Made by a program: the position numbers and the translations under genes. DNA of 64,000 nt from Octopus vulgaris (lineage: Eukaryota), in the NCBI GenBank assembly GCA_951406725.2, contig OX597832.1:27590001-27654000 (forward strand), written 5' to 3'. Below are positions 1 through 64,000 of the stretch, in pieces. Position 1 is the stretch's first letter. Each line of letters begins with the position of its first letter. The notes below the pieces were generated by a model. That model did no database searches, was not told the origin of the DNA, and was given only the letters and a program-made list of their open reading frames with translations.

Positions 1-1
1 A

Positions 2-150
2 TGGTGGTGGTGGTGGTGGTGGTGGTGGTGGTGGTGGTGGTGGTGGTGGTGGTGGTGGTGGTGGTGGTGGTGGTGGTGGTGGTGGTGGTGGTGGTGGTGG
101 TGGTGGTGGTGGTGGTGGTAGTGGTGGTGGGTGGTGGTGGTGGTGGTGGT
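2..150. repeat. (GGT)n microsatellite
   Basis: About 49 nearly perfect GGT units visible directly. Confidence 0.98.
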
Positions 151-365
151 GCCAGTTGAGCCAGTGTTTGCCATAATATATCTAAGACTTCAACTTTTGA
201 AACAGACGATTTCAAGATGGCGATGAGTCATGCACCTGTCTGCCGTAAACAAACATGATAAATACAGCCATGGGTGGATGAAGGGTGGCGAAGAAGGATA
301 GGGAACGTACAGCCAAATGTCCCGGGTAGCTCATATATGGATATATATGTGCGCATGTAAGTGTG

Positions 366-400
<35 letters not shown>

Positions 401-581
401 CGCTATGTTTATAAATATGCGCGCGAGTACATATATGTGTGTGTGTGTGTGTGTGCGTGTGTGTGCGTGTGAGTATTAATCTACACACACATATGTTAAT
501 ATAGTAATATATATCTAAACATATATGCGTGTGTGTGAATATATACATATATATATATACATATATACATACATGCATATA

Positions 582-612
<31 letters not shown>

Positions 613-667
613 GTCTATGTATACATATGTATATATATATATATGCATATATACATTATACACAAAC

Positions 668-702
<35 letters not shown>

Positions 703-1466
703 AGCACACATATACATATATATATATGTATGCATGTAGATGTATGCATAACCGAGCCTAATGTATTGGTGTAGTTTCCTGATAACCTATACCACTGGTA
801 ACAGTGAAAAGGGTGGCAGTAGAAGATGGAGTTCTGCTGCATCTGCCCTGCAGGCATGTTTAACGTGTGCATACATGTATGTATGTATGTATATGCATTA
901 TGCATATATGTACGTATGTATCTATGTATGTATGTATACATACATACATGCATACATACATATCTATATATGCATGAATTCAGATAGACACACACAGGCA
1001 CACACACATATACATACACACACACACACATATATATATGTGTGTATATATATATGCAAATTTATGTATATGTATATATATGTGTGTGTGTGTGTATGTA
1101 TGTATATATATATATATATATTTGTATATACATACACACATACACACATACATATGAATATATGTGTATATACGTATGCATGTATGCATGTATGTATGTA
1201 TGCATGTTTGTATGTATGTATGTATGTATGCATGCATGTATGTATGTATGTATGTATGTATGTATGTATGTATGTATGTATGTATGTATGTATGTATGTA
1301 TGTATGTATGTATGAATGCTCTTCTAAGCGCATACATTATTGGTACAAATCAAGATTAATTGATGTATATGGGTCTGAACACTCGTTCTATACATAAATG
1401 TTCGTGCGTCGAGGAATTGCACAGACAGACATACAGACAGATAGATAGACAGACAGCTATATATAT

Positions 1467-1828
1467 ACTTGTGCCAGACTTTGGCTTCGTCAGTTACATA
1501 AACAGCTGGACGGGGCGCCACTGCATAGTCCCAAAACCCCCAACATTGCCATCAGGTTACAGAACCGGATACTTCAATATCCTCCCGCAAAGCCTCAGAG
1601 ACCTGCACGGGATGGATGTAGGCTTTTTCAAAACAAAACCGGATCCCCTTCTGTCAAGAGTTCTGGATGAACCTACCTCAAGGCAAGAAACACAGATGAG
1701 GGCAGCAACGTCCAGACACCCTCATCTACCAAATGTCACAGATCAGAGGAGGTTTAGTGAAAGTATAGCAAAGTAGACGGCGGTGCCCCAGCATGGCCGC
1801 AGTCCTTGAACAGAAACTAAAAAGAAAA
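1467..1828 (+). mobile_element. 3' end fragment of a CR1/L2-like LINE (ORF2 C-terminus plus tail)
   Basis: Translation FNILPQSLRDLHGMDVGFFKTKPDPLLSRVLDEPTSRQ resembles the (W/F)N.LP...FK..LD..L terminus of CR1-group ORF2. It is followed by the tail ggcggtgccccagcatggccgcag and an A-rich end. Confidence 0.65.
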
Positions 1829-1838
1829 TCCATACATA

Positions 1839-2378
1839 GGCGCAGGAGGGCTTACCAGCCACAAGATTCTGGGTTCAGCCCCACTGCGTGGCACCTTGGG
1901 TAAATGACTTCTACTATAGCCTTAGGCCGACCAAAGCCTTGTGAGTGGATTTGGTAGGCGGAAACTGAAAGAATCCTGTCGTGTATATATGTATATATAT
2001 ATAAATATATATATATACATGTATGTATGTATATATGTATGTGTGTATGTATGTATGTGTGTATGTATGTATGTATGTATGTATGTATGTATGTATGTAT
2101 GTATGTTTGTTTGTATGTATGTATGTATGTATGTATGTATGTATGTATGTATGTATGTATGTGCGTGTGACTTTGTATCTGTGTTTGTCACCCCAAAATC
2201 GCTTGACAACCGATACTGGTGTGTTTACGTCCCCGTAGCTTAGCAGTTCGGCAAAAGAGACCGATTGAAAAAGTACTAGGCTTGCAAAGAATAAGTCCTG
2301 GGGTCCAATTGCTGGACTAAAGGCGATGCTCCAGCATGGCCACAGTCAAATTCCTGAAACGTGTAAAAGTGTCAAAGA
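1839..2378 (+). mobile_element. tRNA-derived SINE family A with internal (TATG)n
   Basis: Head ggcgcaggag...gggttcagccccactgcgtggcaccttggg and tail gctccagcatggccacagtcaaa; highly similar to copies at 52909 and 53800. Confidence 0.9.
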
Positions 2379-3048
2379 ATATATGTATAGTGTTCTTGTA
2401 CATATCTGTATTGTATATTAGCATGCAGATGTGTATGTTTGTATATATAAGTATATATGTATGTGTGTGTGATTATGTGTGTGAATATGTGTGTGTGTAT
2501 CTGGGTGGATATAGAGATGGGTGGATGGATTCCAATACAAATGTATGTTTATGTGTCGTTCACTGATTCACAATCACCTAAACACACTTTCGTGCCTACA
2601 CTGTAAATTTGTGCATCTTTATATACATACGTATACATGTGTGTGTATATATGTGTGTGTGTGTGTAGTGTGTGTGTGTGTGTCTATATGCATACATACA
2701 AACACACAGACAATTCAAATTCGAGTGTGCATATATATTATATGTGTGTGTGTGTGTGTATTCGAGTGTGCATATATATATATTTGTGTGTGTGAGTTTG
2801 TATGTGTGTATGTGTGTGTGCATGTGTGTGCGTGTTCGTGCGCGCCCTCCATGTTCACAAATCCAAAACTGATAAAGCAGTTTGTTGTATAAAAGTGTGT
2901 CTACACACTTCCGGGAGAGTTGAGATAGTTACTCTGATAAACTCTAGCAAATCTGTGCTATATACAATCATATATACATACATTATATTCATTTGTATGT
3001 GTGTGTGTGTGTGTGTATGTTTATATATACATATATATACATATATAC

Positions 3049-3107
<59 letters not shown>

Positions 3108-3186
3108 CATATACATATATACATGTATATGTATATATATACTTACATACATATATATTATATACATTCATATATATAATATATAT

Positions 3187-3270
<84 letters not shown>

Positions 3271-3989
3271 CGTACACACGTCTACATTTGTGTGCGTGTT
3301 TGTGTCAATGTATGGATGTACGTATACGCCGAAAGAAATATCCAGCTTGCCGTTGTACAGAAACCAAGTTGGTGAATTTGCATAATATATGCAGTCGCAA
3401 AATAAAGAAAAATCAAACCATATAAAAACACGCGTTTTCTGCCATCAAATAAAGAAACCAAGTTGGAAATACATTCGCTCTAGATTTGCTTCTATTCTAA
3501 CCGTACATATTAAGTCTGCTCGCTCGCCATGACATATAAGTTTTAGACCGTGCCGGAAGAGCAGATTCGCTGCGGTGCTTCACTAAACTTCCTGCAGTAT
3601 TTGCTTACGCACTTATAATGGTGTTAGTCAATAGAAGGGAACAGCGCTCGTCTCTTCTTTTGGCTGTTAGTAAGAGTAATAGAGTTTAAGGTTGATTTTT
3701 TATCATCTTGTAACAGTCATTTATATCGACGTATGTATTTTTAGGTTCAAAACATACCAAGATATTTGTTGGTTTTTCTAATTTTCCTTGGTATTTGGGG
3801 AATATTTTCATACCGATGTTAGCCTTGACTGAGAAGACCTATAATCAGAAATCTCCCATCTATTATCTTTTCGGACATAGTGTATCTTGGATTGTATTTT
3901 CGAATGTGCCAACTAAAAGTGTTGATGTGTATAGGCACATTTGTGTGTTGAAATATTTTAACCTACAAAGTTGTGATAAATCCAAGGCT

Positions 3990-4810
3990 GAAAATAAATT
4001 TCTTTGACATTACATTTAATATAAGTAAACACTACTAAGAAACAATATACATCAATCAAACTTCTGATCATCCGTCCACAATTCTAAAACGTCTCACAGG
4101 TAACATTAGCAAATATTTTTATGATTAAATTAGGAAATATTTTTAAAATATCGCCTCCACACAAGAACAATGCCTTAGCGCCAAGTGGGTTTTAAAATAA
4201 TCGGCAATATATCGAAAAGACTATCAGAAATCATTAAATAAAAACAAAAAAATATTATGATATAACCCAACATATAGTATAAATATACTTCAAATATATC
4301 TTACTACACAAGTAAAATGTATTTTCCCGTTTCACATAGATACCATAATATCCAGTTATAACTTTTTAAATAATATATAGGCTTCCAAATTTCTCACAAT
4401 ACTCGGAATTCTAGAAACACCACACAAGCACAACAAACTAAATGCTATAGTAGAAATATTTTGTCATTTCCGCAGAAAAATATATCAATGGCACTGGTGT
4501 AGAAAACTGATGCAAAATAACAGAAGATATTAAAAACATTTTCAAAATCTGATATTCACAACATGTTTGTTCATTCTTCACCAAGAATAAAATCTACTCT
4601 ATATCACTGTTCGACTATTTACATATGCAAATTTGAAGATAGAAGAGTCAACGACGTTATTTTAAAATGAAGTTTTGTCGAGTAATCAGGACTATTATAA
4701 TTGTGGTAACAATAGGTGCAATTTATGTATCTCTGAAAAATTCAAAATACTAAATACACCAACCAATGTTTTGACCATAAGTGACGAGATAAACTGCATA
4801 GAAGAAAATT
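3990..4810 (+). mobile_element. Degenerate Penelope-like element (RT C-terminus to GIY-YIG end)
   Basis: Broken frames give NFFDITFNI, TIYINQTSDHPSTILKRLTGNISK, NNALAPSGF and CNLCISEKFKILN, matching PLE motifs (FLDVTL, SNHP..I.K, YN.AL..SG, CNLC..EK..I) in the expected order. Confidence 0.75.
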
Positions 4811-5961
4811 ACTTCTCATCTTTCAAATAGTTTTACCGAATCCAGTTCACTTCTAAAACAGGAAGATAAATTTCCCCTTAGTAAACGATGACAATATATG
4901 GCGAGTTCCTCTGTTGATAAGACATCCGACGAGAGTAAATATCTCCTGAAAAATCTAGAAACTTTTTCACCTATGAATTGGAAGTCATTTCCACCGGTGG
5001 ATTTCTCTAATTAAACTCGGGAGCAACATGGCAAAATCATAAAAATACCATCACATGATCTGAGGTAACCAATGAAAATGACATGTCAAACACTTCGTTC
5101 TAATGCTTTCTTAACAGTCCCGCGATACTTCGCTTCAATGAATGAAACGAAACGGAAACTACGTTGCGTAAATGATTCCAAAGAAGGAGAGAGTCGTCTA
5201 CTTCATTACATCACAGGATTTCAGTTATTGACTACGAAAAGATGAAATTCAAATTTGGCATTGATGAGATTTGAACTGAGAATGCTTGGGACAAAATAAC
5301 AAGGGATTCTAAAGGACTCAGCCGACGACTCAGTTCGCTTGGTCCTATTTAAGTACAACACTTTATTTACATCTAAAAGAATGTCCTACTGAAACTTCAG
5401 CCAATCACAGAGAAATTTCAAAAATCGAATATGATAGTTTCTAATCATCATTACTACGACTCTAACTGAATTGAATTTCATTGGCCAATCATTATCGATT
5501 ATAGGAATGATACAAAATGAAACAGAAAACAAACAAAAAGAACAAATAAAAGCAAATAAATAAAACATAACACAAGTCTTTTCTTTTTTTCCTATAATTC
5601 CTGCAAATCTTTTGATTTTTTTCTTCCATTTTTCTCTTCTTTCACGTCCTCCCACCTTCCACGTCGTCTGCAGCCGAGAGGATTATCCAACTATATGTCT
5701 ATGCATTTGTACGACCGATAATTAATCTCCAGGCCGTTCAAATGAGCTTTTTTTTTTCATCCTTATATATTCATTCACTTTTTTATTTTATTGGAATTAT
5801 TTAATTTTTTTATTCTTTTCTCTTTTCTCTCGTTCACTTCTTGTTTCTATTTCTCCTTCTCTACTTCTTCCTTTTCATCTTCTTCTTTTGCTTTCTCTTT
5901 TTCTTTTTCCCCTTCCATCTTTTTCTCTTCTACTTCTTCCTCATCATTATCATCACAACCA

Positions 5962-6162
5962 TCTTCTTCTTCTTCTTCTTCTTCTTCTGCTTCTTCTGCT
6001 TCTTCTTCTTCTTCTTCTTCTGCTTCTTCTTCTTCTGCTTCTTCTGCTTCTTCTTCTTCTTCTTCTTCTTCTTCTTCTTCTTCTTCTTCTTCTGCTTCTT
6101 CTTCTTCTTCTTCTTCTTCTTCTTCTTCTTCTTCTTCTTCTTCTTCTTCTTCTTCTTCTTCT
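5962..6162. repeat. (TTC)n microsatellite with TGC interruptions
   Basis: Direct observation. Confidence 0.97.
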
Positions 6163-6343
6163 CACGCTTCCCTCCTTCACCCCACTCACTTCGATCCGAC
6201 TTTTAGTTCAGATTTGAGAGCAAATAAGAAAAGAGAATATATAAATATTTAACTTAAATAAATAACAAGAAATTAATACAAGACAAAAAAAGTAAGACAA
6301 CGGTTTTGTTTTCTTTTGGCAAGAATTTGGGTTAAATGTATGG

Positions 6344-6401
<58 letters not shown>

Positions 6402-6467
6402 CTCTACTCACACATACACACATGTAATGAATTTATGAATGTGTATCTATATATGTATGTGCATAAA

Positions 6468-6597
<130 letters not shown>

Positions 6598-8226
6598 TGG
6601 ATATATATATAATATTTGTGTGTGTATGTAGGCATGTAAGCAAGTATGTATGTTTATATGCATGTGTGTATGTCTGTATGAATGTGTGTGCATATGTATA
6701 TATATATATATGTGTGTGTGTGTAAGCATGTATGTGTATATATACATGTATGCATATATGCATGCATATGCATATATCATATAGATTTGTGGTTTACATG
6801 TGTAGATATTGAAATATATCAATACACAATTTTGTGCGATTTTTTGTGTATTTTTGTATGTTCTGTGTGTGTGTGTGTGTTTAAAGTCTCTCTCGTATTT
6901 CCTAACTCAGCACTACATTGTGTATTGTCCAAACGGTGCCGGTGTCGTTTTGGAAGTCCCCCGTACACCATACGCCCGCTTCAGAACTCGAACTCACATC
7001 GCATAAGAATGCCACAACACAACTTCTTTCCCCTCAACCAACTGCTCCTGCTTTATTCAACACCGAATCAAATAAGTCCCCAGAACGTCCAAATGTGTGT
7101 ACCTGGACCAAATTCCTCCCAACGCCAGAATCCAAAGATATTTTGGTCAACGCAATTTCGTATCCGAGTCTGCTCCCATGTCCCAAATTTAACTTAAATG
7201 ACTTCTCCAGATTGCTCTATGAAGCTAAACATGGCATGCACCAGTGATGACCGTAATCTATCTAAGTTGCATGTGTGTGTGCATGTCTGTCTGTGTGTAT
7301 GTGTGTGTGTGTGAATACATTTGTGTTGATAGTTAGACAACATGTAGGCGTATGCATACATGTACGTACGAACATACATTCGCACACATACAGGCTGGCA
7401 TATACACACATTTCCACACACAGGCGTACATACACACTCATACATACACATATATTCATATGCATATATACATATACACATATACGCATATGCACATATA
7501 CGCATATACACATATACACATATATTTATCTGTGTATATGCGCATATACACATACATTCATTATACACATATACACATATACGCATGTATACATATACAC
7601 ACATCCGCATACACGCACACACGCACACACACAACACACACACATACATACATACATACATACATATATACATACATACATACATACATACACACACACA
7701 CATACATACATACATACATACATACATACATACATACATACATACACACATACATACATACATACATACACACACACATTCATACATACACACATACACG
7801 CACACACATACATACATACATACATACATACATACACACAAACAGATCTATATATATTACCATTTCGCTTTGACCTGTCACCCAAACCGTTCGAACTGTA
7901 TTCCCATGCACAAAACTCTTTCCTTCACAGACCGAAGCTAAACCATGTTGCGTCAGTGAGAGTGATTATATGTTGTTATGCACATCCGGTGGATCTGTTA
8001 TGTACTTCCGGTGGATCTGTTCGGCTTAATTCGCCTGGATAAAATCATGTTTCTCTGATAACATTTCAATATGATTTCCGGGAATTCTATTTTATTCTGT
8101 TTTATTTCACTTTTTTTTCTGTTTATTTGTTATAATTTGATATTTCAAACACTGTATCAAGAAGTTACTTTTCTGATGCACACCGCTGAAATTACTCTGC
8201 CTGGTTAATGCATATATATATATATA

Positions 8227-8609
8227 CGAGCAAAACGCCTGCCGTCCAATAGACGGTGCTGAGTTGTCAAACATTTAAACCAAATTTTCTCAAAACAACT
8301 TGTCCGACCGTCCCATAGTCCTCCCCTTTGAGAACCACTGATTTAACCTAAATTTCAGACACCAGCAAAAGAAGAAATAAAGATAGACTTTTTGTCTATT
8401 CCAAGAAAAACTATTTTACAAATGCACGTTCTCACGGCTTTATCGATTGCATTCTCACCTAGAATCGATTTTTGTAATTTTTTCAAGACTTATATACGCC
8501 CTGATACCGTCGGTATCTACATATCAAATTTGAGCGCAATTGGATTGAGGATGCCCGAGATCCTAGAAGACATACACACAGACAGACAGAACAGATTTTA
8601 TATCATTGA
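8227..8609 (-). mobile_element. Non-autonomous Helitron
   Basis: Minus strand starts A|TC aatgatataaaatctgttctgtctgtctg and ends with the hairpin ccgtc-tattg-gacgg then ctcg|T (CTRR-like). No TSD. Confidence 0.6.
8281..8340. mobile_element. 60-bp hAT-type micro-MITE inside the Helitron
   Basis: Ends caaattttctcaaa / tttgagaaccactg (imperfect TIR), flanked by atttaaac / atttaacc (8-bp TSD, 1 mismatch). Confidence 0.5.
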
Positions 8610-9029
8610 TCTATATACATTCTTGCATGCATATATATACACTCATACACACACACACACACATATATATCAGAGAGAGACAGAGACAGAGACAGACAGA
8701 CAGACAGACAGACAGAGGTAGAGAACTGTCACTAGACTCCTTCACTCAACCGCGTCAGCCTTAAGTTTCAGCGCAGAAATAATGTCACATATTAACGCAC
8801 GGACGTAGCAGGGGACTTGCAAAAATCTCTAAAACTAATCACGTTGTTATCCTTGGCCAATCAAATCGTATCCGAACATGTGCCATGTTCTCTCTTTAGA
8901 AACAAGACAATTTTTGAACTCCAATCAGAAACAAGATAATTGAACTTCTTTTACATATATATTATGTGTGTGTGTGTGTATTTGTTTTACAAGATTCTCG
9001 TGAAATCGTGTTTAAACAAATCTTGTTTA

Positions 9030-9575
9030 TATTTCGAGACGGTCATTTTGCCACTAAATACACACACTGTTTATTTGATCTTAACTGATTGGAATTGTTA
9101 TCATGTACACTGTTTTGTCTTGGTATAAAAGATGGGCTACGGCAAATATTCTGCTCAATACCACAGATTTGCTTGTCATTTGCTTGACCTTAACCAGTTG
9201 AGCATGTCCCTTAGTGGCTGATGATATGTGCATCTCTGACCACGAGCAGAAGTAGTGGGGGAGCATCATAGCCATGTGTTGAGAGGAATTCTTTGGGGTT
9301 TGGATAATCCACCTCTTGAAACATTGCTGTTTCGTTCAACATCATTCAACAACCCCAATTCAAGGACCTTTTGAGCGAGATGGGCTACTCGATCAGAAGA
9401 AAATTCTAACTGGGCCCTACCTGCAAGGTCATGCGCTGTTTATCTTGATATGAGATCACCATGTTGCGCACATATGATTGTGATGCATGTGCCTAGTGTA
9501 CCCTATGGGTATACTGGGCTTCGTATATTTTACTCCAGTGTCACATCGATGGTATGCACTGCTCTCTCACTCGAT
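9030..9575 (+). mobile_element. Non-coding interspersed retro-element ending in a (TAA)n array
   Basis: Complex sequence ending ...gctctctcactc directly followed by (AAT)n. It resembles a cephalopod repeat I recall but occurs once in this window. Confidence 0.35.
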
Positions 9576-9576
9576 G

Positions 9577-10100
<524 letters not shown>

Positions 10101-10482
10101 CAACAACAACAGTAATGATGATGGTGATGAGGGTGATATTAATAACAGTTTCGTTTTTTTTTTTAATAGTATTACGGGCAACATGAAAGAATGTATGAAG
10201 ATCAGAACGTTTGTTTTTAAGTGAAATGAATATAAATAAAATTAAAAAAAGAGGGAAAAACTGTAACGCAAAGGAAACCAAAGTAACACTTCGCTCTGCA
10301 AGTTAAATAAAATAAAGCAGCTTTAGAAAAATGGCAAAACAGTCATTTTTTTTTAAGTGAATTATACACAAACAAGTAACTCTTTTAAGTTGTGTTTAAT
10401 AGAATAAACATAACAGATATTTCATTGCCGGTTTGACAGTGGGCCAATATCTTGTGTGTGAAGTAACATTTACGTTGTCCGT

Positions 10483-10542
<60 letters not shown>

Positions 10543-10598
10543 GGTGATGCTAATAGGAAAATAGAACTCAAAACATGAGTTTGTATAGTTTTTGTGTA

Positions 10599-10658
<60 letters not shown>

Positions 10659-10777
10659 CATTATTATTATTATTATCATTATTATTATTATTGTTATTAT
10701 TATTGTTGTTGTTGTTGTTATTATTATTATTATTGTTATTATTATTAGTACTACTACTACTACTACTATTATTATTA

Positions 10778-10815
<38 letters not shown>

Positions 10816-10891
10816 GTTATTATTGCTATTACTATGCACATACACTCCGACATATATATATAAATATATATACACATATATACATACATAT

Positions 10892-10978
<87 letters not shown>

Positions 10979-11382
10979 TATACATATACATATACATTGT
11001 GTGTGTATATCGTGTGTGCGTGTGTGTTGAGGTCATTAATAAAGGCTGGATTGATTGGTGTTTGTTTAAAAGGACAGGATGGGGTTGAAAGGGAATGGGC
11101 ATAAAAAGAGGGGTGGTGAGGGTGAGAGGAGATATTGAGATGGGGAAAGAGGATAGAAGCTGGAAACGAGATAATGTGGCATTGAGATAGAGAAAGGGAG
11201 AGGTGGAGAACGATCTACGATGGTAGTGGGAGGAAGCATAGAGATAGAGACGGGTGGGGAATGGTCTGGGGTGGCCGTCAGAGGAAGTTTTGTGTTAGAG
11301 AAACACTAGTGACAGATTAGTCACTATTTTTCTAGATATCAGTACGGACGAAATTTGGCGAGCATATGGTCTTTGTGGATAT

Positions 11383-11429
11383 CTACTGCTGATGAAGCGT
11401 AAACACGCTGAAATCACGTGATCTAGCAG
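11383..11429 (+). ncRNA. Type I hammerhead ribozyme motif
   Basis: Stem I ctactg/tagcag (1 mismatch, 1 GU); CUGAUGA 11389-95; stem II agcgt/acgct with aaac loop; GAAA 11410-13; palindromic stem III atcacgtgat; AUC cleavage triplet 11421-23. Confidence 0.8.
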
Positions 11430-11872
11430 CTCCGCCGCCACTTCTTGTCCGCCATTGATACATTGTGCTGTTTAGTTCAATTCGTCTACATATGAGAGGG
11501 TGTCTCAAGACGAACACCACAGATCTATGGGGTTCTTAAAGTATACCTACATTAAGAGGTAAAAATTGCTATTCAATGCCAATACAGCATCCGCCGCTAA
11601 TAAATTTGTGTGTGCGTGTGTGTGTGTGTATGTGTGTGTACATGTGTGTGTGTGTGTGTAGATAGGTAGATAGATAGATATAGATATGTGCATACATATA
11701 TATATGTATATATGTGTGCGCGTGTGTATATATTTATTATATAAACATACACACACACACACACATACATACATATACACACACACTCACAATTTGAGGA
11801 TGCCATTTCCCCGTAAGGGATTGTTGATAACAATCCAGATGCCAAATGGCTTTATCAAATATATATATATAT

Positions 11873-12409
11873 GAGAAATTAAGATAAACACAAGCTTATG
11901 TCATTAGTTCCTGCGTATGTTTTACCATTTTGCTGGCTTGAAACCTTGCACTGGATGTCCCAAGTACGTAATGAATGCTTAACCAGAACAGATCATCAGG
12001 GAACACTTTATTATATCATCTTACTGAGAACTGATGTCTAGAGTTATGTAGATGGCGAGACGTCTTATAAATATTCAAAATACTTATAAAACGTCTCGCC
12101 ATCTACACAACTCTAGACATCAGTTCTCTGTAACATAATACAATAATGTGTTCTCTGATGACCTGTTCTAGTTAAGCAACAAATGCGAGGTTCCAAGCAA
12201 TCATAATGGTGAAACGTGCGTAGGAACTAATGATATAAACACGTGTTTATCTTAATCTCTCTTACGTTTGCTCTGTATTTCATAACTAGTAATAGTACTA
12301 CGTCTAGAAGTTATTTCACTGCTATACTGGAAGTAGACTGGAATATGATAATCTGTGTGGAGCTATCAATGCAGAAATAACAGTTGTTCTTTCATCTCTA
12401 CACAAAAGT

Positions 12410-12412
<3 letters not shown>
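11873..12412. mobile_element. Fold-back element (inverted PLE pseudo-LTR-like) between (TA)n tracts
   Basis: Arms 11873-~12075 and ~12079-12261 are diverged reverse complements. The right arm has gttct-CTGATGA...GAAACgtgcGTA-ggaac. Confidence 0.7.
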
Positions 12413-12465
<53 letters not shown>

Positions 12466-12468
12466 GCT

Positions 12469-12681
12469 ATTTGCCAACATAATGTGGCTGTCCTGGAAGG
12501 GGCGATGTTACTGTGGTTTTAGTCCAAGAAACATCGTTTCTAGCTGGCGATACGACACACTATCAGTGTCCTTATATTTTTGAACAAGGAGCTCAACTTC
12601 CGTGGACTAGTTTCTGGGTTATTGCCCTTTAACAACAGTAACATCGTCCCTTTCAGGACAGTCACATTATGTTGGCAAATA
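12469..12681. mobile_element. Short element with ~47-bp terminal inverted repeats in (TA)n
   Basis: tatttgccaacataatgtggctgtcctggaaggggcgatgttactgt ... acagtaacatcgtccctttcaggacagtcacattatgttggcaaata. Confidence 0.75.
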
Positions 12682-12773
12682 ACCTTTTCTTTAAAGAACT
12701 GTTATTGAATGTGTCTCTATGACAGATTTAGAAATAATATTTCTATTTATATATATGCATATGTATATGTGTT

Positions 12774-12807
<34 letters not shown>

Positions 12808-12813
<6 letters not shown>

Positions 12814-13190
12814 TAAGGTTGTGTGTCTGTCTACTCCGATTTAGATTCCTAACTACTCCCACATTTTGCGATGCAGTTTAACCAAAACCGGGTATCTTAT
12901 AGTCGTGATTCATATCGAGCCCTTCTGGGTATTAGCGCGCGTCTACGATGAGTCTACGATTTTAAAAATAATTTACCATCATTTTTTTCCATTTTAATGC
13001 ATATTTTTTTTAATATAAGGGAAGTAACTCTCTAAAAATGTCTACGATGAGTCAACGATTTAAAAAAAATTACCATCATATTTTTTCCATTTTTAATTCA
13101 TTTTTTTGCTATTTTTTGGCTATAACTCTCTAAAAATGCTTTATAATTATTTCCTTTACAAACCCGAGCAATGCCGGGCGATACTACTAG
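12808..13190 (+). mobile_element. Non-autonomous Helitron
   Basis: 5' tataaaagtaaggttgtgtgtctgtct; 3' hairpin cccgagcaatgccggg followed by CTAG|T. The 3' end is shared with copies at 36459 and 63911. Confidence 0.8.
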
Positions 13191-13199
13191 TATATATAT

Positions 13200-13417
13200 A
13201 TAAAAACAAAATAATAAATAAAACATATGTATATATACATGCATATATAAAAAAAAACGTCGAACACAATGAGAAACGAAAACATAAAAACAGAACCACG
13301 GAAACGGACATTTTTTAAACAACGTAAAAACAGGGTACAAGACATACAACACAAGGAAAATTGCCCTTCTTCAGTCGCCCCTGTTTCATCTACTCCGTGT
13401 TTCGAAGGTAAAGGCGA
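13200..13417 (-). repeat. Interspersed repeat, second copy at 63588-63850
   Basis: Reverse complement aligns closely with 63588-63760 (tcgcctttaccttcgaaac.cggagtagatgaaacaggggcgactgaagaaggg). Confidence 0.85.
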
Positions 13418-13550
13418 AGAAGAAGAAGAAGAAGAAGAAGAAGAAGAAGAAGAAGAAGAAGAAGAAGAAGAAAAAGAAGAAGAAGAAGAAGAAGAAGAAG
13501 AAGAAGAAGAAGAAGAAGAAGAAGAAGAAGAAGAAGAAGAAGAAGAAGAA
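13416..13550. repeat. (GAA)n microsatellite
   Basis: Direct observation. Similar tracts occur at 17796-17882, 37146-37421 and 39733-39829. Confidence 0.97.
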
Positions 13551-13805
13551 TGGCAAACAATAAGAATTTCTCTCGAAGCCACCAGAGTTCTGGCATTAGA
13601 TATTGTACGTAAGAAACGGCTGCCCCAGAAGAGAATCGAAGAAAGTTGCAAAGACAGCAAAAAAAAAACAAGTAAACAAAAATGCCAATTGAAAAATATC
13701 AATAACAACAACAGTAACAGTAACAGCAACAAAAGTGATAATAATACCAATAATAATAGTAATAATAATAATAGTAGTAGTAATAATAATAATAATAATA
13801 ATAAA

Positions 13806-14605
13806 AATCCCAGCAATGGTTGAGAAGCTCAGGACTCAAAGCAGAAACAGAGGGATTTTTAATTGCAGCACAAGACCAAAGCCTCCCCACCAGAAATTAC
13901 CAAAAACATGTAATGAAAAGAAATATTACAAGTAACTGCAGAATATGTGGAGATGGACAAGAAACAATAAATCATATTATCTCTAGCTGCCCAGTCCTGG
14001 CTAAGAAGGAATATATTCACAGACATGACAGAGTTGGAACCTACATACATTGGAAGCTATGCCAACATTATGGAATAACAACAGAAAAAAGATGGTATAG
14101 GCACACACCAGAAAAGGTCACAGAAAACGAGAAAGCAACCATACTCTGGGATATGCCGATACACACAGATAGAGAAATTAAGGCCAACAGACCAGATATA
14201 GTTGTCAGAGATCATGAAGAAAAAAATGCTTTTTAATTGATGTATCAATACCGGCAGATGACAACGTGTCTCTAAAAGAAATGGAGAAACTCTCAAAATA
14301 CAAAGACCTGGAAATAGAGGTAACTAGAATGTGGAATCTGAAAACAGAAACAATTCCTATCATAGTAGGTGCATTAGGCATGATAAAAAAATATTCAGAC
14401 AAATACATAACAAAAACACCAGGACTTACAAACACATATAACATACAGAAAATTGCACTACTAGGCACTGCCCACATCCTACGCAGAACACTTTCCATAC
14501 AATAACCATCAGAGCATCACAACAAATCACAGCACATACCCAAGGCACACAGAGCTGCGCTCGGTAGTGAAGTGAAAGCACGCTATAAAAATAAAAATAA
14601 AACTA

Positions 14606-14608
<3 letters not shown>
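13806..14608 (+). mobile_element. 5'-truncated Dong/R4-clade non-LTR retrotransposon (CCHC knuckle plus restriction-like endonuclease)
   Basis: ETEGFLIAAQDQ, CRICGDGQETINHIISSC, RHD, NRPDIVV..CFLIDVSIP, KEMEKLSKYKDL, PIIVGALG. One frameshift in the A-run near 14225; stop at 14505; (TAA)n on both flanks. Confidence 0.92.
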
Positions 14609-14669
<61 letters not shown>

Positions 14670-14675
14670 GTAGTA

Positions 14676-14711
<36 letters not shown>

Positions 14712-14780
14712 GTAGTAGTAATAATAATAATAATAATAATAATAATACCAATAATAATAGTAATAATAATAATAGTAGTA

Positions 14781-14837
<57 letters not shown>

Positions 14838-14843
14838 GTAGTA

Positions 14844-14933
<90 letters not shown>

Positions 14934-15119
14934 TGTAACAACAACAATAGTTTATTTTATAGCAACAAGGCAACAAAAATGATGATGATGATGATGACGA
15001 CGACGACGATGATGATGATAATGATGATGATGATGATGATGATAATGATGATGATGATTGTGGTGATGATGACGACGACGACGATGATGATGATGATGAT
15101 GATGATGACGATGATGATA

Positions 15120-15150
<31 letters not shown>

Positions 15151-15225
15151 CGACGACGACGACGACGACGACGACGATGATGATGATAGTGATGATGATG
15201 ACGATGACGATGATGATGACGATGA
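14608..15225. repeat. (AAT)n then (GAT/GAC)n microsatellites
   Basis: Direct observation. Confidence 0.95.
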
Positions 15226-15501
15226 TGGCGATTGCTTAATACTAAAAACGATGCCGACGACGAGGATGAGGCTGATAATCAAAGCGATATCTTCAATGGG
15301 AAACAATTGCACGTTTGAGCTTCCATTTCCCAGGGATTTCAACAAGAATGGTGCCGAGATGGGACTTCAAAGGACCACTTCAAACGGACGGAGAATTCTT
15401 TCATCCGGGTTATTGGATTACTGAAATTTGCGGAATAGAATTTTGGATACACGGATATATATGTATACACTAGGTAACAATGCGTATATATGTGAGCGTG
15501 T

Positions 15502-15556
<55 letters not shown>

Positions 15557-15654
15557 TGTGGAAATATATCTACAATTATATAAGTACATATAAATAAATA
15601 CACACATACACACATATATACATAATATTATATTATATTATATATTATACATAC

Positions 15655-15692
<38 letters not shown>

Positions 15693-16172
15693 GCTTATAT
15701 GTTTGTATAGCTATATACACGTATGTCTCAGTGTGGTGTTAACAATCTTTTATTGTTCAATAAATACATACATAGAGATACACACACACGCAAACATATA
15801 TACATGTATGCATATCTATGTTTATATACATACATATATATGTATGTACATAAACATATACATATATATGAGTAAACATATATATATATATATATATATG
15901 CGTGTGTATGTGTGTATGTGTGTGTGTTTGTGTGTATATATACACACGTGTATACATAAAAACAATTTGAGTCCTTTCTTGTATGAATGGTCTTCCTAAT
16001 CTCTTGATTACGATAGCCACATCACAACATATATATATATACACTGTATATATATATATATACATATATATATATACATATATATACGTATATATATACA
16101 TACTTATGTATGTATATATATATATATATATATACATACGTATGTATGTATATATATATATACACTTGTATG

Positions 16173-16224
<52 letters not shown>

Positions 16225-16699
16225 CATACGTATGTATGTATATATATATATATATACACTTGTATGTATATGTATATGTATATATATATATATGCATATT
16301 TAGAGAGAATGATAAAAAGTACGTTTATTCATAAGTACGTTTATGTATGCATGTATATGTGTATGTGTGTATGTATGTATGTGTATGTACGTGTATGTCC
16401 ATCTATGTGATTCCATGTGCGTGTATGTGCGTGTATGTCTGTCTGTGTATTTGTGTGCGTGCGTGTTTGTGTGTTTGTGTGTGTTTGTGTGTGTATGTGT
16501 GCGTGTGTGTGTCTGTATGTGTCTGTGTCGGTGTATGTGTGTGCGTGTGATTTGGTGATGTGAAATAAAATCAGATTTCGTTTCAAGACATTCATAATTT
16601 CAAAGAATTACTGACGCAGACGAAATATTATATTGTGGAACTATTGTGGAACCATTGTGGAATTTGTTGTGGTAAATGCGGATATACTGTGGCATGTCT

Positions 16700-16890
16700 T
16701 TTATCTTTTATTTGTCTCATTCATTGGACTGCGACCATGCTGGAGCAACACACCTTCAAGGGTTTTGTCCAAAAACTCGACCTCAGGGCTCATGTTTCCT
16801 TTTTAGTTTGCCAGACCGCTAGGTTACTGGAACGTAAAAGAACCAACAGCGGTTTTCAATCACTGGTAGAGGCAAACACAAACAGAACGA
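16700..16890 (-). mobile_element. SINE family A, degenerate 3' half
   Basis: gactgcgaccatgctggagca... matches the reverse of the family A tail. Confidence 0.7.
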
Positions 16891-17066
16891 TACTCACCAT
16901 GTGCGTGTGTGTGTGTATATATATATATGTGTGTGTGTGTATACACATATATATATACATATTTATGATGCATATAGATATACATACACACTTGTGTATA
17001 TACATATATATAGATATAGATATTATACATGTATACATGGATACGTATATATATATATATAAAGAG

Positions 17067-17133
<67 letters not shown>

Positions 17134-17144
17134 TACATACATAC

Positions 17145-17210
<66 letters not shown>

Positions 17211-17883
17211 GTCATCTCTTTTTTAATAAAACAAATGACATTCTTTCTCACAATATTTCGCGCTTAAAAGATCTTATTCAATATGAAACAAGGCAACAAG
17301 GACAAACATCAAATAACATTAGCGATCCGTTCCGTTTCATTCTAATCAGAATGGAGCGCTTGCGAAGAAACAATATATAGGAAGATTTATATTCGCTCGT
17401 CGAAGGTTTATCTCTTCGTCTTCGCAGACCAGAATATATTTCTGTAAAGTTTACCCAATTCCCCCTAAGGAGTTTTGAGTTTTATTACCAGCAGAAATGA
17501 AGCACTCTGTGAATGGAAATATCCGAAAAATTCTTCCCCGTTTATTCCAGTTGATTTCTCGGCCATCTTGGTGGCAGACTGTCAAATCTGTTTTCTTGGC
17601 GTTGAGGCGTTCTGGGTGTGATTTGAGGGAGATTCAGCTTCTGTTTCTAGCAGATCGTGAAAATGGGTCGCGGTTCCCTCATTACTTACAATAACGGACG
17701 ATTCGTCAGCTGAGGAACGAAACCGGATCGACTACTTGGAATGAGAATTTTCTGTATTTATTTATATTAAAAAAAATTTTTGTAGTAGTGATGGTGAAGA
17801 AGAAGAAGAAGAAGAAGAAGAAGAAGAAGAAGAAGAAGAAGAAGAAGAAGAAGAAGAAGAAGAAGAAGAAGAAGAAGAAGAAC

Positions 17884-17934
<51 letters not shown>

Positions 17935-18201
17935 TAGAAGTGTCACGCGACTATTTTTTTTTTATGTTTTCCTCATCTCACAGACACATCACTATCATCA
18001 TCATCATCATCATCATCGTCAAGCGTAATCAGAATACTTTTACATGTTGAAGCACAACAATTACATTCATCTCTCTTTCACCTTCTACACACACACGCAC
18101 ACACACACACAAACACACAAACACTCAAAGCTATTTGTATGTATATATATATATGTGCATATACCTGCCTATCTATTTATGCATGTATGCATCTATCTAT
18201 C

Positions 18202-18232
<31 letters not shown>

Positions 18233-18288
18233 CTATCTATCCATCTACCTATCTATCTACCTACCAATCTATCTATCTAGCTAGCTAG

Positions 18289-18350
<62 letters not shown>

Positions 18351-18363
18351 GTCTATCTATTTG

Positions 18364-18466
<103 letters not shown>

Positions 18467-18749
18467 CTGTCTGTCTATCTATCTGTCTGTTTGTCTATCT
18501 ATCTGTCTATCGATCTGTCTCTCTATCTTTCTATCTATTTATCTATCTATCTATATATCTATCTGTCTGTCTGTCTGTCTATCTATCCATCTATCTGTCT
18601 GTTTGTCTATCTAATCTCTCTATCTATCTATCTGTCAACTGCCTAACTTTCTCTTTGTCAACTTATTTACCTCTCTGTATATCTCAATGGAATGAAGCGA
18701 AGAGAACGGAGAGAGACTTATTACTCTCTCCCTCTCTCCCTTTCTTTAC

Positions 18750-18791
<42 letters not shown>

Positions 18792-20039
18792 ACTTAAGTG
18801 TATGTGTGTGTACGCGTGGAGAGAGAGAGTAACGGATTGAGGATGTAATAACACTGTCACACACACACATACACTCACACACTCACACACACACATTCAC
18901 TCACACACACACACTCACACACACACACGCACACCCAAACATCGAGAGACAATCAGACCATCAGCAGCAACCGGGTGAATATCCTCCTCTACTGTCACAT
19001 ATCGGTTATGTAGTAAGTCTTCTGCACATCGGTCGGCCTTTCTCTCATCACACTACCCGACACCTGTTCGCTATACCACTATTCCGATATTCTATTTTTA
19101 TACACGTTGTTATTCCTCCCTCCCTCCATCCCTCCCTCCATCCCTCCCTCCCTCCATCCTTCCTTCTCTCTCTCTCTTTCCCATGGCTAATCTCTCTTCC
19201 GTCCTCCTCTTCTCTCTTTCAGTTTTCTCCCTTACTCTTCTTCTTTCTCTCCTATCTTCTCTCATTTGTTCATGTCGACTGTTTTCCTTCTCTCTTTTCT
19301 CCTTCTTCCTATCATTTTCTTTGTCTCTTTTCCTCACCACCATCCTCTTCTTTTTCTCCTCCTCCTCTCTATTATCTCTTTACCTTCGACTTTTGCTCTC
19401 TCTCTCCTTCCTTCATATAACCAACATATTTCCCTCTATTCTATCTAATTCCGTTTTCTATCTTCTTAGTTCTTCCTTCAAACATTCTCCGTCTCCTGTC
19501 GACTTATATAAATTCTCATTCTCTTCTCTTCCTATATTCGCTACATTCTCCTCTCTTTTTCTCATTCATATTCTATATCAATTTTCTACCACTAAATTCT
19601 ATATTTCCTCTCTTCTTTCTCCTCTTCAAGTCGACACAATTAACTTGTGTCCCTCCTCTACAGCATACAATATACAAACCATTGTATCCCACCATGTCTT
19701 ATACAAATCATGGATGTATTTTCTTCCTTTCAATGTCCCCCACCTCAAAAATGTCCACCACCGTTTTTACTCTCTCTCTCTCTCTCTCACTTGTACATTG
19801 TCCACTATTGTATTTTACTTCATCTTTTCTCCCCTCTATCGTCTGCTTATATTTCTCTTCTTTTATCGTCTGCCTTCTTTCGTCACAATAACTAAAAACA
19901 GACAAGTCTTATTTATATTTTATTGTAAAGCTGTTCGCCAGTTTGAAAGCAATCACATCTTCTGTCACTTTTACCATCAATTTTCTTTTCGTTTGGTTTA
20001 TTTTTTTCTTCCATCTCTCGAAATTTGTTACAACCAAAA

Positions 20040-20800
20040 ATGTCACAGCACAGGTCAGAAAACATTCCTCAGACAGCCACAAGTACCCCGAGTTGTTTAA
20101 TAAAAAGCAACATTAATTTCAGCTACAGCTGTAGGTGAAACATCTTTCGTCATAATAATGATTAAACTCCGATGGCCTATCAGAAATAATATTTAGACAG
20201 CCGAATGTAATTTCAGGACTAAGACCTCTCGGCTTAACAGCAAATGTCTAAACAAAATAATTATTATCTACGAAGGGAAGTTAGTATCCTCAGTGAGTAG
20301 CGTACATGAAAAACATGTTCCATCAGACGACTTTAAAACCTGTTTCTCAAACATATGTCGACCATCAAAAATGAAGAGAGAACACCAGTCATTTCTAGAT
20401 ATGCATAACCATAGAAAGACTGTTGTGCTCACAACTAGATAGAAAACATAGCATGCCATACGGAAGCGAAGCAAGGCAACAATAGGCTGTAGACGAATAT
20501 AAAATATTCTACAAAAATGATGCGTTAAATAAAAGATCGGAGATAATGTCAAAGTGCCGCCACAAGAAGAAATTCTGAGACCAAATTACAAGGTAAAAAT
20601 TTAACCCGAATCTAAACGAAAAAGTGCTTCCGTTGACTAACCGGAATGTAATAAAGTAGCCCACTCACAACACTGAAGGCTAACAGTAACTCCGCTGGCA
20701 GTTTTTAAAACCCTACTCTTTTATATCACATCTCATGGCCACCACTTCGGCACGAAATTCGAAATAGTGAAATAGAGCTCAACTCTAACAATAAATATTA
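20040..20800 (+). mobile_element. Degenerate Penelope-like element, GIY-YIG region and 3' end
   Basis: HKYPELFN(K)..NINFSYSC, NSKCL, DFKTCFSN and LNKRSEIMSKCRHKKKF (typical PLE C-terminus). Confidence 0.8.
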
Positions 20801-20887
20801 TACGTTTGTGTTTGTGTATGTATGCATTTGTGCGTGTATCTAACAAATATATATATATATGGAGAGAGAGAGTGTGTGTTTTATACC

Positions 20888-20928
<41 letters not shown>

Positions 20929-21296
20929 AAATATGCAAATACAAACTCTCTCTCCCTCACACACACACACACGTTCCCTCTACGAAGGAATTTCAAATTC
21001 CTACAAGTTTATGCAACATATCTCTTCCTTATTGGATACCCAATTCATCATCTCTCTCATTACCACTCCATCTTGCCCTCTCATTATTTCTCTCTCTCTC
21101 CTCACTTACTTTCTCTCTCACTTTCTCTCTCACTTTCTCTCTTTCGTTTTCTTTCATTTTTCGCCAACATCCTTGTGTGTGTGTGTCTGTGTGTGTACAT
21201 AACCATCCGTATTTTACTGTTTTCTTCAAATCTTATTCATTTTTTCTTCTTTTCTTCATTATCATCATCGTCATCATTATCATCATCATCATCATT

Positions 21297-21339
<43 letters not shown>

Positions 21340-21428
21340 CCATCTTCATCATTTTCCTTTTTTCTTTTCTTCATTTTCTTCTATTATCACCATAATTAAT
21401 GTTGTTGTTATTATTATTATCATCATCA

Positions 21429-21520
<92 letters not shown>

Positions 21521-21538
21521 CATTATTATTATTATTAT

Positions 21539-21585
<47 letters not shown>

Positions 21586-21737
21586 ACAATTTCTCTTTCT
21601 CTCCCTCTCTCTTCTGTCTGTGCCCCTTACTTTCGCTTTCCGTCGCCATCTTTCTATATATAACCATATGCCTTGCCATCGTCCCTGCTATCATCATCAT
21701 CAACATCATCATCACAGCAACCAACACCATCATCATC

Positions 21738-21788
<51 letters not shown>

Positions 21789-21881
21789 GTGATTATCATC
21801 AAAACCATCATCATCATCATCATCATCATTTTTGTTGCTCTTGCTACAATTATCTCTCTATCTTCACTCTCTCACTCTTCT

Positions 21882-21917
<36 letters not shown>

Positions 21918-22217
21918 AGTCTTCCTGCCTGTCAAAACTATGACTCACATCCCAAAATGCCTTCGAGATCCCAAAGCTATCTAACACCCTATTATCTCTA
22001 GATATACCATTTGATATAAACTAACTCGTTTTAAAAGTTACCACACACAAACACACACACATACACGCACACACACACACACTTTACACACAGTTAAAGA
22101 CGGTTCTACAATATACCTTATCCTTATATTTATTTTTCCCTTTTTCTTTCTTTGTTGTTATTGTTGTTGTTGTTGTTGCTCTCACATTTATGGGCATATA
22201 CTGTATGCAGGTACACA

Positions 22218-22254
<37 letters not shown>

Positions 22255-22745
22255 AATATGTATTTAAATATTTATTTTATGTACATGCGTATGTATATAT
22301 ATATATATGATAAAATATAAATAAATGTATAAATAATATGTAATATTTACATATCTATATATATATATATATATATGTATATGGGTGTACACACGTATAT
22401 ATACTCGTATATGCATACAAATATATATATATATATACAACATTTGACTCTACCTCTGGTATTCGAGTACTATTTTTTCCACCTTGTTTCGCATTTATGT
22501 GCTTACATATATGTAATATATATATACATATATATATATATATGTATATTTATGTATGTATGTATGTATATACGTATATATATATGTCTATATATATATA
22601 TATATATACATATAAATGAATATACATTATACGTGCACATATATACGTATACATATACATACGTATCTACGTGTAAGCGTGTAAGTGTGTATACATATAT
22701 GCGTATTCCCCCACAAACACACACTCACAAACTCATTTACACACA

Positions 22746-22786
<41 letters not shown>

Positions 22787-23072
22787 GCACACGCACACAC
22801 ACATATGCATACAATATAACTCATTTCTAATTTTTCTCGTTCAAAAGTCTAAACGAAAGAATATTTTTAAGAAAAAAGAAAAGCCATTTGATAAATAAAT
22901 ATTAATTAGATGTGATAAATAGATAAATAAATAAACGCACAGACGACCGCCATTTTGGGTGCAGAACCATCGGAACTAGTTTCGTAAGATCTCTCTCTCT
23001 CTGGAGGTAACAATGCAAGCATTTAACTTCACTATGCAACATTTAGTCTTCTTTCTCACATCAACCCCATCA

Positions 23073-23128
<56 letters not shown>

Positions 23129-23218
23129 TCTCTTTCTTATCCATCTATCTTCCTGTGTGTCTGTCTGTCTGTTTACCTAGATAGTTATCAATCTATTTAG
23201 ATATCTATCTTTCTGTTA

Positions 23219-23264
<46 letters not shown>

Positions 23265-23309
23265 ATGTATGTATATAACTATGTATGTCTAGCCAGTTAT
23301 TCCTCTCTC

Positions 23310-23341
<32 letters not shown>

Positions 23342-23433
23342 CCTACCTATCTATCTACCTATCTACCTCTCTGTCCCTCTCTATCTATTTATCTGTCTAT
23401 CTATATATCTATCTGCCTCTGTCTCGCTGTCTT

Positions 23434-23500
<67 letters not shown>

Positions 23501-23573
23501 AATCTATTTATCTATCTACCTATCTACCTCCCCGTCCCTATCTATCTATCTATCTATCTGCCTATTCTCCCTG

Positions 23574-23618
<45 letters not shown>

Positions 23619-24357
23619 CATCCATCCATCCATCATCTATCTATCTATCTATCTATCTATCTTCTTTTCATCTCACTTCCGGTATATTACGGCTGCCATT
23701 TTGTTTAGCAGTTTTATATAAACGAGTTTTATTACCTTATTTTGTAAACTCGTTAAAATATTTCTGATGCCGGTCATGCAGTGGTGCAACTGATAAGCTA
23801 TGCGAGTTGTTGTTGTTCTTTTTCTTCATTCTGTTGCTGTTGTTGTTGTTCTTACTCATCCCGTTGCCGTTTTGGCTGTTTTGGCTGTTTTTGCAAGTGA
23901 GGATTACCCTGGGAATTTGTCAAAAGATGGGTGATTGTAACGAAAATGGATAAAGCGAGTGAAACTACACAAAATATGAGCTTATAGACTGGAGAACAAC
24001 AGCTAAGCAAGGGTTTGTGCCTTAAGAGACAGAAGGATCTTGTATCAGTGGGGTTTCTTGCCTGGGCCATGCTGGAGTCTTTCCTGTATTAAGATGATTG
24101 CTTCTTCTAAGTATTAACATATTCTCTACATTATTTATGCCATTCCTCTCAGGCCTCCGCCTCCTTTTCCTTTCTTGACTCTCCCCATATTTTTTCTAAT
24201 TTAATACCTCCCCCCCACACACACACACACACGCATGCACGAATTGTAACTCATCCTTATAACAGTTCCCTCATCAGATATCCACAAGCTTTCAGTAATC
24301 TTTCAAGTCCTGAAAACTCTGCTCATAAAGCGTGATCCATCATCATCATTACTACTG

Positions 24358-24423
<66 letters not shown>

Positions 24424-24514
24424 ATAATAATAATAATAATAATAATACTAATACTAATACTACTACTACCACTACCACTACTAGTATCATCACTACATCT
24501 ACCATTACTACTAT

Positions 24515-24552
<38 letters not shown>

Positions 24553-24663
24553 ATGATAATAATAATAATAATAATGATGACGATGATGATGATGAGGATG
24601 AGGATCATGATCATGATAATAATAATAATAATAACAATGATAATAATGATAATAATAATAATG

Positions 24664-24715
<52 letters not shown>

Positions 24716-24744
24716 GAAGAAGAAGAAGAAGAAGAAGCAGAATG

Positions 24745-24836
<92 letters not shown>

Positions 24837-24867
24837 AAGAAGAAGAAGAAGAAGAAGAAGAAGAATG

Positions 24868-24931
<64 letters not shown>

Positions 24932-25074
24932 AAAAACAATAATATGAATACAGTTTTCCATAATATTTTTGTTGCCCTTTTTTTGTCCGTATTGGGGTAG
25001 ATCATGGATGTAACTTGAAAATCGAAGATTTTTTGCAAGAGAATGGTACAAGGGGAATAGGGTAGAACTTGGTG

Positions 25075-25139
<65 letters not shown>

Positions 25140-25187
25140 AGAGCGAGAGATGCATGCATGCATGCATACATACATACATACATACAT

Positions 25188-25258
<71 letters not shown>

Positions 25259-25259
25259 C

Positions 25260-25290
<31 letters not shown>

Positions 25291-26809
25291 CATACACACA
25301 CATGCATACATACATACATATACACATACATACATACATACATACATACATACATACATGCATACATACATACATGCATGCATGCATGCATACATACATA
25401 CATACATACATACATACATACATACATACATACATACATACATACATACATGCATGCATACATACATACATATACATACACACACATACATACATACATA
25501 CATACATACATACATACATACGTTCATACATACATACATACATACACACATTGATGAGGATAGAAATCGATACGTAAACACGTTAATGGAAGAGATGAAA
25601 TATATAAAAAAAAATGGAGCCTTAATGATTCATTTCTCAAACAGGCATCCATTATAAGTGGAGGCCATTTTCGAAATGAGCTTCGCATAAAACCACCATT
25701 CAGTGTTACAGGGGCCACGTGGGATCAGATTTTGGCGATGGTGGGGATGAGCTGCGGCCCATTGCTCTCCAATACCATCTTTCGTTTCTCCTGCATGACA
25801 AAACATATACAGCACACGGAAAACAATAACAAAAGAACATGGATTTCTTATTCAAAATGTCCATCAATGTAATCTGTTTTGTTACTGCGGTTGTATTTCA
25901 ACGTTTACTTGTTGCTTGTTTGTTTGTCTGATTGTTTGTTTAGTGCATTCTATTTTGTTGTTGTTTATAATTTTGTTTGATTCTCTGCTGCGGTCTGAAA
26001 TTTATAAAGATCTGCTAGAGTAGCGAATTGTGTATTAGTGCTTTCAAAATGGCCCCCATTATAGCTGAATGCCATAAAACGAGCGTTCGATGATATTTCG
26101 GCGGCCATTTTAGGTCAGCGATCAGATTGGTGGTGTTTAGTCGAATGAAGAATTACGAATCGTTACAATAAAATTAAGTCAATTTAGTTGAATGCTGGTG
26201 TAAGACGAACAATGGACCAGATCTGAATGAAGTATGTACCTCCGCAACAATCTCAGGGCTCGCTTTTTCAATCACATACATTAACACATCAGCACTTTAA
26301 ACTTGCATATACATACATACGCATAAGCACACATACACACACACACACACACACACATGTTAAATATATGCACACAATGTAAATGCATTTGTATATATGT
26401 GCCTCCGACTTTGTATGTATATATATACTCACATACACATGCACATGCACACCTACATACATACATACATACATATATACATACACATATATACAAACAT
26501 ATATACACACGTACACAGCTCAATGAAAGCCAGTAGGCTGAAACTTCGAAGTCGCTATCAAAACTCTCCTTCTGAAAGTATGATAAATATGTATTCTACA
26601 AAAAAAGTATCGATTAATCCACTTTCATGTATAATTGTTTCATTATAACTCAATGTAAAACAGACATTAATTTGTGTGTGTGTGTGTGTGTGTGTGTATA
26701 AAAATGCATATATATTCATGCAAAGTACATGTGTGTGCGTGTATGTGTGTATATATATGCATATGTGTATATATACGCGTTTGTGTTTGTGTACTGAACG
26801 CATTCTCAA

Positions 26810-26884
<75 letters not shown>

Positions 26885-27166
26885 TATGCATGTGAGTATG
26901 TATGTAAGTATGGATGGATGGATGGATGGATGAGTATGTATGTATATATATGTGTGTGTGTGTTGTGTGAGTGTTTGTGTGCGTCTGTGTGTATAAATGC
27001 ATATGTGCATGTATGTATAACATGTACAAACACGACTAGTGTGATTAAAATTTACTCATTCACCTCATGTCCTTTAGAGCGGTTTTGAAACTATAAGTAA
27101 CATGAACACACTGTGTTCTATAGTTTTATACATACATATCTATATCTATATCTATATCTATATCTA

Positions 27167-27245
<79 letters not shown>

Positions 27246-27292
27246 CATATATACATACATACATACATATATGTATATATATATATATATTC

Positions 27293-27329
<37 letters not shown>

Positions 27330-27460
27330 AATGCATGTATGTATGTATATATATAATATATATACACATATAAAACATGTAGATACATACATATACATGT
27401 GTGTATATGCTTGTGCGTCCCTGGTTATATTTTATATATATGTATATATGCATAGATATG

Positions 27461-27496
<36 letters not shown>

Positions 27497-27638
27497 GGAT
27501 AGATAGATATAGATATATGAAAACATATATATGTATATATATGTGCAGATATATATAAAGTATATATATATACAAATTATGTATATTTATATATATATAT
27601 GTGTGTGTGTATATAAACGTATAAGCATATATGAATGC

Positions 27639-27674
<36 letters not shown>

Positions 27675-28253
27675 CAATATGTATGTACATATGCATATAT
27701 TATGTGTGTATGTAATCATTTGTGTATTTAACGACTTAGCTGTCAGTCAAGCTGTCTGTATGGCGGTATCTGTACCTGCCTACCAACGTAACTATCTTGG
27801 TATGGAATCTCTCCTAGGAAGTCTTAATAACATCCGTTTCTTTCACAACATTAGACTAAGAGTGGCCTGGTGGTGGTGGTGGTGGTGGTGGTGGTGAGTG
27901 GCTGGAGGAGGAAGACGAAGAGAAAAGGAGGAGGTGGTCGTTTTTCTACTCTCTCCGACCGCCATTAATACGACCGCGATTCTCTTTCAATATCTAGCAA
28001 TTATATATGATGTATGTATATTATGTGTGTCTGTGTGTCAGTGTGTGTGTGTGTGTATGTGTACCATGTACCTGTGTGTGCGTCTGTGAATGTGTGTGCA
28101 CGAGTGGCTGTTTGTTTTGTATGTGGTGTTACATAAAATCTTCTGTTACGTTCGGACAACAAAGACAGGCGGTGGACTTCGAACGCCATGTTCGACGCAC
28201 GCGCGCATATACACACGCACACACGCACGCACACACACATTCACACACACACA

Positions 28254-28288
<35 letters not shown>

Positions 28289-28377
28289 GTATGAATCTTT
28301 GCATGTACGCATAAATACGAATAAGTATATATATGTTCTCTGTGTGTCACAAATGATGTCCTATCAAAACAGATAAA

Positions 28378-28441
<64 letters not shown>

Positions 28442-28543
28442 ATGCGTTTGCGTATGTATAAGTATGTATGTTTGTATGACGTAGGTCAGTGCGTATATAT
28501 GTATATATATATATATATATGTGCATGCATAAGCATATATATG

Positions 28544-28586
<43 letters not shown>

Positions 28587-28786
28587 GGGTATGTACGTGT
28601 CTGGTTTATATATATATATATGTGTGTGTAGTAGGTATGTATGTGCCTGGTTGTGTATATATATATATATTATATATATACATATATGTGCATATATATA
28701 TATACGTATATATATATGTGCATATTTCTATATATATGTGCAAATATATATATATATATATATATGCATATATATACATACATACA

Positions 28787-28817
<31 letters not shown>

Positions 28818-29149
28818 GCCTAGCGACATTTCCATAATTAAGACCAGAGAAGAAAGAATTGAATCATATGAAATAATAAAACAAACAAAGAAGGCGATGG
28901 CCGTACATTAACTCTTCTGTGTGGAGGTCTGTTAATCGCTTCAAGCGTGTGCGCATGCGCGAGCATATGTATATACATTCATATGTGCATACATACCCAT
29001 ATATATATACATATATATATATGTATATATGTATATATATATGTATATATGTACGTATATATAGATATATGTGTGTGTTTGTGTGTATGTATATATATAT
29101 ATGTATATATGTATATATGTTTATATATATATATACATATATATATATG

Positions 29150-29180
<31 letters not shown>

Positions 29181-29226
29181 TTATTTATTTATTTAATTAT
29201 ATGTATATATGTTTATATATATATAC

Positions 29227-29257
<31 letters not shown>

Positions 29258-29335
29258 TATAATTAAATAAATAAATAAATATATATATATATATTTATTT
29301 ATTTATTTATATGTATATATGTATGTATCTGTATG

Positions 29336-29369
<34 letters not shown>

Positions 29370-29610
29370 TGTATATATATATACATATATATATATGTGT
29401 GTGTGTGTGTCTGTGTGTGTGTGCATTTATATCTCTGCATATATGTGTATGTGTACATTATATATCTTTATGTGCACCTACATACACACACACACATACA
29501 TACGTGCATACATACATACCTACATACATACATACCTACATACATACATACATACATAAATACATACATACATACATGCATACATACATGCATACATACA
29601 TACATACATA

Positions 29611-29658
<48 letters not shown>

Positions 29659-29965
29659 GATATATACAGAGGATAAATATTCTTATTAAATCTAACGGAG
29701 TTATTCGATAAACGATCAATTCTCGAGCTGTGTCAGACCGTTCGCTTAATTTCAATCAAATTGGCCTAAAATTCCGAATCTATTTAGAATAATTTCCATT
29801 GAGATGTGCAATTTATGATGACATCGTAGTCTGGTCAGAGGTTGTCAACACTTAGCTTCACCATTCCCCATCTTAATCTCCCTCTCTCTCCCTCTCTCCA
29901 TCTCGCATTTCTTGGTTTTCTCTTTCATATACACTTATACATACACACACACATGCACACATCTA

Positions 29966-30029
<64 letters not shown>

Positions 30030-30142
30030 TACGTATATACACGTATACGTATGAATATGTATAAAGTTCTCTTCTCCCGCCTCTCTCCTTTCTCTTCCAT
30101 ATATACATATCTGTGTACGTATGCAAACATATGTATATACGC

Positions 30143-30208
<66 letters not shown>

Positions 30209-30338
30209 GCAGTTATGTATACATATACATACATTTAAATACGTGTGTAGTGTTATTCGCAATTTACCATCTATATATATATATATATATGTATATATAT
30301 GTGTGTGTGTGTGTGTTTGTATATATATAATTCTAAGT

Positions 30339-30370
<32 letters not shown>

Positions 30371-30411
30371 CGTATATATATGTATATATATATATATGTA
30401 TACATATATAT

Positions 30412-30506
<95 letters not shown>

Positions 30507-30609
30507 ATATTGATATTCCCTTCGCCCTCTGCTTCTTACGTTCTGCGTCTCTTAATTCCTCCTTTTGTTCAACAAATCTTTTGACCACATACATATTTGC
30601 TCTCTAGGT

Positions 30610-30667
<58 letters not shown>

Positions 30668-30854
30668 CTCTCCCTATTTCTATATATCTCTCTACCTACC
30701 TCTCTTTGTCATAATGCTGCTGTTTTTCCTTCTACGATCTCTCTTATTCCACCACCACCCCTTATTTTCCTCTTTCTCTTTCACTAGCCATTCTATCATT
30801 CCCTCTCAATTCTATCCCACCAATACTTCTATTTCCTCTGTCCGTCAAGATTTT

Positions 30855-30909
<55 letters not shown>

Positions 30910-30993
30910 TTTTTATCTATTTATCCACCTATCTGTTTATCTTACAATCTCATAAGCTTTTCTCCCCTTTTTCTCCATATTTTTATATATACA

Positions 30994-31091
<98 letters not shown>

Positions 31092-31092
31092 G

Positions 31093-31141
<49 letters not shown>

Positions 31142-31667
31142 TCATAGAAAAACTTTCGCTATAACAATAGATGTTGTATGTAATTAAAAGAGGCATCTAT
31201 ATATCATATTTTATGTAAATACTTTTAAATGTAAATTTACTGCGGTATTCGTCCTGAGCTAACATCTCTTGGGGACGGGCTGAGTTATATATGGGAGGAA
31301 GGCGAAAATCGCCCCAGAAGAAGTCAGTGAGAACACCAGGTACATTTTGGCCTCTGTGGGCCTTGACAATGCAGTGCTCTCAGCCGGCCGCTTACTTTAA
31401 GGAAATTTGTCGCTTCCGATACTTAGCAAAATCGTGAAAAAGATTCACTGATGTTGTGAATGAACGCTGGGCAGAATAAAAATCCGTTATATGCAACAAC
31501 GGCAGTATCTAATTAAAATGCACGGCTGTTTCGTACTTAAAGTAAATACCTCTACACATGGACGTATGTATGTATGTGTATTTGTGTGTGCATCTATATA
31601 TATGTTTGTGTGTGTTTATGCGTGTGTGTGTATGTGTGTGTGCGTGTGTGTATGTGTGTGTGTGTTT

Positions 31668-31751
<84 letters not shown>

Positions 31752-32659
31752 CTGTTACAGAAAATATAGGAAATCTCGAATGCAGAATGGTGGCGGTGTT
31801 GATGGTGTTGATGAAGTGAAATAAAAGTTCAACCATCACCGCAATGGCGAAAAAATGGAAGAATTAGTAGCAGGGATGATGGTGGGTGAAAGAATCGTTT
31901 GCCTGTTTATAGTTTGCCGTTGAATTTGTTCTTCTATGCCTTCAGTCTCGTCTGCATAAATAATTAAATACCAAATCGGCAACAAACCATTAATTAAACT
32001 AATTAAACAAAAAACATTTTTCCTAAAGTTTATCAATTTCTTTCAAATATATCCAAAGTTCGATTCCTCTCAGACCTAAAGACATGGAATATAAATAGTT
32101 TTGGTTCGATAAATTCTATTTTCCGACATGCGGTGCCTATCGTACGGCTCCTGGGACAGACATTGTCATTGGAAACTCTGATACAATCAGAGTTTCCCAG
32201 CTATTTCAGGATTTATCAAAGTAAAACGGTCGGTTTTATCTTTACATCAGCTTCTTTGAATTCATTTTTTTTTTCTAATTTTTCTTTTTCTTTTTAATTG
32301 TATGTTTTTGTTTGTTTGTGTTTGCCATGACGAACGAAGATTAAGTTTTAATGAACGCCTCATTAAAAAAATAGATTAAGTATATTCATCACATTGAATA
32401 AATTTACGAGAAACCTGAAGGAGGTAAACGAAGGAAGTGAGATCGAGCCAAGTGATAAGATTCTTTTTATTTTATTTTTCTCCTGGTCCCAGCTGTTTCA
32501 CTTCCTTTACGCCACTGATGCCATTGGTGGAAAGACATGAACGCCACAACATGGCAACCGACCCTCTACACGCACACACATACACGCACACACACGTACA
32601 CACACAAAAACATATGCTCACCTTCATGCAATTTATTTTTTTAAATAGTTCGTCTTTTA

Positions 32660-32860
32660 TCGTTTACTTGTTTTAAGCCATTAAACTGTGGCCATGCTGG
32701 GGCACCGCTTTGAAGAATTTTTTAGTGGAACCAATCGACACTCGGTACATTTTTCTAAACCTGGTCTTATTGTATCGCTCACTTTTGCTGAACCGCTAAC
32801 CCTAAGTTACGAGGACGTAAACAAGCTGTGGCGGGAGACAAACACAGACACAAGCATACA
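32660..32860 (-). mobile_element. SINE family A, 3' half
   Basis: tgtggccatgctggggcaccgc...gaaccgcta...gacgtaaaca matches the reverse of family A. Confidence 0.8.
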
Positions 32861-32888
32861 CACACACACACATACATGCATTTATATA

Positions 32889-32947
<59 letters not shown>

Positions 32948-33261
32948 GTATATATACATGTGTAAACGCACTCGCACGCGCACACACACATACACATATA
33001 CACACACACATACACACATACACATACACACACACACATACACACATACACATATACACACATACATACACACATACACATATACATACACACATACATA
33101 TACATACACATATACACACACACATACACACGCACGCACACACAGATGTCTTTGCAGGATCGTGACTTTGATCGATGCGTGGCGTTGGTTGTTCATATTT
33201 AATTACGAATATGTGTAACTGTGTGATTATTAAAAAGCTTTATTTTCTACCTTAATAGTAG

Positions 33262-33393
33262 TGTACTCAGCCGGTATATGAAGGGTAGGGGTTCGAGTCC
33301 AGTAGGCGCCTGCTGTCAGATTTTTTTAACAAGGTGGTGCTCCAGCATGGCCGGACTCAAATGACTGAAACAAGTATAAAAGGAAAAGAATAA
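33262..33393 (+). mobile_element. Short tRNA-like SINE with the family A / LINE tail
   Basis: B-box ggttcgagtcc, then ggtggtgctccagcatggccggactcaaatgactgaaacaagta. Confidence 0.65.
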
Positions 33394-33767
33394 ATCCACA
33401 CACAAACATATATGCGTGACTCTCGTTCTCGTCTGTCGCAAGAATTAATTTCCTCTCTCCTTACTTCAGTCCCTCACGGTCTTAATTCTCCACCCGTCTT
33501 CGTTTAAACCCCGTTCCACACACATTTGCAGACAACACACCTTTCACCTTCCTTATGTTCCTTCAATCCCCAACCATCAACACCCCACCACACACACACA
33601 CACGCACTTGCACGGACACACACACACACACACGCACACACTCATATGCCAGGTCACTGTTATCTCGCTTGCCATCTACACCTCAAGCCAACTTCTTCCT
33701 CTTCGGGTCATTTCAATATGTCTTGACCATTTTATTCGGACATGTTTCTTTTCTTCTCTCTGCATTA

Positions 33768-33880
33768 ATCCTTTCTGCTGAAGAGCGTCGGCTCGAAACG
33801 TCAAAGACGTCTTCCATTTTCCTTGAGCGTAAAACCTAATACACCTTGTTTGTTGTTGTTTCACCATGTCCTTGCGCTTG
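33768..33880 (+). mobile_element. PLE pseudo-LTR fragment with minimal HHR-like motif
   Basis: ttt-ctgCtga-a-gagc-gtcg-gctc-GAAAC-GTC-aaag; the core has an A>C change. Confidence 0.6.
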
Positions 33881-33994
33881 GGGTGGGTGCATATATACAT
33901 AAATACATACATGTATGTGTGTGCCTGTGTGTAAATACATATGTATAAGTGTGTGTATATATATTATATATTATATATTATATATATATTATAT

Positions 33995-34035
<41 letters not shown>

Positions 34036-34540
34036 ACACAAACATATATATATATATAAGTGTGTGCGTGTGTATGTGTGTGTGTATATATATATATATA
34101 TGTACTATCTACCTCCAGTACCTCCCACGAAATGTGGTTTTTTGTGTCTATATTAGAAAACGTTGTTGTTCTTGTTGTTCTTGTTGTTGTTGTTGGTGGT
34201 GGTGGTGGTGGTGGTGGTGGTGGTGGTGTTGCTATGCTGCTGCTGGTGATGCTGGTGTTGGTTATGCACTGCAGAGAATATAGAACGGCTCAAAGTAACA
34301 TCGCCCCTCTCTCTCTCTCTTTCTCTCTCTCATTCCCTCTCTTTTCTCATCCGCTCTTTCTCTCTTTCTCTTTCTCTCTCGCTTCTCTCTTTTCCCGATC
34401 AACAAAACTCATTGAATGGATCGGCATTCGATAATCTTGGCATTGCCAGACATAAAAGAAAATAATGAAACACACGCGCGCGCACACACGCACACACACA
34501 CACACATATATATATACATACATACATACATATATATATA

Positions 34541-34586
<46 letters not shown>

Positions 34587-34674
34587 AGCAACCATACACA
34601 CATACATACGCAGAACCAAACATACACATAAGCATATGTATATATTATAAATATACATATGCAAATAAATATAC

Positions 34675-34718
<44 letters not shown>

Positions 34719-34739
34719 CTATATCTATCTATCTATCTA

Positions 34740-34818
<79 letters not shown>

Positions 34819-34821
34819 ATA

Positions 34822-34861
<40 letters not shown>

Positions 34862-34959
34862 TATATATATGTAGATACACACTGACACACTGACACACAC
34901 ACACGCACACACACACAAGTACAAAAAACATAAATTCTTGTAATGTGTTGTCATGACGA

Positions 34960-36230
34960 TGGTCGAAAAAAAAATGGTGCCATTTCTGTGGAATACAAAC
35001 AAGTTAAAATTCCTCGATCACTGCCAGACATTGTCCACAATTATATTCCTGGCTTTCGATGAATAAATCCAGTTTTTGTGTTTTTTTTACTTTTTGAAAT
35101 CATAACAGATACATTCAATAATTACATGAAATCTGGGTTGTTTTTATAGACATGAATCTAGAAATGAACGCAGAATCAGTCATGACCGTTTGCTAAAGAA
35201 GTTCGTTTCTCGAATCAACAGATTCCATCTTTTGGATTTTTTTTTTTTAGTTGTGGAGGTTGAAAGAAGGGCAGTGACCATGTCTTTTGTAGGTTCTCTG
35301 AGACTGATGAGCCTTGATGGTGATAATGGTCTGTTTAAAGGTTTAAAGGGTTGTAGGTCAACACTTGTGAAGAATGTCGTGAGCAGGGAGAAGATTCTAG
35401 AAGGACGATGGTTTGAGGATGAAGGACTAAACCTAATGGTTAATGAGGAGCAGGAGTGTCTAGACGTAAAAAAAGAGCGCTGAGTGGTCGAAATAAGAAT
35501 GGTTCAAGAATTCCTGGGTGACGGGGTTTGAAGTTATCAAGATTAAAGAAACAGTCGGCGAGCTGGCAGAAACGTTAGCGCACCGGACGAAATCCTTAGC
35601 GGTATTTCATCTGCCGCTACGTTCTGAGTTCAAATTCCGCCGAGGTTGACTTTGCCTTTCATCCTTTCGGGGTCGATTAAATAAGTACCAGTTACGCACT
35701 GGGGTCGATATAATCGACTTAATCCGTTTGTCTGTCCTTGTTTGTCCCCTCTGTGTGTGGCCCCTTGTGGGCAGTAAAGAAATAAGATTCAAGAAACAGG
35801 GGCCTTTGTAATAGAGATAGAAAAGACAGCAAAAAAGGACAACGCTTCAGTGGCGTCGGAGTTTAAAGTGTGGCCGTTAGTGACGATGTGCCAGTCATCC
35901 TAGTGTTTCAATGCCATTGCATGGAGGCACCATGGTCCAGTGCTTTCAGCCTTTGCCTCTGATCCAATCCAAAGAAATTTTGTCGAATTTAGGTTGACGC
36001 AGATTGCATGGAGGGCTTCATTAGATCAAGTCTGTAGTTTTTCTTGGATGTTATATTAAATATTCTGATACCACCACACGACACTCTGGTTATCTTTTGC
36101 AGGGTTTACTCTTTGGGAAACATTTTGGCTTGGCATCAAGTATGATAATAAGACACTTGTTATAATGTATAGGGTCTTTGCCGTATTTTCTCTAATCGTC
36201 TCGCAGAAACCCTGAACAAAAAGGAAACAA
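34960..36230 (-). mobile_element. Highly decayed L1/Tx1-like LINE remnant, interrupted by a SINE
   Basis: Weak motifs in the expected order on minus: GGIRIFNITSK (cf. GGLG..DI..K) then LDLFIESQ...VWQ (cf. HLF.EC...VW). Confidence 0.35.
35555..35783 (+). mobile_element. SINE family B, full length with TSD
   Basis: Head ggcgagctggcagaaacgttag and B-box gagttcaaattcc. 16-bp TSD aagattaaagaaacag (35539-54) / aagattcaagaaacag (35784-99). Confidence 0.92.
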
Positions 36231-36458
36231 CCGCTGCACTTCATTTTCTTAGTAAGCTATTCATTAAAAACAAGCAAAATCTCAGCGGGAATCCGAAGTC
36301 GGTTTTCCCTCTTGATGTGATGATTTTCAATAGAGTTGTCCCTCGGTTTGCACGGTTTCAATACAACACTAGTCTGGCTTTTGTAGATTTTTTTTTAACT
36401 TGAAAAGACCAAATCAAAGAGTCCCTGAAACTCTATATGTCTTCAAGAATATTCTTAA

Positions 36459-36820
36459 CTAGCAGTATCGCCCGGCGTTGCTCAGGTTTGTAAGGGAAAT
36501 AACTATAAAGCATTTTTAGAGAGTTATAGCAAAAAAATGGAAAAAAATGATGGTAAATTTTTTTTTGAGATTTAAGGTGGAGTTGCGTCCCCCAGACAAT
36601 TTGTGGTTCGTGTTTCTGATTCTCGACCCCATGTCGAATTTATCGATTTTTTTCAGAACTGGGGGAACTTTTCAAAATTTTCGCTGCGTTAGTTTTGAAT
36701 TATGACATTGGGCTACGTGTGTGTCAAGTTTCATCAGAATCGGTTGAAAGATGTGGTCAGGGTGAGGGTACAACCTGACAGACACACAGACAGACAAACT
36801 GCCGTTTATATAGAGAGAGA
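36459..36820 (-). mobile_element. Non-autonomous Helitron
   Basis: Minus strand A|TCtctctctatataaacggcagtttgtctgtctg ... hairpin ... CTAG|T. Confidence 0.82.
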
Positions 36821-36942
36821 TTTCGTCCGAAGGTGTCTTCTTTCTTTTGTATTTTTTAACCACATTGGTGCATGCATGTATGTATGTATCATAGGATTTA
36901 AATATAAAATCATGCTCGGATAATACTGTGAACGGAACTGTC

Positions 36943-37112
36943 TTTACGTTCCGAGTTCAAATTCCGCCGAGGTTGACTTTGCCTTTCATCCTTTCGGGGT
37001 CGATAAATAAAGTACCAGTTACGCACTGAGGTCGATGTAATAGATTTAATCCGTTTGTCTGTCCTTGTTTGTCCCCTCTGTGTTTAGCCCCTTGTGGGTA
37101 GTAAAGAAATAA
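36943..37112 (+). mobile_element. SINE family B, 5'-truncated
   Basis: Near identical to 35618-35783. Confidence 0.9.
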
Positions 37113-37637
37113 ATATACAATATGTGAGGTAGCTGCGATGTTGGATGAAGAAGAAGAAGAAGAAGAAGAAGAAGAAGAAGAAGAAGAAGAAGAAGAAGAA
37201 GAAGAAGAAGAAGAAGAAGAAGAAGAAGATGAAGTGGAAGAAGAAGAAGAAGAAGAAGAAGAAGAAGAAGAAGAAGGAAGAAGAAGAAGAAGAAGAAGAA
37301 GAAGAAGAAGAAGGTGAAGAAGAAGAAGGTGAAGAAGAAGAAGAAGAAGAAGAAGAAGAAGAAGAAGAAGAAGAAGAAGAAGAAGAAGAAGAAGAAGAAG
37401 AAGAAGAAGAAGAAGAAGAAGATAATGATGTGCCCCTTCAAAATAAGATATTTTTGTCTTCGTCCAATTCTGTAGATTGGAAAAGGGGAAAACTGGAAAA
37501 ATCTTTAAAAGGAATTTGTTATTGTTATTGTTTTCCAAATAACTCAATAAGAATCGGCATCGCTTGGTGGTCCCGAATATTCGAAATGAAATACTTCAAA
37601 ATACAAACACACTCACACACACACACACACACGCACG

Positions 37638-37673
<36 letters not shown>

Positions 37674-37699
37674 TGTACGCACAAATGTACGTATAAATA

Positions 37700-37730
<31 letters not shown>

Positions 37731-38143
37731 CACAGTATCGACCAGGTGACTATCGAATGTTGTTATACCTCACTGGGCACAATGCGCTTTGCATCGTTTC
37801 AGCTTTCGAATGAAACTACCACTGCTGGTCAGGCGACCATGCTGACATTGCCCATGATCTGAGGCCGATTCTGTCATCACTGGGTGACCATTTGCAGCTG
37901 AGTGGACTGGGGCAATGGGAAGATGTGTGTGTGTGCGTGCGTGCATGTGTGTGTATGTGCTTGTGTGTGAGTGCGTGTGTTTATACATATATATATATAT
38001 AAATCGATCGATAGATAGACAGAAAGAAAGAAAGAAAGAATGAAAGAAAGAATGAAAAAAGACAGACAGACAGACAGACAGACAGGCAGTCAGACAGGCA
38101 GACAGACAGACAGACAGACAGACAGACAGGCAGGCAGGCAGGC

Positions 38144-38191
<48 letters not shown>

Positions 38192-38255
38192 TGACAGACA
38201 GACAGACAGACAGACAGACAAGCAGGCAGGCAGGCAGACAGACAGACAGACAGGC

Positions 38256-38286
<31 letters not shown>

Positions 38287-38739
38287 TGGATAGATAAGCA
38301 TGTTCTGTAAAGCCAAATGGCGGTGCCCCAGCATGACCACAGCTCGTGAGCTGAAACTAGATAAAATAAATAAATATAAGATAAATAAAGTTAATACTTA
38401 AATGAAAAAGATCAACGGGGATAAACGGTGAGGCCCTGAAAGGCGCTGAACATTTCGCTCTTCACTTTAAACCCCATGCATATGTGTGTGTGTGTGTATA
38501 TATTTCTATGTATGTACCTATGTACCTATGAATGTATGTATTTATGCATACTGTGTGAGTGTTCATGTATGCCTGTACGTATGTGTGTCTGTGTATTCGC
38601 AAGATGATGAGGAGGTTGAAAGTCTTGACACGTTTGGAGTTCATTTAATTTCCAATGGCGACTTGGTTCGATTTCTTTGTATCGCCTTCAAATTGATTTT
38701 TGTACAGACTTATGATGACTGCAGGGGTAATATAATATA

Positions 38740-38846
<107 letters not shown>

Positions 38847-39041
38847 AATGGAACACACAAAAGAAAGACAAATAGACAGGAAACTATTCAAGAGGCGACC
38901 ATTTTAATTCGGTCTGTAGGACTTACAGACACTCTCTGATAAAACACAAAAATATATTAAATTCATCTGATATTTGTTTATGTATGTATGTATGTATGTA
39001 TGTTTACATGTATATATATGTATATATATATATATATCTAC

Positions 39042-39072
<31 letters not shown>

Positions 39073-39104
39073 TGTATATATGTATATTTACATGTATATA
39101 TATG

Positions 39105-39146
<42 letters not shown>

Positions 39147-39148
39147 TA

Positions 39149-39195
<47 letters not shown>

Positions 39196-39288
39196 CATAT
39201 ACATATATATATATATATGTATATATATATATGCATATATATATATGCATATATTTATATATATGTGTGTATATAGATATATATATAC

Positions 39289-39365
<77 letters not shown>

Positions 39366-39828
39366 CATACACATTTATGTATCTGTGCATATATAAATAC
39401 ATATATATATATATATATATACATACACACACATATATAATACACATATATATATATATTTATTTATTTATTTATTTATATATTGAAAGCAACTTCATTA
39501 CGTCATTTGTGTTTGTTTTGGCGTTGTTGTTATTGTTGATTTTGTTTGTTTTTTGCTTTTATGTGTGTTTGTGTGTGTGAGTGTGTGCGTGCGTGTTTGT
39601 GTTTTTATGTGTGTGAGAGAGAGAGGCAGCCAGACATAGAGTGTGTGTGTGTGTTTATATTGCTTTTTGCGGTTGGCATCAAACTGCAATCTTCTGTACT
39701 CTTTTTAATATCGAAACCGAATAAGAAACAAAAGAAGAAGAAGAAGAAGAAGAAGAAGAAGAAGAAGAAGAAGAAGAAGAAGAAGAAGAAGAAGAAGAAG
39801 AAGAAGAAGAAGAAGAAGAAGAAGAAGA

Positions 39829-40040
39829 ATCCTTTCTACTGTAGGAACAAGGCCTGAATTTTATGGGGAGGATGATAGTCGATGACATCGACCCCAGTGC
39901 ATAACTGGTAGTTAATTTCTGGACCCCGAAAGGATGAAAGGCAAAGTTGACCTCGACAGAATTTGAACTCAGAACGTAACGGCAGACGAAATACGGTTAC
40001 GCATTTTGCCCGGCGTGTTAACGTTTCTGCCAGCTCGCTA
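39829..40040 (-). mobile_element. SINE family B, alternative tail
   Basis: Reverse complement of the family B head and core, ending caggccttgttcctacagtagaaaggatt. Confidence 0.88.
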
Positions 40041-40095
40041 ACAACAACAATGATATCAAAGAGAAGCAGCAGTAGCAGCTGCAGCAGTAGTAGTG

Positions 40096-40151
<56 letters not shown>

Positions 40152-40613
40152 TGCTGCATTAGTAGGCTTCCGGTCGAAGCAAAAGGAATGAAAGTACTAA
40201 GGATGTAATATTAGCCGACAAACTGTTATATAATGGTAAACCAAAGAACATAGAATGGAATCGTTTGTCTTTTGGAAGAAAAATATCTTTGGTCGTAGAA
40301 AGCAGCAGGGAACCGGAGACTTTCTTGTAGTCTTAGATCAGTGCCAAACTATCCAAACAGGAACCTTTGGAAGTTCGAAAACTATTTACAACCGGAAGTT
40401 TACGATACGAATGTTCATTAATGTGAAAATGATGTGGAAAGGAGGAAGAGGAGAAAGAGGAGGGGGAGGGGGTTTGAGGGGTGGGGAGTGGGTAGTCCAC
40501 AGGTGAGTTGTTTGGCTTGGCACCGAACTAAGGTTTGACAGAAATAGTGGCTGGTTTTAGGAACTGATTCGTCATTCGGGAAACACCCCCCTCTTGCTTT
40601 CTGTTTGCTTGGT

Positions 40614-40651
<38 letters not shown>

Positions 40652-40842
40652 TGTATGTGTGTGTGAATGTGTGTGTGTGTGTGCACACGCGTGTGTATAC
40701 ATATGTCATGCTGTGCATGTATGTACACAAATATAGCCATTACATAATATACCTACATGCATACACACACATTCATATATATACATATATATGTCTATGT
40801 ATATATAGATATATATATGTATATATATATGTACATATGTAC

Positions 40843-40879
<37 letters not shown>

Positions 40880-41153
40880 TATATACAGACACATAGGACA
40901 TGCATGCACATATACATAAATATGAGAATGTAAATGTATGTCTACATGCATACAGGTATTTTGTGTGTGTGTGTGTGTGTGTGTTCTCTGTTTTTTAAGT
41001 TGATACCTTCAACAGGGACTTCCTGAAGAAGTTGGGTTTTGTGTTTCCACTTACGAAACAAAAATAATTTTGGTGTTCTAATTTTACTAACAAAACATTC
41101 ACATAGTGAAACACGGCATGATAACAATATAACAGACACATATAAAATATATA

Positions 41154-41242
<89 letters not shown>

Positions 41243-41247
<5 letters not shown>

Positions 41248-42412
41248 GAGCAAAAATACTGGAGATTCAGTATACAACACGTGGTCAAATTATGAGTTGA
41301 AAAAATGTGTGGAAAACATATAAAAGGTGAAAGATAAGCGCCTTCGTTTCACATAGTTTAATATCTTTTCATAAAGAATTTTTTTTAATATATACATATT
41401 TTGGGTATGTAGTGATATCCAACCGGCTTTCGCTATTGAAATTAGCGTTTCAAGGGACATTGTGAAGTAATCAATTCCAGTGACAAAGGGGTCTTGCCAT
41501 TTTAGATGCTTGAAAAATAAGGAATGAGTCCAGAGAGTGGAGCAAGGGATGTAACAGGTGGCAAAGGGGACAACTAACTCCTCGGTATAATTTTTGAAGT
41601 GGTCAAGTTTCCATATTAAGGTGTATTCTGTACTTTTGTATGAACAGGTTTTCCTTGTTTAGGCATTCTTGTAAGGAAACTGAGTCTTTGCATTGGTATA
41701 ATGGAAAGATATGGAAATTCGGCCTTTTATTTCTTGTGCACCTGTCGATATGTTCGCTCTGGCCTATCTACCTGTACTGAGGAAAACGAATCTGTTCTTT
41801 ATGCAGCGTGACTCTGCGTCTCAAAGTAAGGCTCGTTTGGCCCACATAATTGTGGCCACAACCTGAGCAGGTTAAGACATAGATAAGGTTCTGGGAAGCA
41901 TATGTGTAGTTGGTCTTATTTGAAAATCTTTCTCCTTGCTGGAATGTGAATTCCAAACCTTCAGTTAGGTATGGGCATGTACCACAATTAGGTCGTCTGC
42001 ATTTTTTAACTGTTGGTATCGTATGTATTGAGAATACTCTTGCCTTTGTTAGGAGTCTCTTGATTGATTTGTATTGTCTCTTGCATTTGAGGAGTTTGTG
42101 TGTATTTAGGATGTTTTTCATTTTCGGGTCTTGAGTGAGCAGAGGCAGATTTTGTATAATTGTGTTGTATGCTTCATTGTTTCTGGGGTTGTGGGTCGAT
42201 ATGTATGGGAGTGATTTAAAGTGAGGTGTGGTGTTTTGTTTCGGTATCTTTAGTGTTTGTGTCCAATTTCTTGGAACATTCGATTCCATGGTCTATAAGT
42301 GCGGGTGGGTATTGACGTTCAATGAGTGTTATTTTGAGGACTTCTAGGCGAAGTTCCCGAGTGGTTGTGTCAGATACAATTTTACATATCTGTTTTGCTA
42401 GATTGAATGCAT
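41243..42412 (-). mobile_element. 5'-truncated Penelope-like element: RT C-terminus, Cys linker, GIY-YIG endonuclease, 3' pLTR
   Basis: AFNLAKQICKIVSD, CRRPNCGTCPYL, NLIYVLTCSGCGHNYVGQTSLTLRRRVTLH, ENLFIQKY. Contains a stop and a frameshift; (TA)n follows the 3' end. Confidence 0.92.
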
Positions 42413-42473
42413 TAGCTAGAGAGGGAATATGGTGGCACCTGTTTCTCCTGCCAGCCAGAACAGTTGTCTAGTG

Positions 42474-42692
42474 CAGTGCTTTTCAAACTTTTTGCTGGAG
42501 CGGAACCCCAAGGAAACATTCCACTGGCTCGAGGAACCCCTGTGCAATAATTTAATAGTATTATGCACACATATCTGCACAGGAGAATTAAAAATTACTG
42601 CCGATTTTAGCAGTTTTGTAACTTCTTGCGGAACCCCTGGACTGTACTGGCGGAACCTTAAGGTTCCGCGGAACCCTGGTTGAAAATCACTG
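42474..42692. mobile_element. hAT-family MITE
   Basis: TIR cagtgcttttcaaac / ggttgaaaatcactg; perfect 8-bp TSD gtctagtg (42466-73, 42693-700). Confidence 0.92.
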
Positions 42693-42769
42693 GTCTAGTG
42701 TGTAATAAAAGGTGTAAAAGTTTGGCCGGGTTTAAAAGTCATATAAGGACATCACATGGCAACGATCAT

Positions 42770-42932
42770 GAATTCATATTCCGCCGAGGTCGACTTTGCC
42801 TTTCATCCTTTCGGGGTTGATAAATTAAGTACCAGTTACTCACTGGGGTCGATATAATCGACTTAATCCGTTTGTCTGTCCTTGTTTGTTCTCTCTGTGT
42901 TTAGCTCCTTGTGGGTAATAAAGAAATAGGTA
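42770..42932 (+). mobile_element. SINE family B, 5'-truncated
   Basis: Near identical to 35630-35783. Confidence 0.9.
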
Positions 42933-43655
42933 TTTAAACAGTGTGTTAATATATAAGTATATATGTATGTAGATTGTCACAAACAAGAGCATTAACATAT
43001 AAATAATTGAAATATTTATATCCGCTGCTTAATGTTATCAGCAGTCATCAGCAGATTATTGTTATTTTAAACAACTCCATTCCAAAGTGATCACAATAAG
43101 AGTATGCATGCATCTGTCTGTCTGTGTGTATGTGAGTGAATGCAATAAATATTTGTTTGTGTGTGTGTGTGTGTATGTGTGTGTGTGCGCGCATGTGAAT
43201 GTGAGTGTGTGTGTGTGTGTGCATATGTGTGTATGCTTCTGCCTGCACACACGCTCGCGGGCACACACGCTTGCACGCACACATGCATACACTTACACTC
43301 AAACACACACACGTGCATATGTATATATATATATATTCAATCACACATTAATATTTTTTTCTGACCATTTCAGAAATATTATAAACTTCACTAAACGTGT
43401 AAAAAAATTTTTTCATAAAAAAACATCAACAGTAAACGTTGTTGCCACCGCTTCCTACACCACCGCCTCCACCACCACCACCACCGCCTCCACCACCACC
43501 ACCTCCGCCGCCGCTGCTACTGCTGTTGTTGTTCTTGTTGTTGTGTTAGAATGTGAAGACCTTGCGGTGAGAATTGTCAAGTCTGAAACCATTCATTGCT
43601 TGTTTGACTCGTGAACAAAAATACATACATACATACGTACATAGAGAGAAATACA

Positions 43656-43751
<96 letters not shown>

Positions 43752-43945
43752 GGTATGTAGAAAAATACAACATGGACAAGAACGTATAACTCTTAGAAGA
43801 CGACACAATAAACACGGACAGGACATATATATATATATATATATATACATATGTATATACACAAGCATACATATATTTATGTGTGTGTGTGTGTAAACAT
43901 TTATATGTGCATATATATATACAAACATATGTATGTGTGTCTATG

Positions 43946-43976
<31 letters not shown>

Positions 43977-45899
43977 TATATATATATATATATTCTTATA
44001 TATTCCATCTTCCGTCTTTCATCTACCATATAGGTATATATGTGTGTGTGTATGCGCGCGCACACACACACACACACACACATGTGACACACATCTCTGT
44101 GTGTGCACATGTATATGTATCTATATATGTGTGTATATGTATGTATGTATGTATGCATGCATGTATGTATGTATGTATGTATGTATGTATAGGCTATGTA
44201 TGTATGTATGTATGTAGGTATGTATGTATGTATGTATGTATGTATGTATAGGCTATGTATGTATGTATGTATGTATGTGTGTGTGTGTATGTATGTATGT
44301 ATGTATGTATGTATAGGCTATGTATGTATGTATGTATGTATGTATGTATGTATAGGCTATGTATGTATGTATGTATGTATGTATGTATGTATGTATGTAT
44401 GTATGTATGTATGGACGTATGTATGTATGTATGTATGTATGTATGTATGTATGTATGTATGTATGTATGTATGGAATAGAATGGTTATTTTCGTCCAGTC
44501 TGTCTGGTCTTTCGTTCGGAAGTTTTCCCACCAAACAATCTCCATCTTTTTTTTTTTTTTTTGTGGGTAGATTCCTTAATTGGAATCTATCATTTATTCT
44601 GGTGGGGAAGGAAGAGGAGGAGGCGGAGGAGGAGATGAGATGGGTGGGGTGGCGAGAGGAGGTCAAGCGGTATCGATTAAAGAATTTAGCGAAAAAAAAA
44701 TTTTGAAGTAAAGCGAAGAATATTTCTTGGAATAATTTTGGACGGAACCAAAACGACCAAAAATATATATGAAAACAGATTTCGGTGATGAAGGGGTGTA
44801 AAGCAGAGCGGATAACAAGTTGTTTACTCCGAATAGACGGATTATGTTGGCTGTCGGAAGGTTATTTGGTGTAAAAGTGTATGCAGGGAAGTAAGTTTGT
44901 GTGGTCGCTGTGTTGAAGTCCCGGAGAATGTGTCACTCACTTCATCGCTATCCACTTTTAGACGACACCAAATTCTGGGTGGAAAATCTTCTCTTTGAGA
45001 TGGACAAGTCTACAGGAGCGGCAGCAACAACAACAACAACAGCAGCAACAACAGCAACAACTAAACACATGCAATGGTTCTCCGTCAGTTTCGACGATGA
45101 CTCTTCTATTTGGTTCGATCAAGTAAACAACCACTACTATTGGAAGTGTACTTTAAGTGGCTGAGTATTCCAATGACATGAACACCCTTGATGTCGAACC
45201 TTCGTATCGAAATAATATGACACCACTACGGCCGTTCCTTTGATGTACAACTCTAGCTTATCGTCTGCTCTTGTGTAAATAGCTCATTGTCTATAGACAT
45301 ATGTAGAGATAATCCACATGCAGATTAAGTTAATCTCCAGACAGACACGGTATGTCACAAAGCTGGTCCATTTTAATCACAAGTACATCCCAGTCCTACC
45401 CGTTTCATAGACGGGCGGACGGTCGCTAAACCGGTTCCAACGCTTGTGTGACTTGCTGCTTTTGTGAGGAGGGTGCCTGGACACCCAGCAGGACTAAAAA
45501 CAAGACCTGCAGGAGCGTAGATGAGTTCCTTGTGGACCAAACAGTCATCTAGATGGGGAAGGCAATGGTAAAGTACCTCAATGTCTCTGTTGTGAAAAGA
45601 TCTCTGTGAGATCAGAACGAAGCAACGCCATAGGAAGACTTTTGTTGGACGAGTGTCATCAACACACTGCGAAAAGCGAACGATGCACGACGCCGACGAA
45701 CGACGGCGGCGCTGACGGTGACATGCGAGAAATAGCAGCGAAAAATAACAGCCCTTGAATGACATCGTAATGCTTTAATGAATACGTTGGATAAATATTG
45801 TTCTAGATATACGTACGGCTGAGCCCAGACTGGTTGGACGTTGTTGAGATGCCCTCGATCATGTCCTGAGGTTTGTTGGATCAGGACTGACTGGATCTA

Positions 45900-46645
45900 A
45901 GTAACAACACATAAACTACACAACATAATATTCCTCTGCACAACACTACACAAAACATACACCACAACATATCGCGTAACACATGCACAGCACCACAAGC
46001 AAAGCACATACACAACACTTATACTACACAACACACACAATGCACACATGCACAACACAACAGAACACGTATACCACACAAAACATACACCTCACAACAC
46101 AACACTACCACATACAACACACAACACTACAAAACATACACCACATAAAATATATACCTCACAACAGAACACATATACCATACAATACATACAACACATA
46201 AAACACACCTCACAAGAGTACACAAATACCACACAAACATACACCACATAACAGAACACATATACCACACAAAACATACGCTACACAACAGAACACATAC
46301 ACCACACAAAACATACGCCGCACAACAGAACACATATACCACACAAAACATACGCCACACAACAGAACACATATACCACACAAAACATACGCCACACAAC
46401 AGAACACATACGCCACACAAAAGAACACATATACCACACAAAACAAACACCACACAACAGAACACATATACCACACAAAACATACGCCACACAACAGAAC
46501 ACATATACCACACAAAACATACGCCACACAACAGAACACATATACCACACAAAACATACGCCACACAACAGAACACATATACCACACAAAACATACGCCA
46601 CACAACATATACATAACACTGCATAGCATATACACCATACAACAC
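45900..46645. repeat. 37-bp CA-rich minisatellite, homogeneous at 46245-46607 and decayed to the left
   Basis: Unit cacaacagaacacatataccacacaaaacatacgcca, about 10 good copies. Confidence 0.92.
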
Positions 46646-47268
46646 AACGATCCTTTGTATTGAAGAATTTGACTATTTATCCAAGCGGCCAATCGAAATG
46701 GCAGCAAAGAAGCAACAAAACAATTTCACTGACGGACTTCACAATACCATATTTGGCACCATGTTTCACGAGGAATACGAAATTGAGATATTTGATCAAT
46801 GGAATTTTGATTATTGTCGTAATTAAACGTCAGCCAACAGGAGCATGCTGCCATTCCTGGTTCCGAAGTGAAAACATTGGTAAATATTACAATTCTTTTG
46901 GTAGTTAATCGTTTTTCTATTGTGTAATTGTCTGAGACAATAAACAAATCGATAGTCATACAACAACAACAACAACAACAACAACGGAGTCATAGATTTA
47001 TACCATGTTCTTCGATGTTTGTTATTTTGGAGAGGAGGAGGAGGTGAAGGAGGAGGAGGAAGCGGGAAGAATAAACCAAAATGTTCTGACAAAAGAATTC
47101 CAAATGATAAACGTTTTGTGTCGTTCAGAGATTAAATATATTTGTTGTTTAGGATATTTACCATAGCCAGGAATTTGGTCTGCACATCCATCTGAAGTGG
47201 AAGAGTTTGTACCAAACCACAACCCTCCACACAACAACGCAGTATTAGTTAGAGTTCCTTGCTCTGTG

Positions 47269-47327
<59 letters not shown>

Positions 47328-48016
47328 CTGTGTGTGTGTACAAGCTCTTATCGAACACTGAGATTGAGTGTTCAACGACGTCTTGGGAGATAAATACATT
47401 TTATTTGTGAATTAATAAAGCAACCAACGGTTTCATGTTAAACAGATCTCTACAGTTATTCAAGCAAACCGCTTGGAAATTTTCTCAAGTGGTTCGCTTG
47501 AATAATAGTGGAGATCTTTTCCACAAGAACCCATTTGCTGCCTTGTTTATGCACAAATCGTCGTCGTCGCCGTCATCGGCGTCATCGTCGTCGTTGGGGG
47601 TGGTGGCGGTGGCAATGCGTCGTAGGTCAACGCTGACTATTCTATTCAGAAATCATCCCAGCATGCTCGCATGCGGGCTACAAGGGTTGCTCTCGTTCCG
47701 CTGCAACGAGGAACATCTTCTTCGAGTGAAGTTAGTTGACGCAATGGACATGCGACGCTTCTCATGAGCGTTTCCTTTTTCTTTTTTTCGTTTTCAGTAT
47801 TTTCAACCTTCCACGTTTTCCATATACATACATACATACATACATACATACATACATACATACATACATACATACATACATACATACATACATACATACA
47901 TACATACACATATATATATATGTATATATGTATGTATATATATATATGCATGTGTGTGTGTATAAATAGATAGATGTGTATATATATATATGTATGTAGA
48001 TATATTAGTGTGTGAG

Positions 48017-48046
<30 letters not shown>

Positions 48047-48047
<1 letters not shown>

Positions 48048-48468
48048 TGTATAAAAGAACGTGGGTAAGCCCAAAACAATGTGAAGTAAATGCAAGGTAA
48101 ATCACAAGAAAACAGATAATGTAACCCCGAAATATTGAATACAAGGTATGTAGACTTACCTTGTATTCAATATTTCGGGGTTATGACCCCTTTTCAAGAA
48201 ATAGACGAATGTTGCCGATGTGCGTGTGTGTGAAGTGGAAATACGCGGACATGTGTTACTATAGCAACCAGATAGCTTCTTTTCCGTGCATTTCCTTCCA
48301 CACACACGCACATCGGCAACATTCGTCTATTTCTTGAAAAGAGGGTCATAAACCCGAAATATTGAATACAAGGTAAGTCTACATTAATTCACATATTTGT
48401 TTTCTGGTGATTTACCTTGCATTTACTTCGCACTGTTTTGGCCTTACCCACGATCTTTTATACAATAT
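48047..48468. mobile_element. Complex fold-back element between (TA)n tracts with HHR-like variant motif
   Basis: Outer arms ~48047-48120/48395-48468, inner arms ~48149-48250/48284-48384, and an extra hairpin 48123-48183. Confidence 0.8.
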
Positions 48469-48532
48469 ATTCTACACAATGCTCCATAGTAATTATTCCA
48501 TTATAATGTATATATATATATATATATATATA

Positions 48533-48652
48533 TACGACGGGATTCTTTCAGTTTCTGCCTACCAAATCCACTCACAAGGTTTTGGTCGGCTCGAGACGAT
48601 AGTAGAAGACACTTGCCCAAGGTGCCATGCTATGGGACTGAATCTGGAACCA
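48533..48652 (-). mobile_element. SINE family A, 5' half
   Basis: Reverse complement matches the family A head. Confidence 0.85.
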
Positions 48653-49909
48653 CGCTAGGATTCGGAATTGCATGCAATTCAATCTAATCTATAGTTATGC
48701 TCCTGATAGATAAAAGGCAAAGCCTCCTCCCAGAGGGATTTGAACTCATAATTCAGAGATTACATCTAAAACCTAAATCTAAAACTGCACAGCCCCACCT
48801 TCTCTTTCTTTGCACTCCTCCCTTCCAGTTGTATTCCTAACATTTTGGGGGTGGGTGGGAGGCTGCAACTTGACCTCTATTCACTTCCCTTAAAGGTCAC
48901 CCAGTGGTAGATGAGAGTGGAGTAACCATCCCTGAAGGTGAGAGAGCTTAGCTACAATCACAGGTTCAAGTACAGCTTGTGTTTATATTTCTGTTTAAAC
49001 TAGTTTATCTAAGATCACTTTTCATTACAGGGAAACTAAACTGTTATCAGGTGTGTGTATACGTTGGGATATGTTTATATATGTTTATACATACATACAT
49101 ATACACTCACGGTGAAAGAGCAAAAGAAACTGACACGGATTTTCCAACTCCAATCTGTTAGTGGTATAAGGAAGATTTGTCAGGCATTCCAGAAATTCTC
49201 CATGCGAGATTCTTATGTGAACAGATGCAGACACTTGAGTGTACGCATCGAGAGTTCAACCAATACACAACTTCAACCACATATTTACAAACGCCGGGAA
49301 CTCTCTTAACCCAAGAAGCCTTGTCACTTTGTTAGCGACCGGCTTGAACTCTCTCAAGGACTTAAATAGACTCAAAGAAAAATCATACATACACACGTAC
49401 ATACATACATACATACATACACGCATGCATGCATATACACATATATATATATATATATGGATGTGGGTACATCGATAACTGAATATATGTTTAAATATAT
49501 GTATGTATCACACACGCCAGCTGAATTCAATTCGTCCCCAGTCGAAAGACACCTGTTGTTATGTCTTGTTGTTGTTATTATTATTATTATTATTATTGTT
49601 ATTGTATTTATATTGTATTTATATTTGTGTAATATTGTCTGTTTTTCCGTCTTTGTTTTCGTATACATTCGATGCTTTCTTCCAAGGAATCTAATGCTCT
49701 TAGCTTAGTTTTTCCTTAGGGCTGACCAGATTGGAGCAATCTCAAGAATAAGCAGCCGAAATTACGAGGATAATCTGGCTCTTGACTGAGGATAGAAAAC
49801 TTCGAATGGACCCGTCCTTGGTTTCTTTGTATCGTCTATCTGGATGTTTTGTTGTCCATTTTTGTATCATCTAGTTGTCTGGATGTTTTGCGTTCTTGTC
49901 CCATTTTGC

Positions 49910-49965
<56 letters not shown>

Positions 49966-49968
<3 letters not shown>

Positions 49969-50057
49969 TAATCCCTCGACTATCGCTGGTGTTACGTTCC
50001 AAAATCCACCCCACCTCACCCGCAGTGGGAGAAATCCGCGAAGTAGAAACAGTACTG
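49966..50057 (+). mobile_element. Tigger/pogo-like (Tc1-mariner) end fragment
   Basis: TA|CAGTAATCCCTCGACTATCGC start resembles pogo/Tigger TIRs; ends actg|TA. Confidence 0.55.
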
Positions 50058-50140
50058 TATAGTTTACCTAACACTCCATTGTATTCGTAACGTGAAACCT
50101 ATTGGTGAGATCAGCCGTGATGGATGTATAATATTGTACC

Positions 50141-50515
50141 GTGGTTGTGTGGTAAGAAGCTTGGGTCTGGGTTCAGTTCCAGTGCGTGGCACCCTGTACA
50201 AATGTCTTCTACTACAGACTATATATATATATATATATATATTGATAGATAGATAGATAGATAGATAGATACATACATACATACATACATACATACATAC
50301 ATAGATACATAGATATGTATGTTTGTCCCCACACCATCGCTTGACAACCGATGCTGGTGTGTTTACGTCCCCCGTAACCCTAGCGGTTCAGCAGAAAAGA
50401 CCGATAAAATAAGTACTAGGCTTTCAAAGAATAAGTCTCGGCGTCGATTTGTTCGACTAAAGACGGTGCTCCAGCATGGCCGCAGTCAAGTGACTGAAAC
50501 AAGTAAAGGAATATA
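50141..50515 (+). mobile_element. SINE family A, internally deleted
   Basis: Head ggttgtgtggtaagaagctt...gtggcacc; the 3' half 50320-50510 matches 53124-53310. Confidence 0.85.
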
Positions 50516-52801
50516 AGAAAAAAAATATATATATATAGCAGATAGGTGCCGCGTGTGCCTTTGTGACATATATATATATATGCAAATATGTGACATGTTA
50601 ATAAATATTTGTATATATACAACCATCCAGATCTCTGAATACCTTATTTTTTCTAATATATAATATCTGTGCATCACCTCTAAACCTTCTAATACATACA
50701 TACATATCTATATATATATATGCATGTATAGTGGGTTGCATTATGTTTACACTTTATATATAGGCAAGTATATAGAATATTGTAAATGTATAGCTTCTAT
50801 TTTTTTAGCCCAAGGTGAGGCCTGATTTAGCAAAGATGTGATCATGGGCGTTCAAACCGTGACCATACATCCATCCGCGCTCTACTACCTCCACCACCAT
50901 TTATTGCAGTCTCTGTACATTCTGGAGTAGTTTAATACAAAGTACAAATTTCTCTTTTATGACATTAGGATATGGTTTGGACTAGATTTAGCTGCTATTT
51001 CTTACATGTTGGCGTGGAGGCTCCCTTTTTTGTACCTCTGGCTCGAGTCGGTGCCTAAACAACGGCATGTGATGAGTGAGGTATATTTGTCGGCTGCGGT
51101 TTTAACCCAGCCATGATTTATATCTGAAAATCGGCCACAAAAATCAATACAGTCTACCAAAGTGTCTTTAATATCATAACAAATCCTCAAATAAAATTAG
51201 ATGTTTCACCGGAAACTGATTGTAGGCCGGAAGTAGATCGTTCAATGCAAAAGAAAAGAGAGGAAAAAATGAAAAGGAATGAATGGTGCCGATAAATCTG
51301 GTCGTTGTTGTTGTTGGTGTTGTTGTTTCTGAATATCTTTCGTTTTATTTATTTATTTATGTTATGCTTTGGTGATCCTTATATTAATATATCATATCTT
51401 CCGAAATATTTATTTAAATTTTGTTTTGGCTTCTTCATTTTATTTATTTTCTTTAATATAAATGGCGTCACTATGATCCTGACTTAATACTTGCTGCCCG
51501 TTTATTTAGTCTACAAAACTTTACATCGATAGAAGAAGAAGAAAATAATAATTGATAAGAAGAACAACAACTAGATTTCTTCAAACCCAAATCAATCACA
51601 TAAATACGTTGGTTGTTTACTTTATATTAGATATTTATTCGAGTTTGTGAAGAAGAGTTGGCAAAGCCATCTGATGAAGGCAATGATTTCAAACAACCAG
51701 CCGACGTTTATTTCTAGAACAGAGTGCATAATATATTTGTCGTCTGCCTTATTTTATTACAATCTTCGTTCAGTTTTCCAAACAACAAGCAAAACAAAAT
51801 GAAACCAAAACTAAATCGAGATTCATTTTACGCTTAGAGATCGTTTTTCAGAAAATATTTGTAGTGATTTCGCTGCTGTTCTTGTTCTTGTTGTTGTTTT
51901 ATAACTAGATTTCTCCTTTTCCTTTCCAAATACTTTCATTTTGTTTCATTGTATGGATGAAATAAAGTGAAAATAAAATGTAAAAAGAAAGACGACGAAA
52001 ACTTGATCAAATTTGTGTGAAATCTATAAATATGGTGGGTGGTTCGGGTCTTTTTATCTTTTTCATATTTTATATTTATTTTTTGATAAAGCAGTTTTCC
52101 ATTGATGGTTCTAAAGCCCTTAATTTTCTTCATTTTCCCATTCACATCACGTTGGTCTGCACAAATCTTTGGATGTGATTTTCTAGTATTTTTTTTTTGT
52201 CTTTTCCTTAATTCTTTCTTGTTTTTTTTTTTAACTTCCACACTTCGTGTCTGAGTCTATTTTTGTTTCTTCTCCTTCTCCTCTCCCTCCTCCTCTCCTT
52301 CTTCTACTACTACTACTACTACTACTACTACAACTACTACTATTACTACTACCACCACCACCACCACCACCACTACTTTTACCATTACTACTACTACTAA
52401 TACTACTACTACGACTACGTCTACTACTACTACTACTACTACTATTGCTACTGCTGCTGCTGTCGCCGCTATGGCACTACTGCTGCTGCTGCGGCCGCTG
52501 CTTCTCTTTCGCCTCTTCGTCTTCAACTATTTCTTCTCCTACTACTCCTCTCCTCTTCCTCTTTTTCTTTCTCTCCTTTCTTCTTCAAATCTCTCCGATT
52601 TCGATTTCCAAAAACAACAATAAAAACCAAAACCATACACACACACACACACAGATATATGTATGTAGATAGATAGATATACATGTATACATATATGTAT
52701 ACACACAAATACATAGAGAGAGAGGGGGAAGAAGAGGAGGAGAGGGAAGGAGAGAGAACCATGACAACATCAACAGCAGCACTAAATGTTAATAATAACA
52801 A

Positions 52802-53428
52802 TCCTTTCTGCTATAAGCCCAAGGCCTGAAATTTAGAGGGGAGGGTTAAGTCGATCACACTGACCCCCTGTGCATAACTGGTACTTATTTCATTGACCCC
52901 GAGATATAGGCGTAGGAGTGGGTGTGTGGTAAGTAGCTTGCTTACGAACTACATGGTTCTGGGTTCAGTCCCACTGCGTGGCACCTTGGGCAAGTGTCTT
53001 CTGCTATAGCCTCGGACCGACCAAAGCCTTGTGAGTAGATTTGGTAGACGGAAACTGAAAGAAGCCCGTCGCATATATGCATATATACGTGTGTGTGTGT
53101 GTGTGTGTATTTGTGTGCCTGTGTTTGTCCCCCGCAACATCGCTTGACAACCGATGCTGGTGTGTTTACGTCCCCGTAACTTAGTGGTTCGGCAAACGAG
53201 ACCGATAGAATAAGTACTGGGCTTACAAAGAATAAGCCCTGGGGGTCGATTTGCACCGACTAAAACCGGTGCTCCAGCATGGCCACAGTCAAATGACTGA
53301 AACAAGTAAAAGAGTAAAGAGTATATGAAAGACAAAGTCGACCTCGACGGCTTTTGAACTCAAAACGTAAAGACGGACGAAATGCCGCTAATCGTTTTGT
53401 CCGGTGTACTAACGATTCTGCCAGCTCA
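52802..53428 (-). mobile_element. SINE family B split by a nested SINE A
   Basis: 52802-52903 and 53324-53428 rejoin into the family B sequence at gaccccga..|atgaaag. Confidence 0.85.
52909..53323 (+). mobile_element. SINE family A, full length
   Basis: A-box-like gtgtggtaag, B-box-like gggttcagtccc, internal (TG)n, tail gtaaaagagtaaagag. Confidence 0.93.
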
Positions 53429-53799
53429 TGACATCACTGTAAGGGTTTCTGTTTAAGTATGAGGCCAGCGGTTTTGAGGGGAGGGGATTAACCGATATCA
53501 TCGACTCCAGTACTTGTCTGGTACTTTCTTTTATCGGTACTTTTTGGTTATCTCACCCCCATTAAAAAAATTACCATTAAAAGACTGGGTTATCTCCCCA
53601 CTAAAAAATCGAGTTAATACGGCGACAAGAGATTGGATTAAAAGAGTTGGATCCTTTTGATTCAATACTTCGACACATTATTCACGTTTGGCTTCTTCAA
53701 TAGGAATGGAATGATTTTGTTCTAAAAATGTTATCAGATTCAGTAAGATGTTTAATTTTTTCAGTTTCCATGTTTATTAATTTCTTTTAGTTTTCATGT

Positions 53800-54015
53800 T
53801 TACTCTTTTACTTGTTTCAGTCATTTGACTGCAGCCATGCTGGAGCACCGCCTTTAGTCGAGCAAATCGACCCCAGGACTTATTCATTGTAAGCCTAGTA
53901 CTTATTCTATCGATCTCTTTCGCCGAACCGCTAAGTTACGGGGACGTAAACACACCAGCATCGGTTGTCAAGCGATGCTGGAGGGACAAATACAGACACA
54001 CAGACATATACACAC

Positions 54016-54057
<42 letters not shown>

Positions 54058-54219
54058 GACGGGCTTCTTTCAGTTTCCGTCTACCAAATCCACTCACAAG
54101 GCTTTGGTCGACCCGAGGCTATAGTAGAAGACACTTGCCCATGGTGCCATGCAGTGGGACTGAACCCGGAACCAAGTGGTTGGTAAGCAAGCTACTTACC
54201 ACACAGCCACTCCTGCGCC
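53800..54219 (-). mobile_element. SINE family A, full length, inverted
   Basis: Reverse complement of 52909-53323 with few differences. Confidence 0.93.
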
Positions 54220-57200
54220 TATACACACACACACATACACACACACACACATAAATGTTACAAGAAATATATTTGCATAGATGCTATATTCGACCCTTAT
54301 CACATGTTGCTTTGACCAATCGGAGATCATCAACACCACCACCATAACTTCACTACTATAACAACCATCAACACCACCACCACCACCACCACTGCTACTG
54401 CAATATCACAACAGACATCGATGTCATCTCTAATATCTTTACCGTCATCGTCATCACAATAATCAATCATCATCATCATCATTATCATCATCACTGTGGC
54501 AGCCAAGCGAGATGATAAAAACAAATAAAGAATGAAAATAAAAAAACATAAGACAATTTTTTTTATATATAAAAAATTTTATTGACGATAAAATATATTT
54601 ATATTGAAAATTATATTTGAGTATGCACGATTATAATTATGTATAAACACACATGTGTATATACAAACCAATATATACATACATACACACAAACATATAT
54701 CTATGATAACATTACAATTTGTTGCAATAACAGTCGAGTGTTGAGTGGTCAGTCAGTCAGACGCCGCCCTCCATTCCTCTCTCTCACCACCCTCCCTACG
54801 ACCCTTCCCTCCCCCCTCACCACCACTGCCCTACAGTCCACGCTAAATCCACCAAGAGATCCCTCACTGAACCTGTCACGAACGCATTCACCGGACACAC
54901 CCTGTATTGTGTCCTTCATCCATTGCAACATCTAGCTTCCATTACATCTATTGTTATCACCAAGCATACGTCATCATTACTACAGTTATTATAGGTATAA
55001 AAAATATTATTATGGTTATTATTATTATTATTATTATTGTTATTATTATTATTATTATTAAAAGTATGCAGTGTTGTAAACAAAAACAAGTTGATCTCTT
55101 TGAGAATAGCAATGGTACAAAAATAAATTCTTCATATCTTTATGACCGTTTATTAGAGATAAAAAAAAAAAAAGTAAAGAACATGTTCAAGACCGCAAAA
55201 AAATTGTTCTTTGTAATTCTCATTTGAGTCGCCATCCATTCCTCCAGCCCACCAGAACGCCCCCCCACACCCATCCACAGAGACCTCTATTTCATGTACA
55301 AATATAGATCTGGTGAGGTCTCTCAGAAATGGTAAATATATTCCATTGTTATAATTTATTTATTCTTTGCACTCCAAAAGAAAATTAGAGCAAGAACCGC
55401 ATATCACGTAGAACAGTGTTCTATGAATGGTACGAGGAATGACATCATGGAATCCAGTTTGGATTCCAGCGAGCAGTGTCTTTTTGGTAAATGAAATCCT
55501 GAAGGAATTACAATCTAACATTTGAAATGAGATTGAACTGAGAACGTTTACGAGTTATTACTATCATTTGTATGTTTGTTTTCGTTTTTACTTTTTTTTA
55601 AATGCTGGCATGAGTTAGACAAAATTTGCTAAAGCAGTCGTTTATGGCAGATGCCTTGGATGGTGCCAATTCTTACTGGTTTGGCAAATAAGGCACTTTA
55701 TTCCACTGGTCATTTCACATGTGAAACTGATGAGGTAAAGGACAGATATATCACCACTGTCAACATATATATACACACATATATATATACATATATATAA
55801 AATACACACATCATCACCATCATTTAATGCTTATTTCATTTCCCATACTAGAGTTTGTTGAACCAGATCTCCCACAGCTGAACACCTTCCCTGTAACCAA
55901 CTCTCACCTATTTCCAGATGTTTTTCATAGAACACTGGAAACAAACAACAATGCATGCATGACAGTGACACTTGGTTACGACCATCACATGATCTATAGA
56001 CAAGGGTGCACGCCCATGTCCACTAAATACCTTGTGTCCATCAGCCATCAGAGTAAACCCAACAATGACCACTGTGTGAATGTTGTAAGGAAAACTTGTG
56101 AACTTTCAAAATTGCTCACATGAAAGATTAATTTCCTTCAAATTATTTCCCATTTTCCCATTGCATGATTAAACAGTCTTATCAATTGAAACCGGTAGCA
56201 TATCTTGAAAAAAAAAAATCAATATTTCCTTCCTTTTATCCAATATAAAGTTCTCAAAGAATTTTTTGTATTTTTCATTAAAATTTACTCCTATGAAATT
56301 TCTTAATCTTTTCAGTACACACACACACACACACATACACACACAAACATATGTATATATATACTTAATTCAAATAAACAAACAATAAAAAACAGAGGAA
56401 AAAGAAAAAAGCGAATGTGATGACGTGTGTGTGTGTGTATTTGTATTAGTATATAAAAGTGTTATAATATGCTAACTTATATATGCACATATATATATAT
56501 ATATATATACATACACACATACATATATATGCAAATGTATATATATATATATATATACAAAGTTAATCCAAACAAGAAAACACAGAAAAAAAGAGAAAAA
56601 AACACAGCAACGCAGGACGTGGAACAATTAAAATATTATATATATGCAAATGTATATATATATATATATATATATATACATACATATATGTGTATATATA
56701 TATATGCACATACATATATACGCACATATATATGTACATATATACATATATATATACATATATGTGCATATATATATATGCACATACATATATATGCACA
56801 TATATACATACACATGCATATATACATATGCATATATATATACGTGTATATATATATACATATATATATACACATATATACATATATACATATACACACA
56901 TACATATATATGCATGTATATATATGCATATATATATATTTATATACACATACATATATATGCATATGTATATATATATATATATACACACAAACACACA
57001 CATACATATATATGCATATACATACACACACACAGAGATACACACACACAGAGATACACACACACACGTATAACAATCATAAATTGATGTAATTAAAGAA
57101 TTATCTCATTGTTTCTAACTTTAAAAATTCTGTGGATACTTGTGGATTATCTGGCATGTGTTTCATAAAGCAATCAATCTGCAGATTATTGCCTGTCCTA

Positions 57201-57416
57201 CCCCCTGTACAACTGGATGAGCTTAAGAGGATTAATGCACAAGTGTAATTTTACATACACACACTGTAACTTCTGCCCAGTTGCCATCTACCAAATTCCA
57301 ATCACAAGTTACTGAACGACTCAAGATATTTGTTCAAGATTGCACTTGCCCAAGGTGCCACACAGCCAGATTGAACCCACAGTTATGCAGTTTCAATGTG
57401 AGCTTCTTAACAACAA

Positions 57417-57456
<40 letters not shown>

Positions 57457-57550
57457 TTAACACTTATATTTGTGTATGTGTAGATCACAAATTAAAAAGG
57501 GTGGCTTGTTAGCAATTAGAACTTAAAGGGAAAATTAATAGAGGTCTCAA

Positions 57551-57776
57551 ACGTGACAAAGGGTATTGACTAGCACAGCCTTTGCTAAAAATAAGAGTTA
57601 AACCAACTCTAAAACCACAAAAGCACTGTTTTAATGAGTTAATCGCAATACAACTGAGTATACTAGGGACTTACCTCCCTTTGTCAGTCATTAAGACAGT
57701 GCTTTTGTGGCTTTGAAGTTGTTTTAACTTTTATTTTTAGCAAAAGTGGCGCTAGTCAGAACCCTCTGTCACTTTT
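57551..57776. repeat. Inverted repeat, ~87-bp diverged arms, near (TA)n
   Basis: gtgacaaagggtattgactagcac...cacaaaagcactgttttaatga versus tcattaagacagtgcttttgtg...gctagtcagaaccctctgtcac. Confidence 0.85.
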
Positions 57777-57781
57777 GTAAC

Positions 57782-57817
<36 letters not shown>

Positions 57818-58067
57818 GTATATATATATATATATATATATATGTACATATATATATATAGATTAATATTAAACAGCAGTTTGCAATGTTTCACCAAAAA
57901 AAGAGTATTACAAATGTCACTAGATGTGACTGGGGTGTTAGGAAACAACTACATTGCTAGAAATAAGAGCTAAACCACTCTAATGCTGTAGTTAATGCAC
58001 CAAATGAAAACCTACACTAACAGAGACCATAATTGTCTGAAAAGTGCCATATATGTATGTGTGTATG

Positions 58068-58117
<50 letters not shown>

Positions 58118-58673
58118 TACACACACACACACTCATATGCATGTGTGTGTGTATATATATCTTTTTATGTATGTGTGTGTTTGTGCGTGTATGTGTTAGT
58201 ATGTATGCATGCATATGTGTATGTATGCATATATATATGCAGTTATCTGAGCTGTTAAAAGTTTAACATTGTTAAGAATGTATATAACATAAAATATATA
58301 TGTATATATAATACAAAAATGCCTTGTACAGTTCCCCACCCCCAAAATATATATTTTCATATAATATACAAAAATTAATCCGGTTATATATATATATATA
58401 TATATACATACACATAATTAAAGGATAACACCATTAAAATTAATGAATTTTATCAGTATCCAGCATATAAAAAATAACTTTTTAGGTAAAATTTATATAC
58501 AGAGGTATATAATTGCATTCTATATAATTACATACCTATATATATATATATCAACAATAAAGGAACGGCCATAATAGGCCATTCACCCACTAGAAATAAC
58601 AGCCAAAGCTTCAACCGCAAATAAAAGTTAATTCCGTAAACCAGGAGAAAATTTAAAAAACATTTACCCTGTA

Positions 58674-58780
58674 ATTTCTTATACGATATACCGTTTCATC
58701 TGCTGATTAATGGTAAACTAACCTGATTAAATTAAATCAAGCCAATCTTCCACAGGCCCTCAGATTCATCAGTAAGAAAT
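58674..58780 (-). ncRNA. Type I hammerhead ribozyme motif (mirror copy, sense to the lectin-like gene)
   Basis: Reverse complement of 59134-59240. Confidence 0.78.
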
Positions 58781-59133
58781 AGCCCAAGTCGGAACAGATA
58801 TTTTCACGAGGCATTTCCGACCTTGCCAAGTTTATATCTGACCTAAAATTTTCAAATCGTCGCACTCGCGCCAAATTTATCGGCAGCAAATAAATATAAG
58901 CCGTCGATTCCATTACGGAATTAACCAGAAAATTCATAATTAATCAATATAGGGTGGCACCCTATATTGATTAATTATGAATTTTCTGGTTAATTCCGTA
59001 ATGGAATCGACGGCTTATATTTATTTGCTGCCGATAAATTTGGCGCGAGTGCGACGATTTGAAAATTTTAGGTCAGATATAAACTTGGCAAGGTCGGAAA
59101 TGCCTCGTGAAAATATCTGTTCCGACTTGGGCT

Positions 59134-59240
59134 ATTTCTTACTGATGAATCTGAGGGCCTGTGGAAGATTGGCTTGATTTAATTTAATCAGGTTAGTTTA
59201 CCATTAATCAGCAGATGAAACGGTATATCGTATAAGAAAT
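59134..59240 (+). ncRNA. Type I hammerhead ribozyme motif with extended stem II
   Basis: Stem I atttctta/taagaaat (8 bp); CUGAUGA 59142-48; stem II atctg/cagat enclosing 58 nt; GAAA 59217-20; stem III acgg/tcgt with tata loop; GUA 59230-32. Confidence 0.8.
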
Positions 59241-59598
59241 TACAGGGTAAATGTTTTTTAAATTTTCTCCTGGTTTACGGAATTAACTTTTATTTGCGGT
59301 TGAAGCTTTGGCTGTTATTTCTAGTGGGTGAATGGCCTATTATGGCCGTTCCTTTATTGTTGATGTTGAACTTAAAAATGGTCTATGACTATTTAATTTT
59401 TTCCTACTAGGCCGCTGGTGGCAAAAGAATTCTACAAAATTTTTTTGCCACCCTATATTGATTAATTATATATATATATATATATCATGTTGTTTACGTT
59501 CTGTCACATCCTGTGACCACATATGCATGTATATACATATATATGTAAGTATCTACATATATGCATGTATATATGCATATATATATTATTTATATTAT

Positions 59599-59634
<36 letters not shown>

Positions 59635-59636
<2 letters not shown>

Positions 59637-59783
59637 TCATCACCATCATTTAATGTCTGTTTTCCATGCTGGCATGGAATGGATAGTTTAAAAGGAGTTG
59701 GCAAAGCCAGAGGCCACACTAGATCCCTTGTTTTGGCTTAACTTGGTTTCCACAGCTGGATGCTCTTCCTAATGCCAATCACT
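59635..59783 (-). mobile_element. Degenerate copy of the repeat at 63062
   Basis: catcatttaatgtctgttttccatgctggcatgg...acagctggatgctcttcctaatgccaatcact. Confidence 0.75.
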
Positions 59784-59866
59784 TGTTTGTTTCGGTGGTT
59801 TAAAAATTCTAATGATGGTGATAATAATAAAAGTCAAGTTCATTTTGTTTTTGTCTGAGAGTTTGA

Positions 59867-61218
59867 TCAAAATATTTCAGTTTCAAGTGCCTGCTGTTTA
59901 TTATCTTGCTGCGGTTCTCTGTATGGTACCGGCTGACTCGGTTGAGTGACATTTTCTCGACTCCGCGTAACAGGTCTCGGTGCTGGGGTAGGTTTGTACT
60001 GTCTTTGATGGGGTCGTGCTATCGAGTCCAAGTTCTCCCGGCTGCCTTGCATCGGCTGACGTCTATAGGGATCAGCAGCATTAGGGTTATACAAAACACC
60101 ACCATAATCATTGTAATCCCTAGAAGTGGGTTCATGGTTAAAAGGCTCAGGGCTATTTATACGGTCCCTGCTGCCCCTTTCATAAGTGTTGCGCTGGAGA
60201 TAAGCAACACCAGGATTCAATGTTTGGAATGCTTCTGGGATCCTTTCTTGGACATTTCTGGAAGGATCACCATAGCGGTAATCTGCAAGATTTTCACGAC
60301 TACCAAAGTTTGAAGTTCTTCCTTGATTGGGGACTATATTTATGTCCCTTGGCACTACTTCAGGTCTTCGTGGGGGTTCACCGCGAATGTAGGGACTGGG
60401 CCTGGCCCTTCCATCCAGGGATTCTTTGCTTCCATCACGTGACCTTTGGTTTATGATTTTGGAGAAACTTTTGAATTCCTCAGAAGGTTCGTAGTTATAG
60501 AGTGGCGGTGGCGGTGAAGGTGGTTTCTCTACAGCCGTCTGCATTTGGTTTATGATGGGTTTCTTGTCAAACTCATTGATATACAAACAATGTTCACTCG
60601 GAAGTTTGTTTTGCCTGTTCAGACCCAAGTTAGCATAAATATCCCACTCATTAGGTGGTAAAGACTGCTGGGTCACTCGTCTCTCTTCCTGCTCTCTCTC
60701 TTTCCACACCTGATTCATGACATTTGTATTATAACGAACAGCTGAAGGGCGGTCCTTGTCGCCATCGTCGATACTAATATAGCTTTCATCATCCGTAAAA
60801 CTGACATTGTCGTTGCTGTCAGTGTCGTTGCCGTTGTCGTGACCGTATGGAATCACTGTGGTCTTTGGGGTTTTGATGGCAAACGGAGGCGAGATTTCCG
60901 TGGCCTCTGTATCAAAAGTGTTGAACTTAGACTTATCGATTGAGTTTATACTGATGTGGTCATCCAGGGTGCCCACAAAGCTGATGTTTGTTTGACTGTT
61001 CTGTATGTTGCTCTTTGACCAGTTGGAGGTCATCTGAGATCGAGATCTGGCCGAAGAGCGTAACGAGGCACAACGCTGGAGTCGCATGTCTTTGCGTATT
61101 TTAGACTTTTTGAGCCAAAGTACAATCAATATAATGATGATGATGACAAGTACACTGAAGATGCTGGCCGTTAATGCAATGATGAGTGTGTAATCGGTTG
61201 TCTTGACAACGAAAGGAT
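59867..61218 (-). CDS. Terminal coding exon of a single-pass membrane protein (TM helix plus long cytoplasmic tail)
   Basis: Acceptor ctttctctcttgtttcag at 61219, phase 1; about 450 open codons of non-repetitive sequence; TM YTLIIALTASIFSVLVIIIIILIVLWL then KKSK; stop TGA at 59869-67. Confidence 0.93.
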
Positions 61219-61279
61219 CTGAAACAAGAGAGAAAGTTCAGTTTTAATATAGAATTTCATTCCACATTATTATTATTAT

Positions 61280-61350
61280 GCCCGTGGGCATATGGTATAG
61301 TGGGCTACTAACTCCAAGATTACGAGTTCGATTCCAGGTAGTGACCTGAA
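61280..61350 (+). mobile_element. tRNA-like SINE head fragment
   Basis: tggtatagtgg (A-box-like) and gagttcgattcc (B-box), followed by (AAT)n. Confidence 0.5.
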
Positions 61351-61412
61351 TAATAATATTAATAATTTGAATCAGTTTATTATACAACACAAACTAATTT
61401 ATTTATTTAGAT

Positions 61413-61837
61413 CAGGGGTTCTCAGCCATTTCTTATCTATGGACCCCTTTGATTTCTATTTTATTCTGGTCGACCCCTAAAGCCATTCAATGTTTAAAAA
61501 TTAGTTTTATAATTCCTATATTGTTTTTCACACCTTAACTTGTTGTAGGTTGAACTCTGTAAAATGTTAGAGATAAGAAACGCAGCTGTTTCTTGCAATA
61601 CATACCAATACATACATCGAAAGCAAAACTTTTTCAAGGGCTCTTAAAATACTATTGTAGACAGTTTACTATTTTATTTATATTATTTACGTTTGACGAA
61701 TATTTGTAAAAGAGTAAAAGAATAATGTACATAGTTCCTCATCTCTTAAATGTAGAACTGAATTTAGTATTTTGCTGTGTGGACCCCAACAAATAGGGAC
61801 CCTTAGGGGCCATGTGGACCCCAGTTAGGAACCCTTG
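61413..61837. mobile_element. hAT-family MITE (intronic)
   Basis: TIR caggggttctcagc / agttaggaacccttg; perfect 8-bp TSD atttagat (61405-12, 61838-45). Confidence 0.88.
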
Positions 61838-61889
61838 ATTTAGATTAAGAAAATTAATTGAATAAGGTACTGGCATGGACATGGACATC

Positions 61890-62022
61890 TAGTTAAGAAA
61901 TCAACTTTCCAACCATGGTGTTCTGGGTTCAGTCCTGCTGTGTGGCACCTTTGGCAAGTATCTTCTACTCAAGCCTCAGGCTGACCAAAGCCTGCAGATG
62001 GAAACTGAAAGAAGCCCGTCAA
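61890..62022 (+). mobile_element. SINE family A, degenerate 5' half
   Basis: gttctgggttcagtcc...gtggcacctttggcaagt...ggaaactgaaagaagcccgtc. Confidence 0.8.
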
Positions 62023-62322
62023 AATATTATGTACACATGTGTGAGTGCATGCCGACATTTGTGTGTGTTTTGGGTGGCAGGTGCGGGGGTAGTATACCTT
62101 GTATTTAATATTTCGGGGTTATGAGCCCATTTTCAAGAAATTGTATTACATAAGCAAGGATGGAAACATTTACCCAGGTTTAAAATAGACAATAAATAAA
62201 TAAATAAATAAATAATAATGATGATGATGATGATAAGGAGGAGGAGAACGATGACAATAACGATGATGACGATGATGATGACAATGAAGGATAGAAGACT
62301 GCAAGGAGTGAATAGTTCTCAC

Positions 62323-62530
62323 CGCTTTCACAAATAAATGGCAGTAAAAGTAAATGACAGCTTTCGTGGGTTTCGGCATAATCATCATAAAATATGCCAC
62401 ACATTCCGAGCGAGCTGGGTTTGTTGATCCAAATTCTTAGATTTGTATTATAGTCAAAGTCAGAATCTATGAGCAATTTTTTAGCAAATGATTCCATTTC
62501 TTTACTCTCCATAAGTTCGGCACCTAAAGA
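62323..62530 (-). CDS. Internal exon encoding the C-terminal part of a C-type lectin-like domain (same gene)
   Basis: Acceptor (t)n-cttcag, donor G|gtgaga; 208 nt, phase 0 to phase 1, in frame with the terminal exon (FICES-D-PF). SLGAEL...IWI...C...C..LLPFICE fits the CTLD pattern. Confidence 0.82.
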
Positions 62531-62579
62531 CTGAAGAAAAAAAAAAAAGAAAAAAATAAGTATAATGAAAATATCAAAA

Positions 62580-62775
62580 TTTTGGCACAAGGCCAGCAAT
62601 TCTGGAAGAGGGGTAAGTCAATTACATCAACCCCAGCGCGTAACTGGTACTTATTTTATTGACCCCAAAAGGATGAAAGGCAATGTTGACCTCAGTGGAA
62701 TTTGAACTCAGAACATAAAGACAGACAAAATGCTGCTTAGCATTTTGTCCAGTGCGCTGACAATTCTGCTAGCTT
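62580..62775 (-). mobile_element. SINE family B (intronic)
   Basis: aactggtacttattttattgaccccaaaaggatgaaaggc...gaatttgaactcag. Confidence 0.85.
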
Positions 62776-63001
62776 AATGATAATAATGATGAAATTAAAG
62801 TTAATTAATGATAATAACGATGAAATTAAAGTTAACAATAATGAAATCAAGATAGACAACAATATAATCTTTTGCTTGTCTAAAATGTGGTGTGTTATTC
62901 ACAGAGATTTTAAGGTGGTAAAAGTGTCTTTTGGCATATATTTTTACAGTGTATGGTAAGGCATATAGCCAAGCCCTTGTTATAATTATGTATTTAATTA
63001 T

Positions 63002-63037
<36 letters not shown>

Positions 63038-63061
63038 CATATATTTATATATATCATCATT

Positions 63062-63478
63062 ATCATCATCATCGTTTAATGTCCGCTTTCCATGCTAGCA
63101 TGGGTTAGACGATTTGACTGAGGACTGGCAAACCAGATCGCTGCACCAAGCTCCAATCTTGATCTAGCAGAGTTTCTACAGCTGGATGCCCTTCCTAATG
63201 CCAACCACTCTGACAGTGCAGTGGGTACTTTTACGCTCAAATGGTGCTTTTTATGTGCCACCTGCACAGGAGCCAGTCCAGCGGCACTGGCAATGACCTC
63301 GCTCGAATGTTTTTTTTCACGTGCCACCAGCACAAGTGCCAGTAAGGCGACGCTGGTAACAATCACGCTCGAATGGTGCTTTCTACATGTCACAGGCATG
63401 GAAGCCAGTTTGCTGCTCTGGCAACGATCACGCTCGGATGGTGCTCTTAGTGCTCCACTAGCACCGATGCCAGATATC
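63062..63478 (-). mobile_element. Possibly RTE-tail-type retro-element with internal ~70-bp tandem units
   Basis: (CAT)n-linked end, ggatgcccttcctaatgccaacc motif, and repeated cgctcgaatggtgctttt..gtgccacc units. Confidence 0.6.
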
Positions 63479-63544
63479 AAATTTGATTTCAGTTTCAATT
63501 TTCACTTGTGTGTATATACGTGTATATATATTTATACACGTATT

Positions 63545-63850
63545 TAGTTTGCCTTTTGCGGGAAGGAATGTTTCAATGAAGTCGTGTCTCGCCTTTACCT
63601 TCGAAACGCGGAGTAGATGAAACAGGGGCGACTGAAGAAGGGGAATTTTCCTTGTGTTGTATGTCTTGTACTCTGTTTTTCCGTTGTTTAAGAAAAATGT
63701 CAATTTCCTTGGTTTTCTTTTTATGTTTTCATTTCTCATTGTGTTCAACGTTTTTTTGGTGTCCTGTATCCATATATGCATGTATATATACATGTAGATG
63801 TAGGTACGTACATATATGTATGTATATATGCATATGTTTTATTTATTAAT
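63545..63850 (+). repeat. Interspersed repeat (same family as 13200-13417)
   Basis: Direct similarity within the window. Confidence 0.85.
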
Positions 63851-63910
63851 TTGTTATTATATGACGGAACGCACGCATCCATTTATATATATATATATAT
63901 AAATATATAA

Positions 63911-64000
63911 TAGCAGTATCGCCCGGCATTGCTCGGGTTTGTAAGGGAAATAACTATATAAGCATTTTTAGAGATGTAAAGTATAATAGCCATCTCAATA
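63911..64000 (-). mobile_element. Helitron 3' end (runs off the window)
   Basis: tagcagtatcgcccggcattgctcgggtttgtaagggaaataactata matches 36460-36508. Confidence 0.85.

Follow-up and report, generated by a model that had tools for sequence, protein, structure and literature searches.

Introduction

Metazoan non-LTR retrozymes, as presented in the main text of Cervera and de la Pena (2020; PMC7229834) and in the preprint of Li et al. (2026; 10.64898/2026.07.22.740005), do not code for protein and consist of tandem units of low GC, every one of which has a type I hammerhead with a short palindromic helix III suited to dimer cleavage; they co-occur with Penelope-like elements (PLEs). Their units measure 170-400 nt in the first report and 51-972 bp in the second, in which cleavage was obtained with only one of nine retrozyme dimers tested. 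PLEs, in the text of Craig et al. (2021; PMC8557442), are found with an inverted 5'-truncated copy and a one-sided tail of 30-40 bp; the EN+ PLEs Neptune, Nematis and Naiad also form partial tandems, and a (TA)n preference is stated there for Naiad. The same text describes non-autonomous Chlamys elements such as MRC1, which depend on PLEs, insert as head-to-tail multicopies and have 3' ends like those of their autonomous partners, in clades described without canonical hammerheads. In the main account of Frangieh et al. (2024; PMC11167929), a PLE protein starts at two internal sites, whose positions define the tail, and both strands are nicked and extended; Poseidon_Ac has an AT-rich target, a predicted dimer and no strand difference in start-site use, its ribozyme cleavage is dispensable in vitro, and no RNA-seq ends occur at the ribozyme site. 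The enzyme that mobilises retrozymes, the tandem and inverted structures and tails of PLEs, and hammerhead cutting in vivo are called open questions in these sources (PMC7229834; PMC8557442; PMC11167929; Li et al., 2026).

Here, we describe a palindromic locus of Octopus vulgaris, located in a 64-kb stretch of contig OX597832.1 (the window, to which all locus coordinates refer). The family to which it belongs resembles the retrozymes described above in its non-coding, low-GC tandem units, its type I hammerhead motif, its short palindromic helix III and the presence of PLEs in the same genome; its 491-nt unit is longer than those of PMC7229834 and lies inside the range of Li et al. (2026). As judged from sequence, it has what defines a non-LTR retrozyme, namely non-coding tandem hammerhead units of low GC without an LTR. 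Unlike the retrozymes described in these texts, it has a stem II extended by about 60 nt, and its insertions are mostly two-armed, with (TA)n at the fixed ends A and B; the main text of PMC7229834 does not contain the word 'inverted', which occurs in the preprint of Li et al. (2026) only within a reference title, and 'tail' is absent from that preprint. The family has partial tandems, an inverted 5'-truncated copy, a tail at one end and a (TA)n preference in common with the EN+ PLEs of PMC8557442, as far as that text describes them, and differs from them in its lack of an ORF, its tail of about 105 nt instead of 30-40 and its majority of inverted forms; no local autonomous element homologous to it was found. 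The two internal starts, extension of both strands, AT-rich target and predicted dimer would be common to Poseidon_Ac, as it is portrayed in PMC11167929, whereas the octopus family shows strict use of one start site per strand and 5' ends clustered just past the predicted cleavage site. Presumed PLE dependence and head-to-tail multicopy insertions are shared with the Chlamys elements. The main texts of the literature searched contain no retrozyme with inverted arms and a one-sided tail, a strict one-site-per-strand rule, a 105-nt tail or cleavage-keyed 5' ends. We are fairly confident that the locus is a both-ended insertion of a PLE-mobilised non-LTR retrozyme, likely moved in trans by an RT/GIY-YIG enzyme.

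Results

Anatomy of the palindromic locus

The two arms (58550-58956 and 58958-59364) are 407 nt each and 100% complementary around a 1-nt G spacer, and (TA)n is present on both sides (Table 1), as a sequence-only reading of the window had proposed. Because both flanks are (TA)n, a target-site duplication is unreadable. The A arm and the B arm, as delimited in the table, share a 2-nt overlap at the palindrome centre, and the B arm consists of a full 491-nt unit followed by 21 nt of the next, i.e. unit positions 1 to 512. The recurrence of the centre motif reported in the sequence-only reading is real, but its 'short terminal direct repeats' are in fact the start of a second head-to-tail unit (1 + 21/491). 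Similarly, the copy that had been called inverted and truncated is indeed inverted, and truncated at its inner 5' end, whereas its outer end is a fixed terminus of the family, site A. Site A is unit base 407, and site B lies about 105 nt further on.

Table 1. Features of the locus, in window coordinates
Feature	Position	Strand	Remark
Left (TA)n target flank	58537-58551	.	sequence
A arm, unit positions -3 to 407, 410 nt	58550-58959	-	outer 3' end is fixed site A
Mirror hammerhead motif	58674-58780	-	predicted cut after 58682
B arm, 512 nt	58958-59469	+	outer 3' end is fixed site B
Full unit, 491 bp	58958-59448	+	within B arm
21-nt repeat	58958-58978/59449-59469		start of unit and of next unit
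Type I hammerhead motif, extended stem II, self-complementary loop III	59134-59240	+	predicted cut after 59232
Hammerhead stem I	59134-59141/59233-59240	+	8 bp
Hammerhead core	59142-59148, 59217-59220, 59230-59232	+	CUGAUGA, GAAA, GUA
Hammerhead stem II	59149-59153/59212-59216	+	stem III short
14-bp GU-rich stem II extension	59166-59199	+	compensatory and G-U substitutions retain pairing in sister family
'Tail' between end sites A and B, about 105 nt	59365-59469	+	on one arm only
Right (TA)n target flank	59468-59485	.	sequence

No ORF of at least 120 aa was found in the element, which thus lacks the RT and GIY-YIG reading frame of an autonomous PLE. For minus-strand read-through RNA of the locus, the predicted fold is the full-length duplex of 407 bp (-764 kcal/mol). 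The motif is present on both strands, as had been claimed for the ribozyme, but a whole-locus transcript is predicted to sequester both copies in this hairpin; activity would therefore be confined to transcripts starting near the palindrome centre.

A large and young family

The 491-bp unit, which does not code for protein, was used to search the genome (2.80 Gb, 227 contigs). The genome-wide copies that had been anticipated were recovered: scoring of 40 of the 1166 candidates gave at least 194 matches, with 92-100% identity among the 150 matches listed. They are dispersed over many contigs, often as head-to-tail arrays that repeat every 492 bp or so, and arrays reach at least nine units. The exact end-B pattern followed by (AT)n was present in 845 copies, the corresponding end-A pattern of the window's subfamily in 409, and a hammerhead pattern that includes the sister family gave 2,997 matches; the reversed-pattern control gave 0 in each case. 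The sister family (L191-L195) has a 473-474-bp unit, is 70-74% identical, uses the same end sites and carries compensatory changes. In the unit alignment, inspected by eye, the two end sites come after a hairpin and have a CCT-N2-ATTG-like motif in common in both families. Contigs of public runs X15, X4 and X1 contain end A and end B, each with (AT)n, and hammerhead variants are also present in public contigs; a single 472-nt contig from a second organism (run X4) covers the unit. No run is recorded as RNA, although X1, X4 and X7 may be RNA runs.

Many more hammerhead families with a palindromic loop III were encountered in the genome (L099, L102, L119, L204, L206, L207, L211), several of them with a long stem II. 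At L197 (2900-3450), another two-armed (TA)n insertion, with a tail of about 100 nt, is sited at the 3' end of a PLE.

No description of hammerheads or retrozymes in cephalopods, or of inverted retrozyme insertions, was found in the literature searched, to which most subscription papers and Repbase do not belong, and neither 'hammerhead' nor 'ribozyme' occurs in the main text of PMC13282606, an annotation of octopus repeats. The supplements of this annotation or of the retrozyme papers may list the family under another name.

Most insertions have two arms, one ending at A and the other at B

Insertion architecture was studied on two contigs (C1 and C2), at loci anchored on one canonical end: 30 places anchored at A, out of 409, and 90 anchored at B, out of 845. 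After removal of 5 duplicates and of 9 loci extending beyond the sequence examined, 106 of the 120 were resolved: 89 have two back-to-back arms and 17 are single-armed. The two-armed palindrome is the normal insertion form, since 89/106 resolved loci are inverted. The second arm carried the other canonical end in 83 of the 89 inverted loci and was truncated or rearranged in six; the same end was never present twice (0/89). One A/A locus (L006/L029) was observed among 30 top-match loci, which counts against strict A/B pairing. The B/A design was repeated in the three inverted loci checked from the sister family and a third hammerhead family (L191, L193, L197). Fixed 3' ends, a one-sided tail, 5' truncation and an inverted and tandem layout, the marks of a non-autonomous PLE, are thus present, and the locus at 58550-59469 is an ordinary member of its family.

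The hammerhead motif is conserved

A complete hammerhead core with an 8-bp stem I had been reported in each arm, and was verified on the + copy and on its - mirror; a strict hammerhead descriptor had only these 2 matches (the locus pair) in the 64-kb window. The GU-rich hairpin said to extend stem II was also confirmed, with 14 bp. The 'unusually long stem II' proved genuine and is conserved, although it is shared with other hammerhead families of the same genome. The proposed fold check of the region gave z = -3.5 against 200 shuffles; the hammerhead-constrained fold (-29.6 kcal/mol) lies 1.9 kcal/mol above the local minimum (MFE, -31.5). Loop III is predicted to form a 12-bp self-duplex (-13.6 kcal/mol), and this self-pairing layout is that of dimer-active metazoan hammerheads as described in the main text of PMC4209133. 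The circular unit RNA is predicted to be strongly paired (z = -5.4).

The search with Rfam hammerhead models that had been suggested gave no match, even at E<=10 on a 200-nt region, which is likely due to the long stem II. An Rfam match is no defining biochemical feature of the class. Rfam microRNA matches were rejected as hairpin and microsatellite noise under their own cut-offs.

Absence of core conservation among copies, together with absence of cleavage, had been named as grounds for abandoning the sequence-only reading; the core proved to be conserved. With one motif counted per locus in 74 loci, which as kin share changes and so are not independent events, nine core positions were invariant (74/74), C3 was kept in 71 and G5 in 73, and position 7 was free (T32/A17/C16/G9). 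Position H17 was A in 46 loci and C in 28, never G, so that the cleavage triplet is GUA or GUC. Loop III was one of three distinct self-complementary 12-mers in 47, 20 and 6 loci, and was broken in one. Stem II shows G-C/A-U exchange between loci, and stem II and its extension hold their pairing through double and G-U changes. The stem covariation that had been looked for among copies was present, with double changes at 11 of 111 consensus pairs across 15 units, a count to which the same kinship applies. Stem II closes with an A-U pair in most of the 74 loci, whereas the usual pair is G10.1-C11.1 in the text of PMC4209133; this is a point against the favoured reading. The motif has the CUGANGA/GAAA/NUH core, three helices and an open helix I, and thus reads as a candidate type I hammerhead; the constancy of the core and of helix pairs, including G-U pairs, suggests that the ribozyme is under selection.

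Inner ends cluster downstream of the predicted cleavage site

The cut is predicted between unit positions 275 and 276, and inner ends pile up 5-28 nt downstream. When 5' ends were called strictly by k-mer in 85 A arms and 85 B arms, 27 of the former and 22 of the latter fell in unit 276-305, a stop rate 4.8 and 6.2 times background, respectively, compared with five A arms and five B arms in unit 246-275 (5.2 expected). No strict end fell at 276-279 in these 170 arms, the earliest being at 280; eight ends placed exactly at 276 by looser calling were alignment artefacts by the strict method. The pile-up was mostly first-pass (44/134, versus 4/40 on later passes, p=0.004), and 4 of 17 single-arm loci also begin in the 276-305 zone. 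Run-off from cut RNA followed by trimming fits the pile-up best; stalling at the ribozyme fold is a possible source.

The element could thus be the same and its inner ends result from stalling of reverse transcriptase (RT) at the folded ribozyme, or from microhomology joining in AT-rich sequence, rather than from cleavage in vivo. We consider this rather unlikely, though less so than the other alternatives. Either process would agree with ends that begin at 280-283, the base of stem I (3' strand 276-283), and not at 276, and with the dispensability of cleavage for the Poseidon PLE in vitro in the account of PMC11167929; joining would be helped by the 80% AT content of 276-305, where inverted 4-mers are possible at 15 of 30 positions. 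However, there was no excess of ends at stronger predicted helices (14 bp at 318-331 and at 229-242, and 11 bp at 481-491) or in the equally microhomology-rich intervals 36-65 and 456-485. These controls gave 0-2.9 stops per 1000 nt, against 9.8-10.7 in the ribozyme zone, and the first-pass bias and the single-arm loci argue against both processes.

The two arms of a locus probably derive from one template

Divergence was measured in two identity groups, the second of which is heterogeneous. It was 0.32% and 0.51% between the opposite arms of a locus, 0.23% and 0.45% between its tandem units, and 2.34% and 4.85% between loci. Some of the identity inside loci could be due to gene conversion. 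Minor variants were shared by the two arms 261 times and confined to one of them 102 times. Among 74 clean loci, 27 have an A arm that outreaches its partner by more than 50 nt, and 15 have a B arm that does so. The stops of the two arms coincide on the RNA, to within 15 nt, in 19 of the 74 loci (permutation mean 5.9, with 0/5000 reaching 19) and, outside the ribozyme zone, in 8 of 44 (mean 1.0). A unit-length RNA has exactly one A and one B; the pairing seen would therefore be forced.

A single priming, after which the cDNA folds, copies itself and has its second end trimmed at site A by the endonuclease, would explain why the arms of a locus are nearly identical and why junctions are often almost symmetric, and endonuclease-mediated resolution is what Craig et al. 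suggest for tails in the text of PMC8557442. Such a course is improbable. In those 27 of 74 loci the B arm, which would have been the template, falls more than 50 nt short of the 5' reach of the A arm, and the tail of the B arm is missing from short A arms; a single snap-back cannot explain the arms, because neither is contained in the other. Two primings on one RNA thus remain the preferred origin of the arms.

PLEs of the same genome

At least two intact PLE families that combine RT with a GIY-YIG domain at the C terminus are present, encoding proteins of 781 aa and 775 aa; for the latter, 76/76 scored matches were at 100% identity. The target of both families is (TA)n, and each has two fixed 3' ends, separated by 43 and 32 nt, respectively; opposite ends are paired in all four of the inverted copies observed (L116, L129, L220, L223). 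Both proteins carry the CX2-5CxxC linker motif, which the text of Craig et al. (PMC8557442) gives for Neptune and Nematis. No hammerhead was detected in these two active families with a relaxed descriptor, and the octopus unit has no DNA similarity to them, nor to 40 GIY-YIG-anchored loci or stretches or 24 further PLE stretches; the search for a GIY-YIG partner scored 150 of 6136 candidates. That no autonomous element similar in sequence to the unit was found in this search, and that the PLE tails of 43 and 32 nt are shorter than the retrozyme tail of about 105 nt, counts against the favoured reading. The two families show that the machinery and the rule exist in this genome, not which enzyme moves the retrozyme family. 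PLE fragments near retrozyme loci (L005, L077, L082, L201) were rejected as partner, as they appear to be separate neighbouring insertions (L077 and L201 were read).

Several other features of PLEs were observed. Both active families have a separate ORF upstream of the RT-GIY-YIG ORF, of 479 and about 454 codons from stop to stop (L114:1268-4971; L217, about 1700-5315), and the 479-codon ORF belongs to no clear Pfam family. Their pLTRs carry no hammerhead despite the C-terminal endonuclease. One PLE protein gave 30,320 first-look candidates, which, with identity of 100% in all 76 scored, points to a very recent PLE burst. PLE-like proteins that public databases file under bacterial gill symbionts of bivalves (P0030, P0041, P0054, P0075) probably come from host DNA within the assemblies.

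Flanking sequences

A terminal coding exon of 456 codons lies at 59867-61237 on the minus strand, with a predicted membrane segment and a cytoplasmic tail recognised by eye. It is 82% identical to the Octopus bimaculoides LOC106882674 protein, 'C-type lectin domain-containing' according to one source, and had no match in a protein search among longer proteins. The insertion may sit in the 3' UTR of this gene. On the other side, a 24-nt direct repeat (92%; 57582-57605 and 57954-57977, 372 bp apart) flanks a (TA)n block and is possibly the remnant of another repeat.

Discussion

The proposal of a young, non-autonomous PLE- or retrozyme-like insertion is supported by a near-identical 491-bp family with fixed A and B ends in (TA)n and no ORF. 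A fuller scheme joins these features, and we give it about an even chance of being right as a whole. One unit-length RNA, circular or ribozyme-cut, would be used by a dimeric PLE enzyme from two fixed, hairpin-flanked starts, one per strand; rolling would produce tandems, cDNA joining would produce palindromes, the 5' ends would be a footprint of cleavage in vivo, and the A/B rule would explain the one-sided tail of PLEs.

Under this scheme, multimeric transcripts would self-cleave to unit-length RNA, probably as double hammerheads via the palindromic loop III, and part of this RNA would be circularised. A PLE protein, probably dimeric, would bind one RNA and nick the (TA)n target, which is self-complementary, on both strands; reverse transcription would be primed internally, at site B on one strand and at site A on the other. 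Each cDNA would then drop off, or reach the cut 5' end of a linear monomer and give short arms ending at unit 280-303, or roll round a circle and give tandem arms. Joining of the two cDNA 3' ends, through short microhomology or with filler, and fill-in would leave a palindrome with the 105-nt tail on one side. At 58550-59469, the A arm would have run for 410 nt and the B arm for 512 nt, meeting almost in register.

The remaining explanations place the origin of the locus elsewhere. Amplification at the DNA level, as a satellite, fold-back or rolling-circle DNA element with a chance hammerhead-like motif and arrays made by local unequal crossover, would suit the tandem arrays of at least nine units, and local tandem amplification of retrozymes is proposed in the preprint of Li et al. 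(2026; 10.64898/2026.07.22.740005). It is very improbable, as the 3' ends are precise and the 5' ends variable, with truncation keyed to an RNA site; the catalytic core and RNA pairs, including G-U, appear to be under selection; and the copies, spread over many contigs, lack terminal inverted repeats common to both ends. That the host has adopted the element for regulation, as a ribozyme or hairpin in the neighbouring gene's 3' region, is highly doubtful. The element begins 398 bp downstream of the stop codon of the minus-strand exon, and the nearest AATAAA signals on that strand fall within it, but an ATTAAA at 59649 precedes it, hundreds of such insertions exist and this one is very young, and the 407-bp duplex predicted for read-through RNA would block the ribozyme. 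A fold-back assembly artefact, suggested by the 100% identity of the arms, is scarcely credible: it would mirror the tail and the flank, neither of which is mirrored here, and the same asymmetric A/B design recurs in 83 other loci with arms differing in length and in a few bases, and in two other hammerhead families (L191, L193, L197); ends A and B with (AT)n are also present in contigs of public runs (X15, X4, X1). The palindrome is real.

The PLE-mobilised retrozyme favoured here bears on the questions listed in the Introduction, since the octopus family offers hundreds of very young insertions with measurable rules. The same genome has intact (TA)n-targeted PLE enzymes, and the retrozyme cycle can therefore be reconstituted. 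The octopus lineage is known for heavy A-to-I editing, and the family seeds hundreds of perfect long inverted repeats, which are potential double-stranded RNA. If the joint reading of one RNA with two starts is true, the family would be a direct genomic record of the movement of an animal retrozyme.
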